From: an uncultured Acidobacteriota bacterium
GTDB taxonomy: Bacteria > Acidobacteriota > Thermoanaerobaculia > UBA5066 > DATFVB01
Direction of reading: 5' to 3'
Length of the DNA stretch: 64,000 nt
Assembly (NCBI GenBank): GCA_963714035.1
Contig: OY970224.1
Span: forward strand, 2,337,996 to 2,401,995
Shown: in pieces, positions 1-64,000 of the stretch
How positions within the stretch are numbered: the stretch's first letter is position 1
How the letters are laid out: each line of letters begins with the position of its first letter
The notes under the pieces: model-generated
Databases searched by the model: none
What the model was told of the DNA's origin: nothing
Seen by the model: only the letters and a program-made list of their open reading frames with translations
Program-made: the position numbers and the translations under genes

Positions 1-12
1 CTTTTCCAGTTC

Positions 13-1935
13 GTGCCCTGGGATACCGAAGCTCGCCAGCAGATTCGAAACGGCGCTTTTCCATGGATCAACCCGTACGCGTCGCAAGGCCGCCCACTCT
101 GGGCGAATCCGCAGACGGCCCTCCTGTCTCCGTTCACGTGGCCGCGGCTGATCTTCGGGCTTCGCGGCTGGGCGCTCGCCGTTCTGCTGAAGCTCCTCGT
201 GGCCGGACTCGGCGCCTACGCTCTCGCCCGGGAGTTGTCCGCGTCGCGCCGACAAGCGCTCGTCTCGGGCGCGGTGTACCTCACCGCGGGGTTCACGATC
301 GTCTGGGCGCTCCATCCCCACACCAACGTCTCGGCGGTGCTTCCGGGATTGCTCGCCGCTCTCATCGCGCTTCGGCGGGAACCCGGCGGCTTGCGGGCGG
401 TCATGGTCGCTGGCCTCGCGGCGCTCGCTGCCGCAGGAGGTCATCCCGAGACTCTCGCGCTCGGGGCGTGCGGTCTCGTCGCGTTCGTCCTCTGGGACGC
501 GGCCGCGCAGCGCTCGCTTCGCCGCGACGCCAGGATCCTCGCCATTTCCCTCGGATGCCTCGCCGCGGGCTTCCTCCTCGTTGCGGTCGAGATCGTGCCC
601 TTTCTCCGGCTGCTGCCGTCAACCGCGATGGCGGCGCACCGGTCGTTGCCGGGGGCCACGCATTTCCGATGGCCGGCGGTCGCGGGACAGATCCTTCCGG
701 GCGCTTTCGGAAGCCCTCTCGCCAAGGAGATCGACCTGACCGGGGCGGTCTCGATGCTCGGCGGCGCGGTCGAGAACTTCAACTGGCGCAATTCCACCTA
801 TGTCGGCGCGCTCGCTCTCGCGGCGATTCTTCTCGCGGGGCGGAATCTCGCGCCGCGGCTCCGCCGCGCCAGTCTCGCGGGGTTTGTCGCGCTCGGCATC
901 GTCTGGAGGCTGCCGATCCTCGCCGCGACGCTCCACCGGGTGCCGCTTCTCGGTCTCGCCGTCCCGGAGTGGTGGGGCGCGGTCGCGGTGATGTTCCTCG
1001 CCGTGGCCGTCGGTCCCGCGATCGCGATCCTCGGATCCGTGAGGCGGCCGCGGACAGCGCTCGCGTTCGCCGCGGCTGGAGCGATCCTCGTCGCCGCGGG
1101 AACCGCGCCGGCCCTGAAGACCTTTGAGCCGGTCCTCCGGCGCGCCGCGCAGCATCGCGTGGCCGCGCTCCAGGCGAGCGGTCTGCTGAAGCTTCCTTCC
1201 AGCGTCTACGACGAGCGGATGAACGGTTATCTCACGCGGGCGCGTTGGACGGCCATTCGGCGGGTCGCTTTCCCGGGCATCGCGTTCATCGTCTTCGCGG
1301 GTGGCCTGACGGCGCGCCGGCGCCGTCGAGAGATCCTCGCCGCCGCCGTGCTCGGAGAGCTTCTCGCGTTCGGACTCGGTTATGCCCCAGCCATTCCGCG
1401 GTCCGCCGTCCCCGCGACGCCCGAGGCGATCGCCTTTCTGCAGGGAAGCCCTCTTCACACGACGAGCTTCGTCGCGGCGGCGCCCGGCATCTATCCGCCG
1501 AATCTCGCAACGCGGGACGGCCTGCGAGACATCCGCTCGTATGACGTTCTCGAATCGCGAGCCGCGATCGAACGGCTGCGCGCCTGCGGTTATTCCGAGA
1601 GCGACAACGCGTTCCCTCCGGACCCGGACGGAGATCAGCAGGCTTGTCTCTCGCGACTCGGCGTCCGTTACTACCTCACCCGAAAAGAGGTCTCGGGCGC
1701 CCACCGCGTCGCGGGAGGCCCGCCGCCGCTAGTCGGCGTCTACGAGCTTTCGGGAGCAGCCACCGTCCCGTTTCCCGCCGACGTCGCGCCCGCCGGCCTG
1801 AAGACCGGTGCGGTGCTCTCGGGCGTCGGACTTCTCCTCGGCCTCGCGATGATCGTGGTCGCCGGGCGTCTTCGTAACGCGCGCCCGGCCACGGTGACAT
1901 TGAGGGATGGCGCCGAAGGGGAATCGTCATCGTAA
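13..1935 (+). CDS. YfhO-like polytopic membrane protein (lipid-linked glycosyl transfer family); the frame is open to the window edge, so the N-terminus is probably truncated
   Basis: Long hydrophobic multi-TM protein with conserved YfhO-like N-terminal motifs (PWINPY..., FTWPRL). GTG at 13 is only the first in-window start; no upstream stop in frame. Confidence 0.6.
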   Translation: MPWDTEARQQIRNGAFPWINPYASQGRPLWANPQTALLSPFTWPRLIFGLRGWALAVLLKLLVAGLGAYALARELSASRRQALVSGAVYLTAGFTIVWALHPHTNVSAVLPGLLAALIALRREPGGLRAVMVAGLAALAAAGGHPETLALGACGLVAFVLWDAAAQRSLRRDARILAISLGCLAAGFLLVAVEIVPFLRLLPSTAMAAHRSLPGATHFRWPAVAGQILPGAFGSPLAKEIDLTGAVSMLGGAVENFNWRNSTYVGALALAAILLAGRNLAPRLRRASLAGFVALGIVWRLPILAATLHRVPLLGLAVPEWWGAVAVMFLAVAVGPAIAILGSVRRPRTALAFAAAGAILVAAGTAPALKTFEPVLRRAAQHRVAALQASGLLKLPSSVYDERMNGYLTRARWTAIRRVAFPGIAFIVFAGGLTARRRRREILAAAVLGELLAFGLGYAPAIPRSAVPATPEAIAFLQGSPLHTTSFVAAAPGIYPPNLATRDGLRDIRSYDVLESRAAIERLRACGYSESDNAFPPDPDGDQQACLSRLGVRYYLTRKEVSGAHRVAGGPPPLVGVYELSGAATVPFPADVAPAGLKTGAVLSGVGLLLGLAMIVVAGRLRNARPATVTLRDGAEGESSS

Positions 1936-2015
1936 TCGTGGGCGGGGAACAGCCGCAGAGGATCAAAAGCCTCGGGCTAGACTTCCCCTGCCGGAGTCGA
2001 AAGAGGAGGCGTTCC

Positions 2016-2492
2016 ATGAAATGCGCCCGCGGCTTCCTGTTTCCCGCTCTGACCCTGGCGCTCGGGTGCCGGACCGCCGCGCCCCCTCGTGCCGCCGCGC
2101 CGGCCGAATACCTCAGCTCGCCCGATGCCAAATCGCTCGCCCTCCCCTTCTCCGAAGCCGTTCGCGCCGGAGACTTCCTTTTCGTGTCCGGCCAGATCGG
2201 GAACGTGCCCGGCAAACGCGAGCTCGTCCCGGGAGGGATCGGCCCGGAGACCGCCCGGGCGCTCGAAAACGTCAAGGCGATCCTCGAGCGCCACGGATCT
2301 TCGATGGACGACGTCGTCAAGTGCACCGTTTTTCTCGCGGACATCGGGGAGTGGCCGGCGTTCAACGAGGTCTATCGCCGCTCCTTCACGAATCACTTTC
2401 CCGCGCGCAGCGCGCTCGCGGCGAGCGGCCTCGCCCTCGGCGCCCGGGTGGAGGTGGAATGCATCGCCCATTCCCCGTCCCCAGCTCACTGA
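2016..2492 (+). CDS. RidA/YjgF/L-PSP family protein with N-terminal lipoprotein-type signal
   Basis: The FLFVSGQIG...VKCTVFLADI...F..ARSAL...EVE motif block is typical of RidA. ATG at 2016 is preceded by AAGAGGAGG (2001-2009). The ORF-track start at 1938 is upstream of this. Confidence 0.8.
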   Translation: MKCARGFLFPALTLALGCRTAAPPRAAAPAEYLSSPDAKSLALPFSEAVRAGDFLFVSGQIGNVPGKRELVPGGIGPETARALENVKAILERHGSSMDDVVKCTVFLADIGEWPAFNEVYRRSFTNHFPARSALAASGLALGARVEVECIAHSPSPAH

Positions 2493-2516
2493 GCGCGGAG
2501 TTCGAAAGGAGCGGCA

Positions 2517-2933
2517 ATGGCGGAGAACAAGACGAAAGCCACGGGAGCGAGCGTCGAGTCCTATCTCGCCGCCATCAAGGACGAATCGCGGCGAGAGGAC
2601 TGTGAGGCGCTCGCGAAGTTGATGGCGAAAGCGACGAAAGAGAAGCCGAAGATGTGGGGACCGAGCATCGTCGGCTTCGGCAGCTACCACTACAAGTACG
2701 ACAGCGGCCGCGAAGGGGACTCGTGCCTGACGGGCTTCTCCTCCCGCAAGGGCGACATCACCGTTTACATCGTCAAGAGCTTCCCGGGCCAGGAGAAGCT
2801 TCTCTCGAAGCTCGGAAAACACAAGACGGGCGGGGGATGCCTGTACATCCGCGCGCTCGCCGACGTCGATCCGAAGGTGCTCGAGCAGATCGTCGCCGCG
2901 GCCGCGGCGGAGAGAAAGCGCGCCCATGCCTAG
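2517..2933 (+). CDS. DUF1801 (YdhG-like) domain protein
   Basis: The pattern ESYLAAIKDE...WGPSIVGFGSYHYKYDSGREGD...GFSSRKGDITVY matches DUF1801 family proteins. Confidence 0.7.
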   Translation: MAENKTKATGASVESYLAAIKDESRREDCEALAKLMAKATKEKPKMWGPSIVGFGSYHYKYDSGREGDSCLTGFSSRKGDITVYIVKSFPGQEKLLSKLGKHKTGGGCLYIRALADVDPKVLEQIVAAAAAERKRAHA

Positions 2934-3005
2934 CCCGCGAGCCGCGACGGCTTGAGCCATTCCTGGACGGCCGCCCGTTCCTCTTCGTAGACCGAAGAGC
3001 TCCCG

Positions 3006-4451
3006 ATGACCGATGACCGGCGGATCCTCGACCGACGAACGCTGCTCGCCCTCGCCGTGATCGCGGCCGCCGTTCGAGTGTGGCGCCTCGGCCACTTCTC
3101 CTACTGGCTCGACGAAATCCTCGAGTCGTTCACGATCCACGACTCCTGGAGCGGAATGTGGCGGTCGCTTCGCACGCAGGGAATTCAGGCGCCGATCGAC
3201 TACATGTTCGGAAAGCTCGTCGGCCTCCTGCACCCGTCGGACGCCGCCCGAAAGCTGCCCGCGGTCCTGTGGGGAACGGCGACCGTGCCCGTCGCTGCGG
3301 CCCTCATGGCGCGCCGATGCGCCCGGATGGCCGGCGTCGTCACCGGCCTCCTGCTCGCCGCCTCGCCGTTCCACGTTCACTATTCGCAGGAGCTCAGGCC
3401 CTACGCGCTCGGCATGTTCCTGCTGTGCGTCGCGCTCCTGGCGCTCGACCGCCTCCTCGAGAAGCCGTCGTTCCGTCGGACGGCGGCTCTCTATCTCGCG
3501 TCGCTCGCGACCGCCTATGTGCTCTACGTCGCCGCGCTCGCGCTGCTGCTGGCGGGCGGTGCGCTCCTGGTCGAGGATGCATTCTCGCGGGACGCCGATC
3601 GCGCGTCGGCCGCCCGCCGGTTTCTCCGCCGGAGTCCCCTTTTCGCCTTCGCCCTCTGGCTCGGGTTCCTGCCGTGGTGGCCGGTCTTCGTGGCGGGAAT
3701 CCGCGCGGCGCCGATGGGGAGCGTGCCGGTTTTCTCGCTCGCCCGGATTCCCCGCTTCTTTTCGTTCTACGGTTTCGGGCACGCCGACTGGCAGCCGCTC
3801 GGATGGCCGGGAGCGCTATTCGTCGCGGGCTGCGCCGCCGGCGGCGTGGTGGCGTGGCGCAAGCCCGGCGCGCGGTTCCTGCTGCCGTGGGCGATCGGCG
3901 GCTTCACGAGCCTCGAGCTCCTGGAGCAGCGCCATCCGATCTTCGACTCGATCTTCCACTACACGCCGATGGGGCTCTCTCTCGTCGCGCTGTTTGCGCT
4001 CGCGATCTCCGCGGCGATCTCGAACGCGCGGACGAAGCCGCTCGGCATCGCGGTGCTCGCGGCCTCGCTCGTTCTCGAGGCCGTTTCGCTCGGCGAGTAC
4101 TTCCGTCACGGCCGGCCCGACTGGCGCCCGCTCGGCGCCTACCTGAGCGCCACACCCGCCGGCGATCGCATCGTCACCGACGACGACTACACGTTCATCT
4201 GCGTCGCCTACTACGCCGCCGGAGCGGACTGGTTTCAGACGCTGCATTTCCCCGGAGCGCGGTCGATCGTGACGGTCCACGACGATCCCACGTCGATGGC
4301 CTGGCTCCGGGAGCCGGGAAAGACGGTATGGCTCGTTCTGCGCGGCGACCGGCCGACGGCACTTCGCCGGTGGGCCGAACCCTATCCGGGGATCGCGTTC
4401 CCGGGCGCGGAGGAAGGCGCCGTCGTCAAGCGGATCGACGGGAGGCGCTGA
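3006..4451 (+). CDS. GT39/ArnT/PMT-like membrane glycosyltransferase
   Basis: Multi-TM N-terminal region with an ArnT/PMT-like DE-containing loop (YWLDEILESF), followed by a C-terminal soluble domain. Confidence 0.65.
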   Translation: MTDDRRILDRRTLLALAVIAAAVRVWRLGHFSYWLDEILESFTIHDSWSGMWRSLRTQGIQAPIDYMFGKLVGLLHPSDAARKLPAVLWGTATVPVAAALMARRCARMAGVVTGLLLAASPFHVHYSQELRPYALGMFLLCVALLALDRLLEKPSFRRTAALYLASLATAYVLYVAALALLLAGGALLVEDAFSRDADRASAARRFLRRSPLFAFALWLGFLPWWPVFVAGIRAAPMGSVPVFSLARIPRFFSFYGFGHADWQPLGWPGALFVAGCAAGGVVAWRKPGARFLLPWAIGGFTSLELLEQRHPIFDSIFHYTPMGLSLVALFALAISAAISNARTKPLGIAVLAASLVLEAVSLGEYFRHGRPDWRPLGAYLSATPAGDRIVTDDDYTFICVAYYAAGADWFQTLHFPGARSIVTVHDDPTSMAWLREPGKTVWLVLRGDRPTALRRWAEPYPGIAFPGAEEGAVVKRIDGRR

Positions 4452-4496
4452 CGGATCCGGGGACGGTCGTTAGAATGCCGTCAGGAGGAGCTGCGA

Positions 4497-4940
4497 ATGC
4501 CGAACACGATCCGACTTCACCGCGTCCTTCGGGCAACGCCCGACCGCGTTTACCGGGCCTTTCTTGACGCCGACGCCATGGCGAAATGGCTTCCGCCGAA
4601 CGGATTCACCGGAAGAGTGCACCATCTCGACGCGAAGGTCGGCGGCGAGCACCGGATGTCGTTCACGAACTTCACGTCGGGCCACAGCCACTCGTTCGGC
4701 GGGAAGTTCCTCGAGCTCGTTCCCGGCGAGCGCATCCGCTACACCGACGCCTTCGACGACCCGAACCTGCCCGGCGAGCTCCAGGTCACGGTGACGCTGA
4801 AGAAGACGTCGTTCGGAACGGACCTCTCGATCGTTCAGGAAGGCGTCCCGGACGTGATTCCCGCGGAAGCCTGTTACCTCGGATGGCAGGAATCACTCAC
4901 GCTCCTCGCGAAGCTCGTCGAAGCGGAAATCCCCGGGTAG
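4497..4940 (+). CDS. SRPBCC / AHSA1-like (Activator of Hsp90 ATPase homolog) domain protein
   Basis: ~147 aa with the pattern RVYRAFLDADAMAKWLPP...G...GG.....F typical of AHSA1/SRPBCC proteins. RBS AGGAGGAG at 4482-4489. Confidence 0.7.
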   Translation: MPNTIRLHRVLRATPDRVYRAFLDADAMAKWLPPNGFTGRVHHLDAKVGGEHRMSFTNFTSGHSHSFGGKFLELVPGERIRYTDAFDDPNLPGELQVTVTLKKTSFGTDLSIVQEGVPDVIPAEACYLGWQESLTLLAKLVEAEIPG

Positions 4941-4957
4941 GCGCCGCGCCCGTCGTC

Positions 4958-6837
4958 TCAGGCGGGCTGCGTCTTCCAGTAAACGGCGTATCGCTCGTCG
5001 AAGACCGCGTGGAGCGGGGCGAGCGGCATCTCGCGGCCGTCGGCCGACGCGGCGCGGAATTCGAGTGACCGTGAGGCCGCCGCCAGCGACCCGTCTCTGA
5101 GCGCCGGCGCGGGCACCGCATCGAGCTTGTACTCGGGCACCGTCCTCGGCTTCGTCGGCTCGGCCCGGAGCGTTGCCGGCGTCAGCCCGTCGCGCCCGAG
5201 CCTTCCGGCGAGGACGATCGGACCGAGCATCGCCGCCTGGGTCGAGGGATCGTCCGGAGTCGGCTCGAACCGCAGACGCATCGGGAGCGTGAGCGTCACG
5301 CGGTCGCCATCTCGCCACACGCGGTCGAGCGCCCACTCGCTTCCCGGCGCGGCAAACCCCTCGACGGGACGCCCGTTCAACGCACCCGCCGCCTTTCCCT
5401 CTGTCCACGCGGGAACGCGGAAGCGGATCTCGGCGCGGACCGGCTCGGCGGCGCGGACGACGATGGCCGTCTCGGCGACCTCCGGGAACCGTGTCTCCTG
5501 CAGGAGCCGAAGCTTCTTCTCCTTCCAGTCGAGCTCGGAAGCGATGAACTGCTCGACGACGGCGGCATCGCCCGCGCGCGACCAGATTTGCTCTCCGACC
5601 TTCGCGAACGACTCGCTTCCCGTGCCGGTGCAGCACCAGAAGTCGTGCAGAGGCGTGCCGAAGAGCTTCCAGTATCCGGAAGCGAGAGGCACGTAGTAGA
5701 GCTTCGATCCGTCCGCGGGATGCTGCGTCCCGAGGATGCCGTTCCAGATCGCGCGCTCGGCGTACTCCGCGTGAGATGTGTCCGAGCTCCATCCCGCGAC
5801 GTGCCGCGTGAGCTTCAGCATGTTGTAGGTCGGACAGCATTCCTCCGTGTACCCGGAGAGCTCCGCCGCGATCACGCCCGGCGCGGCATTCCAGCTCTCT
5901 CCGTTGCTCGTGCCTCCGGTGCAGTAGGAACGACGCGACGTGACCTCGCGCCAGAAGTACTCGGCCGCGTCGCGATATCGACGTTCGCCGGTCAGCTCGT
6001 AGCGCCGCGCCGCGCCGATGATCTTCGGGATCGTCGTGTTGACGTGGAGTCCCTTCAGCTCGTCGCGCCCCTCGGCGAGCGGCCCGAAGATCCGCTCGTG
6101 GTCGAAACGCCGTGCGACTTCGCGCAGATTCTCGTCGCCGGTCAAGGCCGAGAGGTTGTACAGCGCCTCGTTCATTCCGCCGTACTCGCGCTCGAGAATC
6201 CTCGCCATCGCGGCGTCGCCGAGCGGCTGCGTCCATCGCGCCGTCCAGCTCGCGATGCCCCTGGCGACGTCGAGCGCCTGCGCGTTGCCGGTCAGTGTCG
6301 CCGTATCGATCATGCCGGCGAGGATCTTGTGGAGCGTGTAGAACGGCGCCCAGACGCGCTCGTCGCGACGCAGCCGGTCGAAGAGCTCTTCGGGAAAAGC
6401 CGAGAGGTAGCCGTTGCCGTGGGCCTTCTGGCAGCGGGACAGCGCCTCGACCATCGAGGCGCCCCTCGCCTTCGCATCCTCGTCCCCGAAGGCCGCCCAG
6501 CGCATCGCGAGCGCGGAAAGGTAATGACCCGTGTAGTGCCCGCGAAGCTCGTTGTCCGGCGCCTCCCAGCCGCCGAGCGGCGCGGCGGACGACGGAATCC
6601 CGGCCGTCACGCGAAACATGTGGAGCAGCCGGTCGGGATCGAGATTCATCAGGAAGCGGCGATTGACTTCGGCGGCATCGAGAAACGGCCCCGGAAGGAG
6701 CCGCACGCGGGCGAGGTCGAAGGCAACGATGCCCGACGCCGCACGAGGCGTTTCCGCCGGGAAGGCGAAACGCGCGAACGGCAGCGCCGCGGCGGCGGCC
6801 GCTGACCCGGCGAGGAAGCGACGTCGCGTGACCGGCA
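4958..6837 (-). CDS. Glycoside hydrolase family 127 (beta-L-arabinofuranosidase-like, DUF1680) with Tat signal peptide
   Basis: The start is MPVTRRRFLAGSAAAAAALPF (twin-arginine motif). Conserved GH127 blocks are present (HYTGHYLSA, CCTGTG, Cys-rich Zn site). The ORF-track 1024-aa version continues upstream as antisense of the P450 gene and is rejected. Confidence 0.85.
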
Positions 6838-6886
6838 TGACGTCGAGTGTAGCGCCGCCTCGCCCACGCGACCATACAATCGCGGG

Positions 6887-8074
6887 ATGCTCCCGGACAT
6901 CGCGAGCCCCGCGTTCAAGGCCGACCCCTTCCCGTTCTTCGCGCGGCTCCGCCGCGACGATCCCGTCTGCGCCATTCCGGTGCCCGGCTGGAAGGAGGCC
7001 TGGCTCGTCACCCGATACGACGACGTCGTGGCGGTCCTCAAGGACGAGCGGTTCGGCAAGGACCCGCTTCGCGCGGCGGCGCGGAAGCAGCCGTGGATCC
7101 CCCCGTTCTTTCGGCCGCTGACCCGGAACATGCTCGACCTGGATGCTCCCGACCACACCCGGCTTCGCGCCCTCGTCCAGAAGGCATTCACGCCGCGCCT
7201 CGTCGAAGCGCTCGAGCCTCGAATCGCCGCCCTCACGGAAGAGCTCCTCGATCAGGCGCCGAAGAAGATGGACCTGATCGCGGACTACGCGCTTCCGCTC
7301 CCAGCGACGGTGATCGCGGAAATGCTCGGCATCCCGGCGGCGGACCGGCACCGGTTCCACCGCTGGTCGCGGCGGATCGTTTCGCTCTCTCCCACGGGCG
7401 CCGGGCTGCTCGCCGGCACACCGGCCGCCATCGCATTCATGCGGTACATCCGCCGGCTCGTCGCCGACCGCCGATCGACCCCGACGGACGACCTGCTCGG
7501 CGGGCTCGTCGCGGCCGAAGAAGCGGGCGACCGTCTCTCCGCCGACGAGCTCGTGGCGATGGTCTTCCTCCTGCTCGTCGCCGGCCACGAGACGACGGTC
7601 AACCTGATCGGCAACGGCGTTCTCGCCCTGCTTCGTCAACGGGACGAATGGGACCGCCTTTGCGCCGATCCCAGCCTCCTTCCGTCCGCCATCGAGGAGC
7701 TGCTCCGATTCGGGGCTCCACTCCTGACCGCGACGGAAAGATACGCGCGCCAGGATGTCGCCGTGGCCGGAAAGACGATCCCGCAGGGGTCGATCGTCTA
7801 CGCGGCGCTCGCCTCCGCCAACCGGGACGAGCGCCAGTTCCCGAGCGCGGACGTGCTCGACGTGGCTCGCGCTCCGAACCGACATCTCGCTTTCGGGCTC
7901 GGCGTGCACTATTGCCTCGGCGCACCGCTCGCCCGGCTGGAAGGTCGGATCGCGATCGACAGACTGGTCCGTCGGCGTCCCGGCCTCGCCCTCGCCGTCG
8001 ATCTCGCGAGGCTCCGCTGGAGACGGGGACACGTCCTGAGGGGTCTCGAAGCGCTCCCCGTCACGAACGGGTAA
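6887..8074 (+). CDS. Cytochrome P450
   Basis: Heme-binding loop FGLGVHYCLGAPLARLE, I-helix AGHETT and ExxR (EELLRF) motifs are all present. Confidence 0.9.
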   Translation: MLPDIASPAFKADPFPFFARLRRDDPVCAIPVPGWKEAWLVTRYDDVVAVLKDERFGKDPLRAAARKQPWIPPFFRPLTRNMLDLDAPDHTRLRALVQKAFTPRLVEALEPRIAALTEELLDQAPKKMDLIADYALPLPATVIAEMLGIPAADRHRFHRWSRRIVSLSPTGAGLLAGTPAAIAFMRYIRRLVADRRSTPTDDLLGGLVAAEEAGDRLSADELVAMVFLLLVAGHETTVNLIGNGVLALLRQRDEWDRLCADPSLLPSAIEELLRFGAPLLTATERYARQDVAVAGKTIPQGSIVYAALASANRDERQFPSADVLDVARAPNRHLAFGLGVHYCLGAPLARLEGRIAIDRLVRRRPGLALAVDLARLRWRRGHVLRGLEALPVTNG

Positions 8075-8077
8075 GTC

Positions 8078-8968
8078 CTAGTTCGCCGGCAGCGTCTCCC
8101 AGATCGTCCGGACGAACGCCTCCGGCTTGACGAAACCCTTCGCCCACTTCTCGTCGAGCCCCGCCGTCGGTTTCGCGGCCTGCGTTTCTTCGAGACTTTT
8201 CCCCGCGCTCTTCAAGGCCGCGACCGCCGCCCGCGCCTGCTTCAGCATCGCGCCGAATTCCGCGAGCTGCGCGCGGTCCCCGAGCGGGCCGTGTCCCGGA
8301 ACGATCTTCGTGGCGGGTCCGGCGAGCGAGAGCCCCTTCTCCACCGCCGCGATGTAGCCGTCGATCGTGCCCCCGGTGCCCGTGTCGATGATCGGATACT
8401 GGCCGTTGAAGAAGCAGTCGCCCATGTGGAGCACGTCGGCGCCCGGGAACTGCACGAGGACGTCGCCGTCCGTGTGGGCATCGGCGACGTGGACGAGATG
8501 GATCTCGTCGCCGTTCAAGTGGAGTGTGGCCTGGTCGTTGAACGTGACGACCGGAAGGGCGCCCTTCGGCGAGGCCGGGACCGTGCGGTTCAGGTGCTTG
8601 ATGAACTGCGACGAGCTCATGCGCTTGTAGACGTTGTCCTGCGCGACGACGACCGCGCCGTCGCCCGCGAACTTCTCGTTGCCGCCCGTGTGGTCGCCGT
8701 GCCAGTGCGTGTTGATGACGAACCGCACCGGGCGGTCGGACATCTTCGCAAGGGCCTCCTTGATCTTCGGATGCAGCTCGGCGAATTCGTCGTCCACGAT
8801 GAAGACGCCGTCCTCGCCGGCCGACGCGACCATGTTCCCGCCGGCGCCGGCGAGCATCGCGAGGCCGTGGCCGAGCGGCGTCGTCTTCACCTCGATCTTC
8901 GAGAAGTCGGTCTGGGCGAAGGCCACGGCGGCCAGAAAGACGGCGGAAACGGCGATGGCACTCTTCAT
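8078..8968 (-). CDS. Secreted MBL-fold metallo-hydrolase
   Basis: HWHGDHTGG (HxHxDH) metal-binding motif. Signal peptide MKSAIAVSAVFLAAVAFA. Internal start chosen at 8968 rather than the ORF-track 9094. Confidence 0.8.
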   Translation of the reverse strand: MKSAIAVSAVFLAAVAFAQTDFSKIEVKTTPLGHGLAMLAGAGGNMVASAGEDGVFIVDDEFAELHPKIKEALAKMSDRPVRFVINTHWHGDHTGGNEKFAGDGAVVVAQDNVYKRMSSSQFIKHLNRTVPASPKGALPVVTFNDQATLHLNGDEIHLVHVADAHTDGDVLVQFPGADVLHMGDCFFNGQYPIIDTGTGGTIDGYIAAVEKGLSLAGPATKIVPGHGPLGDRAQLAEFGAMLKQARAAVAALKSAGKSLEETQAAKPTAGLDEKWAKGFVKPEAFVRTIWETLPAN

Positions 8969-9014
8969 CCGGAATCCTTTCCCGGGCCGGCGGCCCGGCC
9001 AGATCGTCCGCGCC

Positions 9015-11120
<2,106 letters not shown>

Positions 11121-11238
11121 TGAGCGCCCTCCGTGAGCGGATTCTAGCTTGGAATCCGCGGGCGATTCGCCGTTCGGACGCGGCGCGCCGCTCCGGGCGC
11201 GAGGCCTGGCCCGACCCTTGCTCCTGCGCACTTCCCGA

Positions 11239-11511
11239 ATGAGCGGCTCCCGAAAGTCCGGCGATTCCGAACGGCTGGACGCTTCGCGCGTCTGGCTGGA
11301 GCTCGCCGTCTATTCGGCGCTGATCGTCGGCTACCTGTTTCTGGTGCTGAAGACGCTCGACCGGCCCCTCGCGGCCATGTTCGAGCATCACCGCGTGACC
11401 TACGCGTTCACGGCGATCCTCCTCATCCTCCTGCAGGGAGTCGTGCTGGAGCTCCTGACGAAAGTCCTCGTCGGGCTCTTCCGGCGGGACGCCAACGGCC
11501 GCCGGCGATGA
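11239..11511 (+). CDS. Small membrane protein (2 TM), hypothetical
   Basis: ~90 aa with two hydrophobic helices. Overlaps the start of the downstream TauE gene, so an operon is likely. Confidence 0.4.
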
Positions 11512-12431
11512 CGTTCCTGATCTCGCACGTCACGATCGCCACACCGTGGCTGATCGCGGTCGGATTCGTCGTCGGCATCCTCGGCGGATTTTTCGGCGTC
11601 GGCGGGTCCTTCCTCGCCGGCCCGGCGCTCTACGCGCTCGGCCTGCCGATGAACTACGTCGTCGGGACCGACATCGCCCACATCGTCGGGAAGTCGGTCG
11701 TCGCGGCGAAGAAACACCGCGCCCTCGGAAACGTCGACGTCAAGCTCGGGCTCGTCATGGCGCTCGGCACGATCCCGGGCGTCGAGCTCGGCGCGCGGCT
11801 GGTCCAGGTCCTGAAACGGACGAAGCATGCCGACGTGGCGCTCGGCCTCTCCTTCTCGGTCGTGCTTCTCGTGATCTCCGCCTTCATCACCTGGGAATCG
11901 ATCGGCGCGCTGCGCCGGAGCCGGGCGAGCCGCACCGGAAAGATCAAGACCAGGACCGCGCCGAAAAAGGACCGCCTCCACTTCAACTCGCTCTGGCAGT
12001 GGATCCACGGCATCCGGATCCGTCCGATGATCCGGCTGCCGGTCTCCGGCATCCGCGTCTCGTTCTGGGCGGTCCTCGCGGTGTCGCTCGTCGGCGGGTT
12101 CTTCTCCGGTTTCCTCGGCGGCGGGGCCGGGTACATCCGGATGCCGATGCTCGTGTACGTGCTCGGAGTCCCCACGCACGTCGCGATCGGGACCGACCTC
12201 TTCGAGATCATCCTCTCCGCCGGCTACGGCACGTTCTCCCACGCGCTGAAGGGGAACGTCGACATCCTGATCGCGCTCGTCATGCACACGGGCGCGGCCA
12301 TCGGCGCCCAGATCGGCGCCCAGGCGACCGAAAAGTTCCATGGGCCGGGAATTCGCCTCGCCTTCGCGCCGCTTCCGATCCTCGGTGCGGCGACCCTCCT
12401 CTACGAGCTGCACCATCGAGGACTGCTGTGA
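11508..12431 (+). CDS. TauE/SafE family sulfite/anion exporter
   Basis: Two-repeat 4+4 TM architecture with Gly-rich GGFFGVGGSFL and GGFFSGFLGGGAG motifs typical of TauE/SafE. Confidence 0.8.
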   Translation: MTFLISHVTIATPWLIAVGFVVGILGGFFGVGGSFLAGPALYALGLPMNYVVGTDIAHIVGKSVVAAKKHRALGNVDVKLGLVMALGTIPGVELGARLVQVLKRTKHADVALGLSFSVVLLVISAFITWESIGALRRSRASRTGKIKTRTAPKKDRLHFNSLWQWIHGIRIRPMIRLPVSGIRVSFWAVLAVSLVGGFFSGFLGGGAGYIRMPMLVYVLGVPTHVAIGTDLFEIILSAGYGTFSHALKGNVDILIALVMHTGAAIGAQIGAQATEKFHGPGIRLAFAPLPILGAATLLYELHHRGLL

Positions 12432-13315
12432 GCGACAAGACGATCGCGAAGGTTCTGCTCCTGGTCGCCGACTCGGAATCGGCGAAGACGGCGACCCGGT
12501 TCGCCGGAGTTCTGGCCGCCCGATGCGGCGCCGCGGTGACCGCGTTCTCGGTCGCGCGCCCGGGCGCGGTCCGCACCGACCTCGAGCACGCGCTCTCCGA
12601 GGCGACGACGACGCTCGGGAAATCTTCCGTCGCGGTCGAAACGGCGATCGTCGAAGGGGACCTGATCCCCGAAGCGGCGAAGAAGGCGAAGGACGGCTAC
12701 GACCTGACGATCTTCGGCGCGTCTTCGAGGACGGGACGCGAGGGCCGCCGTCTCTCGCTCGGCGTCTGGCAGCTCGCCAAGAGCGTCGAGACACCCGTGC
12801 TCCTCATCCCGCGCGAGGCGAAGCCGTCCGTCGAGCGAATCCTCGTCTGTACCGGCGGGGAGCGTTACATCGAGAAGGGCGTGCGGTTCGTCTCGATTTT
12901 GGCGGGCTGCCTCGGCGCGCAGGTCTCGCTCCTCCACATCCTTCCGGTCGCGCCGGAGATGTACCGCGCCTGGGCGCCGGAGCCGCGGGTCCCGGACCGG
13001 CTGCTCGCCGGAGAGAGCCGGCGCGCGCGCGTCCTGCGGGACCAGATCGCGATCTTCCAGAAGGAAGGCGTCGCCGCGAGCCTCGTCCTGGAGGAGAGCG
13101 ACTCGATCGAACGCACGATCTTCGACGTCTGCCGCCGGATCGACGCCCAGCTCCTCGTCGTCGGCTCGTCGCCCATCCGCGGGCGGCTGCGGACATCGAT
13201 GCTGGGAAGCGTCACGCGCGACGTGATCGTCCGCGCGAACGTGCCGGTCCTGATCGTCCGATCGAACCCGGCGGGGCTGCTGCGGGACCTCTGGAAGATT
13301 CTGAGGGAAGGGTGA
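12428..13315 (+). CDS. Tandem universal stress protein (UspA) domain protein
   Basis: Two Usp domains, each ending in an LVVGS...G...GSV-like ATP-binding motif. GTG start at 12428 overlaps the TauE stop (GTGA). Confidence 0.75.
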   Translation: MSDKTIAKVLLLVADSESAKTATRFAGVLAARCGAAVTAFSVARPGAVRTDLEHALSEATTTLGKSSVAVETAIVEGDLIPEAAKKAKDGYDLTIFGASSRTGREGRRLSLGVWQLAKSVETPVLLIPREAKPSVERILVCTGGERYIEKGVRFVSILAGCLGAQVSLLHILPVAPEMYRAWAPEPRVPDRLLAGESRRARVLRDQIAIFQKEGVAASLVLEESDSIERTIFDVCRRIDAQLLVVGSSPIRGRLRTSMLGSVTRDVIVRANVPVLIVRSNPAGLLRDLWKILREG

Positions 13316-13324
13316 GGGGAAGAA

Positions 13325-13493
13325 AACCCGAAGCACGAAATCCGAAATCCGAAACAAATCGAAAATCCGAATTCTCGAAGTAACAAAAAAGGGCGCGCCG
13401 GGGGCCATCCGGTCGATGAAATTCCCGATTCGGGTTTCGAAGCCTGGGGAATTTGAGTCTGTTTCGGATTTCGCGCTTCGAATTTCGAATTTC
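13325..13493. repeat. AT-rich palindromic MITE-like element (CGAAATCCGAAA ... TTTCGGATTTCG family), copy 1, immediately upstream of the kinase gene
   Basis: The left arm cgaagcacgaaatccgaaatccgaaacaaatcgaaaatccgaattc is the inverse of the right arm gaatttgagtctgtttcggatttcgcgcttcgaatttcgaatttcc. Related copies occur at 45880-46100 and 61217-61372. Confidence 0.7.
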
Positions 13494-13594
13494 CGCCGCC
13501 GCGCCGCGGCGGCGCGCCGCTCGTCCTCGCCGAATCGGCAGCGCTTCGTCCCGAACCGGCTCGTCGACGCCTTGCGATAGGATCGCGCAATCCC

Positions 13595-16500
13595 ATGATC
13601 GGAACTCGTCTGGCGAATCGATACGAGATCCTCGCGGAGCTCGGGAGAGGCGGCATGGGCGTCGTGTATCGCGCGAAGGATCCCGTGCTCTCCCGCGAGG
13701 TCGCGGTGAAGCTGATCCCTCCCACGACCCTGACTCCGGAAATGGAGGAGCGCTTCCAGCGCGAAGCGCAGACCGTCGCGCAGCTGGACCATCCGGCGAT
13801 CGTCTCCATCCACGATTTCGGGAACCACGAGGGATCGCTCTTCTTCGTGATGCCGGTCGTGGGTGGCACCAATCTCCGCCGGCTCCTCTGGGAAAAATCG
13901 CTCGTGCTCGGGGACGTCCTGGAGATCGGGATCCAGGTGGCGGAGGCCCTCGACTACAGTCATGCCCGCAGCGTCGTCCACCGCGACATCAAGCCGGAGA
14001 ACATCATGGTCGCGCGCGAGGAAGGCGGGACGCTGCGCGTGCGCGTCATGGACTTCGGGCTCGCGCGGGCGGCCTCCGAGAACCGGCTCACAAAAACCGG
14101 CGCGCTCGTCGGGACGGTCTCCTACTTCAGCCCGGAGCAGATCACGTCCCATTCCTTCGACGGCCGTTCGGACATCTATTCCCTGGGAACGGTGCTCTAC
14201 GAGTGCGTGACCGGAGAACCGCCGTTTTCCGGCGAGATGCAGTCGATCCTCTACCGCATCGTTCACCAGATCCCGCAGCCTCCCCGCGCGGTGGGCGCCA
14301 ACATCCGCGAGGAACTCGAGGAGATCATCCTCCGCTGCCTCGAGAAGGATCCGGCCAGGCGTCCCCAGAAAGCCGGCCTGATCGCGGAGGCGATCAAGCT
14401 CCACCGGGCCAAGCTCCAGGCCGACGAGTCCCGCCGGTCCGTCGTTCTCACCCCGAGCCGCCTGATCCCCCGCCCCGTTCTCGCCCCGTTCATCGGCCGC
14501 CAGAAAGAGTTCGCGGAGCTGCAGCGCCGGCTCAACTCGGCGATTGCCGGCGAGTGCCAGTTCGTCGTCGTCGCGGGCGAGCCCGGCATCGGCAAGACGC
14601 GTCTTCTCGACGAGCTCGCCCGGCTCGCCGAAGCGCTGAACGTCCGCGTCCTGCGCGGGCGCTTCATCGAGCAGGACCGCGCGTTCGCCCACCAGGGGTT
14701 CTGCGAGCTGATCCAGGACTACTTTCGCTCGAAAGAGGCGTCCACGGCCTCCGGCGAGCGGCGCGACTTCTCGGACCTGGCGCCCGAGCTCCTCGCGCTT
14801 TTCCCGGTCCTCGGCGAGATCCCCGAGCTCCGTTCGGCAGCGGCCAGCGACTCGAAGCTTTCCGCCGCGGCGGAAAACCGACGCCTCGAAGACAAGACGG
14901 CGATCTTCGAGCTCCTCGCGCGGACCCTGACCCGGATGGCGGGCGGGAAGCCGCTCCTCCTGGTCCTCGAGAATCTCCACGGGGCGGAGGCTTCGATCGA
15001 GGCGCTCCAGTACGTCGTCCGGCGACTCGGTCCCACGCCGACGTGCATCGTCGCCAGCTACCGCCAGACGGAAGTCGACAAGCGGCATCCGCTCTCCCGG
15101 ATGCTCGACGGCTTCCAGGACGACCCTCGCTTCGCCTCCATGACGCTCGGGTCTTTCTCGCCCTCCGAGCACCGCGCGCTCGTCGAATCGGTGGCCGGCG
15201 GGGCGAAGATCGCCGATTCCCTGGCGCAGCGGCTGCTGGACGCGACGGAGGGAAATCCGTTCTTCACGAAGGAGCTCGTCCGCTCGATGATCGACACGGG
15301 CGGCATGGCGAAGGACCGGACGGGCGAGTGGAATTTCTCCGGAGGGACCGCGATCTCCTCCGAGAATCTCCCCGCCACGATCCAGCAGGCGATCGAAAAG
15401 CGCATCCAGCGACTTCCCGAAGAGCTCCGCGAGGTCCTGTCGGTCGCCTCGGTCCTCGGCAAGAGCTTCGAATTCCGGGACCTCGAGACGATCCTCGAGG
15501 GATCCAGGGACGCCGAGGACCTCGTCGAACGGCTCGTGCGCGAGGGCATCCTGGAGGAGGACCGGGAGTCGCGAGGCGACCGGCTGGCGTTTGCGAGCGG
15601 AATCGTCCGCGACGTGCTCTATTCCGAGCTCTCGCGGCGAAAGCGCCGCTCGCTCCACCGGAAGCTGGCCGAGATCCTCGAGAAGCGGCACGCGGGACGG
15701 CTGGAACGGATCTATCCCGAGCTCGTCCACCACTTCTCCGAAGGGGACGTCCCCGAAAAGACCGTCGACTACGGGCTGAAGCTCGCGCGGCGCTCGCTGG
15801 ACTCCTTCAGCGCCGACGAGGCGATCCGCGCGGTGAAGACGACGCTCGAGTACCTCGAGGACGAGGAGTGGCCGGGAGACCGCGCTCTCGAAGGGGATGC
15901 GCGGATGCTGCTGGCGCGGGCGCACCGCCTGGCGGGCAACGTGGAGGGAGCGCTCGACGAGTCGGAGGCGGCCGTCCGGGTGTTCGATCGCGAAAAGCAT
16001 CCCGACCGGAGCGCGGCCGCCCTGCTCTTCGCCGCGGAGAGCGCCTGGCAGGAGCGCCGCATCGACGAGGCGCGCCGGCTGGTCGAGCGCGGAATCGAAG
16101 CCGCGCGCTCGCGGGAAAAATCCGAGACGCTGTGGAAGCTCCTCTCGCTGGCCGCGACGGTCGCCAATCTCCGCGGGGAGTACCAGAGGGCATCCTCGTA
16201 TCTCGCCGAGATCGAACGTTTCGCGCCGAAGGAAAAGACAGAGGAGCAGGCGATTTCTCCGGGAGGCCGGCTCGCGGTCGGCATGCCCAACCCCGTCGCC
16301 GCGACCGAACCGTCGCTCGTGCAGACGATCGAGGAGGCCGAAGTCCTTCGGAACGTCTTCGAGACCCTGCTCACCACCGACGCGCGCGGCAATCTCGCTC
16401 CCCTGCTCGCCGAGAGCTGGGAAGTTTCCGGGGACGGAATGAAGGTCCGGCTGAAGCTGCGGCCGGACGTGCGCTTCTCCGACGGCTCGCCGCTCGACGC

Positions 16501-19258
16501 CGTGTCCGTCAAGGCCTGCGTCGAACGCAACGTCCGATTGCGCGGCGCGGAGACGCCCGCGGCCTTCGGAGCGATTCTCGGAGTTCGCGAGTTCCTCGAG
16601 AGCGGCGCCGATGCCGTCGCCGGAATCCGGGCGGGCTCCGATGGCGAGCTCCTGATCGAGCTCTCGGAATCCCTGCCGATCTATCCCGCGCTGCTGACCG
16701 ATCCGCAGACGGGCATCAGCCGGGAAAAGGACGGCCGATTCTTCGGCACCGGTCCGTTCCAGACGGCAGAATGGAGTAAGGATCGGATCGTCCTGGAACG
16801 CCATCCGCTCTGGTGGAAGGCGCCGCCGGCCCTGCTCGACAGCATCGAATTCCGAACGTCGTTGTCCGCGGCGGCGATCGCCTCGGGGCTGCGGTCGGGC
16901 GAGATCGACCTCGCGCGAGATCTCCTGCCGCAGGACGTCGAAGAGATCTCCCGCGACCCGCGGTTCCGCCCCGGCTTCGTCGAAACGCCGAAGAAGGACA
17001 CCTATTTCATCCTTTTCCAGACCTCGAGCACCGTCGGCTCGAATCCGGCGATGCGCCGGGCCCTGGCGGGCGTCGTCCGGGCCCAGGATCTGGTCTGGAG
17101 CACGCTCGGGCGATTCGCCCTGCCGGCAACCGGGCTCCTTCCCCCCGGAATTCTCGGTCACGATCCCGGCCGCCGCCGGCCGCATCTGGCCCGCGAGAAG
17201 GCCGCCGAGATGGCGGCATCCTCGGGCCTCACCCTTCCGCTGCGACTCAAGGCGTCCGTCCATCCGATATTCCAGGATCGCTGCCGCGCGCTGACGGCCC
17301 GGATCTTTTCCGCCTGGCGCGACCTCGGCGTGGAGGTCGACGTCGAAACGCCGACGATGGCGGAGTTCCTGGAATCGTGGGGGAAGCCGGGAAACGTCGG
17401 TCTGATGCTCGGCCGATGGAACGCCGACTACGACGACCCGGACAACTTCACCTATTCGCTCTTCCACTCCGGCAACGGGCTCTTGAAGGCGTACTTTTCG
17501 AGCCCGGAGAGCGACCGGCTCCTCGAGGAGGCTCGCTCCGAGAGCCGCCCCGCCGCGCGGGAGGCGCTCTACCGGAAATTCGAGAACGCCCTTCTCGACT
17601 CGGACGTCATCGTTCCGCTCCTCCACGACGTCGACTACCGGGTGGCCAGCCCGGCCGTCCGGGGGCTCGAGCTCCGCAGCAGCGCCCCGTTCGTCAACTA
17701 CGCCGAAATCGGAAAAGTCGCCTCGGTTCCCGAGCCGGCCGAGGCGCCGCTCCGCGCCTGGACCGAAGGAATCGTGCACGTGCCGATCGCGGGCGACTTC
17801 AAGGAGCTCGATCCGGTCTATGCCGATACCGCGCAACAGGTCGAGACGCTTCCGAGCATCTTCGAGGCGCTGACCCGGGACGTCCGGGGAGGGCAGATCG
17901 TCCCGTGGCTCGTCTCCGAATTCGTGGCGGAGGAGGGGGGTCGGAGATTCCGCTTCCGCCTGCGGCCCGGCGTGCGCTTCCACGACGGCCGACGACTCAC
18001 CTCCCGGGACGTTCGAGCGAGCTTCGAACGTTTGCTCCAGACGCCGAAGAGCCAGACGCGATTCCTGCTTTCCTCGGTCCGGGGCGCGGATCGGATCATC
18101 GCGGGGCAGGCGACCGAGCTCGAGGGCTTCCGCATCCTCTCGCCATCGGAATTCCTGATCGATCTCGAGCAGCCGATCGCGTTCTTTCCCGCTCTGCTTT
18201 CCTACCCGGCCCTGGCGATCCTGCCGGAAGGAACGGGCAAGGTGGGTGTCGCATGGCGCGAAGGCTGCGTCGGCACGGGGCCTTTCCGCGTCGTGAGCTT
18301 CGAGCCGGGCCGCCGGCTCGAAACGGAGCGAAACCCGCTGTACTGGCGGGAAGGCCTTCCGAAGAGCGAGGGACTCGTTTTTCACTTCGCCGTGACCCCC
18401 GAGACGATTCGCAACGAGTTCCTCGCGGGACGATATTCGCTCGCCTCCGACCTGCTCCCCGTCGACGCGGAAGCGTTCCGCCAGAACCCGCTGTACGCGC
18501 CGAACTACCGGGAAGTCCCCAGACTCACGACCTATTACGTCGCCTTCAATTCTCACAGGGGTTTCTTCGCGGACCCCGAGCGCCGGCGCGGCATGGCCGC
18601 GGCGTTCAGCGCTCCCGAAATCGTCCGGCGCACCCTCGGCCGCATCGCCGTGCCCGCGACGGGGCTCATCCCGCCCGGACTGCTGGGCGCGGACGCCGCT
18701 TCCGCGGTGAAAGACGCTCGGGCGGCCCGCCCCGAAACTGCGTCCGGCGAGCACACCGTCTCGCGGGAGACGACCGAAATCTCCCTCGTCCTGCACCCGG
18801 TCTTCCTCGGGGAGTTCTCGGCGTTCTACACCGAGCTCCGGCAGATCCTGCGCGAAGCGGGATTCGTGCTTCGACCGGTCAACGGAGACTCGATGCCCGA
18901 GTTCGTCGAGGCCACCGGCCGGGGCGATGCCGACCTGTTCATCGGGCGTTGGAACGCCGACTATCCCGATGCCGACACGTTCGTCCACGGCGTCCTTCAT
19001 TCGCTGGCGGGCAACAATCGAAATTTCTGCTCGAGCCCCGAAATCGACCGGCTGGTCGAACAGGGGCGCACCGAGCTCGACCCGCGCGCGCGCCATTCGA
19101 TCTACCGGAAGGTCGAAGAGTTGATCGCCCGGGAGGTCCTGATCGTCCCGCTCTTCCACGAGCGCCTCTATCGCTTCGCGCGGCCCGAGATCGAAGGGCT
19201 GAACGTCGGTTTCGGCGTGACGGCGGTGCCTTACGAGGAGCTGCGGATCCGACACTGA
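13595..19258 (+). CDS. Giant multidomain protein: Ser/Thr protein kinase, STAND/AAA_16 ATPase, TPR-like region, then two SBP_bac_5 (OppA/DppA-type) solute-binding domains
   Basis: Kinase motifs GRGGMGVVY, VAVK, HRDIKPENI and DFGLA are present. The P-loop is VVAGEPGIGKTRLL. Two ~480-aa family-5 SBP domains follow (LAESWEVSGDG...RFSDGSP and LVSEFVAEEGGRRFRFRLRPGVRFHDG). No TM segment or signal peptide was detected. Confidence 0.85.
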   Translation: MIGTRLANRYEILAELGRGGMGVVYRAKDPVLSREVAVKLIPPTTLTPEMEERFQREAQTVAQLDHPAIVSIHDFGNHEGSLFFVMPVVGGTNLRRLLWEKSLVLGDVLEIGIQVAEALDYSHARSVVHRDIKPENIMVAREEGGTLRVRVMDFGLARAASENRLTKTGALVGTVSYFSPEQITSHSFDGRSDIYSLGTVLYECVTGEPPFSGEMQSILYRIVHQIPQPPRAVGANIREELEEIILRCLEKDPARRPQKAGLIAEAIKLHRAKLQADESRRSVVLTPSRLIPRPVLAPFIGRQKEFAELQRRLNSAIAGECQFVVVAGEPGIGKTRLLDELARLAEALNVRVLRGRFIEQDRAFAHQGFCELIQDYFRSKEASTASGERRDFSDLAPELLALFPVLGEIPELRSAAASDSKLSAAAENRRLEDKTAIFELLARTLTRMAGGKPLLLVLENLHGAEASIEALQYVVRRLGPTPTCIVASYRQTEVDKRHPLSRMLDGFQDDPRFASMTLGSFSPSEHRALVESVAGGAKIADSLAQRLLDATEGNPFFTKELVRSMIDTGGMAKDRTGEWNFSGGTAISSENLPATIQQAIEKRIQRLPEELREVLSVASVLGKSFEFRDLETILEGSRDAEDLVERLVREGILEEDRESRGDRLAFASGIVRDVLYSELSRRKRRSLHRKLAEILEKRHAGRLERIYPELVHHFSEGDVPEKTVDYGLKLARRSLDSFSADEAIRAVKTTLEYLEDEEWPGDRALEGDARMLLARAHRLAGNVEGALDESEAAVRVFDREKHPDRSAAALLFAAESAWQERRIDEARRLVERGIEAARSREKSETLWKLLSLAATVANLRGEYQRASSYLAEIERFAPKEKTEEQAISPGGRLAVGMPNPVAATEPSLVQTIEEAEVLRNVFETLLTTDARGNLAPLLAESWEVSGDGMKVRLKLRPDVRFSDGSPLDAVSVKACVERNVRLRGAETPAAFGAILGVREFLESGADAVAGIRAGSDGELLIELSESLPIYPALLTDPQTGISREKDGRFFGTGPFQTAEWSKDRIVLERHPLWWKAPPALLDSIEFRTSLSAAAIASGLRSGEIDLARDLLPQDVEEISRDPRFRPGFVETPKKDTYFILFQTSSTVGSNPAMRRALAGVVRAQDLVWSTLGRFALPATGLLPPGILGHDPGRRRPHLAREKAAEMAASSGLTLPLRLKASVHPIFQDRCRALTARIFSAWRDLGVEVDVETPTMAEFLESWGKPGNVGLMLGRWNADYDDPDNFTYSLFHSGNGLLKAYFSSPESDRLLEEARSESRPAAREALYRKFENALLDSDVIVPLLHDVDYRVASPAVRGLELRSSAPFVNYAEIGKVASVPEPAEAPLRAWTEGIVHVPIAGDFKELDPVYADTAQQVETLPSIFEALTRDVRGGQIVPWLVSEFVAEEGGRRFRFRLRPGVRFHDGRRLTSRDVRASFERLLQTPKSQTRFLLSSVRGADRIIAGQATELEGFRILSPSEFLIDLEQPIAFFPALLSYPALAILPEGTGKVGVAWREGCVGTGPFRVVSFEPGRRLETERNPLYWREGLPKSEGLVFHFAVTPETIRNEFLAGRYSLASDLLPVDAEAFRQNPLYAPNYREVPRLTTYYVAFNSHRGFFADPERRRGMAAAFSAPEIVRRTLGRIAVPATGLIPPGLLGADAASAVKDARAARPETASGEHTVSRETTEISLVLHPVFLGEFSAFYTELRQILREAGFVLRPVNGDSMPEFVEATGRGDADLFIGRWNADYPDADTFVHGVLHSLAGNNRNFCSSPEIDRLVEQGRTELDPRARHSIYRKVEELIAREVLIVPLFHERLYRFARPEIEGLNVGFGVTAVPYEELRIRH

Positions 19259-19295
19259 GCGGCGCGGGAAAACGTCCCTCCCGTCAGCCCGAGTC

Positions 19296-19597
19296 GAGGC
19301 GATCTGTCATCCCGAGCGAAGCGGCCTGCCGCGCCGACTCGTCCCGCCGAGGCTTCAGCGAAGGAGGAAGCCCTGGCGAAGGCGGGAAGGATCTTCGCCG
19401 GCAGGCGAGTTGCGGGTTGCGAGTGAAGAGTGCGAGACCGGGGCAGATCCTTCGTCGCTTCCGCCTTCGCTCTCCGAGCTACGGCGGACAAGTCGCTCCT
19501 CAGGATGACAAGGTGGGGAATGTCATCCTGAGCGTAGCGAAGGATCTGCTCCGTCGGTTTTCCGCAACTCGCCAACTCGGAACTCGCCAACTCGTAA
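19296..19597. repeat. Composite block of two dispersed repeat families (GTCATCC[TC]GAGCGAAGCG..AAGGATCTG and GGCGAGTTGCGAGTTGCGAGT) between convergent genes
   Basis: Contains gtcatcccgagcgaagcggcctgc, cagatccttcgtcgcttccgcc, ctcctcaggatgacaaggtggggaatgtcatcctgagcgtagcgaaggatctg, plus ggcgagttgcgggttgcgagtg and its inverse gcaactcgccaactcggaactcgccaactcg. Confidence 0.75.
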
Positions 19598-20173
19598 CTA
19601 GTGTTTCAGCGCCGTCTCCAGCTTCCCGGTGTTCGCGTCCACGATCACCGACAGTCCGCCGCTCTTCGACTGGTCCTTCGTGAAATTCAGGTACCAGAAG
19701 GCGCGTCGCGTCTGCGGCTCGGCATCCGATCCGAGCATGACGGCGTAGCCCTGCGCGATCAGGCTGCCGCCGTGCTCCTTCGCCATCGCGTAGAGCTTCG
19801 CGCCGTCCCGGAAGAAGCCGGGCTTGAGATCCGGAATCCGGCCGGACGGGTTCGGCATCGCGAAGCACGTGAGGTATCCGGCGTTGGTCGAAACGAAGAC
19901 GCTCTGCTTCGCGCTCTCCGACCAGAACTGGAGGTTCCAGGCGACCGACGTTCCGTCGGGTTGCAGCGGGCCGAGCACGGTGTTCTCGATCTTCGCCGGG
20001 ACGGCGTCCTTCTTCCACGCCTTCGCGAAACCTTCCGCTTTACCGTACATGTCGGCGAGTGTCAGCGCCGGCTTCGGCAGGGCGACGGTCTTGCACGCCT
20101 CCTGAGCATCTGCCGTCCAAAAAGCAAAGAGCGCGACCGCGGCAAACAATACACGAAACAGGCCGTTCTTCAC
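19598..20173 (-). CDS. Secreted hypothetical protein
   Basis: Signal peptide MKNGLFRVLFAAVALFAFWTADA. No recognised domain. GTG start. Confidence 0.5.
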   Translation of the reverse strand: MKNGLFRVLFAAVALFAFWTADAQEACKTVALPKPALTLADMYGKAEGFAKAWKKDAVPAKIENTVLGPLQPDGTSVAWNLQFWSESAKQSVFVSTNAGYLTCFAMPNPSGRIPDLKPGFFRDGAKLYAMAKEHGGSLIAQGYAVMLGSDAEPQTRRAFWYLNFTKDQSKSGGLSVIVDANTGKLETALKH

Positions 20174-20229
20174 GAAGTCTCCTCCCGCTGTTTTCGCGGA
20201 AGGGTATCACCGGCGAAGCCAGTGGCGAG

Positions 20230-20314
20230 TTGCGAGTTGCGAGTTGCGAGTGACAAACGCCATGACCCGCCACCCGTAACTCGCAAACGCGAAACTCGCC
20301 ACTGCGGCCGCCCC
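20230..20314. repeat. Hairpin repeat of the GGCGAGTTGCGAGTTGCGAGT family
   Basis: cagtggcgagttgcgagttgcgagttgcgagtgacaaacgccatgacccgccacccgtaactcgcaaacgcgaaactcgccactg is an almost perfect inverted repeat. Related copy at 50075-50184. Confidence 0.75.
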
Positions 20315-20360
20315 GCGCGCGTTCGCGCCGCGCACAGGGTTCGACCGGGCTTTCCGCCGA

Positions 20361-21428
20361 TCAGCTTTCCGAGCGCTCCTTGAGCCAGGCGAGAATCGTC
20401 TCGAGCGCGTCGGCCGCGAACGGCCCGCTGCCCATCTGCGTCATTCCCTCGGCCGCGGAAGCGTGCCGCCCGAACACGTGGTCCATGCCGGGAACCTCGA
20501 TGACCCGCGCCGTGCCCGGCCGCCGGGCGTTCACGATCGCCGCGATCCGTTCGTGATCCTCGCGGCTCATGATGAAGTCGAACTCGCCGTGCATCGAGAG
20601 CACCGGCGAGTCGACCCGCTCCCACGCGGCTTCGAGGTTCAATTTCTGGAGCTGCCGGTAGAACGCGAGCGGCCTTCCATATTGATGCTCGGGCTCGGCC
20701 GACCAGATCCCGGCGAGGTCCGGACGCACCTTCGCGATCGCCGCGGGGGTCATTCCACGATTGAGGTAGAGGTCGTAGAACTGCGCCGTCTTCCGCATCC
20801 CGTCATTGACGTCCGCCGGTGCCTTGCCGGAAAGCGTCATCCGGCGGCGCTCGATCTCCATCATGTGTTCGAACCACGTCTTTACCCATCCTCCCGCGAC
20901 GACGTAGCCCGCGACCGGGGCGCCTTCGGCGATGAGCGGAGCGAAGCCTCCGCCGTTGCTCCACCCGAAGACGAAGATCCGGCCCGGATCGACGTCGCCC
21001 CGCGACCGGAGTTGCCGGAATGCGGCCCGGTAGCCGGCGAGCTCCGCGTCGAAATCGGTTGCGCCGCAGACCCCCTCGCTGTCGCCGACACCCGCCTTGT
21101 CGACCCGGTAGAAGAGCATTCCCGAGCGCGCGGCGAGCCCGCGGATCATGGCGGCCGTCGAATCGGTCGCGCCATCCGGCGCTTCCACGGAATCGCACGA
21201 GAGCCAGCCGGCGAGAAAAAGCGCCGGCAGCTTCCCGGAGGCCGAGACGGGCTTCGTCACGATCGTCCGCAGCCTGGTTCCGCCGGGCACGGCGACGCTT
21301 CCGTACTCGACCGTGATGCCCGGATAGGTCTCGTTCCGAGCGCTCTTCCGCGGCAGCTCGCCGGCGAAGGCTCTCGCGGCACCGAAGGCGATGAGCAAAG
21401 CGGCTATCCGCGCCTTCGAGAGTCGCAT
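20361..21428 (-). CDS. Secreted alpha/beta hydrolase (dienelactone hydrolase / S9 peptidase-like)
   Basis: Nucleophile elbow GWSNGG, downstream Asp and His (MDHVF), and an N-terminal signal peptide. Confidence 0.75.
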   Translation of the reverse strand: MRLSKARIAALLIAFGAARAFAGELPRKSARNETYPGITVEYGSVAVPGGTRLRTIVTKPVSASGKLPALFLAGWLSCDSVEAPDGATDSTAAMIRGLAARSGMLFYRVDKAGVGDSEGVCGATDFDAELAGYRAAFRQLRSRGDVDPGRIFVFGWSNGGGFAPLIAEGAPVAGYVVAGGWVKTWFEHMMEIERRRMTLSGKAPADVNDGMRKTAQFYDLYLNRGMTPAAIAKVRPDLAGIWSAEPEHQYGRPLAFYRQLQKLNLEAAWERVDSPVLSMHGEFDFIMSREDHERIAAIVNARRPGTARVIEVPGMDHVFGRHASAAEGMTQMGSGPFAADALETILAWLKERSES

Positions 21429-21449
21429 CTCACGCTTTCTGACTAAGCA

Positions 21450-21573
21450 AACCTCAAGGCGCGGTCAGACGTGCCGGAAGATGCGCGCGGGCGACCGGGC
21501 CGGCGGGCAAGGCGTACCGTGGCGTACGTCGCGCCCGCCGGGCGGTCGCCCGCGTCCCGTATAACGGCGCGTA
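21450..21573. repeat. ~125-bp dispersed element, GCGCGGTCAGACG...CGTACGT...CGTATCACCGCGCC family, copy A
   Basis: Shares termini and an internal ACGTAC core with copies at 37749-37975, 43916-44040 (inverted), 47914-48096, 62883-63010 (inverted) and 63488-63609. Confidence 0.7.
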
Positions 21574-21585
21574 TCACCGCGCCTT

Positions 21586-22641
21586 TTACCGCTCCGCGCC
21601 GGCGGCGTTGATCGAGTCCTGCACCTCGACCTTCTCCGCCATGTCGTGCGCGAACGACATCGCCTTCTCCCACGCCTGGCGCGCGTGCGCAAGATCGTGC
21701 TTCCCGGCGTAGGCGTCGCCGATCGTCGCGTAGATCCCGTAGAGCTGCCGGCTCTGCGGATGTTTCGCCGCGTAGTCGGAGAGCCATGCGATCGCCTCGT
21801 CGTATTTCTTGTGCTCGAGAAGAGGATTCACCGCGAGATTGATCGATTGGCCTTCGTTCGCCCTTCCCCTGGCCTGCTCGCGCAGCTCGGCGGCGCCCTT
21901 CGCATCGCCTTTCTTCTCGAGGATGGCCGCCTTCGTGCGGAGAGCGCCGAACGTCGCGTTGAGAGAAATCGCGTGATCGATGTCGGCGAGCGCCGCATCG
22001 ACGTCGCCGTGGGCCATCTCCCATCGGGCCGCCTGGGCCCACGCCTCGGCATTCCAGTGCTTGCCGCCCCGGAGCTCGTCCCGGATCGACGCGCGCACCG
22101 TCGCCGGAACGTCGACGCTGATCCGGATCGGGACCCGGAGCCGCTCCCAGCGGAGCGAGAGCGTCGCCGCATCGTCGCCGAGATCGTCGAACGTGTAGAC
22201 GAGCCGCTCCTGCGGTTCCGCAAGCGGCTGCGGGGAGATCTCGACGCGCGCGGCGTCCTCCGACGGCTCGTAGCTGTACGTCCCCCAACCGCCGGGAAAG
22301 CGGCTCAGCGCGACGGTCCAGCGGGACGCGCCGGGGATCATGAAGAGCCCGTACGTTCCCGCGTCGACCGGTTTTCCCTCGACCGTCACCGGCGTCGAGA
22401 AGGAGATGACGGTTCCCTCGTTGGCGCCCGCACGCCAGACGACTCCGTAGGGCACGAGACCGTCCCAGATCTTCCGCTTGTTCACCGCCGGCCGGTGATA
22501 CCGGACTTCGATGTCGGTGATCCCGATCGTCTGCATGGCGGAGGCCGCCGGGCTCGTCTCCGGCAGGTCGAGAAGGGATTGCCCGCGAGCGATTCCCGCC
22601 GCGAGAAGGATTCCGGCCGCGACAATGAGGTTTCTTTTCAT
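21586..22641 (-). CDS. Secreted DUF2911-like domain plus TPR-repeat protein
   Basis: Signal peptide MKRNLIVAAGILLAAGIA. The N-terminal RYHRP...WRAGANE-type region and C-terminal TPR-like helices match DUF2911-TPR proteins. Confidence 0.6.
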   Translation of the reverse strand: MKRNLIVAAGILLAAGIARGQSLLDLPETSPAASAMQTIGITDIEVRYHRPAVNKRKIWDGLVPYGVVWRAGANEGTVISFSTPVTVEGKPVDAGTYGLFMIPGASRWTVALSRFPGGWGTYSYEPSEDAARVEISPQPLAEPQERLVYTFDDLGDDAATLSLRWERLRVPIRISVDVPATVRASIRDELRGGKHWNAEAWAQAARWEMAHGDVDAALADIDHAISLNATFGALRTKAAILEKKGDAKGAAELREQARGRANEGQSINLAVNPLLEHKKYDEAIAWLSDYAAKHPQSRQLYGIYATIGDAYAGKHDLAHARQAWEKAMSFAHDMAEKVEVQDSINAAGAER

Positions 22642-22819
22642 CGTTTCTCTCCGTTCCGGTCGGTACGAACCGGCGCCGGGAAAGTTTAGCCGCGAACGCC
22701 GAGGCGAAGCGAGCTTCTCGCGGCCGTGCGTCATTCCGCCTTGAAGGCCCGCCCGTTCCACGGGCGGGTGGGATAATCGCCCCATCGTCGCCCACGGCTC
22801 GACGTTCTCGGGAGAAATC

Positions 22820-23587
22820 ATGCGATACCGAACCGGACCGATCGTCGTCCTCGTCTTGTTCCTATCGTCGATATCGAGAGCGGCGGCCCCGTGGACGCCG
22901 GGCGCGGCTCCCGATCCCCGCCGGATCCTCGAGGAAGCCCAGACCGACACGGCCGCGGGCCGCTACGAAGACGCGCTCGCGAAATTCGTGTGGTTCCACG
23001 AGCACGCCCTCGAGGTCCAGCCGGCGATGTCCGGCGTGCGGGTCTCTTTCGCGCTCACCTACTGGGCAGAGCTCGGCGCGGTGTACCCGCCGGCGATCGC
23101 GAAGCTCCGCTCCGAGCGCGACCGCGCGGGCGACGACGCCCGGTCGGCGGCCGATCCGGTCCGCGCGTTCGGCGATTTCGCGGCGATCAACAAGACGCTC
23201 AATGAAGACGGGAAGACGGCGGACCTGTTCGCGGAGTACGACGCGAACGCGCCCGAAAAGGCCGCGAGGGTCTACGTCTCCGCGGAGCCGGCGCTCGTCC
23301 GGGCGAAGCGGTACGCGCTCTGCGGGAAGTACCTCGACGCGGACCGGAGTTTCGCGCGGTACGTTCAGCTCCGAGATGCGCTCGCCGGAATGCAGATGAC
23401 CCCCGGCTTCAAGGAGAAATCGCTCTCGACGAACATGGCAACACTCGTCGGCCTGCTCGCCGTCAACGGCCGCAAGGAGGACGCGGCGAGGATCGCGGAG
23501 AAAGCGCGCGCCCTTTCGGAGGACGCGGAGTACCGGAAGGCCCTCGACGCCGCCCTGAAAGGCGAGATACCGCCCCCCTGGCCGTGA
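22820..23587 (+). CDS. Secreted hypothetical protein
   Basis: Signal peptide, and an intact 255-aa frame with typical codon bias. No recognised domain. Confidence 0.5.
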   Translation: MRYRTGPIVVLVLFLSSISRAAAPWTPGAAPDPRRILEEAQTDTAAGRYEDALAKFVWFHEHALEVQPAMSGVRVSFALTYWAELGAVYPPAIAKLRSERDRAGDDARSAADPVRAFGDFAAINKTLNEDGKTADLFAEYDANAPEKAARVYVSAEPALVRAKRYALCGKYLDADRSFARYVQLRDALAGMQMTPGFKEKSLSTNMATLVGLLAVNGRKEDAARIAEKARALSEDAEYRKALDAALKGEIPPPWP

Positions 23588-23607
23588 AGTGAAGGCCCCT
23601 TCTGACC

Positions 23608-23882
23608 AGTGTCCCGTAACGAAAATAGCTGTGGCGTCGTTCGGAGCGCCGCGGGGCGGGCTGCAAGGCGGCGCGACACAGGCGATACCCGAGTATCGTC
23701 GAGGAGCGCCAACGCCGCAGAACGCTCCGCGCCGCCCGAACCCTTCGGGCGCCCGCACATTGCGGACGATCCCTGCGTTGCTCGTCGGGTCCGATCGCTT
23801 CGGCATCTGTCCCCTCCTCGCGCCTTGACCTCGTCCGCAAGCCGCGGGCGCGACGCTAAAGCTATTTCCGTTACGGGACACT
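23608..23882. repeat. MITE-like element with 32-bp imperfect terminal inverted repeats (28/32 match)
   Basis: The left end AGTGTCCCGTAACGAAAATAGCTGTGGCGTCG (23608-23639) is the reverse complement (4 mismatches) of the right end CGACGCTAAAGCTATTTCCGTTACGGGACACT (23851-23882). They flank a 211-bp non-coding core. Confidence 0.7.
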
Positions 23883-23900
23883 AGAATCGCCCGCGCGGAG

Positions 23901-24308
23901 GTGGGAAAAGTGAAAAAGACGGCGAACGCGCGATTCGCGATCGAGAACTGGGACGAAAAGCCCTACGGAGAAGGCGAGGGTCTGCCGAAGCTGACCCGGG
24001 CGACCGTCGCGAAGACCTTCACCGGCGACATCGAAGGGGAAGGGCACGTCGAATATCTGATGATGTACCGCAGCGAGAGCTCGGCCACGTTCGTCGGTCT
24101 CGAACGGGTCGTCGGGAGCGTCGCGGGCAAAACGGGCAGTTTCGTGTTGCAGCGAACCGGAGTGTTCGAGAACGGTCTCGCGAAGGAGTCGTATTCCGTC
24201 GTCTCCGGCTCCGGGACGGACGAGCTTCGGAATCTGCGCGGCGAGGGGGAGACGTCGGTCGGGCACGGGATGGAGCATGCGATGACGCTGCGCTATGAGC
24301 TCGACTGA
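23901..24308 (+). CDS. DUF3224 domain protein
   Basis: The core G.G.....G....SG.F.L....G and the ~135-aa size fit DUF3224. A paralogue lies at 34122-34520. The start may instead be GTG at 23910. Confidence 0.6.
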   Translation: MGKVKKTANARFAIENWDEKPYGEGEGLPKLTRATVAKTFTGDIEGEGHVEYLMMYRSESSATFVGLERVVGSVAGKTGSFVLQRTGVFENGLAKESYSVVSGSGTDELRNLRGEGETSVGHGMEHAMTLRYELD

Positions 24309-24417
24309 AGGCGAGGCGCCGGGAAAGATCACCCTCACCCGACTCGCTCCGCTCGCCGGCTCGCGCCGCCGCTGAAGCCGTGGCGGACAGGTCTCCCGTC
24401 GAGCGAGAGACGAAGGG

Positions 24418-24900
24418 TTATTTCTGCGTGCCGGAGAGGACTTCGCGCAGGCTCCATTTCGACGACGGCGACCGGATGTTCGAGATTCGCCAGCCCTCCG
24501 GGGTCCGCTTCATTTCATAGATCAACTTTCTCTCGCCGAGATTGCGAAGAGTCACCTCGAACGATCCGGCAGGTTTCACCTCCCGGATCCGCGGATTCGG
24601 CTCCGAATCGTCGAAATCCTGCGCGTCATAGAAAGGATCCCAGTCCAGATTGCAGACTTCCTGCCGCTTCTTCCCGCATTCGCAATCCTTCACGAACAAA
24701 TCGGTGAGCGCCGGGTCGCAGTACCTCGACACGCCGGCCCTGTCGCAGAGATCGATCTCCCGATTCTTGCCCGGTTGGTGGTGAGCGTACAAAGACGCGA
24801 TCACTTCCTGAGGAGTGTTCGCGGCGTGGTCCGCCGCTGACGTCCGCGACGGCACGACGAGAGTCACTACCAGGAAGATCGAAGACGCCGTCCACTTCAT
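24418..24900 (-). CDS. Secreted Cys-rich hypothetical protein
   Basis: Signal peptide MKWTASSIFLVVTLVVPSRTSA. Several Cys residues (CDRAGVSRYCDP, CECGKKRQEVC). Confidence 0.5.
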   Translation of the reverse strand: MKWTASSIFLVVTLVVPSRTSAADHAANTPQEVIASLYAHHQPGKNREIDLCDRAGVSRYCDPALTDLFVKDCECGKKRQEVCNLDWDPFYDAQDFDDSEPNPRIREVKPAGSFEVTLRNLGERKLIYEMKRTPEGWRISNIRSPSSKWSLREVLSGTQK

Positions 24901-24911
24901 GCCGCCCCCGA

Positions 24912-25298
24912 TCATCGGGACGCGTTCAGCTTCACGGCCGCGCGAATCAGGGCCTTCAACGCCTTCTCGTCGATCTTCTCCCCCTCGTGGAAGTCGATCG
25001 CTCGCCGGGTGTTGCCCTCGAGGCTGGAGTTGAAGAGGCCGGTCGGGTCCGCGAGCGCGGCTCCCCTCGCAAAAGTCGTCTTCACGACCTTCTTGTACGT
25101 CTCGCCGGTACAGATCAATCCGTCGTGAGACCAGACGGGAATCCCCCACTTCCACTCTTCGGCGATTTCGGGATCGGCCTGCCGGATCAACTTACGGATG
25201 CGGGCGAGGGTCTTGCCCCGCCAGTCGTCGAGCTCCTCGATCCTCCCGTCGATCATCTGCGAGGGAGACTTCCCTTTCGGCAATCCGCTCTTTTTCAT
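24912..25298 (-). CDS. DUF1801 (YdhG-like) domain protein, second copy
   Basis: IEELDDWRGKTLARIR...WKWGIPVWSHDG...KTTFA pattern. Paralogue of the 2517-2933 gene. Confidence 0.7.
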   Translation of the reverse strand: MKKSGLPKGKSPSQMIDGRIEELDDWRGKTLARIRKLIRQADPEIAEEWKWGIPVWSHDGLICTGETYKKVVKTTFARGAALADPTGLFNSSLEGNTRRAIDFHEGEKIDEKALKALIRAAVKLNASR

Positions 25299-25348
25299 GA
25301 CGTTTCTTCTTTCCGTGCGTCGGGTATCCCGCGGTTCACCCGCCGATT

Positions 25349-26008
25349 CTAGCGGGAGCCGCGGCGAATCGTCCCGCGGCGGCGCGCCGGCGGGGGCGAC
25401 GCGGAGAGCCCTGCGGCGGCGAGCGCCGCCGCGGCCGCGAGCTTGTGATTCGCCTGCCAGGGCGGCCCGATCGATCGGCCCATCGCGGCGAGGAACGCGT
25501 CGATCTCCTCGCGGCCGAGAGCGGCGGCCGCGTCTCCGAACACGCGCTCGCGGTCGTACCCGAGGACGGCCCAGCCGCGCGCCTCCGCGGCGGCGGCGAG
25601 GGCCTCGCGATACATGACCGAATCGGCGAACGTCTGCGCCCGGTTGTCGGCGATCCGCTCCTCGATCGTCGGCGGAAGCTTCGGGCACGCGCGGATCGCG
25701 ATGCGCGCGATCGGCACGGGCACGTCCGCCGCCAGAGCCTCGAGACCCTCGCGCGCGCCGCGCGCGGCGGCCTCTCGCACGCGTTCGACGAGCGCCACGG
25801 CCTCGGCAAGCGAAACGGGCCGCGCCCAGGGACTGTTCGAATAGCGCCCCATCGCCCACGAGCCTTCGTGATGGTGCGGGTGCGTCGGCAGGCCGCGAGT
25901 GAGAGCAATGCTTCGGCGATCGAGAAATGCGCCGCCGGGACCGAGCGTGACGAGCACCGCCGTGTTCGAGGATTCCGCGACGCCGACGGTCGCCGTCGCT
26001 GCTTTCAT
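25349..26008 (-). CDS. Hypothetical protein (no family recognised)
   Basis: 219-aa frame with the MKAATATVGV start confirmed on the sequence. Ala-rich; domain unknown. Confidence 0.4.
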   Translation of the reverse strand: MKAATATVGVAESSNTAVLVTLGPGGAFLDRRSIALTRGLPTHPHHHEGSWAMGRYSNSPWARPVSLAEAVALVERVREAAARGAREGLEALAADVPVPIARIAIRACPKLPPTIEERIADNRAQTFADSVMYREALAAAAEARGWAVLGYDRERVFGDAAAALGREEIDAFLAAMGRSIGPPWQANHKLAAAAALAAAGLSASPPPARRRGTIRRGSR

Positions 26009-26046
26009 CCTCTCGCCGGACTTTCCCCGCCCGGCCATGGCCGCCG

Positions 26047-26784
26047 TCATCTCTCCCCGTTCGGAACGAGGCTCACCGCCTGGCCCACGTGGATCGTCCC
26101 GGGGCGCACCGCCGTTCCATAAACCCCCGCGTTGTTCCCGTTCAACTGCACCACCGCCTTCATCGGGCGCCCGTCCTGCTTCCCCGTGTCGGGGTCCAGA
26201 TTGATCATCATGCATCGTTCGTCGCGCAGGGTGACGCTCACGGCCGGCATCGGCTCGCGTTCCCCGAACACGAGCGTCCCGCCGATCCACGCGTCCTCGG
26301 CAAACGGCCCGGGGTCGTCCGCATCGAGCACGATGTTGGCCCGGAAACGCCGGCGATCGAGCTCCATCCCGGCCGCCCGCCCGATGCCCGCGATGGTCTG
26401 CCGGGTGATCACCGAGATCGGCGCCTCGTCGAAGATCCCGTGCTTGAGCTTCATCAGCTCCACCTCCACGCCGCACTTCGCCGCGATTTCGCTCCGGAGC
26501 TCCTCGCCGCGCAGCTCGAGCTCGGCTCCGGCCGGCGTGCGAACGTGCGTCGGCAGCGGCTCGGCCGAAGACTCGTCGAGACCGAACGGGCGGTAGAGGA
26601 TGAGCCCCGGAAGGCGGCTCGCGGAGAGCCACGGGAAGCCGTTTTCCTCTCCCGGCCGACGGAATGCGAAGCGTCGATCCCCGTCGAGCCCGTGCCAGCC
26701 GAGCACGGCCGACTCCGCCGCGGCGCCCGCCATCGACTTGACGGGATACCGCACCAGCTCGCGAACTCGCCCGAGGGGAATCAT
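26047..26784 (-). CDS. MOSC domain-containing protein
   Basis: N-terminal beta-barrel followed by a MOSC core with the conserved Cys (RFRANIVLD...DERCMMINLD). Confidence 0.75.
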   Translation of the reverse strand: MIPLGRVRELVRYPVKSMAGAAAESAVLGWHGLDGDRRFAFRRPGEENGFPWLSASRLPGLILYRPFGLDESSAEPLPTHVRTPAGAELELRGEELRSEIAAKCGVEVELMKLKHGIFDEAPISVITRQTIAGIGRAAGMELDRRRFRANIVLDADDPGPFAEDAWIGGTLVFGEREPMPAVSVTLRDERCMMINLDPDTGKQDGRPMKAVVQLNGNNAGVYGTAVRPGTIHVGQAVSLVPNGER

Positions 26785-27230
26785 GGCGCGGAGGGGATCC
26801 CGCGGCTCCGCCGCCGATGCCACGCGAGCGCGACGAAAAACAGGACGACGGCGGCGTCCACGCACGCGACGATTTCCCGCAGCGAGCCGCGGCACTCCGC
26901 TTCGCTCGGATACCGTCGGAGGATCGGAACGCCGAAGAGGGATGCCGTCTGAACGCAGGGGACGCGAGCGAGGAAGAACGCGACCCAATTCGCGATCGCC
27001 AGAAAGCAGATCATGATGGCTTTCAGCATGGCGCCGGAGAGACGCGACCAACCCAAACCCTGGGCAACCAGGTGGAGCCCACAGAGCGTGAACGCGGCCA
27101 GCGCGAATAGCGCCATTCCGAGCGGCCACGACGGATTGAGGCCCTGCGGATGCGAGATCATCAGCCAGCCGGTCCCCAGCCCGAGGATCAGGAAGACGAC
27201 TCCGAGAAGAAGAGCGGCCCTGACGGTCAT
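26781..27230 (-). CDS. Membrane protein (4 TM), hypothetical; start overlaps the MOSC gene (ATGA)
   Basis: Four hydrophobic helices. Translational coupling with the downstream MOSC gene. Confidence 0.5.
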   Translation of the reverse strand: MTVRAALLLGVVFLILGLGTGWLMISHPQGLNPSWPLGMALFALAAFTLCGLHLVAQGLGWSRLSGAMLKAIMICFLAIANWVAFFLARVPCVQTASLFGVPILRRYPSEAECRGSLREIVACVDAAVVLFFVALAWHRRRSRGIPSAP

Positions 27231-27367
27231 TTCATGCCAACGGCCGTCTCACGACGCGCCCGGCGGCAGTGCTCAGGCCGCGCAGGATCGTGGGTGTCGC
27301 TTCGAGCAGATCGAGGCACGGCAGGCCCTCGTTCACGACGACTATCCCCCGCGACGTCTAACGGCCT

Positions 27368-27805
27368 TTACTCGCCTTCCAGGGTCAAATGCACGCTCTT
27401 GAGCTCCTTGATTTCGGAGATCACGATTGCACGCGTCCCGTTGCGCTCAAATATGGTCCCGCTGGCCTGCACGTATTTACCCACGAAGGGCATCAACTTT
27501 TCCAACTCACCGGCGTCAGGCATTTTGTCGGAGATAGGGAGATACAGATCACCCTCCCGGGTCAGAATAACGAGCGGCGAACCACCCTTCACGCAATCCC
27601 GCACGCACTTCGTGCTCAAGGCGGTCGCATTCGAATCGAGGTTTTGAATGGGACACGCAAGGTCCCGAAGCAAGCCCTCGATCGTCGCCTGCGACGCGTG
27701 TGCCCGGGAACCCGGCATCGACGTCTTCTGTTGAAGTTGAGACGCAGCCAGGATCGACGCGATACCGCAGGCAGCCAGCAGGCACAGACGCAGAAGTGGC
27801 TTCAC
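27368..27805 (-). CDS. Secreted hypothetical protein (first gene of the lower-GC island)
   Basis: Signal peptide MKPLLRLCLLAACGIASILAA. Local GC drops to ~52%. Confidence 0.5.
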   Translation of the reverse strand: MKPLLRLCLLAACGIASILAASQLQQKTSMPGSRAHASQATIEGLLRDLACPIQNLDSNATALSTKCVRDCVKGGSPLVILTREGDLYLPISDKMPDAGELEKLMPFVGKYVQASGTIFERNGTRAIVISEIKELKSVHLTLEGE

Positions 27806-27870
27806 GGGTTCTCCTTTTCGCTAATGCCGCGACAATCGTTCACTTCGAGCAGCCTCTGGCGAAGGCTGGA

Positions 27871-28407
27871 TCAGGCAGGAACATACGCCAGCCTGATCAC
27901 GTTCTCGCCGATCCGATCACCAGAGATAAGCCGGAGCGGCGGCGGTGGCTCTGCGAAATAGGGCTTGCCGCGACTCAGCACGACGGGATGGAGGTAGATT
28001 CTGTATTCATCGATCAGGCCCAGCTCGGTGAGGCCTTGCGCGAGGGTCGGTCCGGCAACTTCGATCTCCCCGTCACGCTCGGCCTTCAGCTCGCGGATCG
28101 CGCCCTCGAGATCATTCTCGACGAGGCTGGCATTCGGTCCGACCGACTTCAGGGAACGCGAGACGACCCATTTCGGCTGTTTCCGCCATATCGCCGCGAA
28201 AGCGTTTTCCTCTTCGCCCCAGTCAGGCTGATCGTCGTCCCAGTAGCGCATGACCTCATATATTCGGCGGCCGTACACACTGCCCGCCTGCCCCCGAGCC
28301 TCCTCGATGAAGTGGCGGAAGAGCGCGGGGCTTGGCGCAAACGATGCATGATCGACGTAGCCGTCCAGGGACTGGTTCATTGCGAACACGAGCCTCGCCA
28401 TACCCAC
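27871..28407 (-). CDS. Dihydrofolate reductase-like (RibD C-terminal domain) family protein
   Basis: MARLVFAMNQSLDGY...GR.Y...............................P..VVS......NA......L.... matches the YwjB/RibD_C family. Confidence 0.7.
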   Translation of the reverse strand: MGMARLVFAMNQSLDGYVDHASFAPSPALFRHFIEEARGQAGSVYGRRIYEVMRYWDDDQPDWGEEENAFAAIWRKQPKWVVSRSLKSVGPNASLVENDLEGAIRELKAERDGEIEVAGPTLAQGLTELGLIDEYRIYLHPVVLSRGKPYFAEPPPPLRLISGDRIGENVIRLAYVPA

Positions 28408-28494
28408 TTCCTTTCCGTGCGCGGCAGATCCGCGCGGATGAGCCGACCGAGCGCCTCGACGTCTTCGGCGTTGAGGGCGGTCACCGTGCGGCCT

Positions 28495-28548
28495 GACGAC
28501 ACGAGCTCAGCGGCAAGCCCGCAGGGCGCGGTCCGATGCAAGCGCATG
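28495..28548. repeat. Degenerate copy of the island REP-like element
   Basis: gagctcagcggcaagcccgcagggcgcggtccgatgcaagcgcatg resembles the consensus GGCTTCAGCGGCGGCAAGCCGCAGGCGCGCCGTCCGCTGCAAGCCGATG. Confidence 0.5.
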
Positions 28549-28669
28549 CCAGGCGGCGCCGATGCGGCCGTGCGTGCATGTGGCCTTCCTGCTCGTGGCG
28601 CCAGCCACGGCTTGACGCGCCGACCCGGGCATCGCGAAAGGAAGTAGCTCACGCCGCCAAGCCGTTTCT

Positions 28670-29047
28670 TCAGGAAGCACTCCGCCGAGCTCGCAACGCC
28701 TGGACCGCCAGGATGATCGAGAACGCCCCGTTGACTCCGAGAACATAGAGCGTCCAGATGAACAGCAGGGCGCCGCCCTTCTCGAGAAACTCCGGGCGCA
28801 ATCCATGCCGCATGTGCAGTGGCAGCATCAAGACGGCTATCACGCCGCCAAGTAGCATGATCACCTTGCCCACTGCCCGTTCTCGCAGCAGCACGGCGCC
28901 GCAGACAATCACGAGCAGACTCCCGACGCCGACAAGATGATTGAGCCCAGCGCGGTCGAACCCGAAGACAATGTCTTGCGAGATATGCAGGGCAAGCAGA
29001 AGCACGGAGAGTATCGAGGTCAGACTCAAGAGATCGTTCTGCTTCAT
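28670..29047 (-). CDS. Membrane protein (4 TM), hypothetical
   Basis: 125 aa with four hydrophobic helices. GC ~55%. Confidence 0.5.
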   Translation of the reverse strand: MKQNDLLSLTSILSVLLLALHISQDIVFGFDRAGLNHLVGVGSLLVIVCGAVLLRERAVGKVIMLLGGVIAVLMLPLHMRHGLRPEFLEKGGALLFIWTLYVLGVNGAFSIILAVQALRARRSAS

Positions 29048-29103
29048 GGAGGGCGCTCCTTTTCAGTCTGTGTGACCTGCGTTAACTGCCTAACCACCCG
29101 GGT

Positions 29104-29460
29104 TCAGCGGCGGCACGGCGCGCCTGAGGCGTCCCGAACCGTGATCGCTAGGAAATCGGCGTCGGTTGAAACCATCTCAGGCTGAATGTTCTTGGGAAGT
29201 GCACAGAACTCTTGACGCCGGACTTCGCCGGATAAACTCTTCAGCTGCTCGGCGGATAAGTGGATGAGCCGTGACGAGACCCCAGGATGAACACACGTAT
29301 CTTCGCTCCGTCGGTGAGCGAAACCCGACGCATAGATTGCCGTGTACCATCCTGCACCGCACCATACCGTTCGCTCGACCTCGATGATCGGCTTCTCCTC
29401 AGCGCCAAAGGCCACTGATGCAATCAGCACGATCATTCCGCCAACGGTGACTAGCCGCAT
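29104..29460 (-). CDS. Secreted hypothetical protein
   Basis: Signal peptide MRLVTVGGMIVLIASVAFGA. Confidence 0.45.
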   Translation of the reverse strand: MRLVTVGGMIVLIASVAFGAEEKPIIEVERTVWCGAGWYTAIYASGFAHRRSEDTCVHPGVSSRLIHLSAEQLKSLSGEVRRQEFCALPKNIQPEMVSTDADFLAITVRDASGAPCRR

Positions 29461-29513
29461 AACGACCCGGCTTCAGCGGCAAGGCCGAAGTCCGCTGCAA
29501 GCCGATGTTCGGG
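29461..29513. repeat. Island REP-like hairpin element, copy 1
   Basis: aacgacccggcttcagcggcaaggccgaagtccgctgcaagccgatgttcgg, with paired CAGCGG/CCGCTG and CGAAC/GTTCG arms. Confidence 0.75.
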
Positions 29514-29520
29514 GTGCGCA

Positions 29521-30140
29521 TCATTTGGGCGCCTTTCGCGCACCCGTGTCAACAACGAACTCATGCTGCTTCCGGCTCCACCGATATCGCCTGTCCCCAC
29601 TACTTTGGGTCAGTTGGGCGTTGTTGTACACGCCGACTCGAAAACCGTTCTCGGTGGGCCAGATGCCGATAGAGCTGGATATACCACCGAACCTATCGCC
29701 AGCGATCGGGAGAGCGCTTATGCGACCGCTGGGAGCGATGGTGAGCACGTGGTAGCCAGAGAAACCCATGCAGCTCGGCTGCTCGATTGTGAAATCCGGG
29801 TCGCCGTCGTCGTTGTAATCGTCAAATTCCAGCTGAGTCTCACCGTTTCTCAAGAATGTGAGGTCGGGTTCGCCGGTCACCTCGTTCAAATCGGTAGTGA
29901 CTTGTGTTCCAGTGTCGAGCGTGGCGATTGCTTTAAACTGGCCAACCCACACGTCAGCCGCAGGCCCAGCGCAGCTCTTGGCTTCCGGCCTCGCGTTGCC
30001 GACTTCGATTCGTACGGCCGCCACTTTCATACTCAGATCCGCCCGGACGATGGAGTTTACGACTACGGCTGGCTTTTCGGCCGCCACGGCGGAAACCGTC
30101 ATCGTTAGCCCCGCAAGTATTGCCAAAGTGCTCGAGAACC
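29521..30140 (-). CDS. Secreted hypothetical protein; the start is approximate because the annotated N-terminus runs into REP copy 2
   Basis: Signal-like segment TLAILAGLTMTVSAVAA. The ORF-track start at 30228 would translate the REP element (IGFQRTARLRLAAAEA). Confidence 0.45.
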
Positions 30141-30149
30141 ATCGCGCCC

Positions 30150-30212
30150 CGAACGACCAGGCTTCAGCGGCGGCAAGCCGCAGGCGCGCCGTCCGCTGAA
30201 AGCCGATGTTCG
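30150..30212. repeat. Island REP-like hairpin element, copy 2
   Basis: cgaacgaccaggcttcagcggcggcaagccgcaggcgcgccgtccgctgaaagccgatgttcg. Confidence 0.8.
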
Positions 30213-30224
30213 CCCGCCCGCCGA

Positions 30225-30770
30225 TCATCGTGAACCGACCAGTATCTGCGCCGGCGCAGCCTCAAGCCTCGTGTCGTAGCAGCCATAAACGTCGCAATCA
30301 GAGCCGTACACGATTGATTGCGACACGCTGACTCGGGCGGGCCCTTCGCCGACATCTGGAATTCGTACAGAATCGGTCCAGGTAAACGTTGCCTTGGGAT
30401 CGACGTGGAACGTTGACTTGCAGTACGGGTGGCCTACACGCGTCGAGAGCCCTCTGCTCCGCGCGCTGCCATCGAATCTGATGTCCCGACTCGAGCCAAT
30501 GCAGCCCTCAATGGTCTGATCGCCGCTGTTCGTTACGCCGAGCCGGACGATTACTTCCTGGTTGGCGGTGACATGGTCGGCGGAGAGGCTGATCGATAGG
30601 GCAAGATTCTCGCGGTAGCGGGCGAGCTGAGCGGTGATTCGTGTCCATGCCTCGGGCGAAGCCCGTTGGGGTAGCGTCTGTCCAGACCGTTGCGGAGAAT
30701 GGTTCTGGTTTTGCGCTGCGCAAGAGAACCCGAGGGCAGCTACGATGCCGATGACCACCACACCACTCGC
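30225..30770 (-). CDS. Secreted hypothetical protein; start approximate for the same reason
   Basis: Hydrophobic segment VVVIGIVAALGFSCAA. The upstream part of the ORF translates REP copy 3. Confidence 0.4.
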   Translation of the reverse strand, partial: ASGVVVIGIVAALGFSCAAQNQNHSPQRSGQTLPQRASPEAWTRITAQLARYRENLALSISLSADHVTANQEVIVRLGVTNSGDQTIEGCIGSSRDIRFDGSARSRGLSTRVGHPYCKSTFHVDPKATFTWTDSVRIPDVGEGPARVSVSQSIVYGSDCDVYGCYDTRLEAAPAQILVGSR

Positions 30771-30808
30771 CTTACACCTGCTCAACGGTAAGCCTCGCTC
30801 GGGGCGGG

Positions 30809-30873
30809 CGAACGACCCGAGTTCAGCGGTGGCGAGCCGCAGGCGAGCCGTCCGCTGCAAGCCGATGTTCGGG
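30809..30873. repeat. Island REP-like hairpin element, copy 3
   Basis: cgaacgacccgagttcagcggtggcgagccgcaggcgagccgtccgctgcaagccgatgttcggg. Confidence 0.8.
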
Positions 30874-30886
30874 AACGTCAGATTAC

Positions 30887-31624
30887 TCATTCAGCGGGCC
30901 ATGTGAACCGAAATTGTACGTGAGTACCAGCCGGCACCCCATCGAGAACGTCGCTTCCGTCCGGTCTCGTCACGGCAAATCCCAGACCAGGAGGACGCCG
31001 AAGGGTCTCAGCAGCCAAATTATCCGGCGGCGTGATCGCGAAGAGGGTCTCGACCGCAAAAGCCCGCGACACGATACCGTTGAGCTCACCCGCTTTGGTC
31101 CAATGGAAGTCGAGTTGAAATCTTGCATCCTCAGGTCTTGTCGTGAAGGTGCCGGGCGTGACGTACATTGCCCACTCTTTCGGCCAAGGACTCTTTCCGA
31201 AGAGGCCCTGAACCCAAGCTGGGGGAATGACGGAGACTCCAGGTATCGATTTGGCGCTAATCGCGCCACAGATCAATTTCATAAACCATTTTTCGAGACC
31301 ACGCCCGTCGAGGTTAGCGGCGATGTCTGACGCTCGGCCACGGACCCCGGTGCTCAAATGGTTCTGCCCTGCGACCAGCATCAGATTTCGGAAGTAGTCT
31401 CGCGCGTTACCGTCTAGACCGTCCAAGTCGTCGTGATGCTTTGCGCAGACGACATATCCGTGACCGTACGAGCCCGGCGCCATCGCTTTTGAGGAGCCCG
31501 CCTGCCACGCGAAGCCAGCGACCGTTACGGAACCCAGCATCACCTGCAGACTCCGTGAAATGAAGTGCTCGTCCTCAATGGCGCCAGAACAGTCGCCGAG
31601 AACCTCTGCGTAGCATTTCGCCAT
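30887..31624 (-). CDS. Cytoplasmic hypothetical protein with a possible His-Me finger / HNH-like motif
   Basis: 245 aa with no signal peptide. A C..C...H then CAKHHDDLDGLDGN......N.......NH arrangement is reminiscent of HNH, but the match is weak. Confidence 0.35.
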   Translation of the reverse strand: MAKCYAEVLGDCSGAIEDEHFISRSLQVMLGSVTVAGFAWQAGSSKAMAPGSYGHGYVVCAKHHDDLDGLDGNARDYFRNLMLVAGQNHLSTGVRGRASDIAANLDGRGLEKWFMKLICGAISAKSIPGVSVIPPAWVQGLFGKSPWPKEWAMYVTPGTFTTRPEDARFQLDFHWTKAGELNGIVSRAFAVETLFAITPPDNLAAETLRRPPGLGFAVTRPDGSDVLDGVPAGTHVQFRFTWPAE

Positions 31625-31664
31625 TTCTCAGGCCTTGTCGATTACCCGATACTGCTTACGTTCC

Positions 31665-31728
31665 CGAACGACCTGGCTTCAGCGGCGGCAAGCCGCAGGC
31701 GCGCCGTCCGCTGCAAGCCAATGTTCGG
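31665..31728. repeat. Island REP-like hairpin element, copy 4
   Basis: ccgaacgacctggcttcagcggcggcaagccgcaggcgcgccgtccgctgcaagccaatgttcgg. Confidence 0.8.
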
Positions 31729-31736
31729 CGTCTTCG

Positions 31737-32276
31737 TCATGACCGCGATGACCTGAGTACCATTGCCAGCGTGACCAGGAGACTCGCTAATATGCCAAGA
31801 ACGAGAATTCCAAGTGGGCGTTGATACCACGGAAGTATTGGGTGATCAGCCTCTAAGGCACGCCGTACCTCTGGACGAAGAGTTTCTGAAATTGCCTTCA
31901 TCTTATTCCTGAGGTTCGGTGCTAGGGCAGGCAGCCCGATTCCCGCCGCGACCGCGGACAGCCGCGATTCGTATCCGGCCGCGATCGTGTCGATCTCGGA
32001 GAGTGCGGCGCGTGACAGCCGGGCCGCCGCACGTTCCCTCAGCCAGCCAACCCTGGGTTTGGGAAGAAGGGCGATTCGCGTGAGACACAGTTGTTTCGCC
32101 TCCTCCAGCGCGTCGCAATAGATTTGGGAGTAGCCAGCCAGCAGGGCGCTTGAACGTGCCCGCCCGGCGCTAGCCTGCGAATTCGCCTCGCGTTCTAGGC
32201 GCTCCGTGACCCGCGCGTTGTGGTCCCGCCACGCTGCCTGACACTCTGCCAGGAGCCGTGACACATCGTTACTCAT
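31737..32276 (-). CDS. Hypothetical protein with a C-terminal TM anchor
   Basis: 179 aa. The helical N-terminal region is cytoplasmic-looking; a hydrophobic helix sits at the C-terminus (LGILVLGILASLLVTLAMVL). Confidence 0.4.
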   Translation of the reverse strand: MSNDVSRLLAECQAAWRDHNARVTERLEREANSQASAGRARSSALLAGYSQIYCDALEEAKQLCLTRIALLPKPRVGWLRERAAARLSRAALSEIDTIAAGYESRLSAVAAGIGLPALAPNLRNKMKAISETLRPEVRRALEADHPILPWYQRPLGILVLGILASLLVTLAMVLRSSRS

Positions 32277-32297
32277 GCACGAGCCAACGCGTCTTGG

Positions 32298-32540
32298 TCA
32301 TTGGCGTAATCCCCGGATCACCCGAAACATGCCTACCAGCAGGAAAAACACCGCGGCGTAGACCGCAAAAGCGGCCGCTGAACATGCCCCGAGGAAGACG
32401 AGTGAACCGTGCATCAAAGCCCAGCCCGTGAAGAACCCAGATAATGGACGCTCCGTGAAGAATGGGACCGCGACACTCGGTAGCGTCGCTGCTGCGACGA
32501 CTGCGGTCAGGATTCCAGCCTTGCTCTTATCGGAACGCAT
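32298..32540 (-). CDS. Small membrane protein (2-3 TM), hypothetical
   Basis: 80 aa, strongly hydrophobic. Confidence 0.4.
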   Translation of the reverse strand: MRSDKSKAGILTAVVAAATLPSVAVPFFTERPLSGFFTGWALMHGSLVFLGACSAAAFAVYAAVFFLLVGMFRVIRGLRQ

Positions 32541-32874
32541 CTTCAGACGCCGAACATGTAATTAGACGTCCTCAGTGTTTTCGACAAACGCGGCGAGAAA
32601 CGGTCAAAAAGGCGCATCGGCACCTCGCAGGTCAAATTGTAGCCCCTTCATCAGGCCCATCGTCATCGACGACTCTCCCTCGCCAGCCGGTCGATTTTCA
32701 GCCGCCTAACACCGGCGAACACCGGATCTGGTAATGCCAAAAAGGCGGGGTTTCTGGCTTCCACTCGAGCTCTCCATCCATCCTCTTCATCGCGTGGTCG
32801 TGCGGATGGGGACATGGCCAGAGATCCGAGAGGGCGAGCATGGTGGAACGGGGTGCGATAATCGCGGCCACCCT

Positions 32875-32951
32875 TCGGGGCGTAGCGCAGCCCGGTAGCG
32901 CTCCTGCTTTGGGAGCAGGAGGTCGTCGGTTCAAATCCGACCGCCCCGACC
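32875..32951 (+). tRNA. tRNA-Pro (anticodon TGG)
   Basis: Acceptor stem CGGGGCG/CGCCCCG, D-stem GCGC/GCGC, anticodon arm CCTGC-TTTGGGA-GCAGG, T-arm GTCGG-TTCAAAT-CCGAC, discriminator A, and CCA encoded. Folded by hand. Confidence 0.85.
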
Positions 32952-32958
32952 ATGATTT

Positions 32959-33327
32959 TCAAAAGCTTACGATCGGCGAAGCGAGGCGGCGCCGCTCCCT
33001 CGGCCGCCACCGGTACTCCGCGAGCGAGAGCCGCCCCTCGCCGTCGAAGCGGACGCCCTCCCGCTCGAGCATCCTCCTCTGCAGGTCGTCATGGCCCGAA
33101 CCGCTGCGGCGGCGAGAGACCATCCCCTTCGCGTTGACGACACGGTGCCACGGGAGTGCGGCGCCTTCCGGCAGCGCGTGCAGCGCGTACCCGACGAGCC
33201 GCGCCTGGCTTTCGAAACCCGCGAGCCGGGCGACCTGTCCGTATGTCGCGACGCGGCCGCGCGGGATCTTCGCGACGACCCGGTAGATCGCCAGATACGC
33301 CGGCGACAGGCGCGCCGTGTCCGTCAT
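32959..33327 (-). CDS. MGMT-family DNA-binding domain protein (methylated-DNA-protein-cysteine methyltransferase C-terminal-like)
   Basis: YLAIYRVVAKIPRGRVATYGQVARLAG....AR.VG.AL......LPWHRVVNAKG is the classic MGMT helix-turn-helix / PWHRV region. The stop lies 8 bp from the tRNA 3' end. Confidence 0.7.
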   Translation of the reverse strand: MTDTARLSPAYLAIYRVVAKIPRGRVATYGQVARLAGFESQARLVGYALHALPEGAALPWHRVVNAKGMVSRRRSGSGHDDLQRRMLEREGVRFDGEGRLSLAEYRWRPRERRRLASPIVSF

Positions 33328-33343
33328 TCGGCGCGAGGTCGCG

Positions 33344-33754
33344 TCAGCCTTCCTTCTCGCAGTTGACCATCCAGGGAATCCCGAAGCGGTCGATGCACAT
33401 GCCGAAGCCCGCCGCCCAGAACGTCTTCGCAAACGGCATCTTCACCTCGCCGCCCTCGGAGAGTGCTTTGAAGATCCGCTCGCCCTCGGACGTCTTCGTC
33501 ACGCCGATCGACACGGAGAAGCCCTGCGGCTTCGTGAAGTAGTGCGGCGGTGCGTCGGAGCCCATCACGACCGCGCCTCCGGCCAGCTCGAGGCGCGCGT
33601 GCATGATCCGGCCGCGCTGGTCGGGCGGCGTCTGGTCCGCCACCGGCGAATCGCCGTTGGTCATCAGGTCGAGCTTGCCGCCCAGGATCTTCTCGTAGGT
33701 CCGGAAGGCCTCGGCGCACGTTCCATCGAATGCGAGGTACGGATTCGCGTTCAC
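33344..33754 (-). CDS. VOC (glyoxalase/bleomycin-resistance) superfamily protein, PhnB-like
   Basis: 136 aa with the YL.F.G.C.EAF..Y..........H..L...G..VM motif pattern. Confidence 0.65.
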   Translation of the reverse strand: MNANPYLAFDGTCAEAFRTYEKILGGKLDLMTNGDSPVADQTPPDQRGRIMHARLELAGGAVVMGSDAPPHYFTKPQGFSVSIGVTKTSEGERIFKALSEGGEVKMPFAKTFWAAGFGMCIDRFGIPWMVNCEKEG

Positions 33755-33918
33755 GGTTCCCTCCTTCTTGAAGCCCTCGCAAATCTACAACGCGCCGCCG
33801 TGCCCGGGCCTGGTGTCGAGAACGTCCCGAGTCGGAAATCCATTCGAAAAATGCGAAAGGGTCGTGGAAATGCCGAAAAAGACGGGGAATGGCGCGCCAC
33901 TTCCGGACGCGGGCGGAA

Positions 33919-34125
33919 CTAGGCCCGCCGCCGCCCGCGCGCGACACCGACGAGGAAGGCGAGGAGCGCCGCGGCCGGCCCGCAGAAGAACGCGCCGGTC
34001 ATCGCCGCCTCGACCGATCGGTCGTGAACGTTCGAGGAGAGATGCATGACGAGGAAATATCCGACGAGGGCTCCGACGCCGTATCCCGCGATCGCCCAGA
34101 GGAGGCCAATCGCGAAGCGCTTCAC
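33919..34125 (-). CDS. Small membrane protein, hypothetical
   Basis: 68 aa with two hydrophobic helices. Overlaps the DUF3224 gene stop. Confidence 0.35.
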
Positions 34126-34520
34126 GCGCTCTTTTCGGCCGGGAGCGCGTACTCGAAATCGTAGAAATGCGCGCCGCCCTCGCGGATGTCGATCGCCAGC
34201 TTTCCCGAGAGGCCGGCGAGCTCTTCCGTTCCCGAGTCCGGAACGACGGTGATCGAGAGAGACGGTTCCCCGCGATTCATCGTCCCGGTGTGCTGAAGGA
34301 CGAAGCTCCCGCGCCGGCCTCCGAGCGTTCCGCTCACGCGCTCGATCGCGACGTAGCCGGCCGAGCCCGCGACGTTCGTCCCCGCCGAAAGCATCTCTCC
34401 GCGCGCCTGCGCGTCGAGGTCGCCGCGGTACCGCTTCTCGAGCGCCATTCGCGCGAGCGGCGGCTCGAGGCCGGGCTGCGGCGTCATCTTCACTTCGAAC
34501 GGTCCTCGTGCTTGCGTCAT
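34122..34520 (-). CDS. DUF3224 domain protein, second copy
   Basis: Similar to the 23901-24308 product, including the [11 protein letters not shown] block. Confidence 0.6.
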
Positions 34521-34815
34521 CGGCGCCTCACCGCTCGATTCTATGCCGTCGACCGCGTGACCGGCCGCACGCGAGAGCCCAGTCCGCGAACGAGTGCGGC
34601 CCGCAGCAGCGCGGGCAGACGAATTTCAAGGGCCGGCCTTCGCCAGCGTCACTGTCCCGTCGGTTCGGCGGCCGAAGCGGCGGTGAAGACGGTGGCGGCG
34701 AAGGGCGCGGCGATCCTGTTCATGGGTTCCTCCTTGTCGGGTCGAGCGGACCGAATTATCTCGCCGGCCTGGGAAAGCTTTCAATCGGCCAGCTGAACGA
34801 AGCTACGATCGCCGA

Positions 34816-36078
34816 ATGACCAAGCCGCGCGCTTCCCTCGTTCGGCGGTTCTGGGCGGCGCTCGGCCCGGGACTCATCACGGGCGCGGCCGACGACGATC
34901 CGTCGGGGATCGCGACGTACTCGATCGCCGGGGCGCAGCTCGGGACGAGCCTCCTCTGGACCGCGCTCCTGACCTGGCCGCTGATGGCGTTCGTCCAGAT
35001 GAGCTGCGCGAGGATCGGGATGGTGACCGGCCGCGGCCTCGCCGGGGCGCTCCGGAAGAAGTTCCCGAAGCCGCTCCTCGTCGCGGCGGCCATCGCCCTG
35101 TTCGCGGCGAACGCGCTCAACATCGGCGCGGATCTCTCGGGAATGGCGGATGCCGCCGAGATGCTCACCGGGGGCAACTCGCACGTCTTCGTGATCGTCT
35201 TCGGCGTCGGGATCACCGTCGCGGCGGTGCGGCTGCGGTATTTCCAAATCGCGGCCGTGCTCAAGTGGCTGGCGCTCGCGCTCGGGGCGTACGTCATCGC
35301 GGCGTTCTTCGCGCATCCCCGCTGGGGAACCGTCGTGCACGACACGCTGATCCCTTCCCTTCCCCACGGGAAGACGGCCTGGGCGATGCTCGTCGCGATT
35401 CTCGGCACGACGATCAGCCCGTACCTGTTCTTCTGGCAGGCGTCGCAGGAAGTCGAGGAGGAGAAAGCGATGGGGCGGCGGATGCTGGTGAGCCGCAAGG
35501 GCGCGACCTCGCGCGAGATCACCGACCGGAGGATGGACGTCGGCGCCGGGACCTTCGCCTCCAACCTGGTGATGTTTTTCATCATCCTGACGACCGCGAT
35601 GACGCTCCACAGCCACGGCATCACGAACATCGAGACGTCGAAGCAGGCGGCGCAGGCGCTGGCTCCCCTCGCCGGAAAATTCGCCGCGGCCCTCTTCACG
35701 GTCGGTCTGATCGGCGTGGGGCTTCTCGCGATCCCGACGCTCGCGGGCTCCTCGGCCTATGCCTTCGCCGAGACCTTCGGCTGGAAGCAGGGGCTCGACC
35801 GGAAGCTCCAGAACGCCGGCCGCTTCTACATGGTTCTCGGAACGGCCGTCGTCGTCGGCATCGCCATGGACTTCGCCGGCATCAATCCCGTTCGCGCTCT
35901 TTTCTGGTCGGCGGTCGTCAACGGCCTCCTCGCCCCGTTTCTGCTCGTCGGCGTTTTCGTCGTCGCGGGCGACCGGAAGCTCATGGAAGGCCAGCCGAGC
36001 CCGACGGCGAGCCGGGTGGTCGTGGGAATCACCTGCCTGCTGATGTTCGGCGCCGCCATCGGCATGTTCGTGTTCTAA
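34816..36078 (+). CDS. mntH: NRAMP-family divalent metal (Mn2+/Fe2+) transporter
   Basis: GPG(L/F)...DDP.GIAT.S..GA consensus at the N-terminus. 11 TM segments and conserved NRAMP TM1/TM6 motifs. Confidence 0.85.
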   Translation: MTKPRASLVRRFWAALGPGLITGAADDDPSGIATYSIAGAQLGTSLLWTALLTWPLMAFVQMSCARIGMVTGRGLAGALRKKFPKPLLVAAAIALFAANALNIGADLSGMADAAEMLTGGNSHVFVIVFGVGITVAAVRLRYFQIAAVLKWLALALGAYVIAAFFAHPRWGTVVHDTLIPSLPHGKTAWAMLVAILGTTISPYLFFWQASQEVEEEKAMGRRMLVSRKGATSREITDRRMDVGAGTFASNLVMFFIILTTAMTLHSHGITNIETSKQAAQALAPLAGKFAAALFTVGLIGVGLLAIPTLAGSSAYAFAETFGWKQGLDRKLQNAGRFYMVLGTAVVVGIAMDFAGINPVRALFWSAVVNGLLAPFLLVGVFVVAGDRKLMEGQPSPTASRVVVGITCLLMFGAAIGMFVF

Positions 36079-36112
36079 CGGGCACGCCGGCCCGTCGCCG
36101 AATACACGCGAG

Positions 36113-36230
36113 CAGATCCTTCGTCGCTGTGCTCCTCAGGATGACAGTGACGGAGGGGCGTGATGCTGAACGCTGTCCCCCGTCATCCTGAGCGTTCCCC
36201 CCGTCATCCTGAGCGAAGCGAAGGATCTGC
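36113..36230. repeat. GTCATCCTGAGCGAAGCGAAGGATCTG-family inverted-repeat cluster, left flank of the GIY-YIG gene
   Basis: cagatccttcgtcgctgtgctcctcaggatgac ... ccgtcatcctgagcgttcccccc gtcatcctgagcgaagcgaaggatctg. Confidence 0.8.
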
Positions 36231-36277
36231 CCTCGGCGGGGTTTTCGATCCGACTCGTGCCGAAATAGTCTGTACCG

Positions 36278-36553
36278 GTGAACAGCTACTTCGTCTACAT
36301 CGTGACGAACGCGGGACGCGTCCTCTACATCGGCGTCACAAACGATCTCGCTCGTCGGATCGCCGAACATCGGTCGGGCCTGATCCCGGGCTTCAGTCGG
36401 AAGTATCACCTCTTCAAGCTCGTTCACTTCGAAGAGACGCCGGACGTGAAGGCGGCGATTGCGCGGGAAAAGCAGATCAAGGGGTGGACGAGAGCTCGCA
36501 AGATCGTCCTGATCGAGTCGACGAATCCTGAATGGAAGGACCTCGCGTCCTGA
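36278..36553 (+). CDS. GIY-YIG nuclease family protein (small, standalone)
   Basis: YFVYIVTN..GRVLYIGVTNDLARRIAEHR...........KLV..E matches GIY-YIG cd10448-like proteins. 91 aa. Confidence 0.85.
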   Translation: MNSYFVYIVTNAGRVLYIGVTNDLARRIAEHRSGLIPGFSRKYHLFKLVHFEETPDVKAAIAREKQIKGWTRARKIVLIESTNPEWKDLAS

Positions 36554-36568
36554 ACCGAGGACCGATGG

Positions 36569-36634
36569 CAGATCCTTCGCTCCGCTCAGGATGACAGAGA
36601 AAGGGTGCCACGTCGCTGTGCTCCTCAGGATGAC
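36569..36634. repeat. Same repeat family, right flank of the GIY-YIG gene
   Basis: cagatccttcgctccgctcaggatgac ... cgtcgctgtgctcctcaggatgac. Confidence 0.8.
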
Positions 36635-36706
36635 ATGGTCCGCAGGTCCGCGATCTGGGAGGCCGCAGCGTTCCAGCCGCAAAGCGGCGCGCGCGAGGCC
36701 GACGGA

Positions 36707-37486
36707 TCAGCCGAGGCGGACCGTGAGCATCGAAATCGACCCTCCATCCACGCCCTCGACCGGAAACGTCACCTTCTCGCCAGGCCGCCGGGCGCCGAGC
36801 ACGTAGAGGAGCGGCAGGTAGTGCTCGGGAGTCGGGATCGAGAGCATCGCATCGGCGCCGAGGGATTCGTAGTCGACGAGCGGCGCGTCGTTCCCTTCCT
36901 CGAGAAGCCGGCGCGCGCGTTCCTCGAACCGCACCGCCCAGTCGAACGGAGCGACGGGATGGCGTCCCCACGCATAGGCGTGCAGGTTGTGGACGAGATT
37001 GCCGCTCCCGACGACGAGCACCCCCTCGTCGCGCAGCGGCCCGAGGAGCTTGCCGATCTCGTAATGGAATCGCGGCGGCCGCGTCTCGTCGATCGAGAGC
37101 TGGACGACCGGCACGTCCGCGCCGGGATAGACGCGGCAGAGAACCGACCAGGCGCCGTGATCCAGCCCCCAGCGCCGGTCCCGCGCGACGGGCAGGGGCG
37201 CGAGAAGGTCCGCGACGCGCTCGGCGAGCGCGGGGCTTCCCGGCGCCGGATACTCGACCGCGAAGAGCTCCCTCGGGAAGCCGCCAAAATCATGTATTGT
37301 TCGCGGGGTCTCCATCGCCGTGACCGCCGTTCCCGGAACGAACCAGTGCGCGGAAATCGCGAGGACCGCGGACGGGCGCGGGATTTCGGCTCCGATCGCA
37401 GCCCAGGCTCGGGTCCACGGGTTGTCCTCGATCGCGTTCATCGGGTTCCCATGGCCGAAGAAAAGAGTGGGCATCGTGGTCGGCAT
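36707..37486 (-). CDS. Extradiol ring-cleavage dioxygenase class III subunit B (4,5-DOPA dioxygenase / YgiD-like)
   Basis: LFFGHGNPMNA ... ISAHW ... DHGAWSVL ... VVGSGNLVHNL motifs. The start is M14 or M18 of the ORF-track product. Confidence 0.8.
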   Translation of the reverse strand: MPTTMPTLFFGHGNPMNAIEDNPWTRAWAAIGAEIPRPSAVLAISAHWFVPGTAVTAMETPRTIHDFGGFPRELFAVEYPAPGSPALAERVADLLAPLPVARDRRWGLDHGAWSVLCRVYPGADVPVVQLSIDETRPPRFHYEIGKLLGPLRDEGVLVVGSGNLVHNLHAYAWGRHPVAPFDWAVRFEERARRLLEEGNDAPLVDYESLGADAMLSIPTPEHYLPLLYVLGARRPGEKVTFPVEGVDGGSISMLTVRLG

Positions 37487-37574
37487 GAACGAATGGTTTC
37501 GCCGGGGCGGCGCCGTGTCAATCAAGAACGTGGTGCGCCGCCGAGTTGAAGCGACGGCGGTCGCTTAACTCGGC

Positions 37575-37740
37575 GCGAAATGCCGGCAGCCGCAGACGAG
37601 GGCGAGAGCCCTTCCCGTCATTGCGAGCCGAAGGCCGAAGCAATCTCCGAGTCTGGAAATCGCTTCGCTGCGCTCGCGATGACGCGACCGAGATCCCTCG
37701 TCGCATTCGCTCCTCGGGATGACAGGACTCACCCGCCGAC
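37575..37740. repeat. Hairpin repeat, a variant of the GTCAT(T/C)-GAGCGAAG family
   Basis: cgtcattgcgagccgaaggccgaagcaatctc ... gaaatcgcttcgctgcgctcgcgatgacg is an inverted repeat, followed by cattcgctcctcgggatgacagg. Confidence 0.65.
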
Positions 37741-37748
37741 GACATCAG

Positions 37749-37975
37749 AGCGCGGCAAGACGTGCCGGAAGGTGCGCCCGGGCGGCGCCCTGGTCCGACC
37801 TTGCGTGAGGAATGACCGCCCTCGATTCGGACTCCGATGAGGCGCGGCCAGGCGCGAGCCCGGCGGGATGCGGGCGCCCGAGCCCGCGGCCGAGGCATAC
37901 CGGGGCGTATGTTGAGGCCGCGGGTCGTCGCGCACGCGCCCGCCCGGCTCGATGCATCGCCGCGCACACGATAGG
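37749..37975. repeat. ~125-bp GCGCGG...CCGCGC family, copy B (two degenerate tandem units)
   Basis: gcgcggcaagacgtgccggaaggtgcgc... and gcgcgagcccggcgggatgcggg...ggcataccggggcgtatgttgagg...gatgcatcgccgcgc. Confidence 0.7.
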
Positions 37976-37986
37976 ATGCGCGCCGC

Positions 37987-39123
37987 ATGACACCCGATCT
38001 ATTGACCGCCTGCGTCTTCTGCGGCATGTCGCTCCTCCGCACCGGGCTTCCCTCGCCCTCCGGCCTCTTCGGCGAGTTCGCGGCGTCGTACGCGACGCTC
38101 GAGCGCCGCGACGCCAGCGGCACGATCTACGCGAACGACGGTTCCGACGTGACGCCGAAATTCCTGCTCGTGGGGACGGGCAACGCGAAGGACGCCGATC
38201 CCGGGCTCGGCGCCGGAACGCCGGCGCGCGAGTGGTTCGCGCGTCTGGCGATCGCCAACTCCCACGACGAGCAGAGCCAGACGTTCCGGATCCCCGACGC
38301 CGTCGTCGCGACGGGCAGCGGCCGCTATGAGAATTTCGAAGCCGGCGGACGCCTCGATCTCGGCGCGCGGGACTCGGTCGAGGCGGCCGTCGCCCAGCGG
38401 GTCCACAAGATCGTCGACCTCATCAACCTCGGCGGATCGAAATTCCAGTTCTCCGAGGAGCGCAACCTCTTCGCCCAGCGCGTCGACGTCTCGGTCGGCT
38501 GGCGCCACCGGTTCCGGGACGCGGAGGTCGCCGCCGCCGTCCGCGGCGTCCGCCCGGAGGGGACGTACAACACGGCCGCCGTCTATCGGGAGGGGAGGGC
38601 ATGGATGCCCGGTGGGGAGATCGAGGGCCGCTGGCGGCACGGGACCCTGTCGCTGGGAGCTTCGGGAGAAGCGGCGGCGGCCGACATGTCGCTCGACGAG
38701 CAGCGGGCTCCCGATTTCGCGCACGTGTCCTACACCGAGCACGCCTCCGTGGCCTCGGCTTCGCTCTTCGTCGAAAAGACGTGGGGGCCGACGAACATGT
38801 ACTTCTCGATCGGCGCGGACCGGTCGCGGCTCCCCTTCGTCGCCATGGCGATCCTCGGCCGCGAGACCAGCTATTTCGACGAAGGGTACCGGCCGGACTC
38901 GCGGACGAAGGAAATCGTCTGGGACCTCGAGGCGCGCCACCGGGTTTCGCCCGGCGTCCACCTCCGCGCCTACGTCCGCGTGATCCAGGGAAACGAGACC
39001 GTGGCGCTCAATGATCCCGCCGGCGCGCTCGCGCCGGTCGACCTGTCCGTGCGGCGCGGAGGGCACTGGCCGATCACGCAGTTCATGCTCGGCGGCGGAG
39101 CGGATTTTTCGATCGGGAAGTGA
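37987..39123 (+). CDS. Hypothetical protein (possibly exported)
   Basis: 378 aa with a weakly hydrophobic N-terminus. No family recognised. Confidence 0.45.
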   Translation: MTPDLLTACVFCGMSLLRTGLPSPSGLFGEFAASYATLERRDASGTIYANDGSDVTPKFLLVGTGNAKDADPGLGAGTPAREWFARLAIANSHDEQSQTFRIPDAVVATGSGRYENFEAGGRLDLGARDSVEAAVAQRVHKIVDLINLGGSKFQFSEERNLFAQRVDVSVGWRHRFRDAEVAAAVRGVRPEGTYNTAAVYREGRAWMPGGEIEGRWRHGTLSLGASGEAAAADMSLDEQRAPDFAHVSYTEHASVASASLFVEKTWGPTNMYFSIGADRSRLPFVAMAILGRETSYFDEGYRPDSRTKEIVWDLEARHRVSPGVHLRAYVRVIQGNETVALNDPAGALAPVDLSVRRGGHWPITQFMLGGGADFSIGK

Positions 39124-39313
39124 GTCTTCCGCGCTCACCGCCGTGAGCGCGGAAGACTCATCACGCCGAAGCTCCGGCAGGAGCGAAGGCGGATGAGCGC
39201 GCGCGGATGGGCCCCGAAGCTCTGCAATCGAAATCGCCGAGGCCAGATCCTTCGCGCAGTTCACCTCCGCGAAAGCGGGGGCTCAGGATGACAGCGAGAG
39301 GGTCAAACTTGAA

Positions 39314-40345
39314 TCAGTCGAGAAAGTCGGCGAAGAGCGCCTCGAACCCGGCCGAATCGTCCGGAAGGACGCCGACGGCGCGGATGCGGCGCTCGAGACC
39401 CGCGATCCCACGGAACGCCGCCGGCTCCCGGAACGCGATCGCGTAGAGCGGCTCGTCGAGCATCGAGAAGCGAAGCGTCTCCCGCGTCTTCGGGAAGGCG
39501 CCGGGAGACAGCCGCGTGACGGAGAGAATGTTCGAGGCGTCGATCCGGGCCGACCATCGCATCCCGAACCGGAGGCGGAGGACCTCTCCGTCGAACGTCG
39601 CGGGCCGCAGCCGGAGCGCCTGGAAATCGCCGAGCAGCCAGAGCACGGAATACAGGTCGAGCGCCGTGAACGTCCAGGCCGCGCGGACGCTCCACTTCGA
39701 CAGAAGCACGTGCGCGCCGAAACCCTCTCCGGCGATCAGCAGGAAGACGACCGCGAGCACCGTGGGCCACCCGCTCGCGCGATAGAACGTGACGCTTTCG
39801 CCCGGACTCCGGCGCTCGCTTTCGGGCGACGATCCGCGGCGCCACGAAAACAACGCGAACCAGAGAATCGCGATCTCGGCGGAGAGAAAACCCGCGAGGC
39901 GGCCGGGGCCGAAGATCCCTTCGCAGGCGAGGCGGATCTTCTCGACGGGGTCGGCCGAATCCGCCGCCCGGAGGACGCGCGAGACCCGGCGGGCGCGCGC
40001 GAGGACGACGCCGAGAAGCACGATCTCCAGCGCCGACGCGAGCGGGACGAGCGCGTGCAGAAATTCCTGATGCCCGCGCGGGACCAGGAACCTCGCGAGA
40101 ATCATCCCCGCGCCGAAGACCGGGATGAGCGTCGCCGGATGAGCGCCGCGCCGGACGACGAGGAGCCAGTAGAGGGCCGGAATCGTCACGCACAGGTCGA
40201 ACGTCACCCCGAAAGCGCCCATGTCGGGAGCGCGGTCGAATAGCGGCGTCCGGACGATCGCCGCGCAGACGGCCGCGACGAGACCGGCCGAAACCCAGAA
40301 GGCGGCCGGAAACGGGCGGCGGACGGCGGCCCGGGTGTGCGGCAT
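39314..40345 (-). CDS. Membrane protein with C-terminal soluble domain, hypothetical
   Basis: Start MPHTRAAV at 40343-40345 was verified on the sequence. ~6 TM helices, then a ~120-aa soluble tail. Confidence 0.5.
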   Translation of the reverse strand: MPHTRAAVRRPFPAAFWVSAGLVAAVCAAIVRTPLFDRAPDMGAFGVTFDLCVTIPALYWLLVVRRGAHPATLIPVFGAGMILARFLVPRGHQEFLHALVPLASALEIVLLGVVLARARRVSRVLRAADSADPVEKIRLACEGIFGPGRLAGFLSAEIAILWFALFSWRRGSSPESERRSPGESVTFYRASGWPTVLAVVFLLIAGEGFGAHVLLSKWSVRAAWTFTALDLYSVLWLLGDFQALRLRPATFDGEVLRLRFGMRWSARIDASNILSVTRLSPGAFPKTRETLRFSMLDEPLYAIAFREPAAFRGIAGLERRIRAVGVLPDDSAGFEALFADFLD

Positions 40346-40529
40346 CGTCCTGATCTTACGCGACCGGGAGCGGAGAGTTTCGCGCCGCAACTCGTTGCGC
40401 GAGCGGGCGGGCGCGGCTTCGAAGGGGCGGGTTAGTATTGCGGGATGATCGGAAGATTCGACCTCGCGGGGAGCGCGGTCGCCGGATAGCCTCGTCGCGG
40501 CCGCCCGGCAGAGCCCGGAGCTCGCGGAA

Positions 40530-43500
40530 GTGGCGGAAGCCCTCCGGCGCGCGGGGGTGCGCGCACAAACCGACCGCGCGGGGGTACCCGCGAAGACTGA
40601 GGGCGCGGAAGTGCGCGCCCAGACTGAACGCCCGGGGGTGCGGGCGCAGACAGAAGGCGCAGGCCGCCGTCGTCTCGTCGTCTCCGGCGCCGTCGGCGCT
40701 CTTCCGGGCGCGATCGCCGCGCTCCTTTCCGAATCGGCACCGGTGCTCGTCATCGCCGCCGACGAAAGCTCCGCCGAAACCGTCGCATCGGACGCCGCGG
40801 CGTTCGGCGGCGGAGGGATCTGCGTCGCCCCCGAACCGTCGCTCACTCCCTACCAGCGCGTCGCGCCGTCGCTGAAGTACCGGCGCTCGGAGTTCGCTCT
40901 CCTCACGGCTCTCGCGGAGAACGGCTGCCGGATCGCGGCCGTCCCGGCGCGGTTCCTGTTCGCCCGCCTGCCCTCCCCCGAGGGCTTCACCGAGCGGCGG
41001 TTCCCCGTCTCGCGCGGCGGGACGGCCGAACGCGGGGCGCTTCTGGCGTTCCTCGCGCGGGAGGGGTATGCCGCGACCGACCTCGTGACCGAAACCGGCG
41101 ACTTCGCCGCCCGCGGCGGAATCGTGGACGTGTTCCCGCCCGACCGCGACCGCCCGATCCGCATCGAGCTCGACGGCGACGAGGTCGCCTCGATCCGCAC
41201 GTTCGACCCGGACACGCAGCGCTCGGACGCCGTGCTCGAACGCGTCGTCGTGGGCCCCCTCGCCGCGGTCTCCGAGTCGGAGGAGGCCGAGGCGCTCCTC
41301 GAAGAGACGCTCGGCCGCGTCCCGTCCTCCGCCGAGAAGACGCTCTTCCTCCCGGCCGTCGCGGGCAACGCCGCGACGATCTTCGATTTCGCTCCCGGAG
41401 CGCAGGTCGTCGTGCTCGAGCCCGCCGCGGTCGAGGAGGCTCTCGCGCGGTGGAGCGACCGGGTCGCCGCGGACTACGAGCCCGAACGCGACGCGATCGC
41501 GCCCGAAGCGCTCCTCCACCCGGTCGCCGCGATCCGCGACGCGCTCGCCTCCCGGACCGGCGTGGCGCTCGACCGGCTCGGGCTCGCCGCCGGCTCTCCC
41601 GTCGCGCTCGCGGCCGAGGAGGTCACGGCGTTCGACGGACGCGTGCGCGAGGCTGCCGACGAGCTCCGCGCGGCGGCGGCGCGCGGCGAGAGCGTACTGG
41701 TGGCGGTGCATCCGAAGGGAGGCGCCGAGAAGCTCCGGCGGTTCGCCCGGGAATTCGACGTCGCGGCGACCGCGATTCCGGGACCGATCTCCGCCGGGTT
41801 CCGGCTGCGCGACGACGCGCTTTCGGTCTGGGCCGAGGAGCAGATCTTCGGCGCGGAACGGACCACCCCGGCGCCGCGGCGGCGCGCCTCCGAAGCCTTC
41901 CTCTCCGATCTGCGGGACCTGAAGCCCGGCGACTTCGTGGTCCACGCCGATTACGGGGTCGGCCGATTCCGGGCATTGAAACGCATCCCGGTCGAAGGGA
42001 GCGAGCACGAGTTCGTCGAGATCGGCTACGTCGACGACAAGACGCTCCTGCTTCCCGTCGAGCGTCTCGATCTCGTCCAGAAGTACTCGGGCGCGGAAGG
42101 GGGCGAGCCGAAGATCGACCGGCTCGGCAGCGCGTCGTGGGGGCGCAAGAAGGACGCGGCGCGCAAGGCCGTCAAGGACCTCTCCGAAGACCTGATCCGG
42201 ATCTACGCGCGGCGCGCGCAGGCGCAGGGTTTCGCGTTCTCGAAGGACTCTCCCTGGCAGAAGGAGTTCGAGGACGCGTTCGAGCACGTCGAGACTCCCG
42301 ACCAGGCGCAGGCGATCGCCGACGTCAAGCGCGACATGGAGCGCCCGTCGCCGATGGACCGGCTCCTCTGCGGCGACGTCGGATACGGAAAGACCGAGGT
42401 CGCGATGCGCGCCGCTTTCAAGGCGGTGCTCGACGGCAAGCAGGTCGCGGTGCTCGCGCCGACGACGATCCTCGCGGACCAGCACTACCGGACGTTCACG
42501 CGCCGATTCGCCGCGTTTCCCGTGACGATCGACCTCCTGTCGCGGTTCCGCGACCGCGCCGAGCAGAAGCGGATCGCCGCGAAAACCGCCGAAGGCGGCG
42601 TGGACATCCTGATCGCGACCCACCGCCTGCTCTCGAAGGACATCCGGTTCCGCGATCTCGGGCTCCTCGTCGTCGACGAGGAACAGCGGTTCGGCGTCGC
42701 GCAGAAGGAGCGGATCAAGGAATGGAAGGCGTCGGTCGACGTGCTCTCGATGTCGGCGACGCCGATCCCGCGTTCGCTGAACCTCTCGCTCTCGGGGCTG
42801 CGCGATCTCTCGATCATCGAGACGCCGCCGCGCAACCGCCTGGCGATCGAGACGCAGATCATCCCGAAGCACGGAGACCTCGTGCGCGAGGCGGTCGCGT
42901 TCGAGCTCGAGCGCGGAGGCCAGGTCTTCTACGTCCACAACCGCGTCGAGTCGATCCTCGCCGAGAAGACGTTCCTCTCGGAGCTCCTCCCGAACGCGCG
43001 CATCGTCGTGGGCCACGGCCAGATGAGCGAGGGAGGGCTCGAGCGCACGATGCTCGACTTCGTCGCCCGCAAGTACGACATCCTCCTCGCGACGACGATC
43101 ATCGAGAACGGCATCGACATCCCGTCGGTCAACACGATCGTCATCGACCGCGCCGACACTTTCGGGCTGTCGCAGCTCTACCAGCTCCGCGGCCGCGTCG
43201 GCCGGAGCGACAAGGCCGCGTACTGCTTCCTCGTGATCGAGCCGGACGCGGCGCTGACGGAGACGGCGCGGCAGCGCCTCGCGACGATCCGCGAGTTCTG
43301 CGACCTCGGGGCGGGCTTCCGGATCGCGGCGAAGGACCTCGAGATCCGCGGCGCCGGGAACTTCCTCGGCGCCGAGCAGTCGGGCCACATCGCCGCGGTC
43401 GGCCTCGAGATGTACCTCGACCTGCTCGACGAAGCGATGCGCCAGATCAAGGGAGAGGAGATCCTGCCGGAGCGGACGGTCACGATTTCGCTCGGAAGCG

Positions 43501-43898
43501 ACCTGTCGATCCCGGCGGCCTACCTGCCGGAAGAGAGCCTGCGGCTGGCGCTCTACAAGCGGATCGCCCGGGCGCGCGACGATGCCGAGATCCGGGAGAT
43601 CGCGAAGGAGACGGAAGACCGCTTCGGGCCTCAGCCTCCCGCCGTTGCGAACCTGATCGAATACGGACGCCTCCGCCGGCGCGCGGAGCGTCTCGCGATC
43701 AAGTCGATCGAGCGGCGGCGCGCGGGATACCGGCTCGTCTTCGACGCGGAGTCCCGGGCGCAGCCGGGAAGGGTCGTCGCTCTCCTGCGCGGGAAGGAAG
43801 GCGCGTCGGTTTCGCCGACGGGCGTCGTCTCGCTTCCGGGCGACTGGAACGTCGAGAAGGTGATGGCGTTCTTGGACGCGCTTCTGGAGGCCGCATGA
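40530..43898 (+). CDS. mfd: Transcription-repair coupling factor Mfd (the start may lie inside the tandem repeat, e.g. GTG at ~40638)
   Basis: UvrB-homology N-terminal domains, the RNAP-interaction/TRG region, superfamily-2 helicase motifs (GDVGYGKTEVA, DEEQRFG), and the C-terminal TRCF domain. Confidence 0.9.
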   Translation: MAEALRRAGVRAQTDRAGVPAKTEGAEVRAQTERPGVRAQTEGAGRRRLVVSGAVGALPGAIAALLSESAPVLVIAADESSAETVASDAAAFGGGGICVAPEPSLTPYQRVAPSLKYRRSEFALLTALAENGCRIAAVPARFLFARLPSPEGFTERRFPVSRGGTAERGALLAFLAREGYAATDLVTETGDFAARGGIVDVFPPDRDRPIRIELDGDEVASIRTFDPDTQRSDAVLERVVVGPLAAVSESEEAEALLEETLGRVPSSAEKTLFLPAVAGNAATIFDFAPGAQVVVLEPAAVEEALARWSDRVAADYEPERDAIAPEALLHPVAAIRDALASRTGVALDRLGLAAGSPVALAAEEVTAFDGRVREAADELRAAAARGESVLVAVHPKGGAEKLRRFAREFDVAATAIPGPISAGFRLRDDALSVWAEEQIFGAERTTPAPRRRASEAFLSDLRDLKPGDFVVHADYGVGRFRALKRIPVEGSEHEFVEIGYVDDKTLLLPVERLDLVQKYSGAEGGEPKIDRLGSASWGRKKDAARKAVKDLSEDLIRIYARRAQAQGFAFSKDSPWQKEFEDAFEHVETPDQAQAIADVKRDMERPSPMDRLLCGDVGYGKTEVAMRAAFKAVLDGKQVAVLAPTTILADQHYRTFTRRFAAFPVTIDLLSRFRDRAEQKRIAAKTAEGGVDILIATHRLLSKDIRFRDLGLLVVDEEQRFGVAQKERIKEWKASVDVLSMSATPIPRSLNLSLSGLRDLSIIETPPRNRLAIETQIIPKHGDLVREAVAFELERGGQVFYVHNRVESILAEKTFLSELLPNARIVVGHGQMSEGGLERTMLDFVARKYDILLATTIIENGIDIPSVNTIVIDRADTFGLSQLYQLRGRVGRSDKAAYCFLVIEPDAALTETARQRLATIREFCDLGAGFRIAAKDLEIRGAGNFLGAEQSGHIAAVGLEMYLDLLDEAMRQIKGEEILPERTVTISLGSDLSIPAAYLPEESLRLALYKRIARARDDAEIREIAKETEDRFGPQPPAVANLIEYGRLRRRAERLAIKSIERRRAGYRLVFDAESRAQPGRVVALLRGKEGASVSPTGVVSLPGDWNVEKVMAFLDALLEAA
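40551..40658 (+). repeat. Tandem 27-bp direct repeat x4, in frame with the mfd ORF (9-aa units GVRAQT[DE][RG]A)
   Basis: The units are gcgggggtgcgcgcacaaaccgaccgc, gcgggggtacccgcgaagactgagggc, gcggaagtgcgcgcccagactgaacgc and ccgggggtgcgggcgcagacagaaggc. Confidence 0.8.
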
Positions 43899-44905
43899 AC
43901 GTCGCGATGGGTCTGGCGCGACGATGCATCGAGCCGGGCGGGCGCGTGCCGCCCGCCCGCAGCGCTCATCGTACGCCCCGGTACGACTCGGCCGCGGGCC
44001 GGACGACCCGCATCCCGCCGGGCTCGCGCCTCGCCGCGCCTCATCGGACTCGCAAAGGATTTCTCGACCGTGGAATTTCGACGCTGGTCTTCCTCGCCGC
44101 TCTCGCCGCCGGAGCGTGCGCGCGGCGCCCGGCCCCGCCGATCGACATGATCGCCGAGATCGACGGTCGGCCCGTCATGCTCCGGTCGTTCCGGGCGTTC
44201 TTCGAAGCGAACGCCGGCCGTCCGATCGCGGAGTCGCAGCCCGCCGTCGTCTCCGGCCTCTTCGACGAATTCCTGCGGGAAGAGACCTGGCGGCGCGAGG
44301 CCCGGCTCGACACGGGCGACGACAACGTCGACCGCCGGCAGGCCCCGGGTGCGCTCGTCGCGCGGGGCGGCGACGCCCTCCGGCCGTCCGACGCGGAGGT
44401 CGCGGAGGAATATGATCGCCACCCGGAACGGTGGCGCCGGCCGGAAGAAGCCCGGGTGGCGCGGATCTTCGCCCGCGCCCGTCCCGAGGCGGAGCGAGCG
44501 CGGGCCCGCGCGGCCTCGGGGGCGGACTTCGGCGAGCTCGCGCGGACGGTCTCGAAGGCGCCGGACGCGGCGAGAGGCGGCGCGCTCGGATGGGTCCAGC
44601 GCGGCGACCTTCCGTCGGAATTCGAGGCGGCGATCTTTCGTTTGAAACCCGGAGAGGTTTCGCCGGTGATCGCCGCGGAGGAGGGTTTCCTGGTATTCAA
44701 GATGATCGACCGCCATCCCGAGCGGACACTCTCGCGGGACGAGGCCGCGCCGGAGATCCGGAGCCGCCTCGCGCGCGAGAAGGCCGACCGATATCTCCGC
44801 GGGATCGTCGACGCGGCGCGGCGCGGAGGACGCCTCCGCGTGTATTTCGACCGCCTCCCCTTCGTGTACACGGGAAGCTTTCTTCCCGGAGGAAAGGAAT
44901 CATGA
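43895..44905 (+). CDS. Parvulin-type peptidyl-prolyl isomerase (SurA/PrsA-like lipoprotein); the 5' end contains repeat copy C and the true start is uncertain
   Basis: The C-terminal PpiC domain is GADFGELA...GG.LGWV.RG.L...FE.A.F.L..GEVS.VI....GF.VFK. The only in-frame start codons lie upstream of the repeat, ~50 codons before the signal-like segment ISTLVFLAALAAGACA. Confidence 0.65.
   Translation: MNVAMGLARRCIEPGGRVPPARSAHRTPRYDSAAGRTTRIPPGSRLAAPHRTRKGFLDRGISTLVFLAALAAGACARRPAPPIDMIAEIDGRPVMLRSFRAFFEANAGRPIAESQPAVVSGLFDEFLREETWRREARLDTGDDNVDRRQAPGALVARGGDALRPSDAEVAEEYDRHPERWRRPEEARVARIFARARPEAERARARAASGADFGELARTVSKAPDAARGGALGWVQRGDLPSEFEAAIFRLKPGEVSPVIAAEEGFLVFKMIDRHPERTLSRDEAAPEIRSRLAREKADRYLRGIVDAARRGGRLRVYFDRLPFVYTGSFLPGGKES
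43916..44040. repeat. ~125-bp GCGCGG...CCGCGC family, copy C (inverted), inside the 5' region of the PPIase ORF
   Basis: ggcgcgacgatgcatcgagccgggcgggcgcgtgccgcccgcccgcagcgctcatcgtacgccccggtacgactcggccgcgggccggacgacccgcatcccgccgggctcgcgcctcgccgcgcc. Confidence 0.7.
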
Positions 44906-45876
44906 GGAAGCTCATCGCCCTCCTGGCGTTCGGCGCGCTCGTCCCGGGGGCAGGGGCCGCCGATCTCGTCGAACGGGTCGTCGCGCGGGTCGACGACGCG
45001 ATCATCACGCAAAGCGAGCTCGACATCCGCGTGGAACGGGCACGCAAGGACCCGCAGGCGCCGGCGGACGTCAACAAGATCCGCATCACCCTTCTCGAGC
45101 AGATGATCCGGACCAAGCTCGTCGAGGCGAAGGCGGCCCACCTCGAGATCACCGCGGATCCGAGCGAGATCGACGAGGCGATGGAGCGGGTGAAGACGCA
45201 GTACGGGATCACCTCGGACCAGGACTTCGACCGCGCGCTCGCCACCAACGGAATGGACCGCGACGCGCTCCGGGAGCAGCTCCGCGACTCGCTGCTGACC
45301 AACAAGGTGCTCGCCCGCGAAGTGCCGATCAACCTCAACGACGACGCTCTCCGGACGGAATACGAGAAGGTGAAGGAGGAGAAGTACGGCGTCCCCGAGA
45401 AGGCGCACGTGTCCGAGATCCTCGTCCGCTTCGACCCGAACGACGCCGCCGCGAAAGAGGCGGCGAAGGCGAAGGTCGACGCCGCCCGGTCGCAGATCGC
45501 GGCGGGAACGCCGTTCGCCGACGTCGCGCGCCAGATCACCGAGGGCCCGGCGCGCGATCGGGGCGGCGATCTCGGCGTCGTCGCGCACGGCGATCTGACG
45601 CCGGCCCTCGACGAGGCGATCTTCGGACATACCGACGCGCTCGCCGGGCCCGTGGAGCTCAAGGACGGCTGGTCGCTCCTGTCGATCACGGAGCGGGAGA
45701 AGGCGGGTTATCGACCCTTCGACGACGTCAAGGAAGAGATCCGGAAGAAGATGTCGGAAGACATCTACGACAAGAAGTTCGCGGACTACCTCGCCGAGCT
45801 GCGGAAGAACGCGATCGTCAAGATCTTCGACAAGGACCTCGCGGCCGAGGACGTGGAGACCCAGAAGAAGAGCTGA
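44902..45876 (+). CDS. Secreted SurA-N-domain plus PpiC parvulin peptidyl-prolyl isomerase
   Basis: Signal peptide MRKLIALLAFGALVPGAGA, then the SurA_N chaperone region and a PpiC domain (H.SEILV...A..G..F..VA...........GGDLG). RBS GGAAAGG. ATGA overlap with the upstream gene. Confidence 0.8.
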   Translation: MRKLIALLAFGALVPGAGAADLVERVVARVDDAIITQSELDIRVERARKDPQAPADVNKIRITLLEQMIRTKLVEAKAAHLEITADPSEIDEAMERVKTQYGITSDQDFDRALATNGMDRDALREQLRDSLLTNKVLAREVPINLNDDALRTEYEKVKEEKYGVPEKAHVSEILVRFDPNDAAAKEAAKAKVDAARSQIAAGTPFADVARQITEGPARDRGGDLGVVAHGDLTPALDEAIFGHTDALAGPVELKDGWSLLSITEREKAGYRPFDDVKEEIRKKMSEDIYDKKFADYLAELRKNAIVKIFDKDLAAEDVETQKKS

Positions 45877-45879
45877 TGG

Positions 45880-46100
45880 AGAGGACGAAGTTCCAAATTC
45901 CAAGCGCGAAATTCCAATGAAGCGCGAATTTCGAATTCTCCAAACGAACCGGGCGCTCCTGGAGGGGCGGTATTGTCTGGAATCTGGAGATCGGTACTCG
46001 GAGCGCTTTACCGAGCCGGGACCGTTTGGGATTCCGTACCGGGAATTTCCTGGAATTTGATGCTTGGAACTTATTGGAATTTGATGCTTGGAGCTTGGAG
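45880..46100. repeat. AT-rich element related to the 13325/61217 family, including a 24-bp tandem duplication (GGAATTTGATGCTTGGARCTT x2, 46052-46099)
   Basis: Contains gcgcgaaattccaa/gcgcgaatttcgaattc, and the tandem ggaatttgatgcttggaacttatt ggaatttgatgcttggagcttgga. Confidence 0.65.
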
Positions 46101-46114
46101 TTTCCCCCGCTGAC

Positions 46115-46435
46115 ATGCTTCATCCCGTCCCGACCTCCATCCAGCAGATCGGCCGCGAGCTCGTCGCCGTCTGGGGCGACGGCCGCGAAGACTACTTTCC
46201 GCTCGAGACGCTCCGGCGCGAGTGCCCCTGCGCGATGTGCCGGGGGGAAGGCGATCTTCTCGGAAACGTCTACCGCGCCCCGCAGCGGCCGTACGGGCTC
46301 GGCGCGTTCCTCATGCACGGCTGGAAGAAGATCGGCGGCTACGCGATCCAGATCTTCTGGCAGGACGGCCACAACGACGGCATCTATTCGTACGAGATGC
46401 TGAGGAAGCTCGGGGAAAAGACCGAAACCGCCTAG
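46115..46435 (+). CDS. DUF971 domain protein (gamma-butyrobetaine hydroxylase-like N-terminal Zn-ribbon domain)
   Basis: The pattern ...L.V.W.DG......L..LR..CPCA.C...... is typical of DUF971. The start is set at ATG 46115, downstream of the ORF-track start. Confidence 0.7.
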   Translation: MLHPVPTSIQQIGRELVAVWGDGREDYFPLETLRRECPCAMCRGEGDLLGNVYRAPQRPYGLGAFLMHGWKKIGGYAIQIFWQDGHNDGIYSYEMLRKLGEKTETA

Positions 46436-46499
46436 CTCGACGGCCCGCGTTGCGCCGTATACTCCGCGCCAACGATTTCGAGGAGGGAGCTTGGCAGAA

Positions 46500-47786
46500 A
46501 TGACGTTCTCGCCCGCGGACTCCGCCCGCGCCCGCCATCCGAAGGGGCTCCCGGTGCTCTTCCTGACCGAGATGTGGGAGCGCTTCTCGTTCTACACGAT
46601 GAGCTCGCTCCTCGCGCTCTACATGGACGAGAAACTGCGCTTCTCGCACGACGCGCTCCGGCACGTGCAGGGCTCGTACAAACTTTTCGTGTATTTTCTG
46701 CCCTTCTTCGGGGGACTGCTGGCGGACCGGAAGCTCGGGCTGCACCGCGCCGTGATCTTCGGCGGCATCCTGATGATGCTCGGCCACCTGACGCTCGCGA
46801 TTGAGTCCCTCCCCTTCTTCTTCACCGCTCTCCTCCTCCTGGTTCTCGGAAGCGGCCTCCTGAAGCCGAACGTCTCGACCATCCTGGGCGAGCTCTACCG
46901 CGACCGGCCCCAGCTCCGGGACTCCGGCTACAACCTCTTCTACATGGGGATCAACGCCGGCGCCTTCCTGGGGCCCCTCTCGGCCGGCTACCTGCAGCAC
47001 CACGCTTCCTGGAGCATCGCCTTCGCGTCCGCCGGGGTCGGAATGCTCGTGTCGCTCATCGTCTTCGTGGTGGGGCTTCCCCTGACGGGATACCGGAAGG
47101 GGGGAACGGCCGAACGCGTCCGGCCGCCGGCCGAAACCGGAGCGACGCTCGCCCCGGGCGAAACGCAGCGCCGCGTCGTCGCGCTCTCGGTCGTGTTCCT
47201 CATCGCGATCATCTTCTGGATGGCGTTCTACCAGTACGATTTTTCGATGACCTTCTGGTTCCGCGACAACATCCGCACGACGGTTCCGGCGGAATGGTCG
47301 CAGTCGATCGAGCCGCTCTGCGTGATCGCCTTTTCGCCGCTCGTCGTCTGGCTCTGGGGAACGCTGCGCGCGCGGCGAGCCGAGCCGCGCAGCCCGGCCA
47401 AGATGATGTTCGGCATGTTCCTCATGACGGCGGCATTCCTGCTCGCGTTCGTCGCCGGGCGGATGGGAGGCGACACCGGGCGGGTCTCGATCGTGTGGAT
47501 CGTCGGCATCTACGTCCTCATCGCCCTGGGAGAGATCTTCGTGTCCGCCATGGGACTTTCCCTCGTGTCCCGCGTGGCTCCGCCGAAGATGCAGGGCATG
47601 ATGATGGGCGCGTGGTTCGTCGCGACGGGTATCGGCGGCTACCTCTCCAATGGCATCGGGTTCCTCTGGTACAAGCTCCCGCATTCGACGTATTTCGCGA
47701 TCATGGCGGCGTTCCTCGCATTCGGAGGTCTCCTTCTCGTCGTCCTCGCCCGGCCGCTGAACCGCGTGATCGACCAGACGACCTGA
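46500..47786 (+). CDS. POT/PTR2 family proton-dependent oligopeptide transporter (DtpT-like)
   Basis: The ExxERFxYY-like motif MWERFSFYTM, the PTR2 signature region, and 12-14 TM segments. RBS AGGAGGGAG. ATG at 46500. Confidence 0.85.
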   Translation: MTFSPADSARARHPKGLPVLFLTEMWERFSFYTMSSLLALYMDEKLRFSHDALRHVQGSYKLFVYFLPFFGGLLADRKLGLHRAVIFGGILMMLGHLTLAIESLPFFFTALLLLVLGSGLLKPNVSTILGELYRDRPQLRDSGYNLFYMGINAGAFLGPLSAGYLQHHASWSIAFASAGVGMLVSLIVFVVGLPLTGYRKGGTAERVRPPAETGATLAPGETQRRVVALSVVFLIAIIFWMAFYQYDFSMTFWFRDNIRTTVPAEWSQSIEPLCVIAFSPLVVWLWGTLRARRAEPRSPAKMMFGMFLMTAAFLLAFVAGRMGGDTGRVSIVWIVGIYVLIALGEIFVSAMGLSLVSRVAPPKMQGMMMGAWFVATGIGGYLSNGIGFLWYKLPHSTYFAIMAAFLAFGGLLLVVLARPLNRVIDQTT

Positions 47787-47913
47787 TTCGGCGGCGCGGC
47801 GTCATTTCCCGCGCGTTCCGCTTCGAGAGGTTTGGGCGGCCGGCGTCCCGGAGGTCGCGGTGGGAACGTCAAGGCGAGGGCAACATTTTCGATCGGACCT
47901 GAAAGCGCGTCGA

Positions 47914-48096
47914 AGCGCGAGCCCGGCGGGATGCGGGTGGGCCGCGTCTCGCCCCCATTGCGACCACGGCGAAGCGCGGAGAGACGTGCGGGAAGGCGGG
48001 TTCGGGCGGCCTGCCGACGCCTAAGGCGTACTGAAAACGTACGTCGTGGCGGCGGCAGGCCGCACGGGCCCGCATAACCGCGCGTATGTCCGCGCT
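47914..48096. repeat. ~125-bp GCGCGG...CCGCGC family, copy D
   Basis: gcgcgagcccggcgggatgcgggtgggccgcg... then cgcggagagacgtgcgggaaggcggg...aaggcgtactgaaaacgtacgtcgtgg...cataaccgcgcgtatgtccgcgc. The 3' end overlaps the stop codon of the 48095 gene. Confidence 0.7.
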
Positions 48097-49018
48097 AGCG
48101 TTTTGGAGCCAATACGCGCAGGCGTTGTTCGGCCACCCTGCACACGACCGGCGTCTCCAGCACGCAATCACCGTCGACCTGGGCCTCGACGGCGTACGCC
48201 TCGAGCGAGGTGATCCGCACGGCGCGTCCCCGCACGATCCGCGCGAGGCCGCGCTCGAGGTGCTCGCCGCGCCCCCCTTTCATGCCGACGAAGAGGCGGA
48301 ACAGGTCGCGCCGTCGGCGGGAGTCGAAGATGAGGACCTCGAGGCTGTCCGATTCGGCGGAGGCGTCGGGCGCGACGATCCAGTCGCCCGCGTAGTGCCG
48401 GGAGTTCGCGACGACCGCGAAAGTCGCGGCGTGATGCTGCCCGTCCACCTCGACGTCGAGGCGCGGGAACTCGTACTTGACGAACTCGGCGAGCGCGGTG
48501 ACGAAGATCCCGGCGCGCCCGAACCAGCGCTTGAGGCGGAGGCTCATCTTCCCCATCACCCGCGCATCGAGTCCGACGCCCGCCATCAACAGGAAAGGAC
48601 GGTCATTGGCGACCGCCGCGCGCACGGTCCGGACCTCGCCTTCGAGCATCAGGCGGCAGGCGCGGCCGACGTCGAACGGGATCCCGAGCTCGACGGCGAG
48701 CACGTTGGAGGTGCCTCCGGGCAGGATCGCGAGGGGCACGTCGGTCCCGAGGAGCGCCGCCGCCGCCTCAGACACGGTGCCGTCGCCGCCCCAGACCGCC
48801 ACGACGTCCGGCTTCTCCGGAAGATGTTCCCGGACGATTCGCGTCGCGTGGCCCGGTCCCCGCGTCGGCGCGTTCGCGAGCTCGATTCCCTCCGCCCGCA
48901 TCCGGTCGATCAGCGCATGCGTCGCGGATCGCTTGTCGCGCTGCCCCGCGGTCGGGTTGTAGATCAGGACGCCGCGGCGCGGCGCGCGGGACGGCGCCGG
49001 TTCCGCGGGGGAGCTCAA
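48095..49018 (-). CDS. Diacylglycerol kinase catalytic-domain family lipid kinase (YegS/BmrU-like)
   Basis: NP.AG ... GGDGT..E ... LPGGTSNV motifs. Apparent TTG start overlapping the ruvB stop. Confidence 0.8.
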
Positions 49019-50035
49019 AAGAGCCCTCCGGCGGCTCCGGGCGAGACTCCCAGCCGTTTGTACGCGCGCGCCGTCGCGACGCGGCCCCGCGGCGTGCGCT
49101 GGATGAAGCCGGCCTGGAGGAGAAAGGGCTCGTACAGGTCTTCGAGCGTCCCGCGGTCTTCGCCGAGCGACGCGGCGAGCGACGAGACCCCGGCGGGGCC
49201 GCCGCCGAACTTGTCGACGAGGGTGGAGAGGATCCGGATGTCGAGCTCGTCCAGGCCGAACTCGTCGACCTCGAGCTTCTCGAGCGCTTCGCGGGCGGCC
49301 GCGCGATCGACGGACTTCTTCTCGCCGACCTGCGCGAAATCGCGGACGCGGCGGAGCAGGCGATTGGCGATCCTCGGCGTTCCCCGGCTCCGGCGGGCGA
49401 TCTCGCGCGCCGCATCGCCCTCGATCGGCACGCCGAGGATGCGGGCGGATCGCTCGATGATCGTCGCGAGCGACTCCGGATCGTAGAAGTCCAGGCGGTG
49501 ATGGATCCCGAACCGGGCGTGGAGCGGCTGCGACAGGAGGCCCGGCCGCGTCGTCGCGCCGACGAGCGTGAACGGCTTCAGGTCGATTCGGTGGGTGCGC
49601 GCCGAGGGCCCCTCGCCGATCACGACGTCGAGGACGAAGTCCTCCATCGCCGAATAGAGGACCTCCTCGACGGAGGCCGGCAGGCGGTGGATCTCGTCGA
49701 TGAACAGGACGTCGCGGGGCTGGAGGTTCGTCAGGATCGCCGCGAGGTCTCCGGAGCGCGCGATCATCGGCCCGGCGGTGAGGCGGAGCCCCACCCCCAG
49801 CTCGTGCGCGACGATGTGCGCGAGGGTCGTCTTCCCGAGCCCGGGAGGTCCCGTGAGCAGGACATGATCGAGCGCCTCGCCGCGCGCCTTTGCCGCCTTC
49901 AGGAAGACGTCGAGATTTTCCCGGACTTTCGTCTGCCCGATGTACTCGGCGAGCTTCCAGGGCCGGAGCTTCGGCTCGACGGCCGCTTCGTCCTCGAGCG
50001 CGGACGGAGACAGGACGGATTTGCGCTCTTCGTTC
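49015..50035 (-). CDS. ruvB: Holliday junction branch migration ATPase RuvB
   Basis: Walker [12 protein letters not shown], Walker [10 protein letters not shown], sensor motifs, and the RuvB C-terminal winged helix (RTPRGR). GTG start at 50033-50035 was chosen by alignment to canonical RuvB N-termini; the ORF-track start at 50157 would translate a repeat. Confidence 0.9.
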
Positions 50036-50074
50036 ACCGCGCGATTATCGCATCGCCGCGGCGTCGCCGCCGGC

Positions 50075-50184
50075 GCAGTGGCGAGTTCCGAGTTGCGAGT
50101 CAAAAGTCGAAGATGAAGAGCCTCCCCGCGCCCCGGATGCCCATTCCCGACTCTCAACTCGCAACTGAACGACTCGCCACTGCG
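50075..50184. repeat. Hairpin repeat of the GGCGAGTTGCGAGT family
   Basis: gcagtggcgagttccgagttgcgagtcaaaag...ctctcaactcgcaactgaacgactcgccactgcggc is an inverted repeat located between ruvA and ruvB. Confidence 0.75.
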
Positions 50185-50201
50185 GCGCGCCGCCGCGCGG
50201 G

Positions 50202-50786
50202 CTAGCCGCCGGAGAGCGCCGCCAGGGCTTCCTTCAGAAACTCCGCGAACGACGGCGGCGCGCCGCGCCGCGTGAGCTGGTCCACGGCGCGCTCCGCGTC
50301 CGACTTCCGGTAGCCGAAGTTGACGAGCGCGGAGACGACGTCCTGCGCCTCGATGCCGGGACCGCCCGCGGGCGGCACGAAGAGCTTCTCCGCTTTCTCC
50401 TTCAGCTCGAGCGTCAGCCGCTCGGCCGTCTTCTTCCCGATGCCCGGGATCGAGACGAGCCGCCGAGCGTCTCCCCGCGCGAGCGCCCCGAGGAGGTCGT
50501 CGGCGGGGATTCCCGAGAGCAGCGTGAGCGCGAGCTTCGGCCCGACGCCCGACACGGAGATCAGCATCTCGAAGAGCTTCTTCTCCCGGTCCGACGCGAA
50601 ACCGAAGAGCGCGAGCGTGTCCTCGCGCACGTGCGTGTGAACGAGGAGGGCCACGGAGCCTCCCGCGTCGGGAAGCTCCTGGTACGTCTGGAACGAGATC
50701 GCGATCGCGTAGCCGACGCCGCCGACGTCGAGGACGACCCGGTCGGGCAGCTTCTCGAAGAGGATCCCGGAGAGCCGGGCGATCAT
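50202..50786 (-). CDS. ruvA: Holliday junction DNA helicase subunit RuvA
   Basis: MIARLSGIL...VLDVGGVGY start (OB domain), the HhH pair ([20 protein letters not shown]), and C-terminal domain III. Confidence 0.9.
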
Positions 50787-52105
50787 CCGCGGCCGGCGCC
50801 GGCGGTTTCCCGCGCGTCGAGCGTCGGGCGCGCGGCCGCCTCGAGCGCCGATTCGAGATCCGCGACGAGATCGCGGACGTCCTCGGCGCCGACGGAGAGA
50901 CGGATCGTCGATTCGCGGATGCCGAGCGCTTCCCGGCGCTCCGGGGCGAGCATCGCGGGGGAGTGCGACGTGATCGCCGGAAGGTCCGCCGTCGTCTCGA
51001 CGGAGCCGAGAGACGTCGCGAGGCGGACGAGCCGAAGCGCCTCGACCGTGCGCCGGGCCGCGGCGCCTCCCCCCTTCACGTCGAAGGCGAGCATGGCGCC
51101 GAACGCCCCGTCCATCTGCCGCGTCGCGGCGGCATGCCCGGGATGATCGGTGAGCCCGGGATAGTGGACTCGCTCGACCGCCGGATGCGCCGCGAGCCGC
51201 CGCGCGATCGTCATCGCGCTCCCGGACTGCGCGCGCACGCGCAGGGCCACCGTCTTCATGCCCCGGGTCAGGAGCCACGCGGCATGGGGGTCGAGCACGG
51301 TCCCGGACATCTTGCGCGCCGTGCGGAGCCGGGCGGCGAGCGCCGGGGAAGCGCATGCGAAGCCCGCCGTCACGTCGGCGTGGCCGTTCAGGTATTTCGT
51401 CGCCGAATGGAGGACCAGATCGAATCCCGCCGCGGCGGGCCGCTGGAGCACGGGCGTCCCGAACGTCGCGTCGACGGCGCACAGCAAACCCCGCCTCTTC
51501 GCGACACCCGCGGTGAAGGCCAGGTCGACGATCTTGACGAGAGGGTTGGTCGGCGTCTCGACGTAGAGGAGCCGGGTCTCGGGCCGGATCGCGGATTCGA
51601 AATCGGGCTCCGACGCGGTTCGCACGAACGACACGGAGATCCCCGCGGCGGAGAGCACGTCGCGAAACAGCGCGAGAGTCCCGCCGTAGAGGTCTTCGGT
51701 CGCGACGACGTGGTCGCCCGGCGAAAGCGCCGCGCGGAGCGCGACGCCGATCGCCGAGAGACCGGACGAGAAGAGGACCGCGTCTTCGGTCCCCTCGAGC
51801 GCGGCCATTTTCTTCTCCGCCGCGGTGATCGTCGGGTTGCCGTAGCGCGAATAGAAGAGGTCGGGCCTTTCCCCGCGCGCCGCGCGTTCGAGCTCCCCGA
51901 CGTCCCGGAACCAGAACGGCGCCGTCTGCCAGATCGGATCGACGAGGGCGCCGGATGTGTCGCCCTCGCCGGCGCGCACCGCCGCCGTCGCCAGCTCGCG
52001 ATACGGGCGGTCAGCCGACTCCGGCCGGCCCGCCGTCGGGATGCTTTTTTCGCCCGGCGGCACGCCGTCCGAATCCGTCTTGCCGCCCGTCTCGCCGCGC
52101 TTCAT
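50783..52105 (-). CDS. PLP-dependent trans-sulfuration enzyme (cystathionine gamma-synthase / beta-lyase family)
   Basis: Cys/Met metabolism PLP-dependent family with the lysine motif region [13 protein letters not shown]. Overlaps the ruvA start. Confidence 0.8.
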
Positions 52106-52160
52106 CCGTTCACCCGCCGATATCCGTCGGGGCCGCCGGTCCGTCGGTTCCGGTTCGCCA

Positions 52161-54104
52161 TCAACCCTGGGTGTAGCGCTTGAGCAGGTCGTCGTTGATG
52201 ACGACTTTTTCCTGCGCGCGCCGGCGGGCGAGCTCCGCCTGGATGAGCTTCTGCGCTTCCTGCTGCCGGGCCGTGTCGGCGAGCTTCGCCTTCTGCGCCG
52301 AAAACGCCGCGGGGTCGAAATCGGTCTTCGTGAGGACGTGGAAGATCACGACGCCCTTGCCCGGGAGCGCGACCGGGTCGCCGTACTGGCCGGCCGGCGT
52401 CTTGAACACGGCGTCCGAGAGCGCCGGGGAGCTCCCCAGGGTTCCGACCGGGGCGCCCTTTCCGAACTCCGCGGGAGTCTGGACGTCGGTCTCGAATTTC
52501 TTCGCGACGGCGGCGAGCGCGGCTCCTCCGCGGAGCTCGGCGACCGCCGGGGCCGCCTTCGCGAGCTCCTCCTGATCGGTCTTCCGGCGCGCGAGCTCGG
52601 CCGCCACTTTCGCGCGCGCCTCGGAGAATTCCGCGATTCCGGGCGGCGCGATGTCCGAGACCTTGACGATCGCCGGGCCCCTCGGAGTCGGGATCGGCTG
52701 CGTCGAGACTTCTCCCTTCTTCAGGGCGAAGGCCGCCTTCAGGAACCCGGGCGCGTAGCCGATCCCGGGAACCTGGCCCTGCGCCGCGACCCAGTCCGTC
52801 GCGTCGAACGAGACGACGTCGTCGGCGAGCTTCCGGAGCTCTTCGTCGCTCGCGTTCCTGCCCGCCGACTTCGCGAGCGAATCCGCCTTGCGCTCGGCCG
52901 CGTCCTTGACCTGGGTCTGCGTGAGGAGCGACGTGATCCGCGGCGTCGCTTCGGCAAGCGTCTGCTTGCCCGCCGGGAGCTTCGCCAGGAGCTTGATCAC
53001 GTGGTATCCGAAATCGGACTTGACCGGCCCGCGGACCTCGCCGGGAGCCATCGAGAACGCCGCCTGCTCGAATGGCGGGACCATCTGGCCCCGGCCGAAC
53101 GGCGGCAGGTCGCCACCCTGATCCTTCGAGCCCGGGTCTTCCGAGTTTTTCCGGGCGAGCTCGCCGAAGTCCTCCCCCTTCTTCGCCCGCGCGACGAGGT
53201 CCTCCGCCTTCTTGCGCGCCGCCGCGTCCTGCGCGGGGGCGGCGTCCTTGGCGACCTTGACGAGGATGTGCGCCGCGTGCACCCGCTCGGGGACGGGGAA
53301 TTCGTCGGCGTGGGCGTCGTAATACGCCTGGATCTCGGCGGGCGAGGGCTTCAGCTTCTCGCGAAGCTTCGCCTGCTCGACGAGGAGGTACTTGAGCTTC
53401 CTCCGCTCCGGCTCGCGGAAGAGCTCCCGGTTCTGCTCGTAGAACGCCTTGAGCTCCGCTTCGGACGGCGCGGCGGCCGCCGACGACGCGAGCTTCGCCG
53501 AGGGAATCAGGACGTATTCGATCCTGGCCTTCTCGCTCTGCGACTCGAACTGAGACTTCAGCCGCTCGTCGGGAACGACGAGGCTCGCCGCGACGAGAGC
53601 GTTGAACTTCTCGATCAGCATGTCCTCGCGGTACCCGTGCTCGAATTGCTCGACCGTCAGCCCGTAGGAGGCGAGCACGTTGGTGTATTCCGCGGCGCCG
53701 ATGAACTGGCCGTTGCGCTGGAAGGCCGGCATCGACTGGATCTTCTCGGCGAGCTCGTCGTCGGAGACGCGCAGGCCGCTCCGCTGGGCGGACTCGAGGA
53801 GCAGCCGGCGCTCGATCATGCCGTTCAAGACCTGGTTCGGGAGGTCCATCGCGCGGGCGAGGGCCGGGGACCAGTTCCCCTTGTACATCTGCCGGTACCG
53901 GTCCTCCGTCTGCTTGTACTGCCGGTCGAATTCGACGGCCGTGATCGGCTCCCCGTGGATGCTCGCGATCTCGCCGCTCGGGGTCCCGTCGCTGCGCACG
54001 CGCCCCATTCCCCAGTCGACGAAGATGAACGCGACGAACACGATGACGACGAACCACAGAATCCACTTGAGGTGCTGGAAGCTCCGGCGCATGACTTTGA
54101 GCAT
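52161..54104 (-). CDS. Periplasmic chaperone PpiD-like (SurA-N domain plus parvulin domain) with N-terminal TM anchor
   Basis: N-terminal TM helix WILWFVVIVFVAFIFV, a long SurA_N-like helical region, and a PpiC domain near residues 330-430 (HAAHILV...GGDLP.F..GQMV). Confidence 0.75.
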   Translation of the reverse strand: MLKVMRRSFQHLKWILWFVVIVFVAFIFVDWGMGRVRSDGTPSGEIASIHGEPITAVEFDRQYKQTEDRYRQMYKGNWSPALARAMDLPNQVLNGMIERRLLLESAQRSGLRVSDDELAEKIQSMPAFQRNGQFIGAAEYTNVLASYGLTVEQFEHGYREDMLIEKFNALVAASLVVPDERLKSQFESQSEKARIEYVLIPSAKLASSAAAAPSEAELKAFYEQNRELFREPERRKLKYLLVEQAKLREKLKPSPAEIQAYYDAHADEFPVPERVHAAHILVKVAKDAAPAQDAAARKKAEDLVARAKKGEDFGELARKNSEDPGSKDQGGDLPPFGRGQMVPPFEQAAFSMAPGEVRGPVKSDFGYHVIKLLAKLPAGKQTLAEATPRITSLLTQTQVKDAAERKADSLAKSAGRNASDEELRKLADDVVSFDATDWVAAQGQVPGIGYAPGFLKAAFALKKGEVSTQPIPTPRGPAIVKVSDIAPPGIAEFSEARAKVAAELARRKTDQEELAKAAPAVAELRGGAALAAVAKKFETDVQTPAEFGKGAPVGTLGSSPALSDAVFKTPAGQYGDPVALPGKGVVIFHVLTKTDFDPAAFSAQKAKLADTARQQEAQKLIQAELARRRAQEKVVINDDLLKRYTQG

Positions 54105-54253
54105 TGGACTGACGTTCTCCCTTCCCGAGTCGTTCGAGCGAACTTGATATATTAACAATGCGGGTCGCACTCGGCAAAGCCGGCTTCGTGCGCCCCGGGC
54201 CGGGGGCTATGGTATAAGGCGGTCGGCGGCAAGTACCGCTCATTCCACAAGTT

Positions 54254-55699
54254 ATGGCGCAAGCAGCGAACAAGAGGGCGGCTCGGGGAGACCTCGAATG
54301 GATCGTCTTCTCCTATTCGACGGTCCGCCGCTGGATCGTGATCCTTCTCCTCGCGGGCGCGGCGGCCACGTGGGGCGTGTACGTCTATCGCCACGATCAC
54401 GTGTCCCCCGAGGTGCGCGCGCAGCGCCAGATCGACCAGGCGGAGAAGACCTACCAGAGCGCGGAGGCGAGCCCGGAAGCCGCGCGGTTCTCGGCGACGC
54501 TCGGCCAGGCGAAGGAGCGGCTCGCCGACGCGCGGAGCGCCCTCGAGAACGCGAAGAACATCGAGGCGTACAACCTCGCGGTCGAGTCGGAATCGCTCTC
54601 CCGCCGGGCGCTGGGCCGCGTCGGCCATTCCGACATTGGCGACGCGACCTTCGTCGCGCTCGACGGCGAAGTCACGCTCCAGCGCGCGGGCCGGGGAACG
54701 TGGGAAGAATGCCGCCTGCGGCAGTCGCTCTACGACGGCGACTTCATCAAGACGGCGTCCTCCGGCTCCGCCGAGATCATGTTCTTCGATGGCACCCTGT
54801 ACCAGCTGCACCCCGACTCGCTGTTCGAGGTCAAGAGCGGGCAGCGGCCCGATCGCGAGAAGTCGAGCGCGGTCGACATGGTCTCGGGCTCGATCCAGGT
54901 CTACACGTCGAACTCCCCCTCGCAGATCAACACGAAGGCGGTGTCAGCCGAGGTGCAGCGCGATTCGGAAGTCGGCGTGTCGGTCGACGAGAAGCGCGAC
55001 ACGGAGATCTCGAGCTACCGCGGCCAGGCCGTGCTCCGCACCGGGCGCGACAGCGTCGTGCTTTCGGAACGCGAGCGCGTCCGGGCCGACGCCACGTCCC
55101 AGCGGCTCGGGAGCAAGACGGCGCTTCCCGAGTCCCCGGCCCCGATCGATCCCGCCGACAATCGCATCTTCGACCTGAAGAACGCGTCCGACGTCCTGCT
55201 CCGCTGGACGCCGGTGAAGGAGGCGACGCGCTACCGCCTGCAGGTTTCGCGCTCGCGGCTCTTCATTCCCGACGCGACGCCGCTCGACCTCTCGGACCGG
55301 CGGGGCCTCTCGGCGGCGATCCGGCCCCACGAGGAGGGGTCCTACTACTGGCGAGTCGCCGCGATCGGCCCGAAGGGCGTCTCCTCCGACTGGAGCCCCT
55401 ACCGCCGCTTCCGGGTGGTCGCCGACGCCGCCCGGGCCGGCGCCCCCGCGGGCGCTCCTCCGCCGCTGCTGCTCGAAACGCCCCAGCAGATGGGAAACCT
55501 CTTCCTGATCTTCGGACACACCGATCCGTCCGCATCGGTCTCGGTCGCGGGAAAACGCGCCGACGTCGAGCCGGACGGCTCGTTCAAGACGACCGTTTCG
55601 GTGGACGCCGAGGGAGAATCGCAGATCGTCGTCAAGGCCGCCGATGCCGCGGGACGCGAGACCGTCAAACGCATTCGCGTGTTCGTGGAATTATTCTGA
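54254..55699 (+). CDS. FecR-domain protein with N-terminal TM anchor
   Basis: Single TM near the N-terminus, then a FecR-like beta region ([28 protein letters not shown]), then Ig-like repeats. Confidence 0.6.
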
Positions 55700-55727
55700 C
55701 CGGGTAGTTTGCGCACGAAGGAGATCC

Positions 55728-56753
55728 ATGGGCTGGAAATCTCTTTTTTCCCTTTTTTCCTCCGATCTCGCGATCGACCTCGGGACCGCGAACACGCTCG
55801 TCTTCGCCCTGAACCGCGGCATCATCGTGCGGGAGCCGTCGATCGTGGCGATCAACAAGCTCACCAACCGCGTCGAGGCGGTCGGCAAGGAAGCCAAGGA
55901 AATGCTCGGCCGGACGCCGGGCAACATCGTGGCCATTCGTCCGATGAAGGACGGCGTGATCGCCGACTTCGAGGTCACGGAGAAGATGCTCGACTACTTC
56001 ATCAAGAAGGCGCACGGACGGTCGCTCTTCGTGCGGCCGCGGATCGTCATCTCGGTGCCCTCGGACATCACCCAGGTCGAGAAGCGCGCGGTGCAGGACT
56101 CGGCGATGCGGGCCGGCGCCTCGGAGGTCTACATCATCGAGCAGGCGATGGCCGCCGCGATCGGCTCGGGACTGCCGATCACGGAGCCCGCGGGAAACAT
56201 GATCGTGGACATCGGCGGGGGGACCACCGACGTCGCCGTGATCTCGCTCGCGGGAATCGTGTATTCCCGCTCGGTGCGGATCGCGTCCAACGAGATGGAC
56301 GAGGCGATCGTCCAGTACATCAAGCGGAAGTACAACCTTCTCGTCGGCGAGCGGACGGCCGAGCAGATCAAGATCGAGATCGGCTCCGCGCACCCGCTCG
56401 ACGAGCCGATGACGATGGAGGTGAAGGGGCGCGACCTCGTCGAGGGCGTGCCGAAGACGCTGCTGCTCTCCGACGAGGAAATCCGGGAAGCGCTCTCGGA
56501 GGTCGTCGCCGCGATCGTGGAAACCGTCCGCGTCGCCCTCGAGCGGACACCGCCGGAGCTCTCGGCCGACATCATGGACCGCGGGATCGTCATCACCGGG
56601 GGCGGCTCGCTGCTGAAGAACCTGGACCGCCGTCTGCGCGAGGAAACGGGCCTTCCGATCTCGTACGCCGAGGACCCGCTCGCGTCGGTCGCGCTCGGGA
56701 CCGGCGCGATGCTCACGGACTTCGGCCTCCTGAAAAAGATCTCGATTGCCTGA
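55728..56753 (+). CDS. mreB: Rod shape-determining protein MreB
   Basis: [10 protein letters not shown], actin-fold phosphate motifs, and [20 protein letters not shown] sits 7 nt upstream of the ATG. Confidence 0.95.
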
Positions 56754-57612
56754 TCCCCGGCTCCCCTCGCCCGCCGCCGCGGCCCGGCACGCGCGGATCG
56801 TCCTCGCCGGAACCCTGGGGGGCTGCCTCCTCCTGATGTCCGCGCAGGCGAGGCAGAAGGGGATGGGGCCGTCGCTCCTCGAGCGGACCGGCCTGCTGGT
56901 GCTCGGCCCCGTCGTCTCCGGCAGCCACCAGGCCGCGCGGGCGGAGCAGTCCTTCGTCGGCTCCGTCGGCTCTTACTTCGGCGCGCGGAGCGAGAACGAG
57001 AGGCTTCACCGCCGGATCGACGCGCTCGAGAAGCAGCTCTTCGCGCTTCGGGCCGGCGCCGAGGACGCGGAGCACCTCCGCGCGCTCCTGAAGCTCTCCC
57101 CGTTCCTTCCGGGGGTTCGCGCCGCCGCGCCGGTGCTCTCCATCGAGGAGCGCGGGTCGTACCGCCGGGCCCTGATCGGCGCCGGCGCCGCGCAGGGCGT
57201 CCTCGCCGGCTCGCCGCTCGTCGTCCCTTCCGGCCTCGTCGGACGCGTCACGACCGTGTCGACCCGCCTCGCGAAGGCGATCCTCCTGACGGACGCCGAC
57301 TCCGCCGTCGGCGTGAGGATCGTCCGGACGGCGGAACAGGGGGTCGTCCGCGGGGACGGCGGCGCGCTGCGCATCGACTACCTTTCGGCGATCGCCGACG
57401 TCCGGCCGGGCGACGCGATCGAAACGGCCGGGATCGACGGCATCTTTCCGCGCGGCGTGCCGGTCGGGACCGTCATCGCGGTGACGCGGGGAAAGGCGCT
57501 CTTCCTCGCGGTTCGCGTCGCGCCCGCGGCGCCGCTCCACCGCCTCGACGACGTGCTCGTCCTCGATCCCGCCCCTTCCGCGGAATCCGGGCGGAGCCCC
57601 TCCGGGCAATGA
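56746..57612 (+). CDS. mreC: Rod shape-determining protein MreC
   Basis: N-terminal TM, a coiled-coil ([16 protein letters not shown]), and the C-terminal beta-rich MreC domain. Apparent TTG start overlapping the mreB stop. Confidence 0.8.
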
Positions 57613-57650
57613 GAAGGGCCGCGAAACCCGGTCCGCGGGGCCGCTGATCC

Positions 57651-58151
57651 GTGAAAGCGCTCCGCGTCGCGATCTCGATCCTCGCGGCCGCCGGCGCGAC
57701 GGTGCTCTTCGGGTCGCTCCGCGCGCCGGTGCTCTCCGCGATCGACTGGTTCCTGCTCGCCGTCGCCTACCAGGCGGCGTCCTCGAGCTTCGTTCCGGCG
57801 ACGATCGGAGGCGCGATCGCCGGGCTCGTCGAAGATCTGCTCCTCCATCCGCTCAAGGGAGCCCACGCGTTCTCGAAGGCCTTTCTCGGATACGCGCTCA
57901 CCCTCGTCGCGGTGCGGGTCGTGTTCGGGGGGATGCTCGTGATCGCGGCGACGCTCGCGGTCGCGGAGCTCGCCGACAGCGCGATCGTCTCCGTTCTCGG
58001 GAGGCTGCTGCTCGGCACGCCGTTCGCGGTGACGCCGGCGGACGTCGGCGGGAGTGTCGCGACCGGGTGCGCGGGCGGGCTCCTCTACGGGGCGTGGCGT
58101 TTTCCCTGGAGAGAAGAATGGCGGCGGCGACAGCGACGCCGCCTGCGGTAG
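57651..58151 (+). CDS. mreD: Rod shape-determining protein MreD
   Basis: 166-aa polytopic membrane protein in the canonical position between mreC and mrdA. Confidence 0.7.
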   Translation: MKALRVAISILAAAGATVLFGSLRAPVLSAIDWFLLAVAYQAASSSFVPATIGGAIAGLVEDLLLHPLKGAHAFSKAFLGYALTLVAVRVVFGGMLVIAATLAVAELADSAIVSVLGRLLLGTPFAVTPADVGGSVATGCAGGLLYGAWRFPWREEWRRRQRRRLR

Positions 58152-58154
58152 GCC

Positions 58155-60113
58155 ATGCCGAGATCCACTGAGGACCGCGAATCGTTCCAGAGGATGATCG
58201 AGGTCGCGTTCATCGCGGCCGCCTTCGCCTTTGCCGCGATGGCGACGGCGTACTGGTACACGCAGATCGTCCGGGGCGACTACTATTTCCGGCTCTCGGA
58301 GAACAACCGTCTGCGATCGGTCGCCGTGACGGCCGCGCGGGGCGTGATCTACGACCGGAAGGGCGTCGCGCTCGCCGAGAACGAGCCCTCCTACACGCTC
58401 TATCTGTACCGTCGTGAGACGAAGAACCTCGCGGCCTCGATCGACACGGCCGTCGCGCTGCTGGGGCTTCCGCGCGAGGACGTCGAACGGCGCGTCGCCC
58501 GCTACCGGACGTACTTCGACTTCGTTCCGATCGCGCTCGCCGAGAACCTGACGATCGGCGAGGTGGCGGCGATCGAGGCGCGCGGGGCCGAGCATCCCGA
58601 GTTCGCCGTCGGCGTCGGGCAGAGGAGGCTGTACACGAAGACGTCCTCGGCGGCGCAGACGCTCGGCTACCTCTCCGAGGCGACCCCGAACCAGATCGCC
58701 GCGCAGCCGGACCGCTACCGGCCCGGAGTCGCGATCGGGCAGCGCGGCGTCGAAAGCGCTTACCAGGACCTCCTCGCCGGACGCGACGGCGAGCGGCGCA
58801 TCATCGTGGATTCCTTCGGCCACGAAACGGCGGAAGAGAGCCGGGTCGATCCGGTCCCGGGCCGCAACCTCACGCTCACGATCGACCAGCGGGTCCAGGA
58901 CGTCGCCGAGCGGTACTTCCGCGACCGGGTCGGCTCCGCGGTCGCGATGGACCCGAAGACCGGCCAGATTCTCGCGCTCGTCTCGGCGCCGTCTTACGAC
59001 CCGAACCTCTTCTCGCGGCGGATGACCGGCGCCGAATGGGCGACGCTCGTCGACAACCCGTTCCACCCGCTCCAGAACCGTGCGATCCAGAACGTCTATT
59101 CGCCGGGCTCCGCCTTCAAGGTGTTCCTCGCCGTCGAAGGGCTCGCGGGGGGCTACATCACGCCCGACACGAAGGTCTACTGCCCGGGCTATGCGACGTT
59201 CTACGGCCGCGCGTTCAAGTGCCACAAGAAGGAGGGGCACGGCTGGGTCAACCTGCGCGAGGCGATCCGCGGCTCCTGCGACGTCTACTTCTACACGCTC
59301 GGGAAGAAGATGGGCATCGAGAAGATCGCGGAGGCCGCGCGCGCCTTCGGGTTCGGCCAGCCGACCGGGCTCGACCTCCCGAACGAGAAGAGCGGGCTCG
59401 TCCCGTCGGAAGAGTGGAGCGCGAAGGTGCGCAAGGCGCACTGGTATCCCTCGGAGACGATCTCGGTCGCGATCGGGCAGGGCCCGCTCCTCGTCTCCTC
59501 CGTCCAGCTCGCGCGCGGGCTCGCGGGACTCGTCAACGGCGGACGGTTTCCGAGGCCGCACCTCTTCCTGTCGGCGCAGGATCCGCAGAGCGGCTCCCGC
59601 TTCGAGTACGTCGACGAGGTCGAGCCGCGCATGAAGATCGCGCCGTCGATCGTCGAGGAGGTGGAGGACGCGATGTGGGCGGTCGTCAACGAGCCCGGCG
59701 GCACGGCCTACCTCTCGAAGCTCCCCGGCGTCGAGCTCTGCGGCAAGACGGGATCCGTGCAGGTCGTCGCCCAGAAGGACACGAAGAAAGAGTCCTCGCT
59801 TCCCTTCGAGAAGCGCGATCACGCCTGGTTCATCGGCTTCGCGCCGAAGCGCGATCCGAAGATCGTCGTCGCGGTCTTCATCGAGCACGGCCAGCACGGC
59901 GCCTCGGCGGCCGCCCCGCTCGCCCGCGATCTCGTCGCCGCCTATTTCGGCGTTCCCAATCCGCACCCGGCGGAACCGGGGGACGCCCCGCCTTCGCCGC
60001 CCGGGGAATCGGTCGCGTCGGCTCCCGCCGCTTCCCCGCTTCGCCGGGTGGCGGCGATCCCGGCGGCGGCCGCGCCCGCGCACGGAGATCCGCGGATGCC
60101 GGAGCGCCGGTGA
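58155..60113 (+). CDS. mrdA: Penicillin-binding protein 2 (elongasome transpeptidase)
   Basis: The PBP dimerisation domain plus transpeptidase motifs SxxK (SAFK), SxN (SCD) and KTG (KTGS). Confidence 0.9.
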   Translation: MPRSTEDRESFQRMIEVAFIAAAFAFAAMATAYWYTQIVRGDYYFRLSENNRLRSVAVTAARGVIYDRKGVALAENEPSYTLYLYRRETKNLAASIDTAVALLGLPREDVERRVARYRTYFDFVPIALAENLTIGEVAAIEARGAEHPEFAVGVGQRRLYTKTSSAAQTLGYLSEATPNQIAAQPDRYRPGVAIGQRGVESAYQDLLAGRDGERRIIVDSFGHETAEESRVDPVPGRNLTLTIDQRVQDVAERYFRDRVGSAVAMDPKTGQILALVSAPSYDPNLFSRRMTGAEWATLVDNPFHPLQNRAIQNVYSPGSAFKVFLAVEGLAGGYITPDTKVYCPGYATFYGRAFKCHKKEGHGWVNLREAIRGSCDVYFYTLGKKMGIEKIAEAARAFGFGQPTGLDLPNEKSGLVPSEEWSAKVRKAHWYPSETISVAIGQGPLLVSSVQLARGLAGLVNGGRFPRPHLFLSAQDPQSGSRFEYVDEVEPRMKIAPSIVEEVEDAMWAVVNEPGGTAYLSKLPGVELCGKTGSVQVVAQKDTKKESSLPFEKRDHAWFIGFAPKRDPKIVVAVFIEHGQHGASAAAPLARDLVAAYFGVPNPHPAEPGDAPPSPPGESVASAPAASPLRRVAAIPAAAAPAHGDPRMPERR

Positions 60114-61201
60114 GAGGGCTCTTCCGCCGGCGCCGCGTGGACGTCGCGCTCGTCCTTCCGGTCCTCGCGCTCCTCGGGGTCGGCCTCCTGCTCGTCGCGT
60201 CGGCGACGCTCGGGGGCCGCTTCGGCGATCTCGTGGGCCGCCAGGCGCTCTGGATGGCGGTGGGACTGGCGGCGATGCTGGCGCTCCTCGCGATCGACTA
60301 CCGGGTGCTGCTGAAATTCTCGTTCCCGATCTATGCGGCCTCGCTCGTTCCGCTCGTCTATCTCCTCGTGTTCGGGCACCGGATCGCCAACGTCCGGTCG
60401 TGGGTGCGGTTTGGGGCGTTCCAGTTCCAGCCGGCGGAAGTCGCCAAGGTCGCGACGGCGCTCCTCCTCGCCTACCTCTTCGAGAACGAGCAGGATCGGC
60501 GCCTTCGCCCCGCGGCCCTGGTGAAGCTCTTCGCAATGGTGCTCTTCCCCTGTCTCCTCGTCTTTCTGCAGCCGGACCTCGGCCTGGCGCTCACGTTCGT
60601 GCCGCTTCTCCTCGTCGGGATGTACTTCGGCCGGATGCGCCGCCGGTGGTGGGCGGTCCTCGCGATCGGCTTCGCCGTGTGCTGCGCCGTCGGATGGATT
60701 TTCCTGAAGGGGTATCAGAAGCAGCGGATCGCGACGTTCGTCCATCCCGACGCGGACGTCTCGGGCGCGGGATACCAGGTGCGGCAGTCGAAGATCGCGG
60801 TCGGCTCGGGCGAGCTCGTCGGAAAGGGGTACCGCCGCGGGACGCAGAGCCAGCTCCGGTTCCTGCCGGTCCGACACACGGATTTCATCTTCGCCGTCCT
60901 TGCGGAGGAGTTCGGGTTCCTCGGCGTGCTCGTCGTCCTGTCGCTCTACGCCGCCGTCGTCCTCCGGGGGCTGAGGCTCGCCTCGCACGCGCGCGACCGC
61001 GGCGGCGCGTTCCTCGTCCTGGGCCTCACCGGCGGTCTCTTCTTTTCGGTCATGCTCAACACCGGGATGATGATCGGCCTCTTCCCGACGACCGGAATTC
61101 CGCTGCCGCTCCTTTCGTACGGCGGATCCTCCGTCGCGACGACGCTCGCCTCGATCGGCCTGATCCTCTCGGTGGAAGCGAGAAGGTTCGCCAATGCGTG
61201 A
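60110..61201 (+). CDS. rodA: Rod shape-determining protein RodA (SEDS family)
   Basis: FtsW/RodA/SpoVE family 10-TM protein. GTG start overlapping the mrdA stop (GTGA). Confidence 0.9.
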   Translation: MRGLFRRRRVDVALVLPVLALLGVGLLLVASATLGGRFGDLVGRQALWMAVGLAAMLALLAIDYRVLLKFSFPIYAASLVPLVYLLVFGHRIANVRSWVRFGAFQFQPAEVAKVATALLLAYLFENEQDRRLRPAALVKLFAMVLFPCLLVFLQPDLGLALTFVPLLLVGMYFGRMRRRWWAVLAIGFAVCCAVGWIFLKGYQKQRIATFVHPDADVSGAGYQVRQSKIAVGSGELVGKGYRRGTQSQLRFLPVRHTDFIFAVLAEEFGFLGVLVVLSLYAAVVLRGLRLASHARDRGGAFLVLGLTGGLFFSVMLNTGMMIGLFPTTGIPLPLLSYGGSSVATTLASIGLILSVEARRFANA

Positions 61202-61216
61202 CCCGCGCCGTCATGG

Positions 61217-61372
61217 CAAATTTCGAAACACGAAGCACGAATTCCGGAACAGATCGGAAGGACCGAAATCCGAATGACGAAAACGAACCTGAGAAACCGA
61301 GCTCCCGTTTCAAGAATTCGAATTTGGGATTTCGAATTTGTTTCGAGTTTCGATATTCGGATTTCGGATTTC
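61217..61372. repeat. AT-rich palindromic MITE-like element, copy 3, immediately upstream of rng
   Basis: cacgaagcacgaattccggaacagatcggaaggaccgaaatccgaatgacgaaaacgaa ... gaattcgaatttgggatttcgaatttgtttcgagtttcgatattcggatttcggatttc. Confidence 0.7.
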
Positions 61373-61395
61373 TCGCCATCGAGGATTGTGCTCGA

Positions 61396-62880
61396 ATGAA
61401 CGACCTCGTCAAGGAGATCCTGATCGACTGCAGCCCGGTGCAGACGCGGGTCGCGTTGACCGAGAACGGCAAGCCCGCGGAGCTCCTGCTCGAGCGCGCC
61501 CGGCGGTCGGGGACCGTCGGCGACATCTATCTGGGCCGCGTCTCCCGCGTCCTCCCGGGAATGCAGGCGGCATTCGTCGACATCGGTCTCGAGAAGGACG
61601 CGTTCCTCTACGTCGCCGACGTCCGCGACGACTGGGAGGACGAGGAGGACGTCCCCGAGGACGAGCCGCGGCCGCGCCCCGCGATATCGATCGACGACCT
61701 CCTCAAGGAAGGCCAGGACCTCGTCGTCCAGGTCGTGAAGGAGCCGATCGGCGGAAAGGGGGCGCGCGTCTCGACGAACATCTCGCTTCCGGGGAGGCTC
61801 CTCGTGTTCACTCCGTTCTCGCCGCGCGTCGGGATCTCCCGGAGGATCGAGGACGAAGCGGAACGCGAGCGCCTGAAAGCGCTCCTCGACGGCTTCCGCG
61901 GCGAAGGGGGCTTCATCGCGCGAACCGTCTCGGAAGGGCGGGCCGCCGAGGAGTTCGAGAACGACCGGACCTATCTCGCCGCGCTGTGGGAGTCGATCCA
62001 GGCTCGCGCGCGCTCGGCGCGGCCGCCGACCCTGCTTCACCGCGAACAGGACCTCCTGCTCCGATCGATCCGCGATCTGCTCTCCCGCGACGTCGCCGCG
62101 ATCCGCGTCAACGACCACGAGGCATTCGGGCGCGTCGTCGAGTTCGTCAACGCGATGGAGCCCGCGCTCGTTTCCCGGGTGCGCCTCCAGAAACCGAGCC
62201 CGCTCTTCTTCGAGGAGTTCGGGGTCGAGGCGGAAATCGAAAAGGCGATCAAGTCGAAGGTGTGGCTGAAATCCGGGGGCTACATCGTGATCAATCCGAC
62301 CGAGGCGCTCGTCTCGATCGACGTCAACTCCGGCAAGTTCGTCGGCAAGGACAGCCTCGAGGAGACCGTGCTCGCCGTGAACCTCGAAGCGGCGCGCGAG
62401 ATCGTGCGGCAGATCCGCCTGCGCGACCTCGGCGGCATCCTCGTCGTCGACTTCATCGACCTCGAGGACGAAGAGCATCGCCGCCAGCTCTTCGAGGCGT
62501 TCGAAACGGAGATGAAGAAAGATCGCGCGAAATCGAAGATCCTCCAGATTTCCGAATTCGGCCTCGTCCAGATCACCCGGAAGCGCTCCCGCGCTTCGCT
62601 CGAGCGCGCGCTCACGAAGCCGTGCCCCTCCTGCGGCGGCAACGGCCGCGTCAAGAACGACTACACCGTCGGGCTCGAGATCCGCCGCGAGATCATGAAG
62701 CTCGCCCGCTCTTTCACGTCCGGGGAAACGATCCTCGTCCGGGCCTCGGGGGACGTCGTCCGCCTGCTGCGCGAGGAGAAACGGATCCTGGACGACGTCG
62801 AGCGCGAGCTGGAAGTGTCGGTCGTGCTGAGGGAAGACGAGATGCTTCCCCCGGCCCGCTACGAAATCGCCGTCCTATAG
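61396..62880 (+). CDS. rng: Ribonuclease G (RNase E/G family)
   Basis: S1 domain, DNase I-like catalytic region (VSIDVNSGKF), and Zn-link CPSCGGNG. The ATG at 61396 was found on the sequence. Confidence 0.9.
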   Translation: MNDLVKEILIDCSPVQTRVALTENGKPAELLLERARRSGTVGDIYLGRVSRVLPGMQAAFVDIGLEKDAFLYVADVRDDWEDEEDVPEDEPRPRPAISIDDLLKEGQDLVVQVVKEPIGGKGARVSTNISLPGRLLVFTPFSPRVGISRRIEDEAERERLKALLDGFRGEGGFIARTVSEGRAAEEFENDRTYLAALWESIQARARSARPPTLLHREQDLLLRSIRDLLSRDVAAIRVNDHEAFGRVVEFVNAMEPALVSRVRLQKPSPLFFEEFGVEAEIEKAIKSKVWLKSGGYIVINPTEALVSIDVNSGKFVGKDSLEETVLAVNLEAAREIVRQIRLRDLGGILVVDFIDLEDEEHRRQLFEAFETEMKKDRAKSKILQISEFGLVQITRKRSRASLERALTKPCPSCGGNGRVKNDYTVGLEIRREIMKLARSFTSGETILVRASGDVVRLLREEKRILDDVERELEVSVVLREDEMLPPARYEIAVL

Positions 62881-62882
62881 AG

Positions 62883-63010
62883 CGGCGCGGACCATACGCG
62901 CCGTTATACGGACGCGAAGGCCCGCCCCGCGGCGCTCAACGTACGTTCCCAGTACGCCTCGGCCGCGGGACCGGGCCTTCGCGTCCGTCTTCCAGCACGT
63001 CTGGCCGCGC
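62883..63010. repeat. ~125-bp GCGCGG...CCGCGC family, copy E (inverted)
   Basis: The reverse complement reads ggcgcggccagacgtgctggaagacgg...ggcgtactgggaacgtacgttgagcgccgc...cgtataacggcgcgtatggtccgcgcc. Confidence 0.7.
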
Positions 63011-63292
63011 CGCCGGTCGATTACTTGCTTCCACCGGGCGATTCAAGCGACGCGGACCCATTCAAACGCAGGGTCTTCACATCGCCTGATTTTTCGCCCG
63101 CGGCACCGTCACGCAGGCCCGGTACCCGAGCCAGCTCCCCCGACGAACAAAAAGGCCCCGGGGCGATCCCCCAGGGCGGGAAAAGAAGGAGTTCTTTCCC
63201 GCTTCAAAATTCGCGCCAGCACACTTTCCGGAAATAACGAAACCTTCCCCCGGGTTCACCGTAATAACCAGTAACCTTCATAACTCCTCCTC

Positions 63293-63323
63293 GGCCCCGC
63301 ATGAGGCGGGGCCCCCTTTTTTT
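63293..63323 (+). terminator. Rho-independent terminator (GC hairpin plus T7 run)
   Basis: GGCCCCGC-atga-GGCGGGGCC followed by CCCTTTTTTTCC. Confidence 0.75.
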
Positions 63324-63487
63324 CCGTCGCGGAGGCTCGCTCGGGGACCGTAAACATGTGGTGGCTCCGCGGTTCGTCGAACGAGCGACTCCGGCCGAAA
63401 AATCAGGCCATGCGAGGGGAACCGAGAACGGCCCGGGCTTAGCTCTTTGGACGTTCCTCACGGTGATCGTCTGAGGCCGCTTTCGAG

Positions 63488-63609
63488 GCGCGGTCAGACG
63501 CGAGCCCGCCGGGATGCGGGTCGGCCGCGAGATCCCGAGGCGTACCGGCGCGTACGTTGAGGGTGTCGCGGGCGGCACGCGCCCGGCCGGCTCGATGTAT
63601 CACCGCGCC
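63488..63609. repeat. ~125-bp GCGCGG...CCGCGC family, copy F
   Basis: gcgcggtcagacgcgagcccgccgggatgcgggtcggccgcgagatcccgaggcgtaccggcgcgtacgttgagggtgtcgcgggcggcacgcgcccggccggctcgatgtatcaccgcgcc. Confidence 0.7.
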
Positions 63610-63612
63610 TGC

Positions 63613-63972
63613 CTAAAGTCGCCGACGGAAGTCGGCAACGTCGCGCTTCCACACGATATCCCCGCAAAACCGGTCCCCTTCCGGGCACACCGGCCGCACG
63701 CCCGCGGCATGGCGGAGCGAACACGGGGGAAGGAGCCACTTTCCGATCCGGGGATTGATCTCGCGGATCTGGAGCGCTTCCTCGCGCGAGGCCGCCCAGA
63801 TCTCTTCCTGGGCGTTGTAGCAGAGGCGCATCGCCATCTTGTGGTGGAGGTTGAGGAGATCGGCCGACTCCGTGAAACGGACGGGCACGGCGTTGGGCAG
63901 CAGGTAGGCCGCGAACTCGTCGGGCACGCCGCGCGCGCGGAGCGCCGCGATCGCCTCCCACGTCCTCTCCAT
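63613..63972 (-). CDS. Probable FAD-dependent thymidylate synthase ThyX, C-terminal part with a Cys-rich tail (the gene may extend beyond the window)
   Basis: LLPNAVPVRFTESADLLNLHHKMAMRLCYNAQEEIWAASRE resembles the ThyX block L.LP......W.....L.NL.HF..LRLD.HAQ.EIR. The tail is CSLRHAAGVRPVCPEGDRFCGD. Confidence 0.45.
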   Translation of the reverse strand: MERTWEAIAALRARGVPDEFAAYLLPNAVPVRFTESADLLNLHHKMAMRLCYNAQEEIWAASREEALQIREINPRIGKWLLPPCSLRHAAGVRPVCPEGDRFCGDIVWKRDVADFRRRL

Positions 63973-64000
63973 CGCCTCGCGGTAGAGGCGCTCCGCTTCG

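Follow-up and report, generated by a model that had tools for sequence, protein, structure and literature searches.

The GIY-YIG gene and the repeat units around it

The window, by which is meant the whole 64-kb stretch of acidobacterial DNA that was analysed, carries a small gene, hereafter ssn, that encodes a 91-aa single-domain GIY-YIG nuclease (36278..36553, + strand; GTG start, TGA stop) and has on either side the stop codon of a neighbouring gene, upstream that of an Nramp/mntH gene (34816-36078, + strand; E=6e-79) and downstream that of a LigB-type 4,5-DOPA dioxygenase gene (36707-37486, – strand). A Pfam search confirmed the family assignment of the initial annotation, since PF01541 matched residues 4-75 of the 91-aa protein with E=1.3e-16, and GIY-YIG stood alone apart from a weak sub-cutoff match to the related family T5orf172 (E=0.0034). 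The ORF is intact and keeps the catalytic residues, and it is the single copy in the window, no ssn homologue being found elsewhere in the 64 kb. More than 3,000 database relatives of the protein were retrieved, many of them on short contigs, and the best named one belonged to a Thermoanaerobaculia MAG (81% identity), which makes this class the probable source of the window. The NCBIfam search gave no match with the protein, PADLOC returned only a marginal PDC-S02 match (E=0.0065), and the sole relatives among solved structures were the distant UPF0213 proteins 1zg2 and 1ywl. The promoter scan revealed no σ70-like promoter in 36000-36750, and one terminator-like match, where 0.5 were expected by chance, overlapped the 3′ edge of the repeat unit upstream of the gene.

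The dispersed inverted repeats that had been proposed on both flanks of the gene were verified, with arms of 34 nt that are 94% complementary (36203-36236 and 36562-36595). The left flank begins 35 nt after the mntH stop at 36078, as first reported, with a full long-form unit on the – strand (36113-36146), whose minus strand reads TGTCATCCTGAGGAGCACAGCGACGAAGGATCTG and contains two stacked GA/AG motifs. It is followed by a 5′ half unit, GTCATCCTGAGCG (36182-36194, + strand), which belongs to an 18-nt direct repeat with 21-nt spacing and is placed 8 nt ahead of the full short-form hairpin unit upstream of the gene (36203-36229, + strand), GTCAT-CCT-GA-GC-GAA-GC-GA-AGG-AT-CTG, a structure backed by covariation; the left arm of the inverted repeat extends beyond this unit to 36236. 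Downstream of the gene, the right arm begins at 36562 and includes the inverted-repeat partner, a full short-form unit on the – strand (36569-36595), after which comes a long-form unit represented by its 5′ part and lacking the 3′ strand (36611-36635, – strand). This last element is a direct-repeat copy of 36122-36146, so that a perfect (100%) 25-nt direct repeat, with copies 489 nt apart and a boundary 1 nt 5′ of GTCAT, brackets the cassette. Long-form units of like design recur in other loci.

The same repeat occurs elsewhere in the window without a nuclease, again as first noticed, and matches to GTCATCCTGAGS with ≤1 mismatch numbered 10 in the window against 0.6 expected, a count that none of 100 shuffles reached. 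A three-unit dispersed cluster of mixed orientation (19306-19548), intergenic and placed between convergent gene ends, is made up of a degenerate unit whose loop holds a long insert (19306-~19396, + strand), a long-form unit whose loop is enlarged by a 33-nt hairpin (19444-19509, – strand) and a short-form unit (19522-19548, + strand). Similarly, a second intergenic three-unit cluster of mixed orientation (37617-37723), in which the stems vary yet are complementary, includes a unit with a TGC/GCA stem (37617-37646, + strand), one with a CGC/GCG stem (37657-37683, – strand) and a long-form unit with a CCC/GGG stem (37690-37723, – strand), and a solo unit with an enlarged inner hairpin lies in a further intergenic region (39244-39292, – strand). 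The units are intergenic and mostly situated between convergent genes. The peptide VILSEAKDL, regarded from the outset as spurious, does come from the repeat, in which GTC ATC CTG AGC GAA GCG AAG GAT CTG translates so.

Hairpin structure and distribution of the units

The unit is ~27 nt long and can be written as (T)GTCAT-NNN-GAG...CGA-N′N′N′-ATCT or, divided into its structural parts, as (T)GTC / AT-NNN / GA / GC / 3-nt loop or larger inner hairpin / GC / GA / N′N′N′-AT / CT. The flanks, 5′-(T)GTC and 3′-CT, are conserved and unpaired, the AT-NNN stem comprises 5 bp, and after this stem come a tandem G·A/A·G and then G-C and C-G pairs that close the 3-nt loop or a bigger inner hairpin. The GA...GA positions are invariant across units, and such an invariant GA...GA would give tandem sheared G·A pairs around a GCGAAGC-type mini-hairpin. 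Long-form units consist of two stacked GA/GC modules (GAG-GAGCNCAGCGAC-GA), and loop inserts of 30-60 nt are tolerated, as in 19444-19509 and 39244-39292.

Evidence for the pairing was provided by the stems themselves. The stem triplets within the window (CCT/AGG, TGC/GCA, CGC/GCG and CCC/GGG) are complementary throughout, and over all fetched loci an exactly complementary triplet was found in 238 of 329 units, compared with 15 in a control with triplets taken from other units, and at least 11 triplet types had partners. In a gap-free alignment of 47 distinct cores selected without requiring complementarity (A2), 95.7% of cells were paired and 44 cells were compensatory, compared with 10.1±3.2 in shuffles (0/500 reaching the observed value), slid controls being far lower; the loop-closing pair covaried too, from C-G to U-A. 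Nearest-neighbour folding of seven single units as DNA gave weak, non-significant energies (z –0.6 to +1.2), and for this reason the hairpin claim rests on covariation and not on thermodynamics. The units are thus hairpins under selection for pairing.

The association between gene and repeat extends across phyla. A homologue scan limited to one genome per species yielded 80 loci, whose proteins were 53-65% identical and whose phyla included Cyanobacteriota, Acidobacteriota, Chloroflexota, Bacillota, Bacteroidota, Pseudomonadota and Patescibacteria. Of 83 homologue loci, 70 had the sequence GTCATNNNGAG at ≤300 nt from the gene, and 327 matches were counted in 720 kb where 18.6 were expected. 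As estimated from binned counts, GTCATNNNGAG was ~40 times denser at ≤200 nt from the gene in the homologue loci than at >1 kb. At these loci GTCATNNNGAG is mainly on the + strand upstream and on the – strand downstream, so that the 5′ ends face outward, and inverted flanking units are present in most of the 83. The distance from the unit to the start codon is 20-75 nt and that from the stop to the unit 1-13 nt, the similarity of the arms often begins exactly at (T)TGTCAT, and loci without an exact GTCATNNNGAG carry plain-stem versions in the same frame, such as TGTCATTCCCGCGAAAGCGGGAATCT. The Rhizobium homologue is bordered by GTCATCCCAGGG...CCCTGGGATC, and the N. gonorrhoeae homologue by GTCATTCCCGCGCAGGCGGGAATC, which we take to be the Neisseria dRS3/NTS repeat.

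Wherever whole replicons were visible, ssn was present in 1-2 copies per replicon. Searches of plasmid and phage records with the protein gave few matches, those in phages being ≤42% identical, and some of the records labelled as plasmids, N. gonorrhoeae among them, were actually chromosomes. The units, on the other hand, are also widely found on their own: the exact 27-mer GTCATCCTGAGCGAAGCGAAGGATCTG was recovered in at least 120 metagenome contigs with 34-73% G+C, and none of 80 fetched contigs carrying it had an ssn homologue, although the sequence inward of the unit extends for ≥450 nt in 65 of them. An inverted partner lay 10-120 nt downstream in 31 of these 80 loci, constituting a REPIN-like doublet.

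The Ssn/SRM system, the inserted block and the possible origin of its repeats

The Ssn/SRM system was described by Chenal et al. (2025, Nat Commun 16:2388; PMC11893778). These authors reported that SsnA of N. meningitidis, a protein of 94 aa classified as CDD cd10448, binds the NTS repeat (CGTCATTCCCGCGMAVGCGGGAATCYRG) as ssDNA only and on one strand only, and that its cleavage site lies a few nt upstream of this repeat; cutting depends most on the three bases that precede the palindrome, binding on the C that directly follows it (PMC11893778). SsnA did not act on dsDNA or RNA and did not bind RNA in vitro, the mutations Y6A, Y17A and E64A abolished cutting, and the deletion of ssnA raised transformation with NTS-bearing DNA about fivefold (PMC11893778). 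Four Ssn homologues were characterized biochemically, an Ssn-related motif (SRM) was found near 71% of homologues, and the NTS-ssnA-NTS layout was likened to IS and to REP/RAYT (PMC11893778). Literature searches found no follow-up papers on Ssn/SRM.

Pairwise BLASTP of the window protein with the 94-codon SsnA orthologue of N. gonorrhoeae revealed 48% identity (E=4e-27), and tblastn against the N. gonorrhoeae chromosome gave E=2e-17, both beyond the E<1e-10 to Neisseria SsnA that Chenal et al. used as search threshold; the gonococcal ORF stands in here for NMV_0044, and it agrees with the published account in having 94 codons and in where Y6, Y17 and E64 fall. In N. meningitidis SsnA the catalytic residues are Y6, Y17 and E64, to which Y7, Y17 and E64 of the window protein correspond; in an alignment of 31 homologues (A1) Y7 and E64 were invariant and Y17 was kept in at least 90%. 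Owing to the protein homology, the catalytic residues and the shared hallmarks of the repeat (5′ GTCAT, hairpin, C after the palindrome), 36113-36635 is very probably an Ssn/SRM locus, composed of a 91-aa Ssn nuclease and its cognate GTCAT...ATCT units. The published SRM pattern, HGTCWYN(0-2)YYVSBRHN(0-5)WNVSBRGN(0-2)RNCYNB, has no match in the window, including all the units described here, and the membership of the repeat consequently rests on the shared design of GTCAT, hairpin and ATC. In the 83 loci this pattern matched 9 times against 6.8 expected and was near the gene in 4 of 83, versus 70 of 83 for GTCATNNNGAG; it found the NTS-like units of three loci (L029, L043 and L047), while its match in L054 was not a unit-like hairpin. 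Since the pattern stays close to chance level in the 83 loci, the Ssn subfamily to which the window protein belongs appears to use a distinct, G·A-interrupted class of hairpin.

The claim that the nuclease travels with, or targets, the repeat was supported in its first part by the 70 of 83 loci with a nearby GTCATNNNGAG, and in its second by the biochemistry of the homologues (PMC11893778). By analogy with the four characterized enzymes, the window protein would bind the unit only when single-stranded and only on its GTCAT strand, and would then cut a few nt 5′ of GTCAT, ignoring duplex DNA and RNA; around the gene, the predicted cuts would fall just outside each arm and on opposite strands. 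In Neisseria, the nuclease limits incoming single-stranded transforming DNA that bears the repeat (PMC11893778). A kindred role in the acidobacterium, namely the control, by restriction or trimming, of ssDNA intermediates in uptake, recombination or replication at repeat-marked sites, seems likely, if speculative. This lineage is not known to be naturally transformable, so that the Neisseria role may not transfer. More speculatively, the nuclease itself may spread the units.

A further feature that may bear on cleavage is the presence of 5′ half-units of 12-14 nt, (T)GTCATNNNGAGCG, which form same-strand arrays with a 20-23-nt period ahead of full units. Such arrays were seen in many phyla, including the window (36182), locus L083 and a Planktothrix plasmid, with 92 adjacent pairs in all, and their spacers mostly differ while the half-units themselves are conserved. 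Because Ssn cuts a hairpin even when it is split into two strands with arbitrary loop extensions (PMC11893778), each half-unit could pair with a single 3′ strand and provide an alternative cut site; alternatively, half-units may be repair footprints.

The comparison of the mntH-dioxygenase gap in related genomes, put forward in the initial annotation as a check on mobility, revealed that the whole block is absent in the nearest relatives. The closest dioxygenase homologues were P0122 (89%), with the same neighbours on contigs L087 and L088, and P0124 (81%), on contig L090. In L087 and L088, where mntH and LigB are 92% and 89% identical to those of the window at the nucleotide level and the gene order is the same, only 53 nt separate the two stop codons and no ssn is present. 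No GTCATNNNGAG unit was found in the ~7 kb of each of these contigs, which end 125-168 nt past the stop of a 378-aa gene and thus cover the counterpart of 39244-39292 in part; the unit cluster at 37617-37723 is absent from the matching intergenic region of L087, L088 and L089. The gap of L090 holds 257 nt and no unit; a Y1_Tnp gene also carried by this contig is a separate gene. The insertion boundaries could not be aligned between the empty site of L087/L088 and the window flanks, the short spacers being too diverged.

The closest ssn homologues (81-82%) have a DUF1015 gene on one side and a methyltransferase/RNase PH operon on the other, and a 76% homologue follows a phosphoribosyltransferase gene. 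The cassette has a G+C content of 58-61%, as against 66-73% in its flanks. Given its absence in relatives, the other gene contexts of the homologues and its lower G+C, the gene-plus-repeat block is an insertion in this lineage relative to close relatives, and the units would seem to come and go quickly. These same three observations lend partial support to the small mobile cassette of the initial annotation, and self-mobility of the cassette is only suggested by them. Against a selfish, self-copying module speak the 1-2 copies per replicon, the 0 of 80 solo-unit contigs with the gene and the lack of near-identical cassettes between species, whose identity reached at most 86% at the nucleotide level. 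The similarity of ssn follows taxonomy, and the whole picture agrees with a nuclease gene that is present in few copies, is passed on for the most part vertically and has many dispersed sites, as in REP/RAYT. The gene-less copies, first interpreted as empty sites or solo remnants, are better regarded as dispersed cognate sites like REP and NTS, the true empty site in the relatives having no unit.

How the repeats arose can be considered within the Ssn/SRM assignment. A tentative extension of it, with which it is compatible and which adds an origin for the repeats, is that the single-copy nuclease multiplies the hairpin units and F...R doublets as a RAYT may do for REP, presumably via ssDNA cleavage and host repair or replication, while the gene itself would not move, being a domesticated component passed on vertically. 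The placement of the gene between inverted hairpin units reproduces the REPtron architecture, the few gene copies coexist with many gene-less units, the inverted partners of 31 of the 80 solo units resemble REPINs, the unit clusters of the window are missing from relatives that are 89-92% identical, and the taxonomic signal in the gene is accompanied by no near-identical cassettes across species; the analogy was already drawn by Chenal et al. (PMC11893778). What speaks against such multiplication is the chemistry, because GIY-YIG enzymes hydrolyse DNA without a covalent intermediate. We know of no strand-transfer chemistry in GIY-YIG enzymes.

A more doubtful proposition is that cassette, solo units and doublets all move by an undescribed ssDNA route that the hydrolytic GIY-YIG nuclease drives. 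On each strand, cleavage by Ssn would fall just 5′ of GTCAT, and the strand thus released or copied would be joined by host replication or repair to a different unit that had also been cut; the 25-nt direct repeat, the 5′ half-unit arrays and the unit-free empty site would be the footprints of this process. If this were true, Ssn/SRM would represent a second, mechanistically independent replicator of the REP/RAYT type, spread across most bacterial phyla and with one 27-mer common to genomes of 34-73% G+C.

It is still less probable, and on balance rather improbable, that the ~390-nt unit-gene-unit segment is an autonomous selfish cassette that places new copies of itself in other units or doublets, whether through homing or through ssDNA cut-and-insert, the solo doublets being empty targets or decayed copies. 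The tight, IS-like packing, with inverted repeats often starting exactly at (T)TGTCAT, the presence/absence at the mntH-LigB locus, the differing gene contexts of the closest homologues, the G+C of 0.58-0.61 against 0.66-0.73 in the flanks and the perfect 25-nt direct repeat around the cassette would all suit such an element. Nevertheless, that direct repeat is a single case, the gene copy number is low, none of the 80 loci with the identical unit has the gene, the relatives' empty site offers no unit and no obvious target, cassettes of different species share ≤86% nucleotide identity, and the gene is rare on plasmids and has only distant matches in phages.

Finally, it is very improbable that the units act as RNA (terminators, mRNA stabilizers or structured RNA), their nearness to the GIY-YIG gene being regulatory or incidental, for although they are intergenic, mostly between convergent genes, and the terminator-like match touches the upstream unit, they occur in both orientations around one gene, so that no single transcript has the G·A strand at both ends, no T run follows them, Rfam gave only a tRNA at the gathering threshold and noise with E>2 at a lax threshold around the locus, and RNA is not bound by SsnA in vitro (PMC11893778). 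A hammerhead-like or other ribozyme core (CUGAG...CGAA) was also considered and rejected by inspection, there being no Rfam match and units in both orientations.

The Ssn/SRM assignment is thus retained as the preferred reading of the locus. Ssn nucleases are the first known site-specific endonucleases that act on ssDNA only and are in development as tools, and each new enzyme-repeat pair means a new specificity. The window locus and ~70 related loci define a very widespread repeat class, with tandem G·A and a GCGAAGC-type loop. Because the SRM pattern misses this class, the published counts of ssn genes with a cognate repeat and of genomes with repeats are probably too low, especially in soil phyla. 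Moreover, the presence/absence polymorphism and the half-unit arrays supply material on whether Ssn spreads its own repeats.

Comparison with known systems

Among systems with a related catalytic domain, the GIY-YIG homing endonucleases, such as I-TevI and the Seg proteins, share with the window protein the GIY-YIG domain and a small, selfish-looking gene. They differ in having extra DNA-binding modules, in cutting duplex DNA and in residing in phage genomes or introns, whereas the window protein is a bare catalytic domain in a chromosomal, intergenic context.

The IS200/IS605 "peel and paste" elements are also small and have subterminal hairpin ends recognized on one strand as ssDNA. Their hairpins, however, are both on the same strand, so that the ends are not inverted repeats, their transposase is a Y1 HUH enzyme and their copy number is higher.

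The REP/BIME sequences and REPINs with their RAYT (TnpA-REP) share several traits with the window locus: inverted short hairpin repeats bracket a low-copy nuclease gene, intergenic regions hold hundreds of dispersed copies of the repeat, frequently arranged as inverted doublets, the hairpin has on its 5′ side an unpaired motif that is conserved (GTAG in REP, GTC in the window units) and the substrate is ssDNA. Unlike RAYT, the window enzyme is a GIY-YIG hydrolase and not an HUH/Y1 transposase, without PF01797, and a covalent DNA-protein intermediate would not be expected for it.

The greatest likeness is to Ssn/NTS of Neisseria. Both systems have a single-domain GIY-YIG protein of ~91-94 aa with catalytic Tyr, Tyr and Glu, inverted hairpin repeats on either side of the gene, which share a conserved 5′ GTCAT and a C directly after the palindrome, and repeats dispersed in intergenic regions. 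The window hairpin differs in its 5-bp stem broken by tandem G·A and in its GCGAAGC-type mini-hairpin or variable inner hairpin; the half-unit arrays and the pairs of long and short units have no mention in the main text of Chenal et al., and the host here is an acidobacterium without known competence. The Ssn/SRM system is already described, and what is new here is the repeat class, the gene-less spread of the 27-mer, the empty site and the half-unit arrays.

Direct repeat at the ends of the ssn cassette

The whole cassette of ssn, the 91-aa GIY-YIG nuclease gene, is bounded at both ends by a perfect 25-nt direct repeat, CGTCGCTGTGCTCCTCAGGATGACA, with a spacing of 489 nt. Its left copy (window 36122-36146, minus strand) forms the 5′ part of a complete long-form unit, that is, a hairpin repeat of two stacked GA/GC modules, while the right copy (36611-36635, minus strand) forms the 5′ part of a truncated one. 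The edge of this repeat lies 1 nt 5′ of GTCAT, which, by analogy with Neisseria, would be close to the expected Ssn cut position. The direct repeat could represent a duplication generated at the time of insertion. In the relative L090, neither ssn nor units were found at the Nramp-gene locus, and a Y1_Tnp (IS200/RAYT-type) gene is present at 5196-6149, approximately 1.6 kb from the Nramp gene.

Half-unit arrays

In many phyla, 5′ half-units, (T)GTCATNNNGAGCG, are arrayed on the same strand 5′ of full units with a period of 20-23 nt. Such arrays were found in the window (36177-36215), in the homologue locus L083 (1176-1270), in the Planktothrix agardhii plasmid locus L084 (2698-2760 and 3339-3400), and in the loci L058, L055, L073, and L003. 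Across 92 adjacent pairs, the half-units were kept and the 5-8-nt spacers mostly varied, with plain tandem duplications accounting for 33 of these pairs.

Other repeats and elements in the window

Heptamer repeats, (GAGTTGC)n, were observed at 19401-19429, 20214-20256, and 50077-50105, with an inverted copy at 19553-19600, and the unit doublet at 19444-19548 has inverted blocks of them on its two sides. Within its loop, the long-form unit at 19444-19509 carries a hairpin, TCCGCC...GGCGGA, related to the GAAGCTCCGGCAGGAGCGAAGGCGGA element. That element is located at 39168-39193, 3′ of a 378-aa gene, and the close relatives L087 and L088 contain it in duplicate, within their first 200 nt on the reverse strand. 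Adjoining the cluster of units at 37.6 kb are two more dispersed intergenic repeats, each ~42 nt long, the first at 21451-21493, 37742-37784, and 47966-48008, and the second, also found in the relative L089, at 37842-37883, 47905-47946, and 63488-63529.

Moreover, a 46-65-nt repeat containing TTCAGCGGCGGCAAGCCGCAGGCGCGCCGTCCGCTGAAAGCCGATGTTCG occurs in five copies (29089-29134, 29475-29524, 30148-30212, 30807-30871, and 31663-31727), spaced every 660-1060 nt and continuing into apparent ATG starts. This repeat may represent a leader conserved ahead of paralogous genes. The sole Rfam match in the window at the gathering threshold was a tRNA gene (32876-32949).

Homologues in Neisseria and Planktothrix

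In the N. gonorrhoeae ssnA orthologue (NZ_CP119142.1, ~1881707-1881991), the codons ATT ATA TGC ACG precede VYIL, and an in-frame ATG, GTG, or TTG is absent at the expected start; this 2.17-Mb record is a chromosome, though entered in PLSDB as a plasmid. In Planktothrix agardhii plasmid p1 (NZ_LR882964.1, 18847-19131), ssn and its unit arrays are flanked by an MmeI-type restriction-modification gene and the DISARM gene drmA, and are located within a defence island.
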